Shown in pieces: positions 1-64,000 of a DNA stretch of 64,000 bases (within the stretch, counting starts at the first letter, position 1; every line of letters starts with the position of its first letter). The notes beneath the pieces were generated by a model. It saw only the letters and a list, made by a program, of their open reading frames with translations, made no database searches and was not told where the DNA came from. Location of the stretch: assembly GCA_014905635.1 (NCBI GenBank), contig JABVCE010000003.1, positions 186,001-250,000 of the forward strand. The letters run 5' to 3'. Origin of the DNA: Scenedesmus sp. PABB004. Taxonomy: Eukaryota. The translations under genes were made by a program, and so were the position numbers.

Positions 1-2631
1 GCGGTTGTGCGGCGACGCGCCGGCGGCGATTGCCGCGGCCGCCACCGCCTTGACCGCGCTGGGCCGCCTGCTGCGGCGCACCGCGAGGCCCTCCTCGCTC
101 CCGGCGCCGCCGTCCGAGCCGCTGCCGTCCGAGCCGCTGCCGCTGCTGCCGCTGCCGCTGCTGCCGCTGCTGCCGCTGCCGTCGCTGCTGCCGCTGTCGT
201 CCGACGCCAACGCCGCGCCTGCCTTGCGCGACCCGCCGCGGCCGCGCCCGCCGCCCCGCTCCTGCTTGGCCTGCCGCCGCCGCTTGCTCGGCCGGTGCTT
301 GCCCTCCGCCGCGTCGCGCCCTGCGCGCGCGGCGGCGGCGCCGCGTCAGTCCCCGCCCAGGCGCGCTGCCGGCCGCGGCCAGCGATGGCGGCGGGGCCCG
401 CGCGCCGCCGCGCGCGTGCCGCGCACCCGAGCCGCCGTCGTCGTCCTCGCTGTAGCTGCCGTCGTCCTCGTCGTCCGACGGCAGCTCCGCCAGCAGCAGC
501 GGCACGCCGCCGCCGCCGCTGCGGCGCCGCGCGCTGCCGCCGCCGGCCGCGTGCGCCGCGGCGGCGGCCGCCGCCGCCGCGGCAAACGCGCCGCCGCCGC
601 CGCCGCCGTGCGGGCTCTCGAGCGAGCCCGCGGAGCGCAGGCGCGCGAGGCGCAGCGCCTCCTGCTCGTGTGGCGGCTCCGCGAAGAGCTGCGCCCAGGG
701 CGTGTCGATGTCGTAGTCGGTGCCGTAGTGCTCGTTCACGAGAATGACGATGTCCATCTGCGGGCGCGTTGTGCTGGCGTGAGCGCGCACGTGCGTGTGC
801 GTGTGTGCGTGCGCGCGTGCCGCGGGGCGCCGCGCCGCGCCGCGCCGCGCCTTTGCGTCGCACGCGGGGCAGAGCCAGCCCTCGTCCTCGGGGATGTCGG
901 CGAGCACGAGGCGCGGGCACACGCAGGCCTCGTGGTACGCGCGGTTGCAGGGGCCGTCGCAGAGCACGAGGTCGTTGTCGTCGCTCGCGGTGCTCGCTCT
1001 GCACGCGGCGCAGAAGATGTCGGCCACGTCGATCTCGCCCTCGCTGTCCAGCGCCGACGCGGGGATGGCCTCGCCCGCGGCCACCTGCGCGCGCGCGGCG
1101 GCGCCGCGCCCGCGGCGTCGCGGTCGCGCGCGGCCGCGGGGGCAGCACACCGCGCGCCCGGCGCGCGGCCCGGGGCCTCGCGCTCTGCACCGGCGCGCCC
1201 GCCCCGCCCCGCCGCGCCGCGCCGCACCTCGTCGCAGAAGCGCGCCGCCTGGCGGATGACCTCCTTGCAGCGCGCGACCGTCATCTCCGCGCGCCGCATC
1301 TCGTCCGTCAGGCGCACCTTCTCGCGGCTGCGCCCGCGCGCGCGCCGCGGGCCGCGGGCGCGCGGGCGCGCGGGCGGGCGGCGCGTCGGCGCAGCGCGTG
1401 CGGGGCCGGCGGCCGCCGCGCGGCAGGAGGGGCGGGCGCCCCCTCGGGCTCTGGCGGCGCACGCGCGGCCGCGCGCCGCCGCCGCGCACGCGCCGCGCCG
1501 CCGCGCGCACCTCGCGCCCTTCCAGCCGTCGGCGGCGTACGTCGCCAGGAGGTGCTCCTCGGTGCCGATGCGCTGCAGCGTGTGCGTCACGCGCTTGACG
1601 GCGTGGACGTAGCTCGTGATCGGCCGGATGGGCCGCAGCCGCACGCTGCCCGTGGTCGTGGTGCCGCTGCTGCCGCCCTCGCCCGCCATCAGCGCGGCGA
1701 GCGGGCCCTTGCGCTTGCGCTGCGGTGACGGCTTGGGCTTGTTCTTGCTGCCCTTGGGACGCCCGGGGCGGCGCTTGGCCGGCGGCGCGGGCTCGGGCGA
1801 GCCGCCGTCGCTGCTCTCGGGCGGCGGCTTGGGCTTGTTCTTGCTGCCCTTGGGACGCCCGGGGCGGCGCTTGGCCGACGGCGCGGGCTCGGGCGAGCCG
1901 CCGTCGCTGCTCTCGGGCGGCGGCTTGGGCTTGTTCTTGCTGCCCTTGGGACGCCCGCGGCCGCGCTTGGCCGGCGGTGCGGGCTCGGGCGAGCCGCCGT
2001 TGCTGCGGCCGCGGCTGCCAGCCCCAGCCGCGCGGCCCCTGCTGCGGCCGGCGGCCGCGGGCTGCTCCGGCTCGCTGCCGCTCTCGCTGCTGCTGCTGCT
2101 GCTGCTGCTCGCCGCGCCACGCTTCCTTGCACCGCGCTGCCGCCGCCGCTGCGGGGCGCTGTCGTCGCTGCTGCCGTCGCCGCCCTCGCTGGCGCTGGAC
2201 GACGCTGGCGCTGGCGCGCCGCTGCTGCGGCGCGGGGCGCGCGTGGGCTTGAGCTGGGGCGCGGCGGCCCGCTCGCCGTCGCTGCCCTCCCCCTCGCTCG
2301 CCTCGCCCTCGTCGTCCGCGTCGTCCCCGCTGCTGCTGCTGCTGCTGCCGCCGCCGCCGTCGCGCAGCCTGGCGGGCAGCCGGCGCTCGCGCCTGCTGCG
2401 CGCGCGCAGCGGCGCCGCGGCCTCCTCCTCCGCGGACGGCTCATCGCCGGCCCCCCCGTCCTGCGAGGGAGAGGGCCGGCTGCTGCGCCGGAGCCGCGAC
2501 GGCTGCGCCGCGCGGCGCGACCGCTTCGCCGGGCGCGCCTGCTCGCCGTCGCTGCTGCTGCTGCCGCTGGCGGCGGCGCCGCTGCGTGCGTGGCCGTTGG
2601 CGGCCGCCGTGGCGGCCTTGGGCGGGCTCAT
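1..2631 (-). CDS. PHD-finger chromatin protein with three AT-hooks (PRH/HAT3.1-like); 3' end runs off the window
   Basis: ATG at 2631 (MSPPKAATAA). Three GRPKGSKNKPKP AT-hooks. Spliced exons give YAADGWKGA/SREKVRLTDEMRRAE..CKEVIR, then a PHD exon 1084-851 (IFCAAC..NDLVLCDGPCNRAYHEAC..IPEDEGWLCPACDAK), then MDIVILVNE from 757. This arrangement matches plant HAT3.1/PRH from recalled motifs. Confidence 0.8.
1730..2000 (-). repeat. Coding tandem repeat, 3 x 96 bp (32-aa AT-hook unit)
   Basis: ggcttgggcttgttcttgctgcccttgggacgccc recurs at 1730, 1826 and 1922. Confidence 0.95.
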
Positions 2632-3176
2632 GGCCCCGCCGGCTCGCTGCACCGGGGCGCTCGCCTGCGGCGGGTGCGGCGGGCGCGGCGCGGCGGCGGC
2701 CTCGTCGGACGGCCGGCTGCGCGGCCCGGCACGTCGGCGGGAGCGGCGGTGCGCTGGGCACTGCTGCCAGGCGCGGCCAGGGCCGGCACCGGCCGCGGGC
2801 GCGCGCGCGCCGCGCGGGGCGGTTGAACGCGCTCGCTGCCCGCCGCGCCCCGCACGGCGGACGAGCGATCGTAACAGCCCTGCCCTGGCACGCACCGCGG
2901 GAGGCAAGGCGTGATGAGGGCGGCAGAGGCCGGGCCGGTCAGAGATGCGCAGGTGCTGCTGCTGCTGCTGGCGGGCCGCTGCGAGGGCTGCCAGCGAGGC
3001 CTGGCGGGGACGGCTGACTGACGGGGAAGCCGGGGAGCGGCAGCCGAGGGGCGCTGGCAGGCTGGCGTTGAACCGCGCGCGCGCGCCGCAGTCGCGACAG
3101 CGCGGCGGCGGCGTGCCGCTCGCGGCTGGCCCGGATCCCCTCGCGCCGCTGCGTCGGTTGCACCCGCATGTTCCCG

Positions 3177-4044
3177 TCACTCCACGGGGCGGGCCCGCAG
3201 GATCTTGATGTCCGTGGTGGGCCGGTCGGTCGCGTCGGTCTGCACGTTGCCGAGGCGCTTGACCACGCCCATGCCGGAGCACACCCGCCCAAAGATGGTG
3301 TGCTTGCCGTCCAGGAACGGCGTCGGCGCGAGCGTCACAAAGAACTGCGCGCGGGCGGGCGGGCATGTGGGCGCTCAGCCGCGCGTGTCGCCGGCGCCGC
3401 CGCCACCGCGCCTCGCCCCGTGGCCTTCTCCCGCGCCTGGCTGCGGTTCGAGTCGGGCCCCGAGTTGGCCATGCTGAGGATGCCAGCGCCCGTGTGCCGC
3501 AGCTCCGAATGGAACTCGTCCTGCGCGGCGCGGCGCGGCCGCATCGGCCGCCGCAGGCGGGGCGCGCAGCCCCGGCCCCGCCCGCGCGCGCCGTCGCCGC
3601 ACCTCAAACTTGCCGCCGTAGATGCTGTCGCCGCCGCGCCCCGTGCCCGTGGGGTCGCCGCCCTGGATGACAAAGTCACGGATGATGCGGTGAAACTGCG
3701 GCACGGCGCGGCGCGGCGGCGCGCGGGCTCGCAGGACGGGCGGCGCGGCACGCGCGCCAGCACCGCCGCGGCCGCCGCCGCGCGCGCGCCTTCGTGCCGT
3801 CGTAGTAGCCGCGGCGCGCGAGCTCGCTGAAGTTTTTTGCCGTGCGCGGCGCGTGCTTGTAGTACAGCTCGACCGTGAAGCTGCGCGGCGCGACACGAGC
3901 GCCAGGCGGGCGCGGCCGAGCGTCGAGCGCCCTCGCCGCCGCCGTCGACGGGCGAGCCGGCGGCGCTCGTGCGAGCGCCGCCGCGCACAGCACGCGCGCG
4001 CACCTGCCCATGGACGTGTCGATCTGCACCTGCGGCGCCTCCAT
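3177..4044 (-). CDS. PPIL1: Cyclophilin-type peptidyl-prolyl isomerase (PPIL1/CYP18-2-like), 5 exons
   Basis: [134 protein letters not shown]. Confidence 0.93.
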
Positions 4045-4688
4045 GGCGCGGCCGCGCGCCCGCGGCGCTGCACTGCCGCCGCGCGGTGGCCGCCGCCGCC
4101 CGGCTGTGCGTGCGGCCGCCGCTGCCGCTGCTGCTGCCGGCTACTGCACACCAGGGATCAGCAGCGCCGGCCAGCCAGGCAGCAGGGAGAGCAGCGCGCG
4201 CCGCGGCGCGGCGGCGGCAGCAGCGGGCGGGCGGGCGGCGGCGGTGCGCAGCGGTTGCGTGCGGGCTGTGGTCAGGGAGGGCGGTCTGCGTAGCGAGCGA
4301 CTCAGAGCAGCACTGGCGCGCTGCGGGTCGTGCAGCCTGCTGGGGCTCGCGCATCAGCGTGGTTGAGCCCCCGCCCGCCGCGCTCCCCGAGTACTGCTGC
4401 CCTCATGCCCACCCGCCGGACCCGCCCGCCACAACGCTGCGCACCGCCTGCCGCGGCAACGGCGCATCAGACCGCGCTTGGCAGCAGCAGCGCGCGTCCG
4501 CTGCTGCTCCCGCCCGCCACGCCGCCCGGGCGGCCCGGCGCGCGGCGCGGCCACGGCCAGGGCTGACCAGCCCAGCGCTGACCGCATCTCAGCCCCCAGA
4601 CCGGCCGCCGGGCCAGCGGCGGCGGCGGCGGCGGCGGCGCAGCGCCGCGGAGCGCGCGCGGGCGGCGCCCGCGCGGGCGGTGGCCGCG

Positions 4689-5732
4689 ATGAGCTACAAG
4701 TCGGTCATGGCCAACTACTACCACGAGCAGCGCGCGCACGTGAAGAAGCTCAAGTCGATCCACGAGGAGAGCAAGAAGCGCAAGGAGCGGCGCGGCGAGA
4801 TCATCGGCGCGGCGGTGCGCGGGAGGGCAGGGCCGCCCGCCGCGCGCGGCGCCCGGCCCCTGCCCCTGCCAGCGCGCGCGCGCGCCGTCCACGCCGTGCT
4901 TTGCGCGCCGCGCGTGGCGTCAGGCACCCGACCCGCTGAGCAACCTGAGCGTCGCGGGGACGGCATGCAAGCTCGTGCGCAGCGCAGACGCGCACGCCGC
5001 CAACGAGGCGGGCGAGAGCCTGGTGCCCTGGAACGGCGACGCCGCCAACCTGATCGACCGGTGCGGCGCGGGGGCGCGGGGCGTGGGGCGCGCGCGAGAG
5101 CGGCCGCCGCGCCGCCGCGCCGCCGTCCCCGCCGCCCCACGCCCGCCCCCGCCGCCCGCACTGCCCGCCGCCCGCGCGCCGCAGGTTTGACGTGCGCGCG
5201 CTGCTGGACTTTTACAAGGAGCCCGACCCGCGCGTGCTCGCGGCGCAGGCGGCGCGGCGCAGCGCGGAGGAGGTGAAGCTCGAGGAGGTGCGCGGCACGC
5301 GCGCAGCACGCAGCACGCAGCACGCAGTGCACGCGGGGCCGGCGCGTGCCCGCGCGCGCCCCCGACCCCGCGGCGCCGCTTCCGCGGCGCGCCGCGCGCG
5401 CAGACGCTGCGCTTCGAGGCGTTCCGCGACCTCGTGCGCCTCATGGCGCGCGGCGTGAGCGAGGCGGCGGGGCTGGCGGTGGTCGAGGCGGACAGCCTCG
5501 ACCGCCGCGCCGCCGAGGCGGTCGCGCTGCAGGCCGCCAACGACGCGGTCTACCACAAGACACCCGGCGTGGGCCCCGCCGCGGGCGGCGGCGGGCCGGG
5601 CTTTGCCGTCGGCGGCGTGGCGGGGCAGGGCGGCGTGTCGGCGGGCAGCGGGGTGTACAGCGCGATGGGGTTCAGCTACGACTGCGGCGCGGCGGGGCCC
5701 GCGGGCCAGGGCGGCGCGGCGGCGCTGTCGAG

Positions 5733-5763
<31 letters not shown>

Positions 5764-7348
5764 GACGACAGCGACAGCGACGGCGGCGGCGCCGGCGGCG
5801 GCGCGCCGAGCAGCGCGGCCGAGGTGGCGCAGGAGGTCGAGGACGAGCGCGTGGACGCGATCGCGGAGCGCCTGGGGCTGGCAGACTTTGTGTACCGCCT
5901 GCACCGCGCGCAGGAGCGCGAGGGCGAGGAGGAGGCGCGCATGCGCAAGCGCCCGCGGTGAGCCGCGGCGCGCCGGCGCCCTCGCCCGCGGCGGCGGCGG
6001 CCCTGCGCCTGCCCGGCAGCCTTCGTCAGCCCTGCGGCGGCCGCTCACACGCCCGCCCGCCCGCCCGCCCGCCCGTGCGCCCGCCGCGCCCGCGCCGCGC
6101 CCGCGCCGCAGCAAGCGCCTGAGCCGCAAGGCGGCGCGGCAGCGCGCCCGGCGCATGGCGGGCATGGGGCTCGACCCCAACACCGGCCTGCCCGCGCGGC
6201 AGGCGGACCCCTACAGGGACCCCCGCGCGCTCGCCAACAACCCCTGGCAGGTGCGCGGCGCGGCGGGGGGCGCGCGGAGGGCGCGGCGCGCGCGCGCTGT
6301 GCAGGCCTGGCCGCGAGCCCCCGCGCGCGCTCCGCCGCGGCCGCCCCGCAGGACGACGGCGACGCGCGGCGCGGGCGCTCGCCCTCGCCCGACCGGCCCG
6401 GCCACCGGCGCGGCAGCCCCAGCTACGGCGGCGGCGCGCGGCGCGCGCGCGACCGCTCGGCCTCGCCCACGTGCGCGCGGCGCGCGCGCGCCGCTGGGGG
6501 CGCGCGCCGCGCGCCCGTGCCGCCGCCGGCCGCCGGCGGGGCCGCGCGCGACCTCGCTGCCCCGCCGCCGCTGCCCCGCCGCAGGCTGTCGGGGCCGGCC
6601 GGGCGGCAGTACATCACCGAGTTTGTGGGCGGCGGCGCCCGCGGCGGCGAGCCCGCGGGGCACGGCCACGCCACACAGTGAGCGCCGCCGCTGCCGGGCT
6701 GGGCATGGCTCCCCCTCGCTCTCCCTCGCTCCCTCTCCCTGTCTCCGTCTCTCTGCCGCTCAGCCGCGCGCGCGCGCTGCCGCAGGGCTGGCTTCATCGA
6801 CGCGCTGCCGGACCGCCCCGACCCCGCCATGCTGGGCGGCATCGAGGCGGTCGCCCGCGACGCGCTCACCGTGCAGGGCGTCAAGTGCGCGCGCCGCCGC
6901 CGCCCGGCGCGGCCCGCCCGCCCGGCGCGGCCCGCCCGCCTGCGCGCCCGACACCTGGTGCCGGCCGTGCCGGCGCCCCTCTCCCCGCCTGCCCTCCAGC
7001 GCCCGCCGCCGCCGCCCCGCCTGCCCGCCAGGCGCGAGGACCTGCACCGGCGCCTGCGCCAGGCGGCCGAGGAGGAGGTCCCAGCGTACAGCCGGCGCCG
7101 CTCGCCGTCGCCCTCGCTGTACCGCCCACTGAAGCCCCCGCCCGGCGCGCGGGGGTCCGGCGGCCGGCGCAGCCGCAGCCGCAGCCCGCGCCGGAGCCGC
7201 AGCCGCAGCCGCAGCCGCAGCCGCGGCCGCAGCCGCAGCGCCGGCAGGGCGCGCCGGCGCAGCCGCAGCAGGAGCGGCAGCAGGGAACGCGGTGTCGGCC
7301 GCCGCCGGGAGAGCAGCAGCCGGCACGGCAGCCATCGCCGCCGCAGCG

Positions 7349-7386
<38 letters not shown>

Positions 7387-8281
7387 CAGCGCCGCCGGGA
7401 GGGTGACGCCGCGCGCGCGCCCAGCAGCCGGCGCAGCAGCGACGCGAGCGGGGGCTCAAAGCACGGCGGCCCCAGCCACGCCGCCGGCGCGGCGGTCGCC
7501 AGCACAGGCGGCCGCGGTGCAGCTGGCGGCGGCGCAGCTGGCGCGGCGGGCGCCAGCACGGGCGACCGCGGTGCAGCTGGCAGCGGCGCAGCTGGCGCCG
7601 GCAAGGTGTGTGTGTGTGTATGTGGGGGGGGGGGGGTTCGGGCGGCGCGCGGGCTGAGCTTGGCGGCCAGCGGCGGCGCCTCGCGCGCCCACCACGCCCG
7701 CCGGCGCGGCCGCAGGCTGCCGCGCCGCTGCCGCCGCCGGCCAAGGAGAGCGCCCAGGAGCGGCTGAAGCGGCTCATGCAGGCGCAGCTGAACAAGGCGG
7801 CGCAGAAGGACTCGCTCGCGAGCGCGCAGAAGAAGATCCAGGTCTGTGCCGCGCCGCGCTGCCGCTGGCGGCGACGCGGGCCGGCCGGATGGGGCCGAGG
7901 GGCCCTTTTTTGGGGGGGGGGGGGCAGCGAGGCCCAGATCTGGGGCGCCACAGCGGGCGCTGCGCAGCCGCTGCGCTGTGCGGCGCGAGGTAGGGTAGGT
8001 GGCGCCCCGCAGCGGACGGCCCCGCCTCGCCCGCGCCCTGCTGACACGCCGCCGCCGCTGCACCCGCTGCTGGCCCCCTCCTCCCGCGCGCCGCGCCACG
8101 CCCCCGGCCGGCTGACTGGCGCCAGGCGGAGCGCGACAAGGTGGCGCGGCAGCAGATTGACCGCCTGGCGACCGCCGGCGGGCGCAGCGGCCGCTCGCCC
8201 TCGCCGGGCCGCGACTGGGACGGCTGGGACCGCTCGCGCTCGCCGCCGCGCTACGGCGGGCGCTCGCGGCGCTCCTCCTAG
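4689..8281 (+). CDS. CLASRP: CLK4-associating SR-rich protein-like (SWAP N-terminal/DRY_EERY domain plus RS domain), multi-exon
   Basis: MSYKSVMANYYHEQRAHVKKLK..; LVPWNGDAANLIDR/FDVRALLDF; RS-dipeptide tract 7170-7390; KESAQERLKRLMQAQLNK; TAG at 8279-8281 and TGTAA at 8351. Confidence 0.8.
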
Positions 8282-8392
8282 CTCAGCGCGCCGGCGGCCG
8301 GGGGTGTGAGGGCGGTGTGCGTGGTGGGGTGGGGGGGGGGGGGGCAGCTGTGTAACCCTCTGCGAGCGCTCCTTGTCTGTGGTCACGGGCAG

Positions 8393-8958
8393 TTGCGGCT
8401 GAAGCGCATCCTGTTTCTCCGTCGCTGTAGTTACGTGGTTAGAATTCCACGTTGTGGCCGTGGAGACGCGGGCTCGAATCCCGCCAGCGACAGACGTTTT
8501 AAACACTTTTGGACCCATTTTGGACGCAAAATGTGTCGCAAAGTGATGTGGTGATGTTTTGGGGCGGCGCGGGGCCGCTGCCGTGACGCCCGCTGCTGGC
8601 CCGCTGCTGCTGCCGCCGCTGCTGCCGCCGCTGCTGCCGCCGCTGCTGCTGCCGCTCGCGGCCATGGGTGTCGACAGCAGCAGCAACAGCACTGAGCAGC
8701 AGCACGGGCGCGGGGCCCAGCAGCGGTGACTGCATGCTGGCTGCGGTCGTGCGGCGGCCGCGGTGCAGCGGCGGGGTTGGGCGCCCCAACCGCGCCGCGC
8801 CCCGCCCACGCCAGTCCGCAGCGCCTCCGTCCACGCACTGCCCTCCGTCCACCGCCGGTACGACGAGCGCTGACACGCCAAGACCAGGGCGCCAGGGGCC
8901 GGGGAGCATCGGCCGCTGCCGCACCGCCCTTGCCGCCGCCGCGCCGCGGCGCAGGCCG
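8393..8958 (+). repeat. Left arm of ~565-bp inverted repeat (partner 13751-14315), contains tRNA-His
   Basis: ttgcggctgaagcgcatc...gcgcaggcc is the reverse complement of 13751-14315, with scattered substitutions and small indels. Confidence 0.95.
8421..8492 (+). tRNA. trnH-GUG: tRNA-His(GUG), variant copy with altered D-arm/A-box (possible pseudo-tRNA)
   Basis: Acceptor stem GTCGCTG/CAGCGAC, anticodon arm CCACG-TTGTGGC-CGTGG, T arm GCGGG-CTCGAAT-CCCGC, T4 terminator at 8497. Reads TAGTTACGTGG where the partner copy has TAGTTTAGTGG. Confidence 0.85.
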
Positions 8959-10035
8959 CACCCGCGCCGCGTCCGCTCCGTCCCGCAGGGAGTATGCCTG
9001 GAAACCAGGACGCGGCGCGCGGCGGTGGCGGCGGCGGGGCAGGGCGCTCCAGCGCCCGCGCCTGCTGCTGCTGCTGCCGCTGCGGCGCCGCCGCCGCGGG
9101 GCCCGGCCGGGCCCGGGGCGCCGCGCGGCCCGCGCGGGACGTGCAGCGCGCTGTGCGACGGCCCGTCATCGCGTCGCCGCTGCGCGCTGCGGCGGCGGCC
9201 GCATAAAGCCGCCCCGCCCCCCTTTCCCCCCAACGGCGCCCCCGCGATGCGCTGGATCCCACACCCGCGCCGCCGCCCGCGCCGCGCCACGCTTTGGCCG
9301 CGCCGCGCCGCGCGCCGCGCGCGCCCGCCATGGCGGCCCCGGGGCCGCCCCCGCCGGCCCTGGGAGCCGGCGGGGGGCCGCCCGCCCCCGCCGCCCCCGC
9401 GGGCGGGCCGCCGCAGCAGCAGCAGCAGCAGCAGCAGCAGGGCGCGGCGGCCGCCGCGGCCGCCGCGGCAGAGGCGGCGGCCGCCGACAGCGACGCCGAG
9501 GCGGCCAACGACGACGACGACGGCGCCGGCGGCGGCGGCGGCGGCTGGGCCGCCGGCACCGGCGCCCCGCGCGGGGCCGAGGTCACGGCGGCGGCCGTCG
9601 AGCAGCATACGGCACAGGGCGTACGGCAGCGACTGCCTGATCGTCTGATCGTCTCGGCCGTAATCGCCGCGCCCGACGAGCGGCGCTGCGCGGAGCAGGT
9701 GCGGTGGGCGGCGCGCGCGCTCGTCGACGCCGGCACGCCCACGAGCTGCATCGCGCACTCGGGGAAGGTGCGCGCCGCGCCGCGCCCGGGCAGCGCCCGA
9801 GGCGGTCACGGTCGCGGCTGGGCCGCGCGCGCGCGCCGTCGCGCCCGCGCCCCACGCCCCAGCCCCGACAACCCCCGCCGCCGCCGCCGCCCCGCCCTGC
9901 GCCCCCGCCGGGACGCCCCGACGCCCCAGCCGCGCCCCGCCGGCCGCCTGTCCGCCGCGCGCTTCACCATGGTGCTGGTGTTCCCGGTGCGCCGGGGCGA
10001 CCTCGCGCGCGGGCACGCAAGGCGGGCGCGCCATT

Positions 10036-10073
10036 GTTTGGAGGTTGACCGCGGCCGCGGTCAACCTCCAAAC
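10036..10073. repeat. Perfect 38-bp palindrome
   Basis: gtttggaggttgaccgcggccgcggtcaacctccaaac is its own reverse complement. Confidence 0.97.
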
Positions 10074-11371
10074 CACCTTGTGTGCCCGCGCGCGCCCGGG
10101 GCCGCGGCGCGGGGCGGGCTGGGGCGCGCGCGCGCGCAGCCTGCGCCGGCGCGCCGACTGCTCCCGCCGGCGTGCCGCCGCCGCCGCCTCCGCCGCCGCC
10201 GCGGCCGCCGCGCGCGCGGCCGCCCACGCGCGCAGGGGCCGTCCTTCCTGCACGTCGCGCACGGCGGCGACTACCCCGCGCGCGTGCTCGCGCTGCTGAC
10301 GCTCGCGGTGGGCAACCCGACCGCGCCGTACAGCATCGCCGTGCTCGAGGCGCTGGACATGCGCTGCAAGCCGGCCGACTGGGCCAAGCCCGAGGCGGGC
10401 AAGCTGAGCGCGGCGGCGGTCGCGCACCACGCGTACACGCACGCCAAGGGCATGCTCGGTGCGCGGCCGGGGGAGGCTCGAGGGCGCTGCCCGCCTGCGC
10501 GCCGCGGCGGGGCGCGCGCCGGCGCGTTGTCTTGCTCGCTTGGCTCACCCCCGGCCGCCGCCGCTCGTCCGCTCTCGCCCGCAGTCAAGGCGCTCTACGC
10601 CCGCGCGGCGGACGTGCTCTGCGCCAGCGTGCAGCCCGACGCGCCGGGCGCGTCGTTTCTCGACCCCGACTGCGCCGTCAAGCTCGACCACCTGAGCGCG
10701 GAGCAGCAGCGGCGGCCTGCCCGTGACGCAGCATGCGCGCGCTCGCGCGCGCGCGTGCTGCGTGCTGTGCACGCGCGAGTGCGTGCGACCTGTGCCGCGC
10801 AGCACGGCGCGTGTGACCGCACGCCCGTCCACACGCCCCCCCACCCCCTCCCCTCAGGCTGAGCGCCGTGGGCGCGCCCGTGCTGGCGATGTTTGCGGGC
10901 GGCGTGCTGCTGCCGCTGCTGCGCCTGATCGACGGGCCCGACGGCGTCATGGGCCTGCTGCTCCCCCGCAAGCGCATGGGCATGCTGGAGCTGAAGGTGC
11001 GCCTGCGCGCGCGAGGGCCCTGCCTGCTGCCGCTCTGATCAGAGCGCGCGTGCCGCCGCGGCGCCGCGCCGCCGCGCTGACTGCCACGCCCCGGCCCGGC
11101 TGCCCCTCCCCTCCCCTCCCCTCCCCGCCGCGCCACACAGAACCTTGTGCGCCTCGAGATTCACAGCAGGACCGCGGGCATCCCGCTCGGCCTGGCGGCA
11201 GTGTACCACCGCGGCGAGCGCACGATGACTGCGTTCTACGCCGAGGCGCGCGCGGACGGCTTTGCCGTGACCGTGGGCCTCGCCGAGGGCCCCGGCGACG
11301 GCGAGTCGGTGGCGCTCGTGCACCGCCCAGTGGCGTTCCACTTCCACGGCCGCGAGCCCGACAACGGTCCG

Positions 11372-11477
11372 CACGAGCTCGTCCAGCGCGGTTTGGACGT
11401 CCACGTCGAGCTCACTGATCTCGACCTTGACAAGTGAGCTCGACGTGGACGTCCGGACCGTGCTGGACGAGCTCGTG
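11372..11477 (+). repeat. Inverted repeat/hairpin, 45-bp arms with 16-nt loop
   Basis: 11372-11416 pairs with 11433-11477. The three differences are all G-U pairable on the + strand. Confidence 0.95.
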
Positions 11478-13750
11478 GTGACCACCAAGCCCAACAAGAA
11501 GACCAGCGGTGCGCAGCGGCCGCGCGCGCCGCGCGCGCGCGCGCGCGGGCGGGTGGTGCAACCATCCCCGCGCCCGCCGCCCACCCTGCCCCCACCGCCC
11601 GCCAGGCCCCAAGCCGGCCATGACGCCTGTGGGCCCTCCCGCTGTGGCGCTCGCGAGCGCCCCCATGCCCCGCGTGCTCATCGACACGACGACGCGCGCG
11701 CCCGGGCTGTACGTCGCCGCGGTCATCGCGCCGTGCCTGTTCTCGCAGGCGTGCGTGTCGGCGGAGCTGCTGCGCGCCGCCGAGGCCGAGGGCCTCGTCC
11801 CCGGCCCCGTGCACCTGGGCACCCCCAGCGGCAACGCGGTGCGAGCGCGCGCGCGCCGCGCGGCGGCGGGCGGCGCCTCTGCACCGCGCGCACGCCTTGC
11901 CCCGCCCGGCCCGGCCGCCGCCGACACATCCCTTCTCCCTGTGCCCCCCCCCCCCCCCCCCCCCAAACCTGCCCCGCGCGCCCAGGGCGCGCTCGCGATC
12001 GCGACCGACCTGGACGAGGCGCTGCGCGCCAACCCCGGCCTCGCGCAGGGGCCGGTGCTCCTCGCTGCGAACCCCGCCGCCATCAGGAAGTACGAGGTGC
12101 GGGCGCCGGTGTACGATGACCGCCCCGCGCCCGCGCGCCCGCACCGCCCGCCCACGCCGCGCTCAGGGCGTGCGCAAACCACTCGGTTTGCGCACTTCCA
12201 CTCGGTTTGCGCACTTCCTGAGCGCGGCGTGGCTGCTGATGGTGGAGGAGCTGACCGGCCTGGCCGAGGTGATGGGGGCGCTCGAGCGCTGGGCGCTGGG
12301 CGACGCCGGCATGACAGCGGCCAAGATGACCTCTCGCTCGCGCAGCCGAGGTGCTGATGCCGGTCGCCTCGCCGGCGCTGCGCCTGCGGCCGCCGGGCGA
12401 GGGCGAGACCGCGGGCGAGACCGCGGCGCGCCTGCGCGCGCTCGCGCCGCGCGCCTCCGCCGTGGCGCTCGCGGCGGAGGTGCAGGGGCTGGGCGGGGAC
12501 GCCCTTCGCTTCCCGTTTGCGGCGCTGGCCGACGCCCGCCGCCTCGGCCCGGGCTGGTGCGCCGCGGCGGCGCGCGGCATGCTCGGCGGCGCGCCGGCGG
12601 CGGCGGGGGCGGCGGAGGCAGAGGCGGCGGCGCCCGCTGCGGCGCAGCAGCCCGGCGCCTCGACGAGCGCTGCCGCGGCGGCGGGCGGCGCGGCGCCGGG
12701 CAGCCCCAGCCACGCCGCCGGCGGCGTGGCGGCCGCGGCGTCCACGCCGCCGCCGCCGGCCGCGCTGCGCCAGCGCCTGGACGCGGTCGGCACGGCCGCC
12801 GTCACGCGCCCCGTCGACGACCGGTCGCCGCGCACCGCGCACGGCGGCGCGGCAGCGCACGGCGCGGGCGAGCGCGGCGGCGGCGCGCCGGCGCCGGCGC
12901 GCCAAGGCTTCAAACCCCCGGTGCGCACGGGCGCGAGCGCGGGCGCCTCGGGCAGCGGTGCGGGGCCCGCGGCGCCGGCGCCGGCGGCGGCGCCGCCGCC
13001 GCAGCGGCACCAGCAGCAGCAGCAGCAGCAGCAGCCGCGCGCGTGCGCCGGGCTGTTCAAGCCGGCGGCGGCGCGAGGCGGCGCGCGCGCACGGCGCGGG
13101 CTCGCACGGCGGCGGCGGCGGCAGCGCGGGCAGCCACCGGCGGACGCCACAGCGGCCAGGGTGCGGCCTGGGGGGCCGCCGCGGCAGCGGCAGCGGCCGC
13201 GGCGCGCAGCGGCAGCGGCGCGCAGCGGCGGCAGCTCACCAGTAGTGCGTCGGCACAAACTGGATGCGGCGGCCGCCGTGCTTGGCCGCGCGGCGGACCA
13301 GGAGCTCGCACTGGCTCAGCGAGGAGTACATGGGCTGATACTCTGCGCGGGCGCGGCGCGGGGGCGACGGGGGGCGGGATGGCGGGAGCGCGATGGCGGG
13401 CGGCGTGAGGCGGCGGGGCGGCGGCGCAGCCGGGGCCGGGGCTGCAGCCGGCGCGCGAGGCGGGGCGGGGTGTCGCGGTGTGATGCAAGGCGGGGTGGGG
13501 CGCGGCGCGGCGGGGCGAGACGGGGCGCGGCGGGGCTCGCGGGCCGGCGGCGTGCGGCGAGTGTTTGCCCGCGCATGCTGCTGCGCTCCCGCCACAGCAG
13601 TTGTCGTAGTGCTGCCGAACTGCGCGGCAGGCTTTGGGCAGGTGTGCAAGCCTGTGCCCCTATGCCGTACGCGCTGCTTTGCCTCACCGCACCGCTCAGC
13701 GCCCCACTAAGGAGGCGCGCCCTGGCTCAGAACGTGTAACGGCGCGGCGT

Positions 13751-14315
13751 GGCCTGCGCCGCGGCGGCGGCAAGGACGGCGCGGCAGCGGCCGATGCTCC
13801 CGGCCCCTGGCGCCCTGGTCCTGGCGTGTCAGCGCTCGTCGTAGCGGCGGTGGACGGAGGGCAGTGCGTGGACGGAGGCGCTGTGGCGGACTGGCGTGGG
13901 GGCGCGGCGCGGTGGGCGCCCGCAGCCGCGCCCAACCCCGCCGCTGCACCGCGGCCGCCGCACGACCGCAGCCAGCATGCAGTCACCGCTGCTGGGCCCC
14001 GCGCCCGTGCTGCTGCTCAGTGCTGTTGCTGCTGCTGTCGACACCCATGGCCGCGAGCGGCAGCAGCAGCGGCGGCAGCAGCGGCGGCAGCAGCGGCGGC
14101 AGCAGCGGGCCAGCAGCGGGCGTCACGGCAGCGGCCCCGCGCCGCCCCAAAACATCACCACATCACTTTGCAACAACATTTTGCGTCCAAATGGGTCCAA
14201 AAGTGTTTAAAACGTCTGTCGCTGGCGGGATTCGAGCCCGCGTCTCCACGGCCACAACGTGGAATTCTAACCACTAAACTACAGCGACGGAAAACAAGAT
14301 GCGCTTCAGCCGCAA
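13751..14315 (-). repeat. Right arm of ~565-bp inverted repeat (partner 8393-8958), contains tRNA-His
   Basis: Reverse complement of the left arm; homology stops at ..cagccgcaa|ttaggg. Confidence 0.95.
14217..14288 (-). tRNA. trnH-GUG: tRNA-His(GUG), canonical copy
   Basis: GTCGCTGTAGTTTAGTGGTTAGAATTCCACGTTGTGGCCGTGGAGACGCGGGCTCGAATCCCGCCAGCGACA forms a full cloverleaf close to plant cytosolic tRNA-His. It has a downstream TTTT and an upstream TTTATATT element. Confidence 0.96.
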
Positions 14316-14475
14316 TTAGGGAATATAAATCTGTAGTATCAAAGCAGATTTTTTGCCGTCCAGGCCGATTTTCGCCCTGCCAGCCCCCCAGGAATGCTCG
14401 CCGGACCAACTCAGTTTTTTCAATATCGAGCCCGCGCGGGCCCGCCGGCGTTGTGCGCGCAATCGAAAGCAAATG
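14316..14475 (-). promoter_or_regulatory. AT-rich upstream region of the canonical tRNA-His, TATA-like element at 14322-14329
   Basis: AT-rich island in a very GC-rich background. TTTATATT lies about 35-40 nt upstream of tRNA +1 and is absent upstream of the left copy. Confidence 0.45.
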
Positions 14476-15078
14476 AAAGGAAAGCGCGCCCGCCTCGCGG
14501 CCCGCCCGTTGCCGCGGGCCCGCACGCCGCTGTGCACGAACAACAAGCACACAGCAGCTGGGAATGAGCCTCCCCCCGGCAGCGCCCCCCGGCAGCGCCG
14601 CTCGCCCGGGAGCCCAGCCAGCGGGCAGCACGCCGCCGCGCGCGCACCTTGAGCCGCCGCCGCACGCGCGGCTCACGCCACACGAGCGCCGCGCGGCGCG
14701 GGGCGCGGCGCGTGGGCCTCACCGGAGCTGCCGCCCAGGTGCCAAGCGCGCCGCGCCGGCCGCCGGCCGCGCACGCTCGACGCTGCTGCCCGCACGACGG
14801 GCCGCGACGGGCTGCAGCCGCGGCGCCCGTCCCCCGCTGCGCGCGTGGGCCGTCGAGGGGGTCGCCGGTGCGGCGCCCGAGTGACGCCGCGCCCGACTGG
14901 CCGTGGTCCGCGAGCCGGCAGTTGCGCTGACCCGCCCGCTCCGCGCCCGCGCGTCCCCTGCCCGCGCCTCCCCGGCCACGTCATTGAGGCAGCTTAAAAC
15001 GCTCGCTCAGGCGGCTGGCGGGCCGCCACGCGCTGCTGGAGCGGGCCCGGCCTCGCGGCGCAGCGCGGGAACGCGAGA

Positions 15079-16058
15079 ATGGCGCTCTCCTCGCCCTCCA
15101 AGCGCGCGGGGCCGGCCGTCGCTGGCGCGTCGCACCCCGACGTGGTTGGTCCGGGCGCCAGGTCGGCCCGCGGCGCGCCGGCCGCGCAGCTGCGGAGCTG
15201 GGCTGGCCGCCAGGCGCGCGCCGCTCGCGCCGCTCACGCGTGAGCGGCGTACGCCGCCGCCGGCCGCCGCCCCCCCCCCCTGGCCCAGGCGCTGCCTGCA
15301 GCTCGCTGCCAGCCCTCAGCGCCGCACACCGCACTCGCCGCCGCCGCGGGGCGGCGCCGCAGCGGCGGCGTGGCACCCGGGCGGCGAGGGCGAGCCGCCG
15401 CCGGGGTGCGGGCTGGCCGCGCTGGCGGCCAGCGCGGGCGCGGCGTGCGCGCTGCTGGCGGCGGCGCCGCCGGCGCTCGCGCGCGGCGACGCCGCCGCGG
15501 GCGCGCTGCCGGGGCGGCGCCCCGACGAGCCGGCGCCGCGCGCGGCGGGGCTGCAGCGCCCCGCGCCGCCGCCGCTGCTGGCCGGCGCCGCCGCGCCCGC
15601 GCGGGCGGGGGCGCCCGGCCTGGTGGCCGACGGCGGCGACGCGCTGCTGGGCGACTTGCGCGACGCCGCGGTCGCGGGGCTCTCGACGACCAGCATGGCG
15701 CCAGTGGCGTGAGCGGCGGGCGCTCTGCGCGCGCGGCCGCCGGCGCCGCCGCGCCGCTCGCTCGCTCGCGCGCGCCGCGCGCGCGCAAGACCTGGGCCGC
15801 AGCCGCCGACGCCCCCGCCGCGCCCGCCCGCCCGCAGGGGCCCCGTCGAGGGCGGCGGCGGCGCCGCCGCCGAGCAGGCCGCGCTCGCGGCCGGCCGGCG
15901 CGGGCTGCTGCACTGCGCGTGGGCCTGCTATTGCCGCGCCCTGGAGCGGCAGCCGCTGGCGACCAAGGTCTATACCGGCGTGGCGGGCACGCTGCTGGGG
16001 GACCTCGCGGCGCAGGCGCTCGCGCACGTGCAGACGCAGCAGCGCGCCCGCGGTAGTA

Positions 16059-16090
<32 letters not shown>

Positions 16091-16748
16091 TTTTCGTTTG
16101 ACGCGCCCCGCGCGGCGCGGCTCTGCCTCTACTCGGCCCTGATCGGCACGCCCATGGGGCACTGGTGGTACGACGTGCTCGAGGCGGCCGTCCTGCCGGC
16201 CACGCCCACCGCGCCCGCCGCGGTGGCCGCCAAGGTGGCGCTGGACCAGCTCGTGCAGACGCCGGCCGGCATGGCGATCTTCTTTGCTGCGATGAAGCTG
16301 CTGGAGGGCCGCCCCGGCGCGGCGCGGCAGGAGCTGCGCGCCAAGGCGCGGCGCGCCGCGCCGGCCGGGGGCCCCCGCGCGCGCGGCCGCGGCGCGGCGG
16401 CCCGCCGCGAGCCGCGCCCGCGCCGCCGCGTCGCAGATGCTGCCGGCGCTGGTGGCGAACTGGCGGCTGTGGCCGCTGGCGCAGGCGATCAACTTCACGG
16501 TCGTCCCGCCTGAGCAGCGCGTGCTGTTCGGCAACGCCGTGGGTGTTGTGTGGACGTGCATCATCTCGCGCCTGCAGCACCAGGGCAGCGAGGTCGAGGC
16601 CGGCGCCGGCGCCGGCGCCGGCGCGCACCCGGCCCGCCGCCCCCGCACGCCGCCCGCCGTGGCGCCGCCCCCGGCGGCGCTGCCCCCGGCCCCGGCGGCG
16701 GCGGCGGCGGCGGCGGCGCAGCGCCCCGAGACCCCCATGACCGCATGA
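15079..16748 (+). CDS. Mpv17/PMP22 family membrane protein with N-terminal extension
   Basis: WACYCRALERQPLATKVYTGVAGTLLGDLAAQ..FDAPRAARLCLYSALIGTPMGHWWY..KVALDQLV../..NWRLWPLAQAINFTVVPPEQRVLFGNAVGVVWTCIIS. Phase-consistent introns link back to ATG 15079; the start is less certain. Confidence 0.88.
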
Positions 16749-17071
16749 GCTGTGCCGGCGCGTGCCGGGCTCTCTGTGCATTCCATGTTTTTTGGTCGCC
16801 CGCTCGTGGGCTGCCGCTGCCGGCGGCGCCCTCGACGCCCTGTACCACACGCGCTCGCTGGGCCTGCCGGCCGCTGGCCGGGCTGGCCACACGACCCCAT
16901 CTGTGGCGCCCGATTTGTTCAGGCGCGCGGCCCCAATTTTGTCAGCACACGCCATTACAGGCACCCTCGCTCGCGCTGCCTGCGCCCGCGCCGCGCCGCG
17001 GCGGCTTTGCGAGCTGCCCCGCCGCTGCGCCGCGCGGCAACAACTTGCCCCCCCCCCTCTCGCGCAGCTGC

Positions 17072-18353
17072 CTAGTCCTGCCTCCCCGCGCGCAGCGCGT
17101 CCACGCTGAGCGCGCCGGGGCCCGCGCCCTGCGCCTGCATGAGCACCAGGCCGCCGGCGACCGCCACGTTGGCAAAGAAGCTCTCGCGCGCGGTCGCGCG
17201 CAGGGCCCAGCTCGGCCAGCGCCCGTCCCACCAGCTCCACGCGCTGACCGCATGCAGCAGCAGGGCCGCGGCCAACGCGCGCGCCACGACGCGCGTGCGC
17301 ACGCCGAGCGCGAGGGGCAGCGCCAGCGCGCACTGGCCCAGGAGCAGCCAGCTGTCGCGCGGGTCGGGGCGGCCGTAGTGTTGCGGGGCCCCCTCGCCGC
17401 CGCCAAAGCGCGCGGCCTCCGCGCGCGCGCGCATGCGCTGCACCTGGCGCGGCGGCGGCGCGCGGGCGGCGAGGCGAGGCGTGGGCGGCGAGGCCGCACG
17501 GCGCGAGCCGAGCAGCGCCGCCGGAGCGCCGGCGGCGCGCTACGCGCGCGCGCCTGGCTCCAGCCGGCGAAGACGAGCAGGGCGGCGACCATCAGGCGGC
17601 CGAGCAGCAGCAGGGTGCTGCGTCGCGCGCCGGGCCGGGGCGGCGCGTCGCTGGCGCGCAGCAGGCCCGCCGTGCGGAGCGCGCGCCGGCGCCCGTCAGT
17701 CAGCGAGTCGGCCAGCACCATCGCGGCGGCACCGACCAGCGCCAGCTGCTTCACCAGCAGCTCGGTCAGCCGCGCCCTGCGGCGTGCGGCGCGGGCTCGG
17801 GGGCAGCTGGGCGGCAGGGCACCGAGTCGCACACGTGCCGCCGCCGCCGTTCCGCAGGGGCGCTCACCCGTGCAGCAGCATGCCCTTGAGCAGCCGCCAC
17901 GTGAGCCACGCGTCTTTGCCGGCCGTCCAGGCCAGCAGCGCCGCCGCGCACGCCCACGGCGACCCCGGGTGCGCCGCGGCGAGCGCGGCGGGCAGCACGC
18001 CCAGCACGTGACCGAGCGGGAAGCGCACGCCGCCCGCCGCCGCGGCCTCGTCGGCCCAGCGCGCCACCGCGCGGTGTGCCTCCGGCGTGCGCAGGTGGCG
18101 CCACGCCTCGACCTGAGCGGCGCGGATGGGGCGGCGGCGCGCCCGCAACGCGGCGCGCTCGGCGGCGCGGGCGCTGCCGCCGGCGCCGTTCCCGCGCCGC
18201 GCCCGCGCCCGCGCGCCTCACCTCGCCCCACACCGCGTTAACGAAGTAGGCCGCCACCATCGCCCGCGCAGCAGCGCGCGCGCCGCCCGGCGCGAGCCTG
18301 GCGGCGAGCGCGTGGCGCGCGGCGCCCAGGTCGCGCGGGCGCGCGGCGGCCAT
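17072..18353 (-). CDS. SURF4/Erv29-DoxX-like membrane protein, 4 exons
   Basis: LLVKQLALVGAAAM, LLLLGRLMVAALLV and C-terminal ESFFANVAVAGGLVLMQAQGAGPGALSVD resemble SURF4 family motifs. No C-terminal KKxx. Confidence 0.7.
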
Positions 18354-18596
18354 CGCATCCGCTCGGCGTCACGGCGGCGAGGCACGACGTGTTCTGGGGA
18401 CGGACAGCGGCGCCGGCGCGGGCAGCGGCGGGCGGGGCAGCGGCTGGGGGCGGTCCAGCAGCGGCGGTCTAGCGAACCGCAGCCCGTTGCCACAGCGGGC
18501 TGAGATCGCTTGCAGAGCACGTTAAGGGCCGCGCTGCGGTCCGGCCGCCGCCGCCGGGCCGCGAGCAGCAGCCGGCGGCGGCAGCGCGCGCCCGCG

Positions 18597-21500
18597 ATGC
18601 CGCAGCTGCTGCTGGCCTCCAGCCCCAACTGGTGAGACGGGTGCTGACGCCACCCCCGCAGCCGCGCGCTCTGGGGACCCAGGCGGCCGCGGGGGCGGCG
18701 GCGGCAGCAGCAGCGGCGCCGGGCAATCGCGCAGCCGCCGCGCGCCAAAACCGCGCCAACCGCGCGCGCAGGGGCGCCTCACACGCCCTGGACGTCAGCG
18801 CCGATGGGATCGTGGCATACGCGAGCTACCACGCCGCGACGCTGCTCTGCGGCGAGCGCCGGCGCGCGCTGCGCTGCCTGGGCCCGCATAAGGCCAGGTG
18901 CGCGCACGCGCCCCCGCCGGCTCCCTGGCATTGGCGGGGCCAGGCCGCCCGACCCGGTGCGCCCGCGCGCGCTGCAGGGTGACGTGCGTCGCGTTTGTGC
19001 CGGCGGCCGCCAGCGGCGCCACGGTCGCGCAGCTGGTCCTGGGTTGCGAGGACGGCACCGCGCGCGCTTATGACGTCACGAGCGGCGCCTGCCTGGCGGC
19101 CTGCAAGGCCAAGGCCAAGTCGGAGCTCGCCGCGGTGGTGGTGCCGCGCTGGTGAGCGGCGCGCCCGGCGCCCGGGGGCGCGGCGGCAGCGGGCGGGCCC
19201 GCGCGCGCACGCGTGCGCGGAACCGCCCCTGCCGCGCCCAGACCCCGCCCCGGACGCGCCGCCTGCAGGCTGGGCGCCGGCGCGGTGTTTGGCGACGGCG
19301 CCGGGCGCGTGCTGCTGTGGGCGTTTGGCGGCGGCGCCGGAGGCAGCGCCAAGGCCGAGCTGCTGCACAGCTGCGGCGCCAAGGTGTTCTGCCTCGCGGC
19401 GGCGCCCGCAGCCTGGCACGGCGAGCGGCAACCGCAGCAGGTGGTCGCCGGCTGTGCCGACGGCAGCGCGGTGCTGCTTGACGTCGCGGCGCGCCAGCAG
19501 CTGGCGCGCTGGTCGGCGCACGCCGCGGCGGTGCAGAGCCTCGTGTGGCTGGCCGCCGCCCCGGCGCCAGGCCCGCAGCAGCAGGGCGACGGCGAGCAAA
19601 TAAGCGGCGCGCAGCAGCTGTCGACCTTCCTTCTCAGCGGCGCCGCAGACAAGTCAATAAAGCTGTGGCACCACGCGCTGCAGCCGGCGGCGGCAGCGGC
19701 TGCAGTGGCAGCGGCAGCGGCTGCAGTGGCAGCGGCAGCCGAGCCCGCCCCTGTGGGCACGGCGGCGGCGCCGCCAGACGCAGCGGAGGCAGCTGAAGCA
19801 GCAGCAGCAGCAGCAGCAGCCGCAGAAGTGCTCGCACATGTGCCAGCGCCACAGCTGCTGGCAGCGACCGTGGTGCAGCAGCGCGGCGGCGGGCAGCAGG
19901 CGCGCGGCGGGCACACGGCCATCCACCACGCAGCGCTGACGGCGCTGCCGGGCACGCTGGCGCCGGACGGCAGCTGCCTCGTGGCGGCGGCCGGCCACGG
20001 CGGCGGCGTGGTGCTGGTCAGCATGCGCGCCGGTGCGTGGGCAGCGCCCCGTGCGCCACCGCGTGCGTCGGTGCCCGCGGCGGCGCTCGCGGCATGCGCC
20101 CGCCCACTCTCGCCGCCCGCCCGCGCGCGCAGGCGACATGGGCTGCCGCTTCGCGCCGCTCAAGGCGCCCCACACGCGCACGATCTTCCAGCTGGCGGCG
20201 CTGCCCTCGGTGGCGCTCGAGCAGCAGGCACTGCACGTGGGCGGCGCCATGCTCGAGCACGGGCCCCGCGCGTTTCGGCTGGTGTCCATCTCCATGGACC
20301 GGGCCGTGGCGGTGTCGGAGGTGGTGCTGCAGCCAGCGCCGCAGCTCGGCGGCGGCGGCGGCGGCGCGGCCGCGCCGCAAGCAGGCCAGCAGCCGCCGCA
20401 GGCAGCCCCGCCGGGGCCCGACAGCTGCAGCTGGCGCAGGGGCGCCGGCGGCAGCGGCGGCGGCGGTGGCAGCGGCGGCGGCGGTGGCAGCGGCGGCGGC
20501 GGCCGGGACGGCGTGCTGCTGCCCGGCTGCACCCGGGGCGCGCCCGAGCTGCTCGCGCAGGGGTGCCGCGTGGAGTGGGCGTTCAGGGGGCTGGGCGGCT
20601 ACGCGTACGCGTGCGCGGCGCAGCAGGCGTTCCCCGACACGCTGCGCGCCGCGCCTCGCTTCACCCAGCTGCGCGTTGCCGTGGGCTGCGGCGACAAGAC
20701 CATCCGCCTGCTGTCGCTCGGCGTGCGCGCCGCGTCGCCCCGCGGCGGCCCGGACGCGGAGTGCGGAGCAGCGGGCAGCCCGCGCAGCGACAGCGCCGGC
20801 GCCCGGGAGGCGCCGCCCTGCAGCTGCAGCGAAGCGTCGCCGGACGCGTCGCCGTCGAGCCTGCTGTGGCGCAACCTGCAGGACAAGGTGCTGGCGGTGG
20901 CGTGGCACCCCACCAACCCACGTGCGTCCGGGGAACGGGGAGGAGGAGAGGGGACGTGGCCGCCGGCCGCGCCCGTGCGCGGTGCACGCACGCAGCGCAC
21001 GCGCCGTGCGTGCGCTCACCGCCCGCGCCCGCCGCGCCCGCCACCGCAGGCCTGCTGGCCTTTGGCTGCGCCGACGGCAGCCTGGGCGTGTTTGACGTGG
21101 CGGCCGACCAGTCGCGCACGTACAACAAGCGCCACGGCGGCCCCGTCACGCGCCTCGCCTGGCAGCAGCCCGACGGCGCGACGCTGCTCTCGCTGGGCGG
21201 CGAGGGCTGCCTGCTCGCCTGGGCGGGCCTCAGCCCCAGCAGCGGCGCGGCCGCCGCGGGCGCGCTGCCGGCGGACGTGGGCCAGCAGCTGCAGCTGCTG
21301 CGCGGCGACGGCGCGGCGGCGCAGGGCGTGCCCCCCGGGGGCGCTGGCGCGGCGCACGACGTTGTGTGGAGCACGTTTGCCGTGCAGCTCGGCAGCGAGG
21401 CGCTCGCCGCCGCCAGCACACGCGGCGAGTTGGTCGTGTGCCGGCGCGCTCCGGGCGGCGGCAGCGGCGGCGACTGGCAGCTGCTGGCCAGCGCCGCGAC

Positions 21501-23283
21501 GGTTCCAAGCCTGCCCTTGCTCGCGTCAGCGTGGCAGCCGGCCGCGACGTGCGCAGCAGGCAGCAGCGGCGCCGACGGCGAGCTGCTGGCGGCGGTGGAC
21601 CGGCACTCGGTGTACCTCCTCGCCTGCACCCAGCAGCACCGGCAGCAGCGCCAGCTGCTGCGCCCGTGCTGCGGCGTGGCCGTCGGCGCCAAGGCGCAGC
21701 TGACGGGCGTCGCCTGGAGCGACGCGGCCACGCTGTGTGCGTCGGACAGCGACGGCAGCGTGCACGTGCTGCAGGTGGGGCGGCGCGGCGCTGCGCGGCG
21801 CGCGTGCGCGGTGTGGTGGGTGCGGCGGTGCGCGCCCTCTGCCGCTGCTGTGCTGCGCTCGCGCGTGCGCTGTGCCCCGTGATGAGCCTCGTGTTAATGT
21901 CCAATTGCTGCCTTACACACAACGTGGGGACACACACACCCGGCTGAGGGCTGACGGCCGCGTGCAGCGCGGCGGGAGCGTGTGCGCGCGTGCACGCCTG
22001 CGCGCCCCCGCGCGCTGTGCCTGCTGACGGCGCGCCCGCCCCCGCCTCGGCTGCCGCCGCCGACCGCGCAGGCGTCCCAGGAGCAGGACGCCGGCGGCGC
22101 CTGGGTGCTGGCTCCGCTGCGGCGGCTGAAGGGGCACATGGGCCCCGTGAGCTGCCTGTCCGGCCTCCCTGGCTGGCCCGGGCTGCTGCTGTCATCATCG
22201 AGCGACCAGACCGTGCGCAGCTGGCAGCCGCGCAGCGAGGCGGGCAGCGCGGCGGGCGCGCCGACGCTCGTGCTCGCCGGCGCGGACGCGGGCGCCGCTG
22301 GCGAGGCAGCTGCGCACGCCACTGCCGCCGTGGCGGATGCGGCGCAGGCGATAGCAGCCACGCCGGCGGCGGCGGTGGCGCCGGCGGCCGGCGCCGGGCA
22401 GGGGCAGCCGCTGCAGCCGCCTGCCGCGCTGCCGCAGCAGGGGCGGGAGCACGAGCAGGCGCCGGTGGCGCAGGCGCCCGCGCCTGATGCTGCGCCGCCG
22501 CGTGCCGGCGGCGCCCAGCCGGGCGGCGGCGGCAGCGCGCGGTTCTGGAAGCAGTTTGTGCTGCCTGGCAGCCGCAGCTTCCTGCCGCCGCTGCCGGACC
22601 CGGCCGACGCGGCGGCGAGCCAGGCGGCGCAGGTGGACGTGGTGGCGCTGGCAGAGGCGCTGTACCCTCCGCCTGACTTGGCGCAGGGAGGCGTGCGCCT
22701 CGCGGCCATGGACCTGCTGTGCGACGGCGCCGCCCCGGCGGCCCCGCCGCAGCCGGCGGCAGGTTGCGCGGCACGCGCGACCCCCGTGGCGGAGGCGCTG
22801 CGCCGGCAGCTCGCGTGCGACCACGCGCTCGGCAGCTGGCTGCCGGCGCTCACGGCCGACGCGCCCGAGCTGCTGGCGCAGCACCTGCACGCGCGCCGGG
22901 ACCAGCAGCACGGCGAGCAGCCGGGCGAGGCGGCGCAGCAGGCGCCGCCCGACGCCGCCGGCGCGGCCGTGCCGCGCCTGGCCATCAACCAGGCGGCCAT
23001 GCTGGCCTTTGTCTGCGGCGACGTCGGCGGCTTCCTCCGCGCCGCGGCGGCGGCCGACGCCGTCACGCCCGACGTCGTCGCGCTGGCGGCCGGCGGCGGC
23101 GCCGGCGCGTGGCGCGCCGCGGCGCGGCTCGGCGCCGCGCGGCTGGCGGCGCGCGGGCAGCCCGAGGCGGCCGCGGTGCAGCTGCTGGCGGCGGGCGACG
23201 CGGGCGAGGCAGCGGACCTGCTGCGGGGAGCGCAGCTGCCAGCCGAGGCCGACGCGGTGGAGGCGAGCTGGCTGGCGGCGTGA
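18597..23283 (+). CDS. GEMIN5: Gemin5-like WD40 protein with C-terminal helical dimerisation module
   Basis: N-terminus MPQLLLASSPNW (cf. Gemin5 LPPSPNW). Many WD repeats (VGCGDKTIRL, LWRNLQDKVLAVAWHP, LAFGCADGSLGVFD, LKGHMGPVSCL..SSSDQTVRSW). C-terminal GDVGGFLRAAAAADAVTPDVVALA..AAAVQLLAAGDAGEAADLL resembles the Gemin5 TPR-like domain. Confidence 0.75.
21874..21951 (+). ncRNA. Candidate intronic C/D box snoRNA
   Basis: Box C GTGATGA at 21879-21885, box D CTGA at 21944-21947 and terminal stem gccc/gggc. The interior is AT-richer than the host intron. No target established. Confidence 0.3.
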
Positions 23284-23466
23284 CCGCGCGAGAGCGGCGG
23301 CGGCATCGCCTTGGGATGGCCAGGGCTGAGTAACCGGCTGCGTGCCGAGCCACTGCGTGCAGCCTGCAGCCTGCAGCCTGCCGCCCACCCGCGCGCGCGC
23401 GCCCCTCAACTGCGCTGTTGTACACGCCGTCGCGCGGCCCTGCCGCTCGCCAACCACGGCGCTGCG

Positions 23467-25417
23467 TCACAGCAGCGAGAACACGCGCGCGGTCGCGTCG
23501 TCCGCGCCCGAGAGCGCCATGCTGCCGTCCGGGCTCAGCGCGACGTCCTGCACCGCCGCCTCGTGCCCGCCCAGCTGCTTGACGCACCCCGCCGTGCGCA
23601 GGTCCCACAGCCGCACCACGCCATCGAGGCAGCCCGTCGCGACCAGCGGCTGCTGGGACGCCCAGGCCATGCGCGTGATGGGCTGCGGCGGACGGCAGCG
23701 GCGTCAGCCGCGCGGCCCGCGCGGCGGCGCCAGCCGGCGCCGCCGGCGCGGCGCTGCAGCGCGCCCACCCACCTGCGGGTGCTGGCAGCAGCCGCGCTCG
23801 GTGAAGGTGCCGGTGTCCCACACGAGCAGCTTGCCGTCGATGCCGGCCGTGGCGGCCATCGGCAGGTGGCTGCTGAAGCCCGCCGCCTCAACAGAGTCCT
23901 CGTGCCCTGCGCGGCGCATCGCGGCGCAGCGGGCGGGGCCGTGTGCTCGTTGTGTCGTCACCGCCGCCCGCGCCGCGCCGCGCCACGCATCGCACCCTGC
24001 AACGACGCCACGAGGCGCTTGGTGTGGATGTTGGACACGCGCACCGCGCCGTCGACGCCGCCCGTGATCACGACCGCGCCGTCGCCGTGCACGCCGAGGC
24101 AGGCGATGGCCTCCTCGTGGAAGGGGTGCCCCGCGAGCTGCAGGCTGCATTCCCCGGTCTTGGGGTTCCACACGCGCAGGCTGCAGTCGCTCTCGCCGCC
24201 CGCGCTCACGACGGACTTGCCGTCGGGCGTGAACGCGCCCGCCGACACGGGGCCGCTGTGCCCCGAGAACACCTGCGCCGCGGTGGCGGCGGCGGCGGCG
24301 GTGTCGGCGGCGGTGGCGGCGGCGGCGGCGGCGCGGCGGCGTCGGCCCTACTGCGCTGCACGGAGCACTGGGCCGGGCTGGGTGGCTCAGCCAGCCTGGC
24401 GGCGGTGCACGGCGCGCGGCGCGGCGAGCGGCGCGCGCCTGCATGCAGGTGCCGGCCTGCGCGAGCCACATCCACATCGTGAAGTCCTCGCTGCCCGCGA
24501 GGACGATGTCGCCCTTGGGGTGCCACGCCAGCCACTCGACGCCGTCGCCCGGGCCCTCCAGCGTCTGCATGCAGCTGCCGTCGGCGACGCGCCACACGCG
24601 CACCGTCGCGTCAAGGCTCGCCGTCGCCAGCAGCGTACCTGCGCGCCGCCGCGCGCAGGTGCAGGCTCGGACGCGGGCTCGGCGCAGCGCCCCTCCGCCT
24701 CCTCTGGCGCCGCCCTGCGCCCCCCGCCGGCGCCGCACCTGTCGCGTTGAAGGCCAGCGACACGACCGAGTCGGTGTGCCCTGCCAGCTCCGCGGTCGCC
24801 ATCGTGCCGCCCGTCGCCTCCGCCGCGTCGTGGCCCACCTGCGCCGGGCGCGGCGGCAGCGCCCGGGCGTCAGCCGCTGCCGCAGCGGCTGCTGTGGCGG
24901 CGGCTGCGCGGCGCGGCGGGGGCCGCACCCGCCAGAGGAAGGCCTTGTCGTCCTGCCCGCCGCTGGCCACGAGGTCGGCCTGCGTGGTGCTCCACGCCAC
25001 CGCCAGCACCGCGTCTGCAGGGCGGGCAGCGCGCAGCGCGCGCGGGCGGCGGCTCAGGGCCGCCGCCTGCGCCGCGCGCGGGCGCGGGCGCGGGCGCGGG
25101 CGCCGCACCGCCGTGGCCCTCGAAGCACTGCAGCGAGTCGTCCTCCATGGGGTGGTCCTCGCCCTCGCCGTCAGCCTGGTCGTCGTCGCCCTCGCTGCTC
25201 GCGCCCGGCATGCCTGCGGCGCGGCAGCAGTCGTCGCCGCCGCCCGGCCGCCGCCGCTGCCGGCCGCCGGCGTGCGCGCCGCACCCTCGCCGTCCAGGTC
25301 GTCCAGGACCTCGCCGTCGAAGCCGTCGGCGCCCTCGGGTGCGATGAAGGCCGCGTCCTCGTCCTCAGGCGGCGGCGGTGCGGGCACGCCGCCGGGCTGC
25401 TGCTGCTGCTCCGCCAT
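23467..25417 (-). CDS. AAMP: AAMP/Sqt1-like WD40 protein (uL16 chaperone), 8 exons
   Basis: Acidic N-terminus, then EDDSLQCFEGH, VASGGQDDKAFLW, GHTDSVVSLAFN, LEGPGDGVEWLAWHPKGDIVLAGSEDFTMWMW, VFSGHSGPVSAGAFTPDGK, GHEDSVE, SGADDATARVFSLL*. Confidence 0.9.
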
Positions 25418-25767
25418 CGCCGCTCGGCGTGGGCGGCCGCGACGCGGCGCGTCAGACGTATGCACGGCCCGGGAGTGCAGGGGGCGAGCGGCACCCCTGC
25501 GTCAAGGGGACCCGGGGCCGGCGGCGGCGGTCCACGCCGTCCGTCACGACACTCTGTGCTCCCAGGACTGGCGTGAGCGCCCGCCCACTGCCACACCCGC
25601 TCACACGGCCCACCCGACCGCCCGGCGCCGCCGCCGTCGACGGGTTGAGCGCGCCGCCGCCGCCGCCGCCCACCGCCGCCGCCGCCGCCGCCGCCCGCCG
25701 CCGCCGCCGCCGCCCGCCGCCGCCGCCGCTGTCGGGAGCGCGCCGCCGCCGGAGCGCGACCGCCGCC

Positions 25768-27410
<1,643 letters not shown>

Positions 27411-28083
27411 GCGCACCGGTGCTCCGCCTCTTCTTCCCCCACGCTCCGGGCGCTCTGGGCGTCACGTGACGCCCGCGGCTGACGGCGCGCGCCGCGTCCA
27501 AGCCGCCGCTCGCTGCGACACGCGGGCGGCGGGCGGGCTGCTGCAGCGGGCGCGCGCAGCGCGCGCCGCGCGGTTGGGGCGCCGCCGCCGCGCGAGCTCG
27601 CTGGCGGTGTGCACGCGCGCTGGGGCGACGGCCGGCAGGCGGCCGCCCGCCGCTGCCGCCGACCGCGCCGCGCGAAGGTCGCGCGTCACGCGCTCGCGCG
27701 CCGCTATTTGCCTCGGTGAGCTCTGCCGAGGCCGCTGCCTGGGGAACTGCCGGATGCCGGGGCTGGCCGGGAAAGACCGGCCGCCGACGGTCGTGCCGCC
27801 GCGCTCGTCAGCCGAACGGTCGCGCGGCGGCGCGGCGGCGGTCGCTTCAATTTGCCCGCCGTTTCGGATCCGCAGCGCGCAGAAGCAGCCGGCGCGGCTC
27901 CAGCGCAGCGCAGCGCGCCACTGCTGCTGGCACGCGCCCCGCTGCCCCGGAGCAGCAGCAGCCCGCGCGCGCAGGCGCGGCCCGGATCCGGCGGCCGGCG
28001 CGGTCGTCAGCTCGCGGCCGGGGGGCGCCTCCGGCAACCCGCAGCGTCGGCGCGGGCGCCCGCCATCGCCAAGCTCGCCCGCA

Positions 28084-30026
<1,943 letters not shown>

Positions 30027-30042
30027 GCGCGGCGCCGGCCGC

Positions 30043-30085
<43 letters not shown>

Positions 30086-31460
30086 GCGCGTGCACGACCG
30101 CGCGCGGGGGCGGACGGCCGGGAGGGCAGGCGGCGCGGCGGGGGGGGGGGGGGGGCGGGCTACTTATGCACGCACTTTTTGACCCTTAGGCAGGGGACGG
30201 TGGCAGGCGCGCTGCGGGCGCGCGTCTCCCGGGATGGCGGGCCCGGCGGGCCCGGCATAGCCGCCCCAGCAGCGGCGGAGGCGGGCGGCCGACGCCGCCC
30301 GCCGCACGGGCGCGTCCCGGCGACCTGGCCGGGCGCCGCCCGGCTGCTGCGGCTCCCGGCGGAGACGCGCCGCAGGCCGCGCCGCGGGGGTGCCCTCGCG
30401 CGAGCTCGCGGCCATGCGGGCGCTGTGCAGTGTGTGTCGCTTTTCGGGCGTGACCGCGTGTGCGTGGGCTGGCGTGTGTTTGCGGGCCTCTCTCTCCTCC
30501 TGGGTGGTGTTGCGGCGGGCCGCGGCGCGCCCGGGATCGGCGCACGCGCGCCCGCCGCGCCTCGACGCAACAGCTACAATGCCACGAGCTCCGCGCGGGG
30601 CACCACGGACGACGGGCTACACATACACGTAGGGACGCCGGCGCTCGGCGGCGCGGACGCCCGCCCCGCCCCGCCGCGCGCGCGCGCCCGCGCCGCCCCG
30701 CGGCGGCGCCGCCGCGCCCGGCGGGCTGCGGCGCCGGCCACGCGGGCGGCCGGCCGCGCGCGGCGGGCGGGCGCGGCCCGCGCGCCTCGCAGGCGGGGCG
30801 GGGCGTGCGAGAGCGTGTGCGGGCGGTGGTGGGTCTTCTTTCTGGGCGCGTGCAGGAGGCGGCGCAGCGGGGGCTGCGCGGCGCCCGGCCCAGGGCGGCG
30901 GCGCGCGCGCGCAGGTGTGCGGTCGGGGCGCGGGCGTTGTGCATTGGGCTGTGTGCTGGGAGCTCGCTCGCTGGGGGAGCTCTCCCTGGACCTCCCTCCC
31001 TGCGCGCGCGCGTGCGCGCGCGTTTGTAAGCACGTGTGCGTGCGTGGGCGGGTCGCCGCCCGGCGCTCGGCCCGGCGCGGCGCGGGCGTCCCCGCGGCGG
31101 CGCAGCAGCAGCGGCCCCGCCCCGCTGTGCGCCGTGCGCTTCCGCCCGCAGCCCGCAGCCCGCAGCCCGCAGCCCGCAGCCCGGCCCTGGCCCCCCAAAG
31201 CCGCTCGGCAGCGCCGCGCGGGCGCCGCCGCGCCCGCGCTGCCGGAGCCGCCGCCGCGCCGGCCCGTCAAAGCGCGCGGGACCGCGGCGCCGCGGGACAG
31301 GGCCCGCCATGATCGTGGCGCGCCCGCGCGGGGGCCGCGCGCTCGACTGCACTCGAGGGCGCGGTCTTAGGTTCCAGGGCCGCCTGTCTTTAGCGGAGCG
31401 CGGCCCTCCGTGCGGCCCTCTTTCGACCCCGCGGCCGGGCGTTGACGGCAGCCAGCAACC

Positions 31461-32910
31461 ATGGTGCGCGCGGCGCCGGCGGGCGGGGGCGGCGGGCGGC
31501 GATGCGATGCGGCGCCGAGGGGGGCGGCTGCGGCGGGGCGCTGCTCCGCGGCCCGCCCGTGGGCGGAGAAGGGTGGCGCGGGCGTGCTCGGCGGCGCGGC
31601 GGCCGTGGGGCCGGCGGGCGGAGCAGCAGCCGATCCCTGCCGGCCCGCGCCCCCGCCCCGCGCAGGGCATCGACCTCATAGCGGGCGGCCGCAACAAGAA
31701 AACGGCCCGCACCGCCCCCAAGTCTGACAATGTCTACCTCAAGCTGCTGGTGAAGGTGCGGCCGCGGCGGCGCCGGCGGCGGCGGGCCATCAGCAGCAGC
31801 AGCGCGCCGCGCCCGCGCCCGCCCGCCGCCGGCGCCGCCGCCCACGCGCGCGCGTGCGCCGGTCCCGCAGCTGTACCGCTTCCTGGTGCGCCGCACAGAC
31901 AGCAACTTCAACCAGGTGGTGCTGAAGCGGCTGTTCATGTCCAAGACCAACCGGCCGCCGCTGTCGCTCTCCAAGCTCGCGCAGTTCATGGCCGGCAAGG
32001 TGCGCGAGGAGAGGGGGGGGGGGTGGATCCAGCACGCAGCGCCAGCTCCAGCGGGAGCCGCGCCGGGGCGGCAGCAGGGCGCGCCGCCGGCGGGGCGGCG
32101 CAGGCGCGGCGGGGGCCGACCGCGGCACGCCGCCGCCGCGCAGGAGGACAAGATCGCGGTGCTGGTGGCGACCATCACCGACGACAGCCGCCTGTTCGAG
32201 GTGCCCAAGCTGCGCGTGTGCGCGCTGCGCTTCACCGAGACCGCGCGCGCCCGCATCGTCAAGGTGCGCGGCGGCGCGCACGGCGCCAGCGCGGCGGCAG
32301 CGGCTGGAGCCGCAGCGGCAGCGGCTGGAGCGGCAGCGGCTGGAGCGGCAGCGGCTGGCGGTGGCGGTGGCAGGCGGTGACAACAGGCGGCGGCAGCGCC
32401 CAGCGGCAGCCGGAGGCGGTGGTTGCGGCCCCGTTGCCCGGGCACGCTGCTGCGTGGCCTCGTCCCTCGCGGGCGTGCTTCGCTTGGCCATGCCCGCCAG
32501 CGATGAGGCCACGCTGCTGCGTGCGCGGGCATCGGGCGAGAGCGGCAGCGCCGCGCCGCCGCACAGCACAGACGCTGCGCCCGCACCAGAGCGGCCAGCA
32601 GGGCCGCTGGGGCGGCAGCGCCCGCTGCCGCGCCGCCTGCGTGCCGCCGACGCGTCCCGCCTGCCCGCGCGCTGCCCCGCGCCCGCAGGCCGGCGGCGAG
32701 TGCCTGACCTTTGACCAGCTGGCGCTGGAGCGCCCGACCGGCAAGGACTGCGTGCTCCTGCGCGGCCCCAAGAACAGCCGCGAGGCGGTCAAGCACTTTG
32801 GCCCCGCGCCCGGCGTGCCCCACAGCAGCACCAAGCCCTACGTGCGCGCCAAGGGCCGCAAGTTCGAGAAGGCCCGCGGTCGCAGGAAGAGCCGCGGCTA
32901 CAAGGCCTAA
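31461..32910 (+). CDS. RPL18: 60S ribosomal protein L18 (eL18), 5 exons; first coding exon is the ATG only
   Basis: [65 protein letters not shown]../[38 protein letters not shown]. Confidence 0.97.
32430..32536 (+). ncRNA. Pre-miRNA-like hairpin in RPL18 intron 4
   Basis: Ungapped 48-position stem, 32430-32477 with 32489-32536, containing six 1x1 mismatches, two G-U pairs and an 11-nt loop. Confidence 0.55.
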
Positions 32911-33655
32911 GCGCCCCGCCGGCGAGACGCTGGCGCGCGCCGCGCGCGCGGCGCGGCGGCCCGGCAGCAGCAGAGCTGTGCGGGCGGCGCGGCGCACGCG
33001 CGCGGCGCGGGGCCCCGCGGGGGGCGTGGGCGGCTGGCGGCACTTGGTGGCCGCGCGCGTCGCGGCCGCCGGGCGGCCGCGGCCCTGCAGAGGCAGAGGG
33101 CCGCGCACCGGGCGGCGGCGGCTGGCGCAGGGCGTGGCTGGCGTCCGGCGCAGGCGCCGCGCCGTGCGCGGGGACGGCGACCGCTGGGCCCCCGGCGGCG
33201 TGGCTCGGACGGCTGCGCCTGGTAACCTGTGCGTGACGCGCCTTTGCGGGGCTGCAAGCGGCTGCGCGGCTGCCGGCAGACAGACGGACGCCAGAGTTTA
33301 CATTAAACAGCCGCGCCAGCTCGCCAGCTCGCCAGCAGCGGCTCGGCGACGGTGGACGCGCGCGGACGGCAAAACGCAGCACCCCCCTGGTCCCTCTCGC
33401 GGTGCCAACTCCCGCACGCACCGAGCGGCTCGCTGCCGCGCGCGGCCGCGCGAGCCCGCCCCGGCCGCGACGCCGCCGGCCGCGCCCGACGCGCGCCCAG
33501 CACGCGGCGACGGCGGCCGCCGCCGCGGGCGCGCGCGATCAAGGGCGCGGGACGGCCCCGCCGCGCACACACGCACCCCGCCCGCCCGCCCCGGCCCGCC
33601 CCGCCCCGCCTCGCCCGCCCCGCCCAGTCGCGTGCGGCGCGCGGCTCGGCGCTGC

Positions 33656-35324
33656 TCAGCGCGTGGGGATGGACTGGTAGCCCTGGTTGGTGCGCTTGGG
33701 CGGGAGCTTGCGCAGGATGCAGAGCACCCACGCGCTCGGCAGCAGCTCGGCGAGGCCGTAGTAGGCCAGGTTCAGCAGCGGGTGCCCCAGCACGTCGAGG
33801 TCGAGGTCCGCCGCGTCGACCGCGCTCAGCGCGACCAGCAGCGCCCTGCGGCGCGGCGGCGCGCGCGGCGACGGCGGCGGCGGCGGCGGCGCGCGGGTCG
33901 GCGCGCGACGCGGCGCGGCGCGGCGGGGCGCAGCCGCCAGCGCGGCGCGCCGCGGCGGGGCGCCGCCGCAGGCGCGCGCGCCGCAGCAGGCGCGGCGACG
34001 CCGCAGGCGCGCGCCTGACGCTGAAGCAGGCGGCGCAGATGGCGGTGACCATGCCGACCTCGCGCAGCTTCTTCTTGCGGCCGCGGCTCTCGATGGGGAA
34101 GCGCTGCAGCATGAGGAAGAGGCGGCCGCCGTACAGCAGGAAGCCGGCCGCCGCGGCGAGGCTCACCGCGGCGAGGAAGCCCGCGCTCAGCGCGTGGCTC
34201 AGCGCCTCGGCCGACTCGCTCGCGGCGGCAGACTCGTACGCCCACAGCCCGCCCTGCGGGCGGCGGGCGGGCGGGCGGGGGTGTGGGTGGGTGGGTGGGT
34301 GGGTGGGTGGGTGGGTGGGTGGGTGGGTGGGACGCGCCGGCGCGCGCGCGGGTGTGGCGGCGCGGCGGCGCGCGCGCGCGGGGCTGCGGTGTGCGCGCGG
34401 GACTGCGGTGCGCGCGCGGGGGCCAGCGTGCGCGCGCGGGGGGCGGCGTGCGCGCCTGCGCTGCGTAGACGAGGGCGTTGAAGGCGATGAAGATGGGCCG
34501 CAGCGACGCGGTGGGCATGCTGCGCGCCTGGTGGTAGATCTCCGCCCAGAAGAGCACCAGCAGCGTGTAGGTCGTGAAGAAGAGGAGACCTGGCGGGGAG
34601 GGGAGAGGGAGGGGGAGGGGAGGGGGAGGGGGAGAGGGAGGGAGGGAGGCGGCGGCGGCGCGTGACGCGCGGGAGGCGGAGGGGCGCGAGGGCGCGGCGG
34701 CGAGCTCGGCCGCCCCGCCCCGCCCTGCCCCGCCCGGCCTGGCCCGCGAGCCGCGCGCGCGCGCACCGGGCAGGTCGAACAGCACCAGCCGCACGGCGTC
34801 GGGGTGCAGCTGCTCCATCTGCACGCGGAACGCAAAGCTGCCGCACCGCAAGCTGCACACGAGGGCGTTGAGCAGGTGGAACACCTTCTGCGTCGTCCAC
34901 CCATACTCCGGCACGCGCAGCTGGATGCGCACGAGTTGCACCTGCGGCGGCGGCGGCGGCGGCGTCGGCGTCGGGGCCGGCGCCGGCGCGACGGCGACAG
35001 CAGCAGCAGCAGGAGCAGCGCCGCGGCGCCGGGCCCCGCCCCGCGCCGCCGCCGCCGCCGCCGCGCGCGCCGCCGCCGCCCCGCGCAGCCCACCAGCGCC
35101 ACCAGCGCTATGAGGCCGTAGGCGGCGGCCAGGCCGTAGTTGGCGTAGAGCTGCAGGGCGGGGTTGTTCTCCAGGTCGTTCCACCTGCGCCAGCCGCGCT
35201 GCGTGAGCCGCCTGGCCCCGCACGCGCGCCAGGGCCCGCCCGGAACCCGGGGCCGGCCGCCCGCGGCGCCGCACCACTGCGGGAACGCCCCCACGCCCGC
35301 GGCGACGAGGAGTGCGCCTCGCAT
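33656..35324 (-). CDS. TOM1: Tobamovirus multiplication 1 family (TOM1/TOM3/THH1) membrane protein, 6 exons
   Basis: [106 protein letters not shown]. Confidence 0.95.
34284..34331. repeat. (TGGG)12 microsatellite in a TOM1 intron
   Basis: Direct read of the sequence. Confidence 0.9.
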
Positions 35325-35860
35325 CGCGCCCCCCGGTCGCGCCCGACCGCTAGGCCGCCCGGCCGGCGCACAGAGCGCGTGATCGGCGTCGCCCGTCCCC
35401 GGGGCGCGCGGCCACAGCGCCTGGCGCGTCGGTGGCCGCTGATGCTCCTGCTGCCGCCCGGCGCGCCGCGTGGCGCAGCCTGAGCAGCGGGCGGGATGCG
35501 GGCTCGCACGCGCGTCGACACCACGCCCGGAACGCTGCGGATTGGGTGCGCGCGGCGGCAGCAGGCAGGGTGCAGTCGGCGTGTGGACCCGAAACCCCTG
35601 CTGCCTGGAGCGGGCCTGGCCTCACGCAGCCATCCAACCCCATCGCCGGACCCGCCGCCGCCGCAGTGCGCCGCCGCCGGCAGCAGCGACGGCGGCGCCG
35701 CAGCAGCGGGTGCAGCGCGCGCCGCCGCCGCTGGCCGCGCGGGGGGGGGGGGGGGGGGCGCCGCGGCAGCAGCTGGCAGCTGCTCCACGCTGCTCCCCGC
35801 GCGGCGGCGCCTGAGCCAGCGGCTCGCCGCCGCAGCAGCTGCCGGCGGTTGGCCCAGAAC

Positions 35861-37452
35861 ATGCGCGCGCCGGGCTCGCCAGCGGCGGCCTCGCCGCGCT
35901 GGCTGACCGTGGCGCCGTCGCGCAAGGCGAGCTGCTGCTGCCGGCTGCACCACCAGGGCGTGCTTGGGGCGCCGCGCGTGCCACGGCGCCCGCTGCGCTG
36001 CACAGCGTCCAACGCGTGCGCAGGACCGGCACACCGGCCTCGCGTACGCCTGCTACTTCACGCTCGGCAGCGGCGTGCTGGCGCCCTGGAACGCCTTCAT
36101 CACCGGTGCGGCGCGCCCTGGCGGGGCCGGTGACCCCGCGGCGCGCGGCGAGCCGCCCGCGTGCGACGCGCCGCCGGGGCCGCGCGCCGCGGTGCGCGCA
36201 CCACCCCGCAGCCGCCGACTACTACGAAGCCGTCTTCCCCGGCCGCCACGTCGACCGCCTCTTCACGGTGAGGCAGGGATCCCGAAAGCAGCCCAGGCGG
36301 CCCAGGGCAGGGCGCCGCCAAGCGCTGCGCGGCGCGGCGCGGCGGCGCCGCCCCACCGCCGCCTGACGCGCCGGTCCGCGCCGCGCGTCAGGTGACGTAC
36401 CTGCCCATCTGCCTCGCGCTGCTGGGCGTGATGATCCGCTGGAGCGGCCTGCCCCTGCGCCCACGCATCCTCACCGCCTTTGCCGGCTTCACCGCCGTCA
36501 TGCTCGTCGTGCCACTCGTGCGCCCCACGCCCCACGCCGCGCCGCTGCCGCCGCTGCCCGGTGCGGGCGCCCGCCGACCGCCCCGACCGCGCGCCCGCGG
36601 CCGCAGGTGGACGGCGTGCTGGTGGGCACCGAGGGCGTGGGCCCGCCCGCCGCGCTCGGCGTGCTCCTCGCCTGCGTCGCCGCGGTCGGCGTGCTGGATG
36701 GCCTGAGCCAGGGCGCGGTCTACGCTGACGCGGCGCAGCTGCCGCCGCGCTACACGCACGTGCGCGCTGCTGCTGGCAGCGCGCCAGCCCGCGGCGGAGA
36801 GGGCGGCGCGGGCGGGGCACGTCCCGCGCCGCGCGCCCCACGCGCGCGCCGGCCCCGCCGCCCGCGGCGCTCCGCACGGGCGCAGGCTGTTGTCGGCGGC
36901 ACGGCGAGCTCGGGCGTGCTCATCTGCCTCCTGCGCATTGCGACCAAGGCCAGCCTGCCGGCGACGAGGGCTGGGCTGCGCCGCAGCACGGCCCTGTACT
37001 TTGCTGCCGCCGGCTGCATCAGCGCCGTGTGCTGGGTGATCTTCCACTCGGTGCTGCCCCGCCTGGGCGTGGTGCGCCACTTCCGCGCGGCCGCGGCAGG
37101 TGCGCCGTGCCGCGCCGCGCCGCGCCACGGCGTGCGCTGTGCCACGGCGGCGTCTGCGGCCTCATTTGCTCCGCCGCCGCCGCCGCCGCCGTGGGCGCAG
37201 GGGAGAAGCTGGTTGAGCTCAGCCCGCAGCCGAGCCTGCGCCACGACGAGCCGCCCGTGGCGCTGGAGGTGGCTACGGCCGACGACCAGGTGCGGCCGCC
37301 CCAGCGCGCTGACGGCACGGCGCGGCCCGCTGCGCGCTCACGGTCGGGGTCGCGTGCTGCTGCCACCGCCGCTGTCGCCGCCCCGCAGCGCCCGCTGGTG
37401 CGGCGGCTCAGCGGCAGCAGCTCCACGGACCCGCAGCACCTCGCGGCGGGGA

Positions 37453-37483
<31 letters not shown>

Positions 37484-38219
37484 GCGGCGGCGGCGGCGGC
37501 CACGAGCCCCTGGGCCGCAGCCCACGCAGCAGCCTGCTGGGGGGCCTGGGGCCGGGCCCGTCCGGCGGCGGCGTGGCGCCGCGCGCCGCGCTCGACTGGC
37601 GGCACGTCGTGGCCGAGGCGTGGCGGCTGGCGGCCGCAATGGTGCTGGTTTATGTCGTGACGCTGTCCATCTTCCCGGGCGTGCTCGCTGAAGACACGCG
37701 GGTGGGTGCGCAGCGCGAGCCACCACCAACGCGGCCCGGCACCGCCGCCGACGCGCTGGAAGCCGATGCCCGCGCCGCCTTCGCCGCGCGAGCCGCCGCC
37801 GCCGCCGCGACGCGCCGCCGCAACTGCGGCAGAGCTCTGTGCTGGGCAGCTGGTACCCCATCCTGCTCATCACGGCGTTCAACGTGGCCGACCTGGCCGG
37901 CAAGAATGTGCCGCTCTTCGGGCTGCCCCTGCGCGCGGCGGCGCGGCCGGGCGTGCTGCTCGCTGCAGCGGCCGCGCGTGCCGCTTTTGTGCCGGCGTTC
38001 CTGTTCGCCGGCCGCAACGCGTCGTCGGCGGTGGGCATCATGACCGCCCTCACCGTGTGCCTGGGCCTGTCCAACGGCTTCATGACCGCGCTGCTGATGG
38101 TCGCCGCGCCCGCGAGCGTGGAGTCGGACGAGGCGGGGCTGGTCGAGGGCGTCATGGTCTTTGCGCTCGTGCTGGGCCTCACGCTGGGCGCGGCGGCCGG
38201 GTTCCTCTGGCTCCTCTGA
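35861..38219 (+). CDS. ENT: Equilibrative nucleoside transporter (ENT/SLC29), copy 1; apparent +1 shift in (GGC)n near 37483
   Basis: YFTLGSGVLAPWNAFITA/ADYY; DGLSQGAVYADAAQLPPRYT; GTASSGVLICLLRIATKA; YVVTLSIFPG; WYPILLITAFNVADLAGK; LGLSNGFMT; LVLGLTLGAAAGFLWLL*. Confidence 0.9.
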
Positions 38220-38724
38220 CGGCGCTGCACTCGGCCCGGGCGCGCGGGTGGCAGGCGGCGCGCACAGCCCGCGCGCGGAGGCGTGCTGCGCGCGGGGCGC
38301 CGCCGGCCGGGTGACTCCCCGCCCCAATGGCGGGGACGAGCGGAGCGGTCCGCGCAGACGCAGCCTGGCGCTGCCCAGCGCGCTGGCGTGCGACCGCGCT
38401 GGTGTGATCTGGGCGCAGCATGTCGTTCAAAGTTTGAGCGCAAACCAAGCGCGAGTGCCGCCCCTGCGCCGCCACAAAGCGGCGCGTCCACCGGCGGCCC
38501 GCCCTCCCGTCGCGGCCCCACCCTCGCTCCCCACCCTCTCGCAGCCCTGCACGCCAGGCTCGGCCGCCGTCGGCACCCACTGCTGCCATCGCTCGCCACT
38601 GCGTGTACCGCCACCGCGGCGCACCTGCAGCCTGCCGACACGCCAGACGCAACCCGCTCGCACGCCCTGCCGAGCGCCGCCGCGCTAGACCTCATCGCAG
38701 CGTCGTCTATTTGAGCTGCGCGCC

Positions 38725-39853
38725 ATGGCATCGCAGGTGCGGTGCCGCCCGCCCACGCGCCGCGCCGCCGAGGGCCGGCGCCCGGCGCGGTGCTTGCGCA
38801 CGACCCCTCTGCCCCTCTCCGCGCGGCCGCGTGGCCGGCCGGCGCCCGGCGCGGCTCGTGCTGCGCCCGCCCACACCCGAGCTGCTGCCGCGCCCGCAGT
38901 GCGAGCCCGAGGCCCGCCGCGGCCTGGCGCTGGTCCCCACCGACGGCGACGGCTCCGCCTGCCCCTCCACGGTCGGCAGCGGCCGCTGCAGCCCCGCCAG
39001 CAGCGGGCCGTGCAGCCCCGCGGGCGGCGGCCGCTCTGTGCCGGTCGAGGCGCTCGCGGAGGCGCTCTCGTGCGGCCTGTGCAGCGGGCCCGTGGCCAGC
39101 AGCCTGGTGCTGAGCTGCAGCCACATCTTTTGCGGCGCCTGCCTCGCGACCTTCCTGCAGACGCGCCCCGCGTGCCCCACGTGCTCCATGGAGCTGCGCG
39201 GCCTGCCCGTGCGCTGCCTCGCCATCGACAAGGTCGCCGCCGCCATGCTGCCCGCGCTCGACCCCGACGCGCGCGACGCGCACGCGCGCCGCCAGCGCGA
39301 CGGCGCGGGCGCGGCTGACAAGGTCAACAAGATGTTTTGGCACCTCGCGCCGCCGCCCCTGCCGCCCGCCGGCGGCGCCGCCGCCGGCGCCCCGGGCGGC
39401 CTCGACTTTGGCGGCGGCCTGGCGGCGCTCGACGGCGGCGCGCTCGGCGGCGCCCCCCACCCCGGCGCGCTCGGCGGCGGCCTGCACGGCCGGCACGGCG
39501 CGCCGGCGGGCGGGCACTTTGGCGGCCTGCTGCCGCCGCTCGGCGGCGGCATGCACGCCGGCGCCGCGCCCAGCGCGCAGATGCTGCACCTCGCCATGGC
39601 GGCGCAGCAGATGGCGCAGGCACAGCAGCTGGCGCAGGCGCAGCAGATGGCGCACATGCAGCAGATGGCGCACGTGGCGCAGCAGCTGGGCGGCGTGGGC
39701 CTCGGCCCCGCGTGCCGCCAGGCGCCGCAGCCCGACGGGGGGCTCGCGCAGGCCGCGTTCATGGCGGGCCTGGGCGTGTCGGCGCCCCTCGTGGGCCCGG
39801 GTCACCAGGACCTGCAGCAGCTCAGCACCGTGATGAGCCTCTGCCAGGTGTGA
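38725..39853 (+). CDS. C3HC4 RING-finger protein with G/Q-rich C-terminus, 2 exons
   Basis: MASQ, intron 38737-38898, then ..LSCGLCSGPVASSLVLSCSHIFCGACLATFLQTRPACPTC..RCLAIDKV. Confidence 0.85.
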
Positions 39854-40400
39854 GGCGAGCGCGGAGCGGCACGGCCGGGGCACCACGCGCTGCTGCGGCG
39901 CGCGGCCGACGGCCCGCGCCGCCGGCAGGCGTGCAGCGCCGCGCGTGCGGGGGCAGGCGGGCGGGGCGGCCGCGGCAGGGGCAGACCGGGTCGGACGGGG
40001 GCGGGGGGGGGGGCGTAGGCAGCCAGCGCATCTGGTAGAGCCAGGCACTCGGTAGGGATAGGACGGTGACGGTGGCGGCGGCGGCGCCCGCCTGGCTGCA
40101 CAGACCAGCACAGACAGCACAGACAGGACAGACGCACTGCGGCCGCTAGCGCGGCGGTGCCGGACAGCCGGGCTCGCGAGAGATGCGGCCCGGCGCTCGC
40201 AGGTTGTGCAGGGATGCGGTTGGGCGCGCGCGCGCCGCAGGACGCGCGCGCACGAGCGCGCGCGGCGGCGGCGGGGCGGCGCGACATGTATAAACAAACA
40301 AACACACCACCAAAAGTGCACACAACCCGGACGTCGAGTAACGTTGGTCTGTCGGCTGTGCGTTACACAGCCGCCCGACGAGCGCAGCGCATCGCTCAGC

Positions 40401-40468
40401 TCAGCTGGCGGGGCGGCCGTGGAACACGTCCACCACGTCGCCCTGCGGCGGCCGCGGCGGCCAGCCCC

Positions 40469-40501
<33 letters not shown>

Positions 40502-40820
40502 CCGCCGCGCCGCGCTGCCAGCCACCCGGGGGCGGCGGCCCGCTGCGCGGCGAGCGCGGCCGCCGCGGGGCCGCGGCGCCGTAGCCGGGGTCTGCGCCGA
40601 GCAGGACCGCGCTGACGCCAAAGACCTGCGTCGCCGTGTACGCCGCGAGCGCCGCGCCGCCCACGGGCAGCACAAACTGTGGGCGGCGCGCGGCGGCGGG
40701 CGTGAGCCGTGGCGGCGGGCGCGAGCGCGGCATGGCGCCGGGCGCGCGCCGCACGTTGAGCACGCCCTTGAGCAGGCCCAGCGCCAGCAGCAGCAGCGCG
40801 CCCTTCACGCTGACCTCAAT
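40401..40820 (-). pseudogene. 5'-truncated duplicate of the 44928-45714 gene
   Basis: The last two exons (IEVSVKGALLLLALGLLKGVLN/FVLPVGG..) are present. The first exon and ATG are replaced by the duplication junction. Confidence 0.75.
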
Positions 40821-41364
40821 CTGCGGCAGCGCCAGGCGCGCGGGTCGCCGAGCGCCGGGCGCGGGTTGGCCCGGGCGTGCGCCGCCGCTGCCGCTGCCAG
40901 CGGCGCTGTCGACGTCGTCGCCACCGTCAGCGACGAGCACGAAGCTGTCGTCGCCAGCACGAGGCGCCCCGGTCGCGCCTGACCGCTGGCCGCCCGGCCG
41001 GTGATCGGCGAGATCGGCGTCACCCGTCCTCGTGCGTCACCCGTCCTCGTGCGCGCGGCCACAGCGCCTGGCGCGCCCCGTGGCCACTGACACTTCCTGC
41101 TGCCCGGAGCGTGGGCGCAGCCTGAGCAGCGGGCGGGATCCGGGCTCGCGCGCGCGTCGCGCCCGGAACGCTGCTCCGAGTTTGGGGGCGCGCGAGCAGC
41201 GTGTGCGGTCGGCGTCTGGAGAGCGCGGAAGCCCTAGCCGGTGCTTCCAGGGCTCTCTCTCTTTCCTGCCGCCACCCGCGCGGCCCCTCCCCACAAAACA
41301 CACCCGCGCCCGCTGCCGCAGTACGACGCTGCCGGCAGCAGCGTTTGCGCCACAGCAGCACAAA

Positions 41365-43764
41365 ATGCACGCGCCGGGCTCGCCAGCGGCGGGCGCGGCC
41401 TCGCCGCCGTGCTGGCGGCTCACCGTGGCGCCGCCGCTCACCGTGGCGCCGTCGCTCAAGGCGAGCTGCTGCGGCGGCTGCACGAGGGCCCGGCTGCGCG
41501 CGCCACGCGCGCCACGGCGGCGCAATGGTGGGCCGCCACGGCGGCGCCGCCGCTGGTCACACCGCCGCGCGCGCGGGCGCCCGGGGCCCGCGCCCGCGCA
41601 GGACCGGCACACCGGCCTCGCGTACGCCTGCTACTTCACGCTCGGCAGCGGCGTGCTGGCGTCCTGGAACGCCTTCATCACCGGTGCGGCGCGCCCTGAC
41701 AGGGCCAGTGACCCCGCGGCGCGCGGCGGCGCCCCGGCGCGCGGCGAGCCGCCCGCGTGTGACGCGCCGCCGGGGCCGCGCGCCGCGGTGCGCGCACCGC
41801 CCCGCAGCCGCCGACTACTACGAAGCCGTCTTCCCCGGCCGCCACGTCGACCGCCTCTTCACGGTGAGGCAGGGATCCCGAAAGCAGCCCAGGCGGCCCA
41901 GGGCAGGGCGCCGCCGAGCGCGGCGGGGCGCGGCGCGGCGGCGCCGCCCCAGCGCCGTCTGACGCGCTGCGCGGACCGGCGCGGCGCGGCGGTTGCGTTG
42001 TTGTTGTTGTTGTTGTTGCACAACAACCGGTCCGCGCCGCGCGTCAGGTGACGTACCTGCCCATCTGCCTCGTGGTGCTGGGCGCGATGGTCCGCTGGAA
42101 CGGCCTGCCCCTGCGCCCACGCATCCTCACCGCCTTTGCCGGCTTCACCGCCGTCATGCTCGTCGTGCCGCTCGTGCGCCCCACGCCCCGCGCCGCGCCG
42201 CTGCCGCCGCTGCCCGGCGCGGGCGCCCGCCACGCGGCGCGCGCCGACCGCCCCAACCGCGCCGACCGCGCGCCCGGCGCGCCCGCGGCCGCAGGTGGAC
42301 GGCGTGCTGGTGGGCACCGAGGGCGTGGGCCCGCCCGCCGCGCTCGGCGTGCTCCTCGCCTGCGTCGCCGCGATCGGCGTGCTGGATGGCCTGAGCCAGG
42401 GCGCGGTCTACGCTGACGCGGCGCAGCTGCCGCCGCGCTACACGCACGTGCGCGCTGCTGCTGGCAGCGCGCCAGCCCGCGGCGGAGAGGGCGGCGCGGG
42501 CGGGGCACGTCCCGCGCCGCGCGCCCCACGCGCGCGCCGGCCCCGCCGCCCGCGGCGCTCCGCACGGGCGCAGGCTGTTGTCGGCGGCACGGCGAGCTCG
42601 GGCGTGCTCATCTGCCTCCTGCGCATTGCGACCAAGGCCAGCCGGCCGGCGACGAGGGCTGGGCTGCGCCACAGCACGGCCCTGTACTTTGCTGCCGCCG
42701 GCTGCATCAGCGCCGTGTGCTGGGTGATCTTCCACTCGGTGCTGCCCCGCCTGGGCGTGGTGCGCCACTTCCGCGCGGCCGCGGCAGGTGCGCCGTGCTG
42801 CGCCGCGCCGCGCCGCGGCGTGCGCTGTGCCACGGCGGCGTCTGCGGCCTCATTTGCTCCGCCGCCGCCACCGCCGCCGTGGGCGCAGGGGAGAAGCTGG
42901 TTGAGCTCAGCCCGCAGCCGAGCCTGCGCCACGACGAGCCGCCCGTGGCGCTTGAGGTGGCTACGGCCGACGACCAGGTGCGGCCGCCCCAGCGCGCTGA
43001 CGGCACGGCGCGGCGTGCGCCTTGCTCGCGGTTGGGGTCACGTGCTGCTGCCACCGCCGCTGTCGCCGCCCCGCAGCGCCCGCTGGGGGCCTGGGGCCGG
43101 GCCTGTCCGGCGGCGGCGTGGCGCCGCGCGCCGCGCTTGACTGGCGGCGCGTCGTGGCCAAGGCGTGGCGGCTGGCGGCCGCAATGGTGCTGGTTTATGT
43201 CGTGACGCTGTCCATCTTCCCGGGCGTGCTCGCTGAAGACACGCGGGTGGGTGCGCAGCGCGAGCCACCACCAACGCGGCCCGGCACCGCCGCCGACGCG
43301 CTGGAAGCCGATGCCCGCGCCGCCTTCGCCGCGCGAGCCGCCGCCGCCGCCGCGACGCGCCGCCGCAACTGCGGCAGAGCTCTGTGCTGGGCAGCTGGTA
43401 CCCCATCCTGCTCATCACGGCGTTCAACGTGGCCGACCTGGCCGGCAAGAATGTGCCGCTCTTCGGGCTGCCCCTGCGCGCGGCGGCGCGGCCGGGCGTG
43501 CTGCTCGCTGCAGCAGCCGCGCGTGCCGCTTTTGTGCCGGCGTTCCTGTTCGCCGGCCGCAACGCGTCGTCGGCGGTGGGCATCATGACCGCCCTCACCG
43601 TGTGCCTGGGCCTGACCAACGGCTTCATGACCGCGCTGCTCCTGGTCGCCGCGCACGCGAGCGTGGAGTCGGACGAGGCGGGGCTGGTCGAGGCCGTCAT
43701 GGTCTTTGCGCTCGTGCTGGGCCTCACGCTGGGCGCGGCGGCCGGGTTCCTCTGGCTCCTCTGA
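41365..43764 (+). CDS. ENT: Equilibrative nucleoside transporter copy 2; ~143-bp deletion in the central-loop exon with an apparent frameshift (possible pseudogene)
   Basis: Same exon set as copy 1, with APWN changed to ASWN and KASLP to KASRP. The exon from 43077 lacks the equivalent of 37399-37541 and reads out of frame. Confidence 0.75.
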
Positions 43765-44269
43765 CGGCGCTGCACTCGGCCCGGGCGCGCGGGTGGCAGG
43801 CGGCGCGCACAGCCCGCGCGCGGAGGCGTGCTGCGCGCGGGGCGCCGCCGGCCGGGTGACTCCCCGCCCCAATGGCGGGGACGAGCGGAGCGGTCCGCGC
43901 AGACGCAGCCTGGCGCTGCCCAGCGCGCTGGCGTGCGACCGCGCTGGTGTGATCTGGGCGCAGCATGTCGTTCAAAGTTTGAGCGCAAACCAAGCGCGAG
44001 TGCCGCCCCTGCGCCGCCACAAAGCGGCGCGTCCACCGGCGGCCCGCCCTCCCGTCGCGGCCCCACCCTCGCTCCCCACCCTCTCGCAGCCCTGCACGCC
44101 AGGCTCGGCCGCCGTCGGCACCCACTGCTGCCATCGCTCGCCACTGCGTGTACCGCCACCGCGGCGCACCTGCAGCCTGCCGACACGCCAGACGCAACCC
44201 GCTCGCACGCCCTGCCGAGCGCCGCCGCGCTAGACCTCATCGCAGCGTCGTCTATTTGAGCTGCGCGCC

Positions 44270-44430
44270 ATGGCATCGCAGGTGCGGTGCCGCCCGCCCA
44301 CGCGCCGCGCCGCCGAGGGCCGGCGCCCGGCGCGGTGCTTGCGCACGACGCCTCTGCCCCTCTCCGCGCGGCCGCGTGGCCGGCCAGCGCCCGGCGCGGC
44401 TCGTGCTGCGCCCGCCCACACCCGAGCTGC
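44270..44430 (+). pseudogene. RING gene remnant (exon 1 and part of intron only)
   Basis: MASQ exon and intron match 38725-38885, then the sequence jumps to the equivalent of ~39904. About 1.0 kb, including all of exon 2, is deleted. Confidence 0.85.
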
Positions 44431-44927
44431 GGCCGCCGGCCCGCGCCGCCGGCAGGCGTGCAGCGCCGCGCGTGCGGGGGCAGGCGGGCGGGGCGGCCGC
44501 GGCAGGGGCAGACCGGGTCGGACGGGGGCGGGGGGGGGGGCGTAGGCAGCCAGCGCAGCTGGTAGAGCCAGGCACTCGGTAGGGATAGGACGGCGACGGT
44601 GGCGGCGGCGGCGCCCGCCTGGCTGCACAGACCAGCACAGACAGCACAGACAGGACAGACGCACTGCGGCCGCTAGCGCGGCGGTGCCGGACAGCCGGGC
44701 TCGCGAGAGATGCGGCCCGGCGCTCGCAGGTTGTGCAGGGATGCGGTTGGGCGCGCGCGCGCCGCAGGACGCGCGCGCACGAGCGCGCGCGGCGGCGGCG
44801 GGGCGGCGCGACATGTATAAACAAACAAACACACCACCAAAAGTGCACACAACCCGGACGTCGAGTAACGTTGGTCTGTCGGCTGTGCGTTACACAGCCG
44901 CCTGACGAGCGCAGCGCATCGCTCAGC

Positions 44928-44995
44928 TCAGCTGGCGGGGCGGCCGTGGAACACGTCCACCACGTCGCCCTGCGGCGGCCGCGGCGGCCAGCCCC

Positions 44996-45037
<42 letters not shown>

Positions 45038-45714
45038 CCGCCGCGCCGCGCTGCCAGCCACCCGGGGGCGGCGGCCCGCTGCGCGGCGAGCGCGGCCGCC
45101 GCGGGGCCGCGGCGCCGTAGCCGGGGTCTGCGCCGAGCAGGACCGCGCTGACGCCAAAGACCTGCGTCGCCGTGTACGCCGCGAGCGCCGCGCCGCCCAC
45201 GAGCAGCACAAACTGTGGGCGGCGCGCGGCGGCGGGCGTGAGCCGTGGCGGCGGGCGCGAGCGCGGCATGGCGCCGGGCGCGCGCCGCACGTTGAGCACG
45301 CCCTTGAGCAGGCCCAGCGCCAGCAGCAGCAGCGCGCCCTTCACGCTGACCTCAATCTGCGGAAGCGCCGGGCGCGGGCGGGCGGCACGCGGGCGGTCGG
45401 CACGCGGTCGGCGCGCGGGCCGTCCGCCGCTGCCGGCCCACCTTGGCGCGTGGCGCGCCGGGCGGCGCCAGGCTCTGCAGCACGTCCGCTGCGCGCTCCA
45501 CCACGGCGCCCGCGCCACGAGCGACGCTGGCGGCCAGCGAGTCGAGCATGCCGCCCAGCGGGTCGCCGCCGGGCTGCTGGGGCGGCGCGCTGCTGCTGTA
45601 TGCCCGCGCCGGTGCCGCGCCGCCGCGCCGCTGCTGCCGCGCCTGCTGCGGCAGCGCCTGGCGGCGTCCAGCAGGCGCCGGGGCCGGGCGGGAAGGGCGC
45701 TGGCGCAGGAGCAT
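44928..45714 (-). CDS. Hypothetical membrane protein with transit-peptide-like N-terminus, 3 exons
   Basis: MLLRQRPSRPAP..ARAYSSS..LQSLAPPGAPRAK/IEVSVKGALLLLALGLLKGVLN/FVLLVGGAALAAYTATQVFG..GDVVDVFHGRPAS*; TGTAA on the minus strand at ~44890. Confidence 0.7.
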
Positions 45715-46094
45715 GACGCCGGCGTGCGGGCGTGCGCCGCTGCTGCCGGGCTGCGTGGGCGCTGGTGTTGGCGCGGGCTGCTAGACGAAGGGCTTCGCCG
45801 TGGCAGTGGAGCTGCCGCCACGCGCGGCGGCAAGAGCCACAGCGGCGGTGCCGTGACGGCGGCAGCGGCGAGGCTTCAGCGCAGCGCCCGCTGGCTGGCC
45901 GCCCCGCGCCCGCCCCGGCTCCCCACCACACCCCCCGAGCGCACGCCGCAGCACAGCCGGCAGCACTTTCGGGCACACGCCGCGGCGGCGAGAGCAGCAG
46001 CGGCGGTCGGACTCTCGCTCCCTCCACGCGCCCCTGCCGGCCCCCCGCACGGCGCAGCGCTGCCCGTCAGTTTCGGTCTCGGGGCTCTGTTGCA

Positions 46095-46695
46095 ATGGCC
46101 TCAAAGGCGCGGCGGCGCTTAGCGCGGGAGAGCGACGGCAGCAGCGGCGCTGACCGGCCCACCGGCCCCCGCCCACGGCTCTGCCGCGCCGCCCGCGCAC
46201 AGGCCTCCACGCTGGGCGACCCGCGGCGGCCGCAGGACGTGCACAAGTACAGGAAGCCGGCCGGCGACGACACGCCGAGCGTGGCCACGCTGCTGTGCGT
46301 GCTGCTGTCGATGGGCAGCATCATGCTGCGGGTGCGCGCCCGCCCAGCAAGCGGCGCTGCACGCCGCGCCCCAGCCGCGCACACCGCGCGGCCCGCGGCC
46401 CGCGCGCCGCGCGCCGCGCGCCGCCCACACCGCGGCTCGCGCGCTGCGTGCCGCGCGCCGCCAGGCCAAGGCGCTCGCGTGGGCGGCCATCTTCGGCGGC
46501 CTGGTCACCCTTGCGAACAGCGCGGGGTCGAGCGCGGACTCGAAGCAGGTCGTCATGGCCCTCACGTTTGCGGGGATGGGGCTGCTGAACAACTATTTCA
46601 TGCCGCCGCCGGGGCAGCTCGGGGCGCCGCCCGCCGCGCCCGGCGGCGCGGCGCCCGGCGGGGTGGCGGACGGCGGCGCCGAGCCGGCCTCGTGA
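46095..46695 (+). CDS. WDR83OS: Asterix (PAT complex subunit, WDR83OS/UPF0139), 3 exons
   Basis: MASK/ASTLGDPRRPQDVHKYRKPAGDDTPSVATLLCVLLSMGSIMLR/AKALAWAAIFGGLVTLANSAGSSADSKQVVMALTFAGMGLLNNYF. Confidence 0.85.
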
Positions 46696-46770
46696 CGCGC
46701 GGCGCGCGGCGGCGGGCGGCGCCGGGCGACCGCGGCTCTGAAACAGCGAGCTTGCGCACGTGCGCGGAGG

Positions 46771-47646
46771 TTACACACGGCTGCCGCCCCCGGCCGCGTC
46801 GCCGCCGCCGCGCGGCTCGCCAGCTGCCGCCGCCCCCGCGGGCGCCCTGGTGGCGGGCCGGGCGTTCCGGAAGCGCAGCGGCCCCACGCGGCCCAGCCCA
46901 TCGCCGCGCGGCGCCTCGCTGCGGCGCGGCAGCGCGTCGTCGGCGCCCTTCTCGCGCGCCTGCGGGGCGCGCGCGCGCGTGCGTCACGCCGCCGCCGCGG
47001 CCGCCCCGTCCACCGCCCCGCCGCGCCCCGTCGCGACCCCCGCCGCGCCCCGCGCGCCGCGCCGCGCGGGCCGCACGGCGATTATGTCATCCACGATCTC
47101 CCGAATGCCCGCGCCGCGGTCGCGCACGCCCAGCTCCTCGTAGTCCTCTGTCACCAGGTTGTCCACGCCCGCGCGCAGCTGCCGGCTGCTCAGCAGCTGC
47201 ACCGCGCCTAGGCCTGGCGGCGGCGGCGGCGGCGGCGCTCGGCGGCGGCGGCGGCGGCGGCGGCGCTCAGCGCGCGCGTCGCCCGCGGGCGAGGAGCAGC
47301 GTCCTGGCCCCACCCCGCCCCCGCCCCGCGCGCACGCCGGGCGTATGGCAGGCGGGCGGCGCACCGGTCTTGCCGGTCAGGTAGTCCATGAGCACGTCGG
47401 CGGGTCGAGATCGCTGTCGCTGCTGCCGCTGCCGCTCTCCGACCCGCGCCGCCGCCGGCGCGCGAGCAGCGGGCCCGCCAGCGCCGCCGCGAGCTCCAGC
47501 GCCAGCAGCGCCTTGATCGATGCGACCGCCGCGCGCACTGCGCGGCGGCGCAGCGCCGCGCCCGCCGGCGGCGGCTGCTCGCCGGGGGCTGTCTCAGGCT
47601 CCGCTGGGGGCTCCAGGGCGGGGTGCTGCGCGTCTGGCTGCGTCAT
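46771..47646 (-). CDS. Hypothetical protein; needs a GC-AG intron or a 1-nt correction near 47402
   Basis: MTQPDAQHPALEPP..; ADVLMDYLTGKT/GAVQLLSSRQLRAGVDNLVTEDYEELGVRDRGAGIREIVDDIIA/AREKGADD..GSRV*; GT-AG introns. Confidence 0.55.
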
Positions 47647-47926
47647 GGCGGCAGCGGCAAGCGGCGGCGCCGGCGGCACGAGCAGCGGCGGCCGCGGCGG
47701 CAGCGGCGGCAGGAGGAGCGGTGGCACCGGCGGCGGTGTCGGCGGTGGCGTCGGTGGCACCCGCGGACGACGTTTTCGTGTGGAGTGCGAGCGCCGACGG
47801 TCGGCGCAGCCGGGGCGGGCGTCGTTGCGTCACAACGGCCGTGTCGTCGATGGAGCGCACCGCACAGTCCCGTCACTCGCCTCACTCTGGATCCCAGCGC
47901 CGGGGCAGCCAGGCCCAGCCGGCAGC

Positions 47927-48542
47927 ATGTGCGGCGCCGGCGGCAGCAGCAGCGGCGCGGGCGGCGGCGGCGGCGCGCCAACGCACTACGAGCTGCTGGG
48001 CGTGCCCCGGGACGCGCCCCAGGAGTCTCTCCGCGCGGCCTACCAGGCGCGCGCGCTGGCGCTGCACCCCGACAAGCCGGGCGGCCGCGCCGCAGCGTTC
48101 CAGGCGCTGCAGGCGGCGTGGCAGGTGTGCAGCTGCCGCCGCGCGCTGCCGCCGCGCGCTGCCGCCGCGCGCTGCCGCCGAGCCGGCGCCGAGCCGCCGC
48201 CGCGCGCTTGCGCAGGCGCTGCGCGAGCCGGGGTCGCGCGCGCGGTACGACCACGCGCTGAGCCAGGCGGAGCTGCGGGCGAGCGTGGTGCTGCAGGACG
48301 AGGTCGAGCTGGCTGACATGGAGGAAGAGGAGGACGCAGAGGAGCTTGAGGGCGAGGGGCGGGACGCCAACGCGGGCGCGGCAGGCGGCGGCGGCGGCTG
48401 GTCGTTTGCGTGCCGCTGCGGCGACAGCTACCGCCTCGCCCGGGCGGAGCTCGCGCTCGCGGGCGGGGCAGGCCAGGTCGTGCTGCCCTGCAGGAGCTGC
48501 TCCAACCACATCCTCGTGCGCCTGCCCGGCGACGGCGGCTGA
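47927..48542 (+). CDS. DPH4: Diphthamide biosynthesis protein 4 (J-domain plus CSL zinc finger; DNAJC24)
   Basis: THYELLGV..RALALHPDK..FQALQAAWQ/ALREPGSRARYD; DEVELADM; CRCGDSY..VLPCRSCSNHILV. Confidence 0.92.
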
Positions 48543-49077
48543 GGCGGCGGCGCGCCGCCGCCGCCCCTCTGCCCCTCTGCCGCCGCCGTTGCGGCCCGGC
48601 GCACGCGCACGCGCGCACGCGCCGTCCGCCCACCACCTGCACTGGCCGTTACAGGCCGGCCGTTGCGGCGCGACGCCAACGTCCTCCCGCGCGTGCAGCG
48701 CGCAGCGTGCAACACGCTTCTTCTGCGCCGCAGCGCCCCGCGGCGTGCCTGTGCAGCATCTTGCGCGCAACTTGCAGTGATGTTCAAATGCCGGGTCGGC
48801 CCGGAGCAGGCGAGAGAGAGAAAAAGAGAGAGGTCGGTCAACGTCAATCAGACCAATGTCGAGTGTCGGGGGCCGGCGGGCGACGGCGCGGCGCGGCGCC
48901 GCCACGCACCCGCCGGCGCGTGCGCACGGCGGGCGCGCCGCGCTGCTATGCCGTCGCGTGCGCACGCCCCGGGTGCATGCCGCATTGTGTGTGCTGGCAT
49001 TGCGTGCAAGGCACGGAGGCCTGTGGAAACCCCAGCGCGGCCCGCGGCGCGCAGCTTCCCACGCGTCCGCCCCGCCG

Positions 49078-52000
49078 TCACCGCTGGAAGGCGCCCTGCG
49101 GGGCGGCCTGCTGCGCCGGCGCGCCGCCGCCGGTGGTCACGGTGCGCGCCTGCAGCTCGCCGCGGGGCAGCTCGACCCCAAAGCCGGGCCCCAGCGCGGC
49201 GGGGTGGACGGCGTCGAGCTGCAGGCTGCCCCGCCGGCCGGTCGGCGCCGCGGCGGCGCCGCCAAAGGGCCCGCCCGCGTACGAGTGGCTGCGCCGGTGC
49301 GCCGTGGGCGGCCGCCCGTCGCCCGCCACGTGGCCGCCATGCTCGAGGTGCGCCGGGTGTGCCGCCCAGGTGCCGGGCATGCCCTCAAACGAGCTGACGC
49401 GCGCGTGGCCGCCGCCATGCGCGTCCAGCGCCGCGCCTGGCCAGCCCGGCGCGTGGCCGGCCGCCCCGGCCCAGCCGCCCAGCTGCTGCAGCGGCCCCGA
49501 CAGCTGGTGCTGCAGCGGCACGCCCGGCAGCCAGTGCCGGCCGTCAGCGTCCAGGAAGCCGACGGAGGGAACGCACCCCGCGCTCGCCGAGCGGTGGTGG
49601 CCGCCGCCGGCAAAGCGGTGCCGCGCCGCGGGATTGGCGCCCATGGTGAACTGCACGCCCGCAGCGTCGGGGGGCGCCAGCGGCGCCGCCGCCGCTGCGG
49701 CGGCAGCCGTCGCCGCGGCCACGGCGGCCGCTGCCGCCGCCGCTGCAGCCGCGGCGGCGGCCGCGGCGTCCGAGCCCGCGCCCAGCGCCGGCATCGGCAC
49801 ACCCCCCACGGGGGTCGTCGGAGACGTGTGCGCGTGCCCGCCCGGCCAGCCGCCGCCCGGCCAGCCTGGTCGGCCGGCCTTACCGCTGCCGTCGCTCGCG
49901 CGGTGGTGCCGCGTGCTGGGCGTGAGCCCGCCGAGGCTGCCGGACGAGACGTCGTCGGCAAAGCCCTCGCCACCCACTGGGTCGGAGAACGCGGGCGAGC
50001 CCAGCCCCAGCCGCCCAAACGCCAGCCCGCCGCCGGGCGCCTGCGCCGCGCGGGCGGGCGCGGCGGCGGCTGCCGCGGGGTCCACGCCCCCGCCCGCAGC
50101 GCCGGGAACGGCTGCGCGCTGGCCGCCGGCGCCGCCGCTGCCGCGGGGTCGTGGCCCCGCGCGCCGCCGCCCGGCCCCGCCGCGTCGAGGGGCGAGTCGT
50201 CGAGCAGCGCGGTCAGCATGTCCAGGTCGTCTGCGTTGGCCATCGCCGCGTCCTCCTCGCCCGCCGCGGCCATAGAGTCGAGCAGCAGCTGGTCCGCCGC
50301 GGCGGCCGCTGCCGCCGTGCTGGTGCTGCCGCCGCACGCGCCGGCCGGCTGCCCGCCCGCGCCGGCCCCGCCCGCCGCCGCTGCGGCGGCGGCTGCCGCG
50401 GCGGCCGCTGCCGCCGCTGGCTGGGCTCCAGCTGCGGGTGACAGCTGAGCGTGGGTGGGCGACCGCCCGTGGCCGGGCGGCAGCGGTGGCACGCCGTTGG
50501 CCGCGCCGGGCAGCGCAGCGGCGCCACCGCGCCCAAGCCCAGCGGCGCCGCGGCCGCCGGCGCCTGGCCCCGCTGCCGCGGCTGCGAGCGCGTGCTGCTG
50601 GTGCTGCTGCTGGTGCTGCTGCTGGTGCTGCTGGTGCTGCTGCTGCGCGTGGTGCGCGGGCGCTGCGTAGTGGTGCGGTGAGACGCCGTGGTGGCCGCGA
50701 CCGTCCCAGCCGCCGGCGTAGCCGCCAAACGCCTCGTGCCCCGCCGCCGCCGGCTGCATCAGGCCCGTGCCGAGCGCGGCGCCGCCGTGCCCCCCGTGCG
50801 GGTCGGGCGCCACCTGCGGCAGGCCCAGCGCGCCCTGCAGCTCCAGCAGCTCCGTAAGCAGCAGCTGGTTCTCGGCCGCCGTGTGCGCGACCTGCGTCTG
50901 CATCGAAACCACCTGCGGGGCAAAACGGGCCGCCAGCGCGGGGCTGAGCCGCCCCGCCCGCGCTGCTGCGGCTGCTGCCGGCGCCGGCGGGCGCCGCAGC
51001 GCGCCGCCGGGCGCGCCCCAGCCGCCCCGGGCACGCGCCTGCTCCTCGAGCGCAGTGCGCGACGCCAGCAGCGCGGCGCCCTGGCCCTGCAGCGCGTCGA
51101 GGCTCGCGCGCAGCGCGTCCACCTCGGCGCCCAGGCCCTGCAGCTTGCCCTCCAGCTGCATCGTGTACGTCGTGCGCCGCTCCTTGCTGCGCGCCGCGCT
51201 CTGGCGGTTGGCCAGGATGCGCTTCACGCGCTTGGGGTCCAGCATCAGCAGGTCGCTCTCGCTGCGGCCGTTGTAGCCGCCGCGCCGCGCGCCGCCGCGC
51301 CCGCCGCGCCCGCCGCCCGACGAGCGGCGCCGGCGCGGCGTCGCGGCGCCGCCGTCGCTGTCGGCGTCGTAGTCGTCGTCGTCGTCCCTGGCGGGCGGGG
51401 CGGGGCGGGGCGGGGGTGAGCAGCAGGGCGGGCAAGGGCTGGGCAGGGCCGGGCGCGCGAGCAGGGACAGGGCGGGGCGGGCGACGGCCGCGGTGCGGTC
51501 CGGCGAGGCTGCGCGCGCTGCCCCCGCGCGCGCACCGGTCGGTGCCGCCCCCGCGGCCGTCGTCCGCCTCGTCAACCGCCGGCAGCGCGGGCGTGAAGCT
51601 GTGCTTGTGCTCGTGTGCGTCGGCCTTGGCGGCGCGGCCGTTGCCGCCGACGGCCGCGTGCGCGCGCTTGCTGCCGGCCGACGGCGGCGCGGGCGCCCCG
51701 CCCGGCCACGCCGCGGCGGCGGCCCCGGCCCCGGCGGGGTGTTGCGCCGCCGCCGCCACCGCCGCCGCTGCTGCCGCTGCCGCCACGGCGGGGTCGGCGC
51801 CGAGCTGCTGCTGCGCGTCGTGCAGCTGCAGCGACTGCATGAACTGCGACGCGCAGCTGCTGTCCAGCGACACGGTGGGGGCGGGGGCGCGCTGCCCCGC
51901 GGCCGCCTGCGCGGCAGCAGCGAGCAGCAGCAGCGGCAGCAGCGGCGTCGCACGAAGCGGGCCGCCGCGGGAGGGCGGCGCCGGGCCCGCTCCCGCCCGC

Positions 52001-52231
52001 GCCGCTGCGTCGGCCGCGCCCCGAGCGGCGGAAGCCAGCCAAGCGCACCTCATCAGGTGCCACCGCCCAGGCTATGCTGCTGCTGCTTTCGCCCTCGCTC
52101 CGCGACCTGCGCGAGCGCAGAGCGTCGGCGCGTGCGCCAGCGCTGCGGCCAGAAGCCAGGGGCCGACCGCCGCGGTGGCGCTGCGTTGCGGGCCCTCACC
52201 GCCTGTGGTGGGCGCCAGGTGCCGAGGCCAT
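49078..52231 (-). CDS. Group I (VIP1/RF2/PosF21-like) bZIP transcription factor; 3' part needs an intron or indel near 50050-50110
   Basis: MASAPGAHHRR/SRSE..; LDPKRVKRILANRQSAARSKERRTTYTMQLEGKLQGL..; several HxRxxS motifs. Confidence 0.85.
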
Positions 52232-52872
52232 CGCCGCGCGCGCGCCGCGCCGAACGCACGACACCGGGGGCCACCGGCGTCAGCTGGGTGCCATCCCAGC
52301 ACACCCTGGGCGAGCCCGCGGGCCCTGGCGGGGCGTGGCCCGCGCGCGCGAGCCTGCGACGCGTTCCTCAGGGCCCGTCGTCACACACGCTCGGCGGCGC
52401 GCGGTCACGGATGCCGTGATGTCGTGGATCGGGCCGGTCGAGTGCGCCGGCGGCACGGCGGCGGCACGGCGGGGCGACGGCGGGGCGACGGCGGCACGGC
52501 GGCACACCGCGCGATGCCGCCGCGGCGGCTGTGACGACGGTCGTGCGTGCCGGCGCCTCATGGATGGTGGAGGGGAGCTCACCGCGGCAGCGGCGTGGTT
52601 GACCGCCGCCGCCGGCTGCGGAGCCGGCGCGCTGGCGCCAGCCGCGGCCGCGCCCCCCCAGACGCCCCGCGACCGGGGCGGCGAGTCCCTCGAGCTCACG
52701 GCCGACTCGGAGGCGCTGCGAATTAGTTCAGGAGCGCTCGCGATGATGCTGGGCATGTGCCGTCGCGCGGCGGCTGCCGCTCCCTGGAAGCGCCGGCCGC
52801 GCCTCCTCAGTCCCCAATTGTCTTCCCAGCCCTAGCCGTAGCTCCCACGGCACTGCGCCGCGCACCGGAACC

Positions 52873-55287
52873 ATGACGCGTATTATCGTGGTAGCGTTGA
52901 TGGCGATCGCCCTCGCGGCCTGCGCGCGCGCCGCGCCCGCGAGCGTGACTGAGCTCTCCCTCATCGGCTTCATCGACGGCAGTGGTGGCATTACGACCGG
53001 CACCGAGCAGGCGAGCGTGCCGCGCGCCCTGCCCAGCAGGCTGGCGGCGCCGCGGTGCCGAGCCCCCTGCCCCGCCGCCCTCGCCCGCAGGTCACACTCG
53101 ACGCCGAGCGCCGTGTGGCATACCTGGTCGGCGGCGACCAGCTCTACGCGGTGGGCGTCGACATCGGCGCGGGCGAGCTCGCGGCGCCGGCGCCTGGCGG
53201 CCGGGCGCTGCCGCTCCTCTTCGCGCAGACCCTGCCCGCGACCATCACCGACGTGTCTCTCTGCGGCGACTTTGTCGCCGTCGCGACCGAGGGGCCGACC
53301 AAGACGGCGCCAGGCGTGGTCCACCTGCTGGGGCGCTACGCGGCGGGCGCGACTGCGCTGCCCGTCGTCACGACCTTCACCGTCGGTGCGCGGCGCCGGC
53401 CGGCGCGGCGCGCGCCCCGCCGCGCAGCTCAGCACGGCGCGGCGCTCAAGGCCCCGCCCGGCCGCGCTCACGGCCCCGCCGCGCCGCGCCGCCCAGGCGC
53501 GCTGCCGGACCAGATCCAGTGGTCGCGCGCCTGCGACCTGCTGGTGTCGGCCAACGAGGGCGAGCCCGACGGATATGGCGCGGGGTTCACCGACCCCGAG
53601 GTGGGCGCGCGCGCGCGCAGCCTGCCCCGCCCCGCGCCGCCCGGCCCCGCCGCGGCGCCGCCCACTGCCCACCGCCCGCCGCCGCCCGCCGCCACCACCG
53701 CGCCGCGCGACCAGGGCTCTGTGAGCATCATCAGCCTGACCTACTGCGCCGAGGGCAAGGCCGAGGCGTGCGGCGGCGGCCGCGTCGCGGGCACCGTGCG
53801 CACCGCGACGTTTGGCGCCTGGAACGACCGCCGCGACCTGCTGGTCAAGCGCGGCGTCAAGCTCAACGGCCCCGGCGCGAGCGTCGCGCAGGACCTGGAG
53901 CCCGAGTTTGCGACCTTCTCCGCCGACGAGCGCACGATCTTCGTTTCGCTGCAGGCACGGGAGGGAGGGCCAGCGGGCCGGCCCGCCGCCGGCGCGCGCG
54001 GCGCGGGCGGCGCGCGCGGCGCGGCCGACTGACTCCCTCCCTCCCCCGCCCCCTGTGCGCGCGCGCAGGAGGCCAACGCCATCGCGGTCGTGGACGTGGC
54101 GCGCGCCGAGGTGGTCAACATCCTGGGCCTGGGCATGAAGAACCACAGCGCCCCCGGCAACGCGCTCGACACGAGCGACAAGGACGGCGCCGTCAACATC
54201 AAGCCCTGGCCGCTGCTCGGGCTGTACCAGCCCGATGAGATCGCGGCCTTCTCCGACGGCGGGCGGGAATTCATCGTCACCGCCAACGAGGGCGACGCGC
54301 GCGACTGGGACGGTGCGGCGCGCGCGCGCGTGCGGGGCGGGGCGGGGCGGGGCGGGGCGGGCGCGCGGCCCAGCACAGCGCGGCGCGGCCGACCGCGCGG
54401 CCGCCGCCGGCGCCGCTGGCCGTGCGGCGCGCAGGCTTTGCGGAGGAGGAGCGCGTGGCGGACATCGCCGACAAGCTCGACGCGACGGCCTTCCCCAACG
54501 CGGCCGAGCTCGCGGCCGAGGCGGCACTCGGCCGCATCAACGTCGTGGGCGTGCCGGGCGAGCTCAACGACGCCAACGGCGACGGCAAGTTTGACCGCCT
54601 GGTGTCGTTCGGCGCGCGCAGCTTTTCCGTTTTCCAGGTCATGCGCGCCGGCAAGTCTGGCGTGGCGTCGCTTAAGCGCGTGTTTGACAGCCGCTCGCAG
54701 CTGGAGGAGCTCTCCGCCGCGCGGCTCCCCGCGCTCTTCAACAGCGACGGCACCGCCGAGGCGTTCGACTCGCGCTCCGACAACAAGGGCCCCGAGCCGG
54801 AGGGCCTCGCGCTCGGCACGGCCGACCACCCCGCCGGCCTCGCGACCCGGCGCTGCCTCTTCCTGACCACCGAGCGCCTCAGCGCCGTGTTTGTCGTCGA
54901 CCTCACCACCCCCGAGCGCCCCCGCTTCAACAGCCTCGCCATGCCGCCCGCGGGCGCCGACGGCGCGCTGCGCCTGCGCGGCCCCGAGGGCATCACCTAC
55001 GCGCGGTGCGCGCCGCCGCCGCGCTGGGCCGCACTGGGCCCCGCGCGCCCGCCCCGCCCGACCGCGCTCGGCCCGCGCGCTGCGTGCTGCGTGCGCGGCC
55101 GCCGCCGCGCGCCGCGCCCGAGCCGCCGCGCCGCCGCGCCGCGCCACGCCGCGCCGCGCCGCCGCGCAGCTACCCGGTGAGCGCCAAGGTGAGCGTGCCG
55201 CTCGTGCTGGTCGCGTACGAGGCGGAGGGCGCGTCGGGGATGGCCGTCTTCCTGGTCCAGAACCGCAAGAAGGCCGGCGGCAACTAG
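52873..55287 (+). CDS. Secreted choice-of-anchor-I / MSP130-like beta-propeller (bacterial atypical alkaline-phosphatase-associated family), 7 exons
   Basis: Signal peptide MTRIIVVALMAIALAACARA; VGALPD; ANEGEPD..DPE/GSVSII; SVAQDLEPE..VSLQ/EANAIAVVD; LDTSDKDG; GLYQPDEIA..TANEGDARD; FGARSFS; FDSRSDNKGPEPEG; GPEG. Confidence 0.88.
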
Positions 55288-55947
55288 GCGGCAAACCCAA
55301 TTGCCGCCGGCAAACCCAACACCCCAACAGCAACCCAGTGCGCAACGTCTGCGTGGTGATGTCCGTTTGATCAAGAAGAACCAACGCCGGTGTCGGTACC
55401 TCCCCGCGGCGGGCGCCGCCTGCACAGCACGCCGCCACCGTCGCACGCATGTGCACCGTGATCTCGTCGTGATCCAAAACGCGACCACTGCCTGCGGGCC
55501 CCAACTAAATCAGCGAGCTCGCCGCACTGCGCTGTGCGAGCATGAGCGGGAGCGATGTGTCTGCCCTGCTACTTTACGCCGGCCGCTAGTTTGCGTGCCG
55601 CGCGCCTTCCAACCCAGTGATCTGCCCTCGCTGTACAGTCGTAACTCAGATTGCCGGCGCGTGACCAGCCTGCTGCGCGACGCGCGCGCGCGCGATCGTC
55701 GTTCGTTACTCGCGCGCGCGCCGCGAAAGCTTCAGTGTCCCCCCCCCCACCCGGCATCAGCCCGCCGCCCGCCTGCCTACAGCCCAGCGCCCCCGCAGTG
55801 CTCGGCCCGCCCGCCGCCCGCGCCGCGCCCCCGTGCCCCGCCCGGCCCCCGAGCCGCCGCCCGGCCCCGCGCCGCGCCGCCGCGCCGCCGCGCGGCCGCC
55901 CGCCGCGCCGCAGCGCCGCGCGCGCCGCGCCGCCGCCCGCCGCGCCG

Positions 55948-57604
55948 TCAGTCGGCCTTGACCGCGGCAAAGATGGCGTACACAAACGCGAAGCTCGCGG
56001 CAAAGCCGACCGTGCCCATCGCTGTGTAGAGGCCGAGGCACATGATGGCCATGTAGCTGAGGTAGGTCAGCACGGGCAGGAAGCCCGCGAGGTTGTGCAG
56101 GCTGCTGCCGAGGAAGCCGACCGCGTAGAGCGCGACGTAGAACGCCACGCTGCCGCCGCGGTAAAAGCTCTGCCACCTGCGCGGCGCCGCGGGTGCGTGG
56201 GCGGCGTGGGCGCGCGGCCGCGGCGGCGGCGGCGGCGGGGAGGGGCGGCCGAGCGACCGCGGCGGCGGCGGCGGCGGCGGCGCGCGCGCGCGCGAGAGAG
56301 GGAGAGAGAGCGCGCCAGCGTCGCGCACCACCAGGTGTAGTCCTCTGCGCAGAGCTGCACGTAGGTGCAGAGCACCGCGATCTCGCAGTTGATGATGATC
56401 GTGAGCAGGCCGATGAGGAAGACAAAGCCAAAGAGGTAGTAGAAGTAGCCGAGCCAGAGGCTGGTCATGGCAAAGTAGAGCTCGATGAACATCGTGCCAA
56501 ACGGCAGGATGCCTGGCGCGGTGCGTCAACGTGGTGGGAGGGCGGGGCAGCGGCGGGCGGCGGCGGGGCGGCGGCGGGGTGGGCGAGAGGGGTGGGCGAG
56601 AGAGAGGGGTGGGCGGGCGAGAGGGGTGGGCGAGAGAGAGGGGTGGGCGAGAGAGAGGGGTGGGCGAGGGGGGCGGCGGCGGGCAGCGGCGGCGCGGCAG
56701 GGAGGGGCGCGGCGCGGGGCGCACCCGCGGAGAAGAAGAGGAGCACTGGGTGCGCGACGAGCGGGGGCGGCGGGATCTGGCGGGGGATCTGGTTGGTCTT
56801 GACGGGGAAGGTGAGCAGCGGCAGGCGCGTGGCCATGTAGCCGCCCACAAACGTGAGCGGGACGGACACGAGGAACCAGATGGCCACAATCGTAAAGTAG
56901 ATGCCCGCAGGCACCGCGCCGAGGCTGCCCGTGTGCTGCGCGGCGGGGGGGGGGGGGGGGGACGGCCGGGCGGCAGCGGGTCAACGCAGGCGCGGCGCGG
57001 GCCATGGCGCGGCACGCGGCGCGGCACGCGGGTGCGTGCAGGTGCGCGGCGGGCGGGTGCGCGGCGGGCGCGGCGCACCTTGAGTGCGATGTTGAGCACC
57101 GTGAAGATGAGCATGACCAGGCCCGGCACGAAGAGCGCGGTGTGCAGCGCGACGCCGACCCAGCCCTCGTACGTGCGCTCCATCACGCCCCACAGCGCGA
57201 CCGCGGAGCCGCCCGCGACAAAGGAGAGCAGCACAAAGAGGATGATGGTCGTCGTCAGCAGCGCGCCGCGCGACGCGGGGCTCAGGAAGCCGAGTGTCGC
57301 GAGCAGCAGCGTCGCGAGCGACACGAGCAGCGTCTGCACGCCGCTGCCCACCTGCGCGCGGCGGGACCGGGCGCGCGGCGGCGGCGCGTCGGCGGCGGCG
57401 GCGGGCGCGCGGCCGCGCTGCGCTGCGGCGCGCGCTGGCGGCGCGGGTTGGCCGCGCTGCGCTGCGGCGCGGGCGGCTCACGTGCATGGCCATGGACCGG
57501 CTGCTGGCGGGCGCGCGGAACGCGTCGCCGGTGAGCAGCTTCCACCCGGCCTCGTCCTTCATGTCCGACGCGCCGTCCACCATCAGCTGCGCGCGGACGC
57601 GGAC

Positions 57605-57644
<40 letters not shown>

Positions 57645-58376
57645 GTCAGGCCAGCCGCGCGCACGCGGCGGGCGCGCCGCGCCACCGCCCGCCCTCGCGC
57701 CGCCACCGCCGCGCCGCCCCGCTGCCGCCGCTGCCGACGCCCGCGCCGCGTGCCGGCCCTGGCGCCGCCGCCTCACCTGCTCGTACTTGGCGAGGTCGCG
57801 GCGCACGGTGCGGATGAGGATCATGGCGACCAGCGTGGCCATGACGAGGACGATGAGGATGCTGTTCATTATGCTGAACCAGTGCACCTGGCCGACACCC
57901 CCGGCCCCAGGCGGGCGGCGGGCGCGTGTGGGCGTGGGCGGTGTGTGGACGGGTGGTGTGTGGGTGGGCGTGGGTGTGTGGGTGCGCATGTGGATGCGCG
58001 CGCGGCGTGCGCGCGCGGCGGGCGGCGGGCGGGCGGCGGCCCGCGGCCAGGTGCCGCACCTTGCCGCCGGGCATGCGCAGGTACGAGTCCCAGCGACTCG
58101 CCCACTTGATGTCGCTGACCTGCCAGTACACGTCGTAGGTGTACACGATCTTCTCGCCCTCCTTGACCTCCTGCGCCGGCGGCAGCCGGTCGCTGCCGTC
58201 GCAGATGATGTTCTCGATCGGCTTGCCCGCCACGCGCTTCAGCGAGCAGGGCGAGACCTCAAAGCCGACGATCATGTACATCGTCGCGCCCACGCCGCCT
58301 GCGCCGGCGCGGCGCGGGCGAGCGCGGTCACACGCGGGGCGGCCGCCACGGCGGCCCCCGCCCGCCCGCCCGCCCG

Positions 58377-58423
<47 letters not shown>

Positions 58424-60013
58424 GACCTGCTGCACCTGCCGACCGCCGCCGCCTGCTGCCGCCGCACCCCGCCGCCTGCTGCCGCTGCACGCCGCCGCCG
58501 CCTGCCGCCGCCTCCTCCCGTCGCCCTCCCCGCCGCGCGCGCACCTGCGTCCTGCTGCAGCGCGCGGCCGCCGCGCCCGGCCGCCGCGTCGGCGGCGTCC
58601 AGCTGCTCCGCCGGCATGCCCGCGTCCAGCAGCTGCTTGCGGGTGAGCAGGCGGCGCCGCGCGTCGATGTTCTCCAGCACCGCCGCGTCCTTGTAGCCCT
58701 GCCGCGCGCGCATGTACTCGCCGTGCGTGGGGTGCACGAGGATGTTGAACTGCAGGTGGTTCTTGATGTAAAACTTGCCGCCCTCCTCAAAGCCCAGCTC
58801 AAAGCCGGGGCGCACAAAGTCCTGGTCCTGCGGGCGCGCGGCGCGCGCGGGCGAGCGCGTGGGCGCGCGCGGCGTCGCTGCTGCTGCTGGCGCGGCGGCG
58901 CTCCAAGGCAGCCGCCGCCGGCCGCCTGGCGCTCTCCGGCCGCTGCCGGCGCTCCTGCTGCCCCTGCTCCTGCTCCTGCTGCTGCTGCGGTTTCTGGCCC
59001 CGAGTGCGCTGCGGGCCGCGCCGCGCCGCACCGCATCGAGCAGGTCCTGCGCTGTGACGGGCAGGTTGTCGAGCACCATGTTGATGCGGTACTTGTCGGT
59101 GATGAGCTGCTTGTACTTCTGCACACGGCAACACCAGCAGCGCCGCCGACGCGGCAGCGGGCGACGCGGGTGAGCCAGCGGCGCGCGCGGCGGCGGCGGT
59201 TGGCGGCGCGGCGGTTGCGCGGCGGGCGGGCGCGCGCGCCGGACCTTGACGTCGTCCTTGCTGAGGGGGCCGTAGAAGCCGTCCTTGGGGCAGGCGTTCT
59301 TGCCCTTCTCTTGTTTCTGCGCGGCGCGCGCGCGCAGGGGGCGCGGGTGCGCGGGCGCGCCCGCCGGCGCCGCCGCCGCTGCTGCGCGACCGCGCTGTCC
59401 GCGCCGCGCCGCGGCCGCCGCGCCCCTGCGCGCGCGGGCGCCGCCGCACCATGATGGTGAAGTTGTAGGGCGACGTCTCGAGGCGGATGCCCATGATGAC
59501 GGTCCCCAGGTTGGCGGCGTTGCCCGCGCGGCGCACGCCCTCCGGCGGCTGGCAAAACGGCATCGTGTAGTAGTCATACGGGATGTCCGTCTCGAAAGAG
59601 GTCAAGCTGTTCACTTGGGCTGCGGTGGGCGCGCCGCGGGGCCGGCGTTGGCGCGTGCGCGCGCCCCCCGGGGCGGCGCAGCAGCTGGGCGGCATTCTGC
59701 CCCGCCCCGGGCGCTGCCGGCCGCCAGGCCGCCCACGCCCGCGCGTGCAGGTCGGCGGGGTGCCACTGCAGCCGCACGGCCAGCTGCTGCGCCGGCCGGG
59801 GGCTCGCCGGGGGCGCTGCGCCCGAAAACGAGCGCATCGATGGCCAGACAGTTATGGCTCCCTCGCGGGCCGCCCGCGCGCGGGCGCACCTTGGATCACA
59901 GCGTCCGGCAGAAACTCCTGCGGGTAGGTGCCGGGCACGTAGTACGCGCCCGCGCACGCCAGGCTCGCCAGCAGGCCCGCGAGGGCCAGGAGGGCGACGC
60001 GGGGGCGCGCCAT
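55948..60013 (-). CDS. TM9SF: Transmembrane 9 superfamily protein (EMP70/TMN), multi-exon
   Basis: Signal peptide then AYYVPGTYP; IPYDYYTMPFC; YRINMVLDNLPV; IKWASRWDSYL; VHWFSIMNS; GWKLLTGDAFRAP; PVKTNQIPRQIP; GILPFGTMFIEL; LCAEDYTW/WQSF; C-terminal VKAD*. Confidence 0.96.
56576..56668. repeat. Intronic minisatellite (GGGGTGGGCGAGA[GA]n), ~6 units
   Basis: Direct read within a TM9SF intron. Confidence 0.8.
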
Positions 60014-60325
60014 GGTGGCGACTGGGCCTGGCCAGCTCTGTCGGGGCCGCTGGACGGGCCGCAGCGCGCTGCGGGGCCGGGGTGCTGTTCTGCCCGCGCG
60101 TCTCAGGGCGCTGCTGTCCAGCGCTGGACTCTTGTCCGCCCATTCCTCGGCCGACCAACCGCCCGACACGCCCCGGTCACACACGCAGCTGCGTGTGCCG
60201 CGCGAACACCGACGCCGCCGCGTCTGTGGTCGGCGCCGCGCTGCTGCCGACGCCGCTGCGCCCAGGGGGCACAGCCAGCCGCCGCGCCACAGCCGCGTCT
60301 GCGGGGCAGCACCGGGGGGCGCAGC

Positions 60326-61353
60326 ATGGCGCTCGCCGCTGCAGCAGGTGGCGTCGCTGCAGCAGCGGGCCGTGGCGCGCTGCTGCCGCGGCCGGTCCCG
60401 CAGGCGCTGCAGCGGCCGCGCGCCCCCACACCGCGGCGCCCTGGCCCCGCAGCAGCGGTGGCAGCAGCGGCAGCAGCGGCAGAAGCGGCAGCAGCAGCGG
60501 CAGCAGCAGCGGCAGCAGCGGCGGCGCGTCGCGGCGCGCGGCCGCGCCGCCGCGCGCCGGCGGCGACCGCCCCGGCAGCAGCAGCGCCGGCGGCGGGCGG
60601 CCCGCCAACAGCGGCGGCGGCGGCGGGCCGCCCGGCGGGCCGGGCGGCGGCGGCGGCGGCCCGCGGCGCAGCAAGCCGGAGCGCAAGGCGCGCAAGCCGG
60701 GGCTGTTTGAGATCAAGGTCATGACCCCCCCGCCGAAAAGCCTTGGCATCTACGGTGGGTGGGCGCGCTGCGTGGGGGCCTCCCCCCCCCCCCCCACACA
60801 CACACACACACACGCCACACACCCGCCGCCGCCGCCACACAACCGCGACGTCAAAGCGCTGCCGCCCAACACGCACAACGGGGAGGAGATCGAGATCGAC
60901 GGCGCGGGCTACGTGGTCACGAGCCTCGTCCTGAAGTACCGGGCGAGTGGCGGCGCGCGGGCGGCCCGGGCGGCTCGGGCGGGCACCGGCGCGGCGGCGC
61001 GCGCGCGGCGCTGCGCTGACGCCAGCGCGGCGGCGCGCGCGCGCGCGCAGCTGCACAAGGGCCGGTACGTGCGCGACCACTCGCGGCTGGAGGTGCAGCC
61101 GACGAGCCGGTTCTTTTTGAACATTATGCTCGACAGCGTGAGCGCCGCGGCCCCACGCAGCGCGCGCGCGGCCCGGGCGGGGGCGGGGACGGGGGCCGGC
61201 GCGGCGCGGCGGCGGGCGCGCGGCCCCTAGCAGCGCGCGCGCGGCCCGCGGCGCCCGCGCCGCCGCCGAGCGGCCCGCCCGCCCGCGCGCCGCCGCTGAC
61301 AGCTCATCCACGGGACCTACGTCGGACCCGCCGACTACGGCGCCCAGGACTGA
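60326..61353 (+). CDS. Conserved green-lineage protein of unknown function, probably plastid-targeted
   Basis: LFEIKVMTPPPKSLGIY/ALPPNTHNGEEIEIDGAGYVVTSLVLKYR/LHKGRYVRDHSRLEVQPTSRFFLNIMLDS/LIHG..* resembles a small plant/cyanobacterial family (recalled, not searched). Confidence 0.75.
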
Positions 61354-61769
61354 GGCGGCTGGGGGAAGCGCTGGCGGCGAAGAATGCGAGCGGAGCGAGG
61401 GGCGGGAGTGAGCTCCGGCGAGGGAGCGAGGGGCCGGAGTGAGCTCCGGCCCCCTCGCCGGCGAGGTTGGAATGAGCTCAGCGAGTGCGCTGGCGGTTTT
61501 CTGGCGAGAGCCCCGGTGCAACTTTGCCCGTGCACACTGCCCGCCCGGCACACCGTGTCCTCTCTCCTCTCGCAGCAAGCCCGCGCGCCGCGCCAACCGC
61601 CGCCGCCGCGAGCGCTGCTGTCGCGCGCCGCTGCTCCGCGTGCCCCTCCTGCTCGCCGGCAGCCCGCACCGCCGCGCCCGGCCGACGAACCGCGCCTCCA
61701 GGCATCCGCTGCCAGCGGCTGGCGGCCGCAGCAGACGGCGGGGCCACCGAGGGAGCAGCGGCGGCGGCG

Positions 61770-62714
61770 ATGTCTTCGCTCTACCCCTCGCTGCCGGGCC
61801 GGGAGGACGGCGGCCGGCCGTCCTACGGCTACGGCACCTCGGGGCCGCCGTACTACCCGCCGTCGCAGCCGCCGGCGCTGTCGTCGCAGGGCTCGCTGGA
61901 GCAGCACAGCCCGTGGGCGGCGGACACAAACTCAACGCTGCGCGTGAAGATTGCCGACGACTACCGCCTCGCGCCGCCGGTGAGCGCCGCGGGCGGCGGG
62001 GCCGACACCGGACGGCGCCGCATGCACGGCCCCCGCGCGCATGCGCAGCGCGACGCACGCCCGCGCCAACGCCGGCGCCGCAACCGCATCTGCAGGTGGC
62101 CATGCCGCCGGCGCTGGCGGGCAGCAGCGGCGGCGGGCGGGGGCCGGAGTTTGACTACGACCTGGAGCGCCAGGTCATGGCCGCGGACGCGTCCACCTCA
62201 TTCGACGCGTTCCTGGCCAAGCCGGAGGTGCGCCGCCGGCGCGCCGCGCACCACGACCGCGCGCTGCTGCCGCGGCACGCGCCGCGCGGGGGTGCCTACG
62301 GCTAGCCTGACCCCGCGCCCGCGCGCGCGGCTTGCAGGACTCGTTCTATGACAACACAAAGGCGGCGCGCTTTGTGCGCGCGGGCTTCAGCCCCGCCGTT
62401 GTCAACCTGGCGCTCGCGTACCACGCGGCCAACCGCGGCGGCGGCGACGACCAGGCGCGCCCGCGCTGCGCCGCGCCGCGCTGCGCCGCGCCGCCGCGCC
62501 GCCGGCCGCCCACGCGCTCACCCGCGCCCCCGCTGACCGGCCACCGCGTGCGCGCGCGCTGTGCCGGTCCCGCGCGCAGATCATGGCGTTCTGCGAGAAC
62601 TTCCGCACGCTGACGCAGGAGATGAGCTTCAGTGCGGCGCTGGCGGCGGGCGCGCTCGTCAAGACCAAGAACGACCTCGCCGCCGCGGCCAACCTCATAA
62701 CCGAGCTCAGCTGA
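61770..62714 (+). CDS. UBAP1-like ESCRT-I subunit (UMA-like N-terminus plus UBA/SOUBA repeats), 4 exons
   Basis: SLYPSL; LRVKIADDYRLAPP/VAMPP..EFDYDLERQVM; AGFSPAVVNLAL; EMSFSAALAAGALVKTKNDLAAAANLI. Confidence 0.7.
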
Positions 62715-62794
62715 CCGCCCCAGCCGCTGCGGAAGCGGCGAGGCGCGGCGCGGCGTGTAAGTTACGACGCCTGGACGCCTGGCTGCGCACGCGC

Positions 62795-63603
62795 TCACGG
62801 CGCCGCCGCCAGCAGCGGGTCGGCCTCCGCCAGGCGCTGCGCCAGCGCCGCCACCTGCTCGCGCTCGGCGGCGGCCGCCAGCAGCCGCCGCAGCTCCGCG
62901 CGGCGCTGCGCGCTGAGCGTGCTGCACCCCGGCGCCAGCCGGATGCCCGCCAGGCGTGGCTGCGCGGCGTCCGCCGACGCCGCAGCGCCGCCCCCGGCTG
63001 CGCCGCCGTCGGCCGCGCCCTGCGCCAGGGCGGCGCCGCTGTGGCCACTCGCAGGCGCCTCGCCGCTGGAGCTGGCGCTGCTCGCGTCGCTGTCGGCGTC
63101 GCTGTCGGCGTTAGACGCATACCCGCCGCTGGTGCTGGCGCCCTCGCTCTCGTCGCTGGCGTCGCTCGCGTCGCTGTCGCTGGCGCCCTCACTCGCGTCA
63201 CTGCCGCTGCTTTCTTGCTGTGCCAGCCGCGCCGCCACGGCGGCCTGGAACTCCAGCAGCAGGCCGTCGCCGGGCGCGGCCGCGAGCGCTGCGCGGCGCG
63301 CGCGCGGCGGCGGCAGGGGGGTCGGGCGCGCCCCCCGCCGGCGCGCCCACGCGCACAGCCCCCGCAGCGCAGCCGGCGGCACGCACCTTGCCCCAGGGCG
63401 GCGGACGCGGCGGCGTAGTCGCCGCCCCGCACCGCCGCGACGAGCGCGCGCTTGGCCTGCCACGGCGGCGCGGGCGGGCAGCGCTCGGCGGGCGTCCGCG
63501 GCGCGCTCGCAACCGCAGAGCGCGCTGCTCCACGCGCAGTCCTCAGGCGCACCTGCAGTCCCGGCGGGCCTGCGCCGGACGGCGTTGCCGCCGCCTGCTG
63601 CAT
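62795..63603 (-). CDS. Hypothetical protein, short TPR-like helix pair plus acidic tract (ERICH2-like?)
   Basis: MQQAAATP..LQ/AKRALVAAVRGGDYAAASAALGQ/ALAAAPGDGLLLEFQAAV, followed by an S/D/E-rich stretch; phase-consistent GT-AG introns. Confidence 0.55.
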
Positions 63604-63911
63604 CGCCAGTCCGCCGGACTGAGTCCGGTCGGCGCGCGTTGACCGGGGCGCGCGGCTGGCCGCAGGCTGCCTGTGACCGGTGGTGGCGAGCAGTGGGCGT
63701 GCACGGCCAGCACGGCTTTTGCGCCTGCGCGCGCGCAGCGCACACACGCGCGACGTCGCGCGGGCGGCGCAGCTTGCGAGAGCCCCGGCGGCGCGCGCAC
63801 CGCGTGCCGCTGCCGTCGGGCGCGCCGCTGCGCACGCCAGTCCCCCGCACCGCGCCGCGATCGCCTCCAGCGACGCGCCCGGGCATGTAGGCGTCCGCGA
63901 GAGCGAGCGCT

Positions 63912-64000
63912 ATGTCGGCCAAGCGCACCGCGCTGCGGGAGGCGCGGGAGGCGCTCAGCGCGGGCGCCTGGCGCGACGCCGTGACCGCCTGCAAGGCGGC
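63912..64000 (+). CDS. SKI3: Start of SKI3/TTC37-like TPR protein (partial)
   Basis: MSAKRTALREAREALSAGAWRDAVTACKA resembles the TTC37 N-terminus ([30 protein letters not shown]). Only 29 codons are visible. Confidence 0.6.
   Translation, partial: MSAKRTALREAREALSAGAWRDAVTACKA

Follow-up and report, generated by a model that had tools for sequence, protein, structure and literature searches.

Inverted tRNA-His arms around a single gene

Two inverted copies of a segment of about 0.57 kb, each carrying a tRNA-His(GTG) gene, enclose a single plus-strand gene in a nuclear, GC-rich (~79% GC) stretch of green-lineage DNA, and the whole structure is probably a scar that a single structural mutation left in a nuclear chromosome of this organism. 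It looks like one ordinary rearrangement and not like a new mobile or switching system. The entire stretch analysed, 64 kb long, is referred to below as the window, and the features of the locus are as follows:

8351–8355, plus strand: TGTAA, after the stop codon (8279–8281) of the DRY_EERY gene; the left arm begins 38 nt further on
8393–8962, plus strand: left arm, consisting of a 28-nt leader, tRNA-His, an AT-richer trailer, a CTG/CCG microsatellite and a GC-rich inner part
8421–8492, plus strand: left copy of tRNA-His(GTG), 57.0 bits, with U13A, A14C and two marked non-pairs
8538–8784, no strand: substitution-free tract of 247 nt (partner at about 13928–14171), which holds a 179-nt block of 100% identity at 8606–8784
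9330–13100, plus strand: coding part of the enclosed gene, starting at ATG 9330, with codon log-odds of up to 28.8 per 120 nt and an uncertain 3′ end of the coding region
13735–13739, plus strand: TGTAA, with the right arm beginning 2–5 nt further on
13741–14315, minus strand: right arm, the reverse complement of the left arm
14217–14288, minus strand: right copy of tRNA-His(GTG), 66.1 bits, a canonical cloverleaf with all stems paired
14316–14348, minus strand: AT-rich stretch adjoining the right arm on its outside; it contains TTTATATT, which covers −33 to −40 relative to the right tRNA

When 8393–8962 was aligned with 14315–13741 by gapped blastn, the arms proved to be reverse complements with 545 of 584 columns identical and 23 gap columns, that is, 93% identity. 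A global alignment resolves their differences into 16 substitutions and 8 indel events; among the latter are indels of 3 and 10 nt that do not lie in homopolymers. Identity varies along the collinear pieces of the repeat: 8415–8652/14057–14294 (238 nt, 92%), 8606–8784/13928–14106 (179 nt, 100%), 8816–8903/13799–13886 (88 nt, 97%) and 8896–8962/13741–13807 (67 nt, 85%). The outer edges are sharp, each lying 28 nt upstream of tRNA-His, and the arms extend 466–470 nt past the tRNA. Between them lie 4.78 kb (8963–13740), of which the assembly carries one orientation. The arms are unique within the 64 kb apart from each other, and a search of the window for a second copy of an arm or of the enclosed gene found none.

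The interior holds one multi-exon gene, in which a strong codon-usage signal follows ATG 9330 and continues, with changing frames, up to about position 13100. Donor sites were located at 9768, 10459, 10997, 11509, 11839 and 12097; in all, the gene contains about nine introns or more, their donors being of the GTGCGC type as in the surroundings, and it shares intron type and codon usage with the neighbouring genes. Upstream of the ATG, ATAAA lies at 9202. Its putative polyadenylation signal is likely the TGTAA at 13735–13739, a motif that we take to be the green-algal poly(A) signal and that occurs on the plus strand five times across the 64 kb. No family or homologue was found for the gene: a Pfam scan of all 38 stop-to-stop ORFs of at least 100 aa over 8900–13800 returned 0 families. 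To the left it is preceded by the DRY_EERY (CLASRP-like) gene and to the right it is followed by a Mpv17_PMP22 gene.

The preliminary description of this locus, made from the sequence alone, had reported most of this anatomy, and the measurements bear it out: a pair of inward-facing tRNA-His genes; arms beginning about 28 bp upstream of the tRNA and reaching some 465 bp beyond it; a single interior transcription unit running from a TATA-like motif through ATG to TGTAA, with orphan status; and a CLASRP–Mpv17 neighbourhood. Its statement that the arms are reverse complements also stands, with the trivial difference that the right arm ends inside at 13741–13744 and not at 13751.

Asymmetry of the two tRNA-His copies

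Although both copies exceed the gathering score of 29 of the Rfam tRNA model, they differ in quality. The right copy has the GTG anticodon, the A73 discriminator, no encoded G-1, A and B boxes and a T-run terminator, with a TTTT run 5 nt downstream of its 3′ end. The left copy has the same features except for a D-stem mismatch and a C at position 14; both come from differences at 8433–8434, where A14, within the A box, is replaced by C. The B box, anticodon arm and terminator are identical between the copies. The G-1 of tRNA-His is added by Thg1; both genes have a C at position −1.

The DNA upstream of the two genes differs as well. According to the literature (PMC13578239), TFIIIB is recruited by an AT-rich or TATA-like region within ~50 nt upstream. 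Such a region is present at the right copy, where positions −60 to −29 are 69% AT, and absent from the left one, where the same interval is 34% AT and corresponds to the 3′ flank of the upstream gene, the copy being cut off at −28. From its composition and position, the stretch 14316–14348 is likely to be the TFIIIB-binding upstream region of the original tRNA-His gene. The right copy is accordingly placed as the predicted remaining functional gene, and the left copy is probably weakened and losing function because its upstream region is missing and positions 13 and 14 are changed. On the other hand, the left tRNA still folds and passes the Rfam threshold, and therefore may be functional.

A substitution-free tract within the arms

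Divergence is unevenly distributed along the arms. In simulations placing 16 substitutions on 561 sites, a substitution-free run of at least 247 nt arose with P = 0.0013; the arms are therefore not simply drifting. The tract points to one or more subsequent gene-conversion events between the arms or, alternatively, to a constrained segment. It is compatible, too, with continuing exchange between the arms or with selection acting on the two copies, and in either case the structure would not be a mere scar. Identity drops to only ~90% in the inner third, which contains four indels, and homogenisation is therefore not pervasive. The substitution-free core is mostly a CTG/CCG microsatellite and has no Rfam or Pfam match.

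Origin of the structure

Under the explanation that we favour, the ancestral locus would be the right one, where an AT-rich upstream region precedes a working tRNA-His gene transcribed by Pol III and ~470 nt of non-coding DNA comes after it. A 0.57-kb segment of this locus, starting 28 nt upstream of the tRNA, would have been copied in inverted orientation across the neighbouring gene, the new copy being placed shortly beyond the point where the DRY_EERY gene ends. We read the left arm as the derived inverted copy and the right arm as ancestral from the asymmetry of the tRNAs and of the DNA upstream of them. As for the mechanism, we infer either an inversion or a template switch, which appear about equally likely. 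In the former, corresponding to the staggered-break model of Drosophila, the 4.8-kb gene would have been inverted with the right break staggered across the tRNA segment, and fill-in would have left that segment at both ends. In the latter, a template switch during replication or repair would have pasted an inverted copy, leaving the orientation of the gene unchanged. After the event the arms would have drifted by their 16 substitutions and 8 indels, with the left tRNA decaying and the right one staying functional. Both junctions are situated in intergenic DNA, where the TGTAA of the left gene precedes one of them by 38 nt and that of the enclosed gene precedes the other by 2–5 nt, and no transposable element or dispersed repeat is found at the breakpoints, as judged by Pfam and by repeat matches inside the 64-kb window.

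Duplication of a flank through inversion or template switching was one of three models offered in the preliminary description. It fits everything seen and matches a documented class of scar (Ranz et al. 2007, PMC1885836). In that paper, inverted duplications are reported at 17 of 29 inversions in the Drosophila melanogaster group, with a median of 321 bp, a range from 46 bp to ~1.9 kb and a mean identity of ~88%; in many cases just one of the breakpoint regions has been duplicated, with a tendency for one of the copies to decay. As in the staggered-break duplications described there, a non-repetitive flank is present once at each end of the segment, inverted, and 570 bp at 93% identity is within their range. 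Unlike in the fly cases, the putative inversion here would span one gene of 4.8 kb and not a large chromosomal block, and the duplicated piece bears a tRNA gene and belongs to a green-lineage organism.

Rearrangement next to tRNA genes also has precedents. In yeasts, according to Gordon, Byrne and Wolfe 2009 (PMC2675101), tRNA genes are associated with evolutionary breakpoints and gene-gain sites, statistically over many events. The present locus resembles the cases covered there in that the edge of the rearrangement is beside a tRNA gene, 28 nt upstream of it, and adjoins a gene without detectable relatives; in contrast to that statistical association, it is a single case. In eukaryotic genomes, anti-parallel pairs of identical tRNA genes are described by Bermudez-Santana et al. 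2010 (PMC2888827) as consecutive loci within a cluster. Here we likewise see two copies of one isoacceptor close together in opposite orientation, but with 5.7 kb and a protein-coding gene between them and with ~470 nt of non-tRNA flank duplicated.

Alternative explanations

Inverted repeats underlie other inversions, such as the flip-flop of the plastid inverted repeat and that of the yeast 2-micron circle. The arms might similarly recombine, so that the 4.8-kb interior flips within populations or cultures, either by passive homologous exchange or as a switch that is put to use; we regard this as unlikely, although a flip-flop cassette was among the models of the preliminary description. Human polymorphic inversions are mediated by inverted repeats, and repeats of the size seen here are substrates for recurrent inversion, as reported by Aguado et al. 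2014 (PMC3961182). The locus shares with such systems the inverted repeats flanking a unique segment and signs of arm exchange, since the 247-nt tract and its 179-nt block are the expected trace of such exchange. It departs from them in that the arms are short and partly diverged, notably in their inner third, and the assembly holds one orientation. Furthermore, no recombinase or integrase family was detected by Pfam among the 38 interior ORFs or among the codon-periodic ORFs, the only ones scanned outside 8900–13800 (38 for 1–26 kb and 59 for 25.5–64 kb). Flipping would carry along both the ATG and the sole AT-rich motif upstream of it, which are located within the segment, and would therefore have no obvious effect on expression. 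It is very unlikely that both tRNA genes or the arm core have been kept for a function, for instance as tDNA chromatin boundaries or as duplicated regulatory DNA. Boundary activity of tRNA genes is known in yeast and human, the substitution-free core is compatible with purifying selection on both copies, and the B box, anticodon arm and terminator have remained the same in both tRNAs. Against this stand the changed A box and the missing AT-rich upstream region of the left copy, as well as the largely microsatellite nature of the conserved core and its lack of database matches.

Fold-back and Pack-type DNA transposons have long terminal inverted repeats around non-transposase cargo, and the former typically contain internal tandem subrepeats. 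The geometry of the locus, with sharp-ended long inverted repeats around a gene without relatives, is like theirs, and the preliminary description had accordingly proposed a mobile unit with a captured tRNA gene in its terminal repeats and the interior as cargo. Apart from the geometry, nothing observed favours this proposal, and we consider it highly improbable. A target-site duplication was sought at the flanks of the unit, and none was found: no direct repeat, however short, is common to the left flank (...CACGGGCAG) and the right flank (TTAGGGAAT...). The 38 interior ORFs contain no transposase, integrase or reverse-transcriptase family, in agreement with the earlier remark that neither a target-site duplication nor a transposase motif is visible. 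The unit is single-copy in the 64 kb and gives no sign of mobility, its arms lack internal tandem subrepeats apart from the short CTG/CCG run, and the cargo would be a gene with roughly nine or more introns of the local donor type and with local codon usage. Least credible of all is a chimeric or mis-joined contig. Chimeric long reads can yield false inverted duplications, but the arms differ by substitutions plus indels and are therefore two loci, not one locus assembled twice; moreover, 4.8 kb of unique, coherent gene sequence separates them, and each adjoins a different unique flank with a recognisable gene.

Small hairpins within the enclosed gene

Three strong hairpins occur in the 64-kb window, and all of them fall in the enclosed gene:

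10036–10073, plus strand: perfect palindrome of 38 nt (19-nt arms, no spacer) in the first intron; −32.8 kcal/mol, z −6.4
11366–11483, plus strand: hairpin with 51-nt arms (11366–11416/11433–11483) and a 16-nt spacer; −109.4 kcal/mol, z −14.3 by RNA fold
12152–12232, plus strand: nested hairpin with 29-nt arms (12152–12180/12204–12232), 93% identical; −60.7 kcal/mol, z −8.5

The first arm and spacer of the largest hairpin (11366–11432, 67 nt) are an inverted copy of the exon sequence that follows, and this fold-back insertion shifts the frame and leads to a stop at 11435. The nested hairpin, which sits between coding segments, includes an inner hairpin with 11-nt arms and a 4-nt spacer and a 19-nt tandem duplication. 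The arm–spacer–inverted-arm arrangements noted previously within the gene, at 45/16, 19/0 and 11/4 bp, were all recovered, 45 bp being the uninterrupted run of the largest hairpin in the RNA fold and 51 nt its full arm. The clustering is real, and to call it a local fold-back hotspot is a fair description. The frame-breaking insertion makes a template-switch mutation directly visible, and the hairpin cluster in one gene is perhaps more useful than the inverted repeat itself.

A more far-reaching account would have the arms exchanging repeatedly, as hinted at by the 247-nt core, and turning the gene at times, the gene with its three exceptionally stable hairpins being perhaps young, fast-changing and a possible source of hairpin small RNAs, and the fold-backs of 38 nt, 118 nt and 5.9 kb going back to a common local process, for example stalled replication at the tRNA genes. 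We hold this to be quite unlikely; if true, a green alga would here possess a naturally occurring hotspot, anchored by tRNA genes, at which template switching produces mutations and new genes arise.

Significance

Nothing found supports the suggestion that, of all features in the window, this one most probably represents an undescribed system; the inverted tRNA-His duplication is an ordinary kind of rearrangement and of modest interest. Local duplication is active around it, as illustrated by a tandem duplication of 4.5–5.5 kb with 92–98.6% identity located 22 kb away. To our knowledge, inversion-coupled inverted duplications are understood chiefly from work on flies and yeasts. If the single-event explanation is right, the locus would be a clean, small green-lineage example of a known rearrangement class and no new kind of system, in which breakage 28 nt upstream of a tRNA gene led to a second, inverted tRNA locus on the opposite side of a gene. 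It would then add to the evidence for tRNA genes as markers of fragile sites, and would provide a dated tRNA pair, one member with and one without its upstream promoter context, in which the decay of a tRNA gene can be observed.

An inverted repeat with a tRNA-His gene in each arm

The arms, i.e. the two halves of the inverted repeat around the enclosed gene, align over 584 columns (8393-8962 against 14315-13741), 545 of which are identical, with 16 substitutions and 23 gap columns (8 indels) between them. Exactly two tRNA genes were detected by ARAGORN in the 64 kb, both tRNA-His(GTG), one in each arm and facing inward, which bears out the preliminary description of reverse-complementary arms carrying these genes. 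The outer arm edges are sharp, each lying 28 nt upstream of its tRNA gene, and the inner edges fade at ~8958-8962 (left) and 13741-13744 (right). Comparison of the arms and the interior with the rest of the window gave no match except that of arm to arm. The features are:

8393-8962, left arm
8421-8492 (+), left tRNA-His(GTG) gene
9330 to ~13100 (+), coding signal of the enclosed gene
10036-10073, hairpin in the enclosed gene
11366-11483, largest hairpin in the enclosed gene
12152-12232, nested hairpin in the enclosed gene
13741-14315, right arm
14217-14288 (-), right tRNA-His(GTG) gene

Both tRNA copies exceed the Rfam tRNA threshold, the right one with 66.1 bits and the left one with 57.0 bits. 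Positions 13 and 14 of the left copy are both altered, so that its D stem is opened and its A box has lost the conserved A. Just beyond the repeat edge, the right copy is preceded by a stretch of 69% AT with TTTATATT at -33 to -40; upstream of -28, the left copy adjoins the GC-rich 3′ flank (34% AT) of the neighbouring DRY_EERY gene. According to PMC13578239, Pol III relies on an AT-rich or TATA-like region no more than ~50 nt upstream when it transcribes tRNA genes of plants and algae. Since such a region precedes the right copy only, we infer from the sequence that the ancestral, functional locus is the right one; the left arm would be a derived copy truncated at -28.

The arms have diverged unevenly: four substitutions fall in 8393-8537 and 12 in 8785-8962, with 8538-8784 free of them. 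If substitutions were scattered uniformly, a clean run of 247 sites would have P = 0.0013. Its simplest cause is gene conversion between the arms, and selection on both arm copies is the alternative.

In the AT-richer trailer following the tRNA gene (8493-8537 / 14172-14216), the arms differ by a 1-base insertion and a 1-base deletion that lie 15 nt from each other and would offset one another in a small left-arm ORF on the minus strand; with two events, the pattern is not significant. A small gene within the arm, read either as a minus-strand ORF ending at the TAA beside the left tRNA gene or as starting at ATG 8664 followed by a GTGAC donor, was rejected: its third codon positions are too poor in G+C, a CTG/CCG repeat accounts for the codon signal, the phases join no downstream exon and Pfam gave no matches.

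Genomic setting

The window is gene-dense eukaryotic nuclear DNA, in which Pfam gene pieces are often split across neighbouring frames, as exons would be. Its G+C content, 75-83% in each 2-kb bin and ~92% at third codon positions of confident exons, is unusually high for eukaryotic nuclear DNA. Spurious long ORFs, for example one of 974 aa, occur on both strands. The genes recognized by Pfam encode a PHD-finger protein, a cyclophilin, a DRY_EERY (CLASRP-like) splicing regulator, Mpv17/PMP22, SURF4, WD40/Gemin5-like proteins, transaldolase, polyprenyl synthase, ribosomal protein eL18, THH1/TOM1, two nucleoside transporters, DnaJ/CSL, bZIP and EMP70. Searched against protein chains, the eL18 exon matched eL18 as the top group (158-166 bits), every other match scoring at most 117 bits; the species behind the top entry codes are, we presume, plants. 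The DNA is taken to come from a green-lineage organism of very high GC content. Metagenome contigs contained no exact match to the 72-nt right-copy tRNA, and 597 pattern matches to the neighbouring SURF4 exon in such contigs yielded none confirmed by tblastn. A tandem repeat with a 96-nt period lies at 1729-2006 within the PHD-finger gene region, 182 nt being 96.7% self-identical at a 96-nt shift.

The enclosed gene

Codon-position GC and codon-usage log-odds, for which ORFs elsewhere in the window served as the training set, reveal a plus-strand coding signal from ATG 9330 to ~13100. The frame shifts at GTGCGC-type donors (9768, 10459, 10997, 11509, 11839 and 12097) and at CAG acceptors, and exon chaining with an ad hoc script gives a product of ~840-855 codons, provisional in its details. 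TGTAA is found at 13735, 2-5 nt ahead of the right arm. In the 64 kb, this motif occurs 5 times on the plus strand and 8 times on the minus strand, and several plus-strand genes lack it; it is no universal 3′ signal here and therefore only suggestive of transcript ends.

No Pfam family matches any of the 38 stop-to-stop ORFs (at least 100 aa) over 8900-13800, and an exhaustive HMMER search found no match among 1.84 billion representatives for the 510-aa frame-0 reading of 9330-10859, i.e. exons 1-3 read through their introns; within the limits of these searches, the gene's designation as an orphan stands. With single exons as queries and E-values up to 10, Pfam returned three faint matches only (E = 0.07-0.17), far under the cut-offs. 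PDB sequence searches gave no match for the enclosed-gene queries, and the best ESM Atlas scores (0.81 and 0.77) are in the range reached by shuffled sequences. A word-indexed protein search with 11482-12354 and 11141-11431, restricted to its 'longer' lengths, was also blank; such blanks are given no weight at this composition, because an ORF with the Mpv17 exon (Pfam E = 1.6e-19), used as a control, was missed too.

An exon-like piece at 13240-13345 (-) overlaps the 3′ part of the enclosed gene in antisense. It has a CAG acceptor and a GTGAGC donor, and its codon log-odds (11.8 per 120 nt) is comparable to that of true exons; it has no Pfam or PDB matches and no convincing neighbour exons, and TGTAA is absent from the minus strand over 7900-15000. 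A gene on the minus strand with its start in the right arm was rejected: its chaining models, which rest on a single exon-like piece, scored ~20 versus 149 for the plus-strand gene (earlier scoring).

Hairpins and a fold-back insertion

Perfect stems of at least 12 nt with a spacer of at most 20 nt number 13 in the window versus 1-8 in each of 20 first-order Markov simulations, where the longest stem did not exceed 16. All of these stems consist purely of G+C except the two longest (19/0 and 22/16), which are located within the enclosed gene. There are 75 short-spacer inverted repeats; of the 25 longest, only three have at least 90% complementarity, and all three fall within this gene, which makes up 7% of the window; the clustering noticed in the preliminary description is therefore real. 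The predicted RNA folds have energies of -109.4 (11366-11483), -32.8 (10036-10073) and -60.7 kcal/mol (12152-12232), with z-scores of -14.3, -6.4 and -8.5.

The first arm and spacer of the largest hairpin (11366-11432, 67 nt) are an inverted copy of the exon sequence that follows. With this insert, the assembled exon has a stop at 11435, and its removal in silico leaves the frame open through donor 11509 and the next exon. Because it is an inverted exon copy and the frame reopens on its removal, this segment is, by its sequence, a fold-back insertion that would either truncate the protein or need splicing out. A short intron that would remove the frame-breaking hairpin was proposed by a script at 11381-11438 (58 nt, GTCCAG...GAG), with weak sites. 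A donor-like GTGAGC is present at 11434, at the start of the second hairpin arm, beside the loop.

All three mismatches inside the 45-bp run of this hairpin are G.U on the sense strand, which folds with -109.4 versus -102.0 kcal/mol for the antisense strand; the G.U pattern (P ~0.04 by rough estimate) hints weakly at constraint on the RNA. The hairpin is a near-perfect 57-bp RNA structure within a coding exon and could serve as a candidate Dicer substrate. Rfam gave sub-threshold miRNA-family matches only (30.7 and 29.1 bits versus gathering scores of 93 and 61).

Origin of the structure

The structure is probably the scar of a single inverted duplication event at a tRNA gene. An inversion or template switch that duplicated its flank, one of three models proposed at the outset, is the best reading, its two routes being about equally likely. 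Staggered breaks followed by fill-in would leave an inverted copy of the flank at both segment ends, in which case the enclosed gene would formerly have had minus-strand orientation, with its 3′ end and that of the DRY_EERY gene facing each other. The same product would result from a template switch during replication or repair, by which an inverted copy is pasted in while the gene keeps its orientation. In PMC1885836, 17 of 29 Drosophila inversions carry inverted duplications (median 321 bp, mean identity ~88%), often from one breakpoint only, which are explained by staggered breaks with fill-in. The same signature, a non-repetitive flank with its inverted copy at both segment ends, is present here. 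The break beside a tRNA gene agrees with yeast, where tRNA genes are in approximately threefold excess at breakpoints and gene-gain sites (PMC2675101).

An invertible interior, either passive or used, is unlikely: gene conversion would imply that the arms can pair, making rare crossovers that invert the interior possible, but the scanned ORFs contain no recombinase family and the start region of the gene lies inside the segment, so that no switch logic is seen. If the clean run at 8538-8784 instead reflects selection on both arm copies, the two sides would form a functional pair, which we consider improbable. Still less credible is a fold-back or Pack-type mobile element. As initially described, there is neither a target-site duplication, by comparison of the arm flanks, nor a transposase in Pfam; integrase, recombinase and reverse-transcriptase families are likewise missing, no second copy exists within the window, and the intron and codon features of the would-be cargo gene are local. 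The mobile-unit model is accordingly very improbable, and an assembly artefact is the least probable reading of all.

At 35328-40844 / 40964-45378 lies a tandem direct duplication of ~4.5-5.5 kb, with blocks of 77-98.6% identity (92-98.6% in the long ones) and a nucleoside-transporter (PF01733) gene in each copy; copy 2 lacks ~1 kb that is present in copy 1 (~38897-39902) and includes a RING-finger region. Given this tandem duplication, local duplication is otherwise active in the region.

Follow-up and report, generated by a model that had tools for sequence, protein, structure and literature searches.

A coding exon of a green-algal gene folds back on itself, and what it carries is, in our judgement, probably a real and fairly young template-switch scar within a lineage-specific gene. 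The fold-back observation as such is real and confirmed. Within the 64 kb stretch of DNA that was analysed (the window), a repeat search returned an inverted repeat with 51-nt arms (11366-11416 and 11433-11483) that are 90% complementary and separated by 16 nt. The core of this repeat comprises 45 nt per arm (11372-11416 and 11433-11477; Table 1), with 42 of the 45 positions matching. Exactly three positions in the core depart from Watson-Crick pairing (11388 G/11461 T, 11393 T/11456 G and 11394 T/11455 G), and all three are G·U pairs on the + strand RNA. The repeat search and position-by-position pairing confirm the 45-bp arms, the 16-nt loop and the three G-U arm differences that had been described in an initial annotation of this DNA. 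A 19-nt arm pattern, allowing up to 3 mismatches, occurs nowhere in the 64 kb window except at the two arms (expected number 0), and tblastn with the right-arm peptide gives a minus-strand match at 11416-11366 (82% over 17 aa).

Folding predictions agree with the pairing. The + strand RNA of the hairpin has a minimum free energy of -109.4 kcal/mol (z = -14.67), compared with a mean of -47.3 (sd 4.2) for shuffled controls, none of which (0 of 200) folds as well. The antisense RNA is nearly as stable as the sense RNA (-102.0 kcal/mol, z = -13.7). By this folding model, transcripts of either strand must form the 45-bp stem.

Table 1. Positions of the fold-back, the exon that holds it and the repeats of the surrounding region, counted from the first base of the window.
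Feature	Position	Strand	Description
Left arm	11372..11416	+	45-nt inverted copy of the right arm; putative inserted part
Spacer (hairpin loop)	11417..11432	+	16 nt; putative native coding sequence, now inverted
Right arm	11433..11477	+	putative native coding sequence, outgoing frame; codon starts at mod 3 = 0 score LLR +10.0
GGTC, candidate microhomology of the first switch	11366..11369	+	native upstream coding; pairs in register with GACC 11480-83
GACC, partner of GGTC	11480..11483	+	beyond a 2-nt mismatch from the core arms
Single G at the left junction, untemplated in a simple switch model	11371..11371	+	11371 G versus 11478 G mismatch
Exon holding the lesion	11141..11508	+	AG acceptor 11139-40; GT donor 11509-10 (phase 1)
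TGA premature stop	11435..11437	+	incoming frame; 71 nt upstream of exon end
Second fold-back of the lesioned gene	10004..10094	.	intronic; RNA z = -7.65
Third fold-back of the lesioned gene	12152..12232	.	29-nt arms, 93% complementary; RNA z = -7.49
Large inverted repeat, left copy	8415..8962	.	tRNA-His(GTG) 8421-8492 (+)
Large inverted repeat, right copy	13741..14294	.	tRNA-His(GTG) 14217-14288 (-)

The reading frame changes within the lesioned exon. Judged by codon-position GC, codon starts fall at mod 3 = 2 between 11141 and ~11370; the remainder of the exon, beginning somewhere in 11405-11433 and ending at 11508, has them at mod 3 = 0. Splice joins keep the frame on both sides, with phase 0 at 10996 to 11141 and phase 1 at 11508 to 11606, and the exon at 11606 has codon starts at mod 3 = 1. 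Codon-position GC and the splice sites thus bear out the frame change and the TGA that the initial annotation had reported. As assembled, the exon contains one stop and has the wrong donor phase. The 46-nt net gain shifts the frame by +1 and so brings the TGA into frame, which means that the gene as assembled can make a truncated protein only; nonsense-mediated decay may act on its mRNA.

The same annotation had proposed that dropping 11371-11416 and inverting the loop repairs the exon. This repair does yield a clean frame, with no stops and the correct donor phase, but it is not unique. Three alternative deletions, of 61, 106 or 118 nt, likewise restore the frame, so frame arithmetic alone does not prove this particular reconstruction. 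When the right arm is deleted instead of the left, the donor phase stays wrong.

A double template switch (A-C'-B'-C), suggested from the outset, appears to be the most economical and best-supported origin of the lesion, with an ancestral state that is reconstructed from the sequence and not proven. In its favour are the in-frame inverted loop, codon periodicity and microhomology; a protein word search, HMMER and metagenome contigs yielded no relative that displays the pre-event state. Read as its reverse complement, the loop gives five codons (VKVEI), all five of which end in G or C (P = 0.0128); 8 of its 16 nt are G or C. Over the 20 codons of the inverted loop plus right arm, GC at codon positions 1/2/3 is 0.80/0.15/0.95, in register with the downstream exon, and the corresponding values for the gene's exons are 0.746/0.51/0.954. 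Third positions hold at most one of the 22 A/T bases in this segment (P = 1.9e-4; 5.8e-4 when three frames are allowed for). The loop plus right arm has a GC content of 0.623, lower than all of the 602 intronic and 637 exonic 61-nt windows tested, and is thus atypical for exons and introns alike.

As in a template-switch product, a template lies nearby, the arms being 16 nt apart, matching at 42 of 45 positions and unique in the window. The GGTC/GACC microhomology at the switch point supplies 4 bp that hold the arms in register, evidence that is weak on its own. The right arm contains many short palindromes (GAGCTC twice, GGACGTCC, GTCCGGAC and ACGAGCTCGT), which support fold-back priming. A simple switch model leaves one junction base unexplained. 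The odd base at the junction could alternatively be the A at 11432 rather than the G at 11371.

Codon usage bears on which of the two arms has changed. Minus-strand codon periodicity of the left arm was considered as evidence and withdrawn, since the arm is coding-like in the incoming + frame too (LLR +8.3), and periodicity therefore cannot mark the left arm as the copy. The arm is coding-like in both readings because it is built from self-complementary codon strings. The left-arm copy, as read, has CAA where the right arm has CGG. CAA is absent from the gene's putative exons, where CAG occurs 18 times, and codons ending in A or T are rare (27 of 540); the TT at 11393-94 is thus probably derived, reflecting a CC-to-TT change in a copy that is now non-coding.

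A plausible course of events would begin during replication or repair synthesis, when the growing strand would leave its template after GGTCC (11366-70) and prime at the end of the present right arm, either on the opposite strand or on its own sequence. It would then copy 45 nt and the preceding 15-16 nt backwards before returning to where the right arm starts. This would leave the order upstream exon, inverted right-arm copy, inverted native spacer, right arm. The three arm differences would represent later or event-associated changes of the C-to-T type. A hairpin produced in this way would have no evolved function; should the gene be transcribed, it could still serve incidentally as a Dicer-like substrate.

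The exon lesion appears to be a further case of a known kind, the template switch. Template-switch mutations described in PMC10710096 (Proc Natl Acad Sci 2023) can create perfect stems in a single step, invert the loop and produce inverted repeats in combination with direct ones, and an older quasi-palindrome correction model is cited there. Similar to those mutations, the algal lesion presumably arose in one step as a near-perfect inverted repeat beside its template, with the intervening sequence inverted and a stem of miRNA-precursor size. The cases presented in PMC10710096 were placed on phylogenies with reconstructed ancestors, come from primates and rodents, lie mostly in introns or other non-coding sequence and include some annotated miRNAs, whereas the algal case lies within a coding exon, destroys the frame, comes from a green alga and has an ancestor deduced from one sequence.

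The host appears to be an unannotated gene without detectable relatives. No homologues came up in a word-based protein search that used the upstream 77 aa of the exon, HMMER with 10182-10700 gave 0 hits against 1.84 billion representatives, and the best ESM Atlas score was 0.77, below any useful level. Pfam matched none of 7 ORFs of the gene, and a Pfam scan over 148 ORFs spanning 1-26319 likewise gave no match on the ORFs of the gene. A single metagenome locus recovered from 594 pattern matches was rejected as spurious: it is a bacterial short-chain dehydrogenase-like stretch that aligns with 36% identity over 64 columns with gaps, on a contig of 64-69% GC. No annotated protein matches, so the case for a working gene before the event comes only from codon periodicity and consistent splice phases. 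Low-complexity candidates dominated a neighbour search that used the Mpv17 ORF. A frame change near 12330-12350 resembles a second frameshift; because formal spliced paths exist (an 82-nt intron at 12269-12350 or a 176-nt intron at 12170-12345), the remainder of the gene is not claimed to be broken.

The same origin could have produced an active hairpin, in which a Dicer-like cut would destabilise the mRNA in cis and/or release 20-24-nt small RNAs directed against the gene, an intact allele or paralogues. We consider this unlikely. The predicted fold does provide a stem of 45 bp where a miRNA or hairpin-siRNA precursor has at least ~21 bp; it is fully paired on the sense strand around a 16-nt loop, and all three arm differences retain pairing as G·U. 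That pattern, however, would arise by chance in 1/8 of cases, or 1/4 if the adjacent pair is one event, and it equally fits a strand-biased C-to-T change on the coding strand; the near-equal stability of the antisense RNA also argues against activity. A stem so long and perfect resembles an siRNA hairpin more than a refined miRNA precursor, and matches to Rfam miRNA families are far under their gathering scores (mir-549, 30.7 bits versus 93; mir-969, 29.1 versus 61), none reaching threshold. The initial annotation had named paralogues as possible targets of silencing; tblastn of the right-arm peptide found no paralogue of the lesioned exon, and hence no such target, within the 64 kb window.

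What is known of Chlamydomonas lends the active hairpin some plausibility. The window comes from a chlorophycean alga or from DNA almost identical to that of one, and an exon next to the lesion shares 100% identity with a protein of Scenedesmus sp. PABB004. Chlamydomonas DCL3 is described as cutting mRNAs with miRNA- or siRNA-like stem-loops (PMC4817775). Among the DCL3-sensitive RNAs that this source reports, one gene has a miRNA precursor in a coding exon and three have siRNA precursors in coding exons; in Chlamydomonas reinhardtii, cleavage by DCL3 reduces the host mRNA in cis whether or not small RNAs are detected. The present hairpin resembles these in being a stem-loop in a protein-coding exon of an algal host of the same class. 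It differs in being known from sequence alone, whereas the DCL3 loci reported there are experimentally defined and lie mostly in UTRs and introns (PMC4817775). Template switching has likewise been described as giving rise to new miRNA hairpins (PMC10710096), and the concept of a hairpin giving rise to small RNAs is already published, as set out in PMC10710096 and PMC4817775. Both arms consist of sequence from the host exon itself and thus, as in a proto-MIR, are homologous to a protein-coding gene; the hairpin does not stand apart from an intact founder, and the duplication lies inside the sole copy seen in the window.

The inverted-duplication model for plant MIR genes reportedly goes back to a founding Arabidopsis paper of 2004. 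The initial annotation named inverted duplication as an accepted way for plant miRNAs to arise, which agrees with the accounts in PMC3237417 and PMC1790633. As in the model described there, the algal arms copy coding sequence, and a small RNA from them would be complementary to its founder. There, the MIR locus develops from an inverted duplicate that is separate from the target gene, and the target itself remains intact (PMC3237417, PMC1790633). The algal duplication, in contrast, is 45 nt long, lies within the founder gene and inactivates it, with no second copy in the window.

We regard it as quite improbable that the template-switch scar is instead an assembly or consensus artefact, in which case the organism's DNA would lack the 46-nt inverted copy and the gene would be intact. 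Three features would suit an artefact: an extremely high GC content (75-82% over the window, and 78.5% in the matching assembly according to Table 1 of PMC12571836), the high contiguity of that assembly (77 contigs, N50 1.3 Mb), from which long reads seem likely, and two further odd fold-back or duplication structures in the lesioned gene. Long-read fold-back artefacts, however, have kilobase-scale arms at the ends of reads or contigs, and these 45-nt arms lie mid-contig. The arms also differ at 3 positions, unlike an in-vitro copy, and the junctions place the inverted spacer as in-frame coding sequence, which would not be expected of a random artefact. A fold-back of equal geometry elsewhere in the window, older and diverged, further argues for a process in the genome itself.

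It is also very unlikely that cryptic splicing removes part of the hairpin, restoring the frame so that a slightly altered full-length protein is still made. A dynamic-programming gene model (imposed intron minimum 55 nt) stays open only via a 58-nt intron running from 11381 (GTCCAG) to 11438 (GAG), and there are 194 formal GT/GC-AG removals that restore the frame without a stop, such as the 121 nt from 11318 (GTGCAC) to 11438. These sites are nonetheless poor. The gene's other donors read GTGCG(C/G/A) except for one GTCGGC, most of its acceptors are CAG, and none of the 194 combinations pairs the usual GTGCG donor with a CAG acceptor. At 58 nt, this intron would also be the shortest in the model, whose 11 others measure 97-259 nt, and it lies near the imposed minimum. 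The lesion would lead gene predictors to invent this intron, masking the frameshift.

A foreign or mobile origin of the entire palindrome (106 nt, or 118 nt), as a MITE-like or introner-like insertion and not a copy of native exon, strikes us as highly improbable: removing 11372-11477 or 11366-11483 also gives an open frame without a stop, and GC in the segment (0.62-0.67) is below every other 61-nt exon or intron window of the gene, but the 64 kb window holds no second copy, the flanks show no direct target-site duplication (GGTC/GACC being complementary, not direct), the GT-AG pairs that could serve as splice boundaries are poor, the arm and inverted loop have a codon periodicity in register with the downstream exon that is unexpected for a non-coding element, and repeats are reported to make up only 1.31% of the matching assembly (PMC12571836, Table 1).

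The template-switch reading also draws on the surroundings of the lesion, where the window contains four complex fold-backs, three of them inside the lesioned gene. The second fold-back of the gene comprises a perfect 19+19 palindrome without spacer (10036-10073) and flanking 22-nt arms that are 91% complementary; at this intronic palindrome Rfam gave a MIR156 match of 24.1 bits versus a gathering score of 62. The third has a 19-nt tandem duplication (12181-12199 and 12200-12218) between and within its arms and in this respect resembles the combined inverted and direct repeats described in PMC10710096. The older, diverged structure at 32430-32536 has the same geometry as the hairpin at 11372-11477. 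Under a 3-mer complexity filter, which excludes the target hairpin itself, we counted 2 complex hairpins in the real window and 0 in 30 dinucleotide shuffles. The comparable fold-backs in the window show that the template-switch process is active in this genome.

A GGTTTG/CAAACC motif was considered as a shared element signature and rejected. Seven of its sites fall in 10069-12916, but 3 of these are copies of one duplicated unit, and the window as a whole has 12 sites versus 8.5 expected, a count reached by 19 of 100 shuffles. The site in the target hairpin stems from the TT differences.

The lesioned gene sits between 550-bp inverted repeats, each with a tRNA-His, and the clustering of its three fold-backs between these inverted tRNA genes hints at local replication trouble. 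It is conceivable, at long odds, that the 4.8-kb segment between the inverted tRNA-His genes is an error-prone hot spot of template switching, where forks stall at the tRNAs or the 550-bp repeats and have left three scars, the youngest of which killed the coding function and made the mRNA a Dicer-type substrate in one step. If this were true, a chlorophycean alga would have been caught at time zero, just as one of its genes died and a small-RNA locus was born.

Template switching is a proposed one-step route to perfect RNA hairpins and hence to new miRNA genes. Most examples of template switching are old and have been reconstructed on trees. The algal case is unusually clean and seems to be young, as its 45-bp arms differ at only 3 positions, and its host belongs to the class of Chlamydomonas, where hairpins in exons are known to be substrates of Dicer-like enzymes. 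It would offer a case in which to ask whether an mRNA with a newborn perfect hairpin is processed immediately.

The hairpin under study lies within the exon at 11141–11508 of the + strand. A repeat finder returned inverted arms of 51 nt that are 90% complementary across a 16-nt gap (11366–11416 and 11433–11483), and a pair-by-pair check of the 45-nt core found exactly three non-Watson-Crick positions. Outside the core, a 2-nt mismatch (11370–71 vs 11478–79) is followed by four pairs that join GGTC (11366–69) to GACC (11480–83). Folded as RNA, the + strand reaches −109.4 kcal/mol, a value equalled by 0 of 200 shuffles (mean −47.3, sd 4.2; z = −14.7). The values for the minus strand as RNA and for the + strand as DNA are −102.0 and −62.9 kcal/mol (z = −13.7 for each). 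Searching the whole window for a 19-nt arm pattern, with three or fewer mismatches allowed, gave the two arms only, where 0 sites are expected. The hairpin is present in the sequence far beyond chance, and RNA from either strand must form the stem. The repeat finder, the pair-by-pair check and folding together reproduced the 45-bp arms, 16-nt loop and three G·U differences of the initial annotation.

Coordinates of the hairpin, its gene and the surrounding repeats
Feature	Coordinates	Strand	Details
Hairpin core arms	11372–11416 / 11433–11477		45 nt
Arm difference 1	11388 G / 11461 T	+	G·U
Arm difference 2	11393 T / 11456 G	+	G·U
Arm difference 3	11394 T / 11455 G	+	G·U
Modelled exons of the hairpin gene	9330–9767, 9930–9986, 10236–10458, 10585–10651, 10858–10996, 11141–11508, 11606–11838, 11986 onward, then further	+	codon-position profile and dynamic-programming model
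Second fold-back	10004–10094		intronic; perfect 38-bp palindrome 10036–10073 (19+19, spacer 0); RNA z = −7.65
Third fold-back	12152–12180 / 12204–12232		in the hairpin gene; arms 29 nt, 93% complementary; RNA z = −7.49
Fourth fold-back	32430–32474 / 32492–32536		mismatch-tolerant scan; 45-nt arms, 17-nt spacer; RNA z = −7.56
Large inverted repeat	8415–8962 / 13741–14294		about 550 bp
tRNA-His(GTG)	8421–8492	+	outer end of left repeat copy
tRNA-His(GTG)	14217–14288	−	outer end of right repeat copy

The window has a G+C content of 75–82% throughout, and the 148 open reading frames scanned (positions 1–26319) include PHD finger, cyclophilin, DRY_EERY, Mpv17/PMP22, SURF4, Gemin5 TPR and WD40 domains, which mark eukaryotic genes. 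A SURF4 exon (17075–17539, minus strand) matches an NCBI protein named from Scenedesmus sp. PABB004 at 100% identity, and its second-best match is in Chlamydomonas schloesseri (62% identity). Table 1 of PMC12571836 lists the PABB004 assembly at 39.8 Mb in 77 contigs (N50 1.3 Mb), with 78.5% GC, 7,092 genes and 1.31% repeats. The host is a chlorophycean green alga with extreme GC content.

Since open reading frames are uninformative at 75–82% GC, we modelled the hairpin gene from its codon-position GC profile and with a small dynamic-programming model that uses GT-AG introns. The resulting + strand gene has an ATG start at 9330, spans 9330–13340 and shows clear codon periodicity, with GC of 0.746, 0.51 and 0.954 at the first, second and third codon positions of its putative exons (390 codons). 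It contains long stretches rich in Ala, Gly, Pro and Gln, and a long C run (about 25, at 11931–11965) lies in the intron just 5′ of the acceptor at 11983–85. Pfam gave no match to the gene, a word search found no relative of the 77-residue upstream part of exon 11141–11508, HMMER retrieved 0 proteins for 10182–10700 from 1.84 billion representatives, and the ESM Atlas gave no score above 0.77. The sole metagenome match, to a bacterial dehydrogenase motif, was spurious. Across these searches the gene has no detectable relatives. The collection searched includes the annotated protein of a neighbour but no match to the hairpin gene, so public annotation apparently lacks a protein built from these exons. 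As the annotation lists just 7,092 genes, this omission is weak evidence on whether the gene functions.

Splice phases agree on both sides of exon 11141–11508, being phase 0 from 10996 to 11141 (codon starts at mod 3 = 2) and phase 1 from 11508 to 11606 (mod 3 = 1). Within the exon, codon starts lie at mod 3 = 2 before the hairpin and at mod 3 = 0 after it, the incoming frame meets a TGA at 11435–37, and the assembled exon contains one stop and reaches its donor in the wrong phase. Codon-position GC and splice phases thus bear out the proposal that the exon is entered in one frame and left in another. The frame is broken across the hairpin and a stop follows; the protein would stop short once the upstream part of the exon has been read, and decay of the mRNA may follow. 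Under our gene model, rescue through splicing seems unlikely. The model keeps the frame open only by calling a 58-nt "intron" that would run between 11381 (GTCCAG) and 11438 (GAG), where the other 11 introns measure 97–259 nt. The 194 formal frame-restoring GT/GC-AG removals include none in which a GTGCG donor, the usual one in this gene, is joined to a CAG acceptor.

The initial annotation noted that removal of 11371–11416 with inversion of the spacer gives a clean frame, and read the result as an A-C′-B′-C double template switch, in which the left arm is an inverted copy of the right arm and the spacer is inverted. This repair does yield 0 stops and the correct phase, but it is not unique. 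With arms whose length is divisible by three, deletions of 61 nt (left arm and loop), 106 nt (whole palindrome) and 118 nt (extended palindrome) repair the frame equally, so frame arithmetic shows just a net gain of 1 mod 3 and does not by itself single out a template switch.

Support for the template switch comes from composition. The spacer has 8 G/C in 16 nt. Read as its reverse complement, in the only frame continuous with both flanks, it gives five codons (VKVEI) that all end in G or C (P = 0.0128). Inverted spacer and right arm together read as 20 codons with GC1/2/3 of 0.80/0.15/0.95 and a periodicity in register with the downstream exon; at most 1 of 22 A/T bases falls at a third position (P = 1.9e-4; corrected for three frames, 5.8e-4). 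Removing the right arm rather than the left leaves the wrong phase. Given this composition, register and phase, the sequence is best read as a probable native right arm and inverted spacer with a copied left arm, which would be exactly the two-switch template-switch pattern. According to PMC10710096, such events give perfect stems in one step, invert loops, and leave inverted repeats combined with direct ones. The GGTC/GACC pairing, which holds the arms in register, is plausibly the priming microhomology, and the palindromes of the right arm (GAGCTC twice, GGACGTCC, GTCCGGAC and ACGAGCTCGT) would favour fold-back pairing. One junction base, G 11371 or A 11432, is untemplated under a simple switch model. 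Loop and right arm have a GC of 0.623 and are AT-richer than all the gene's other 61-nt windows that were tested (0/602 in introns and 0/637 in exons reach this level), which counts against a simple native origin. Minus-strand periodicity of the left arm does not decide that it is the copy, since this arm is coding-like in the incoming + frame too (LLR +8.3).

Where the arms differ, the left-arm copy has CAA and GCG, and the right arm CGG and GTG. The putative exons never use CAA (CAG occurs 18 times) and rarely use codons ending in A or T (27/540). TT at 11393–94 therefore most likely arose later, by CC-to-TT change in a copy that no longer codes; for the third difference, the right arm has undergone C-to-T at a CpG or the left arm A-to-G. 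As C-to-T changes on the + (coding, non-transcribed) strand, all three would leave G·U pairs automatically in the sense RNA. Strand-biased C-to-T change is in keeping with general mutation biology. On that condition the retention of G·U pairs, correctly described for the sense RNA, would need no selection on RNA structure; its chance is 1/8, or 1/4 with the adjacent pair counted as one event.

A proto-miRNA or siRNA precursor had also been proposed. Rfam returned generic matches far under threshold (mir-549, 30.7 vs 93 bits; mir-969, 29.1 vs 61), and the hairpin belongs to no described miRNA family. According to PMC4817775, Chlamydomonas DCL3 cleaves mRNAs with stem-loops, and the DCL3-sensitive RNAs reported there include coding-exon precursors of a miRNA in one gene and of siRNA in three, together with nine fold-back mRNAs without clear small RNAs. 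Since DCL3 cuts stem-loop mRNAs in Chlamydomonas, a candidate small-RNA role would be reasonable for this clade.

Perfect stems of 14 nt or more with loops of at most 80 nt number 15 across the window. Just four are not pure G/C low complexity, and these represent three fold-backs, all in the hairpin gene. The intronic one lies 17 nt 3′ of a GTGCGC donor; its palindrome is centred on CCGCGG|CCGCGG and flanked by 22-nt arms (91% complementary), with a 10-nt left-side bulge. The third is combined with a 19-nt tandem duplication (12181–12199 and 12200–12218). Its left arm holds a consensus-like GTGCGC donor (12170) and CAG acceptor (12164–66), and several different splice paths can formally be drawn around it. 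The fourth has nearly the geometry of the studied hairpin and is older, with seven mismatches (six of transversion type); it sits in a stretch without codon periodicity flanked by two coding stretches. No complex hairpin arose in 30 dinucleotide shuffles of the window, under a filter that drops the studied hairpin too.

The whole hairpin gene is contained in a 4.8-kb segment (7.5% of the window) between the copies of a large inverted repeat, whose aligned blocks are 85–100% identical. Each copy begins 6 nt ahead of its tRNA gene, and the two tRNA genes face inward. Given the studied hairpin, the chance that at least two of the three other strong fold-backs fall in this segment is 0.016, or 0.048 with a looser list of five others; the clustering hints at a local hot spot, and no more. 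The stretch 10069–12916 (about 3 kb) has seven of the 12 GGTTTG/CAAACC hexamers in the window, at roughly five independent sites, a local excess; the whole-window total is not above chance (12 vs 8.5 expected).

The plant inverted-duplication model places the hairpin locus apart from an intact founder gene, a defining feature that this hairpin, within the only gene copy in the window, lacks. It does show a nearby inverted copy and a switch-point microhomology, as template-switch mutation products do, and probably an inverted spacer. Overall, the fold-back is real and clean, probably young, and best read as an example of a known mutational mechanism, unusual in having hit a coding exon and in its setting among other fold-backs.
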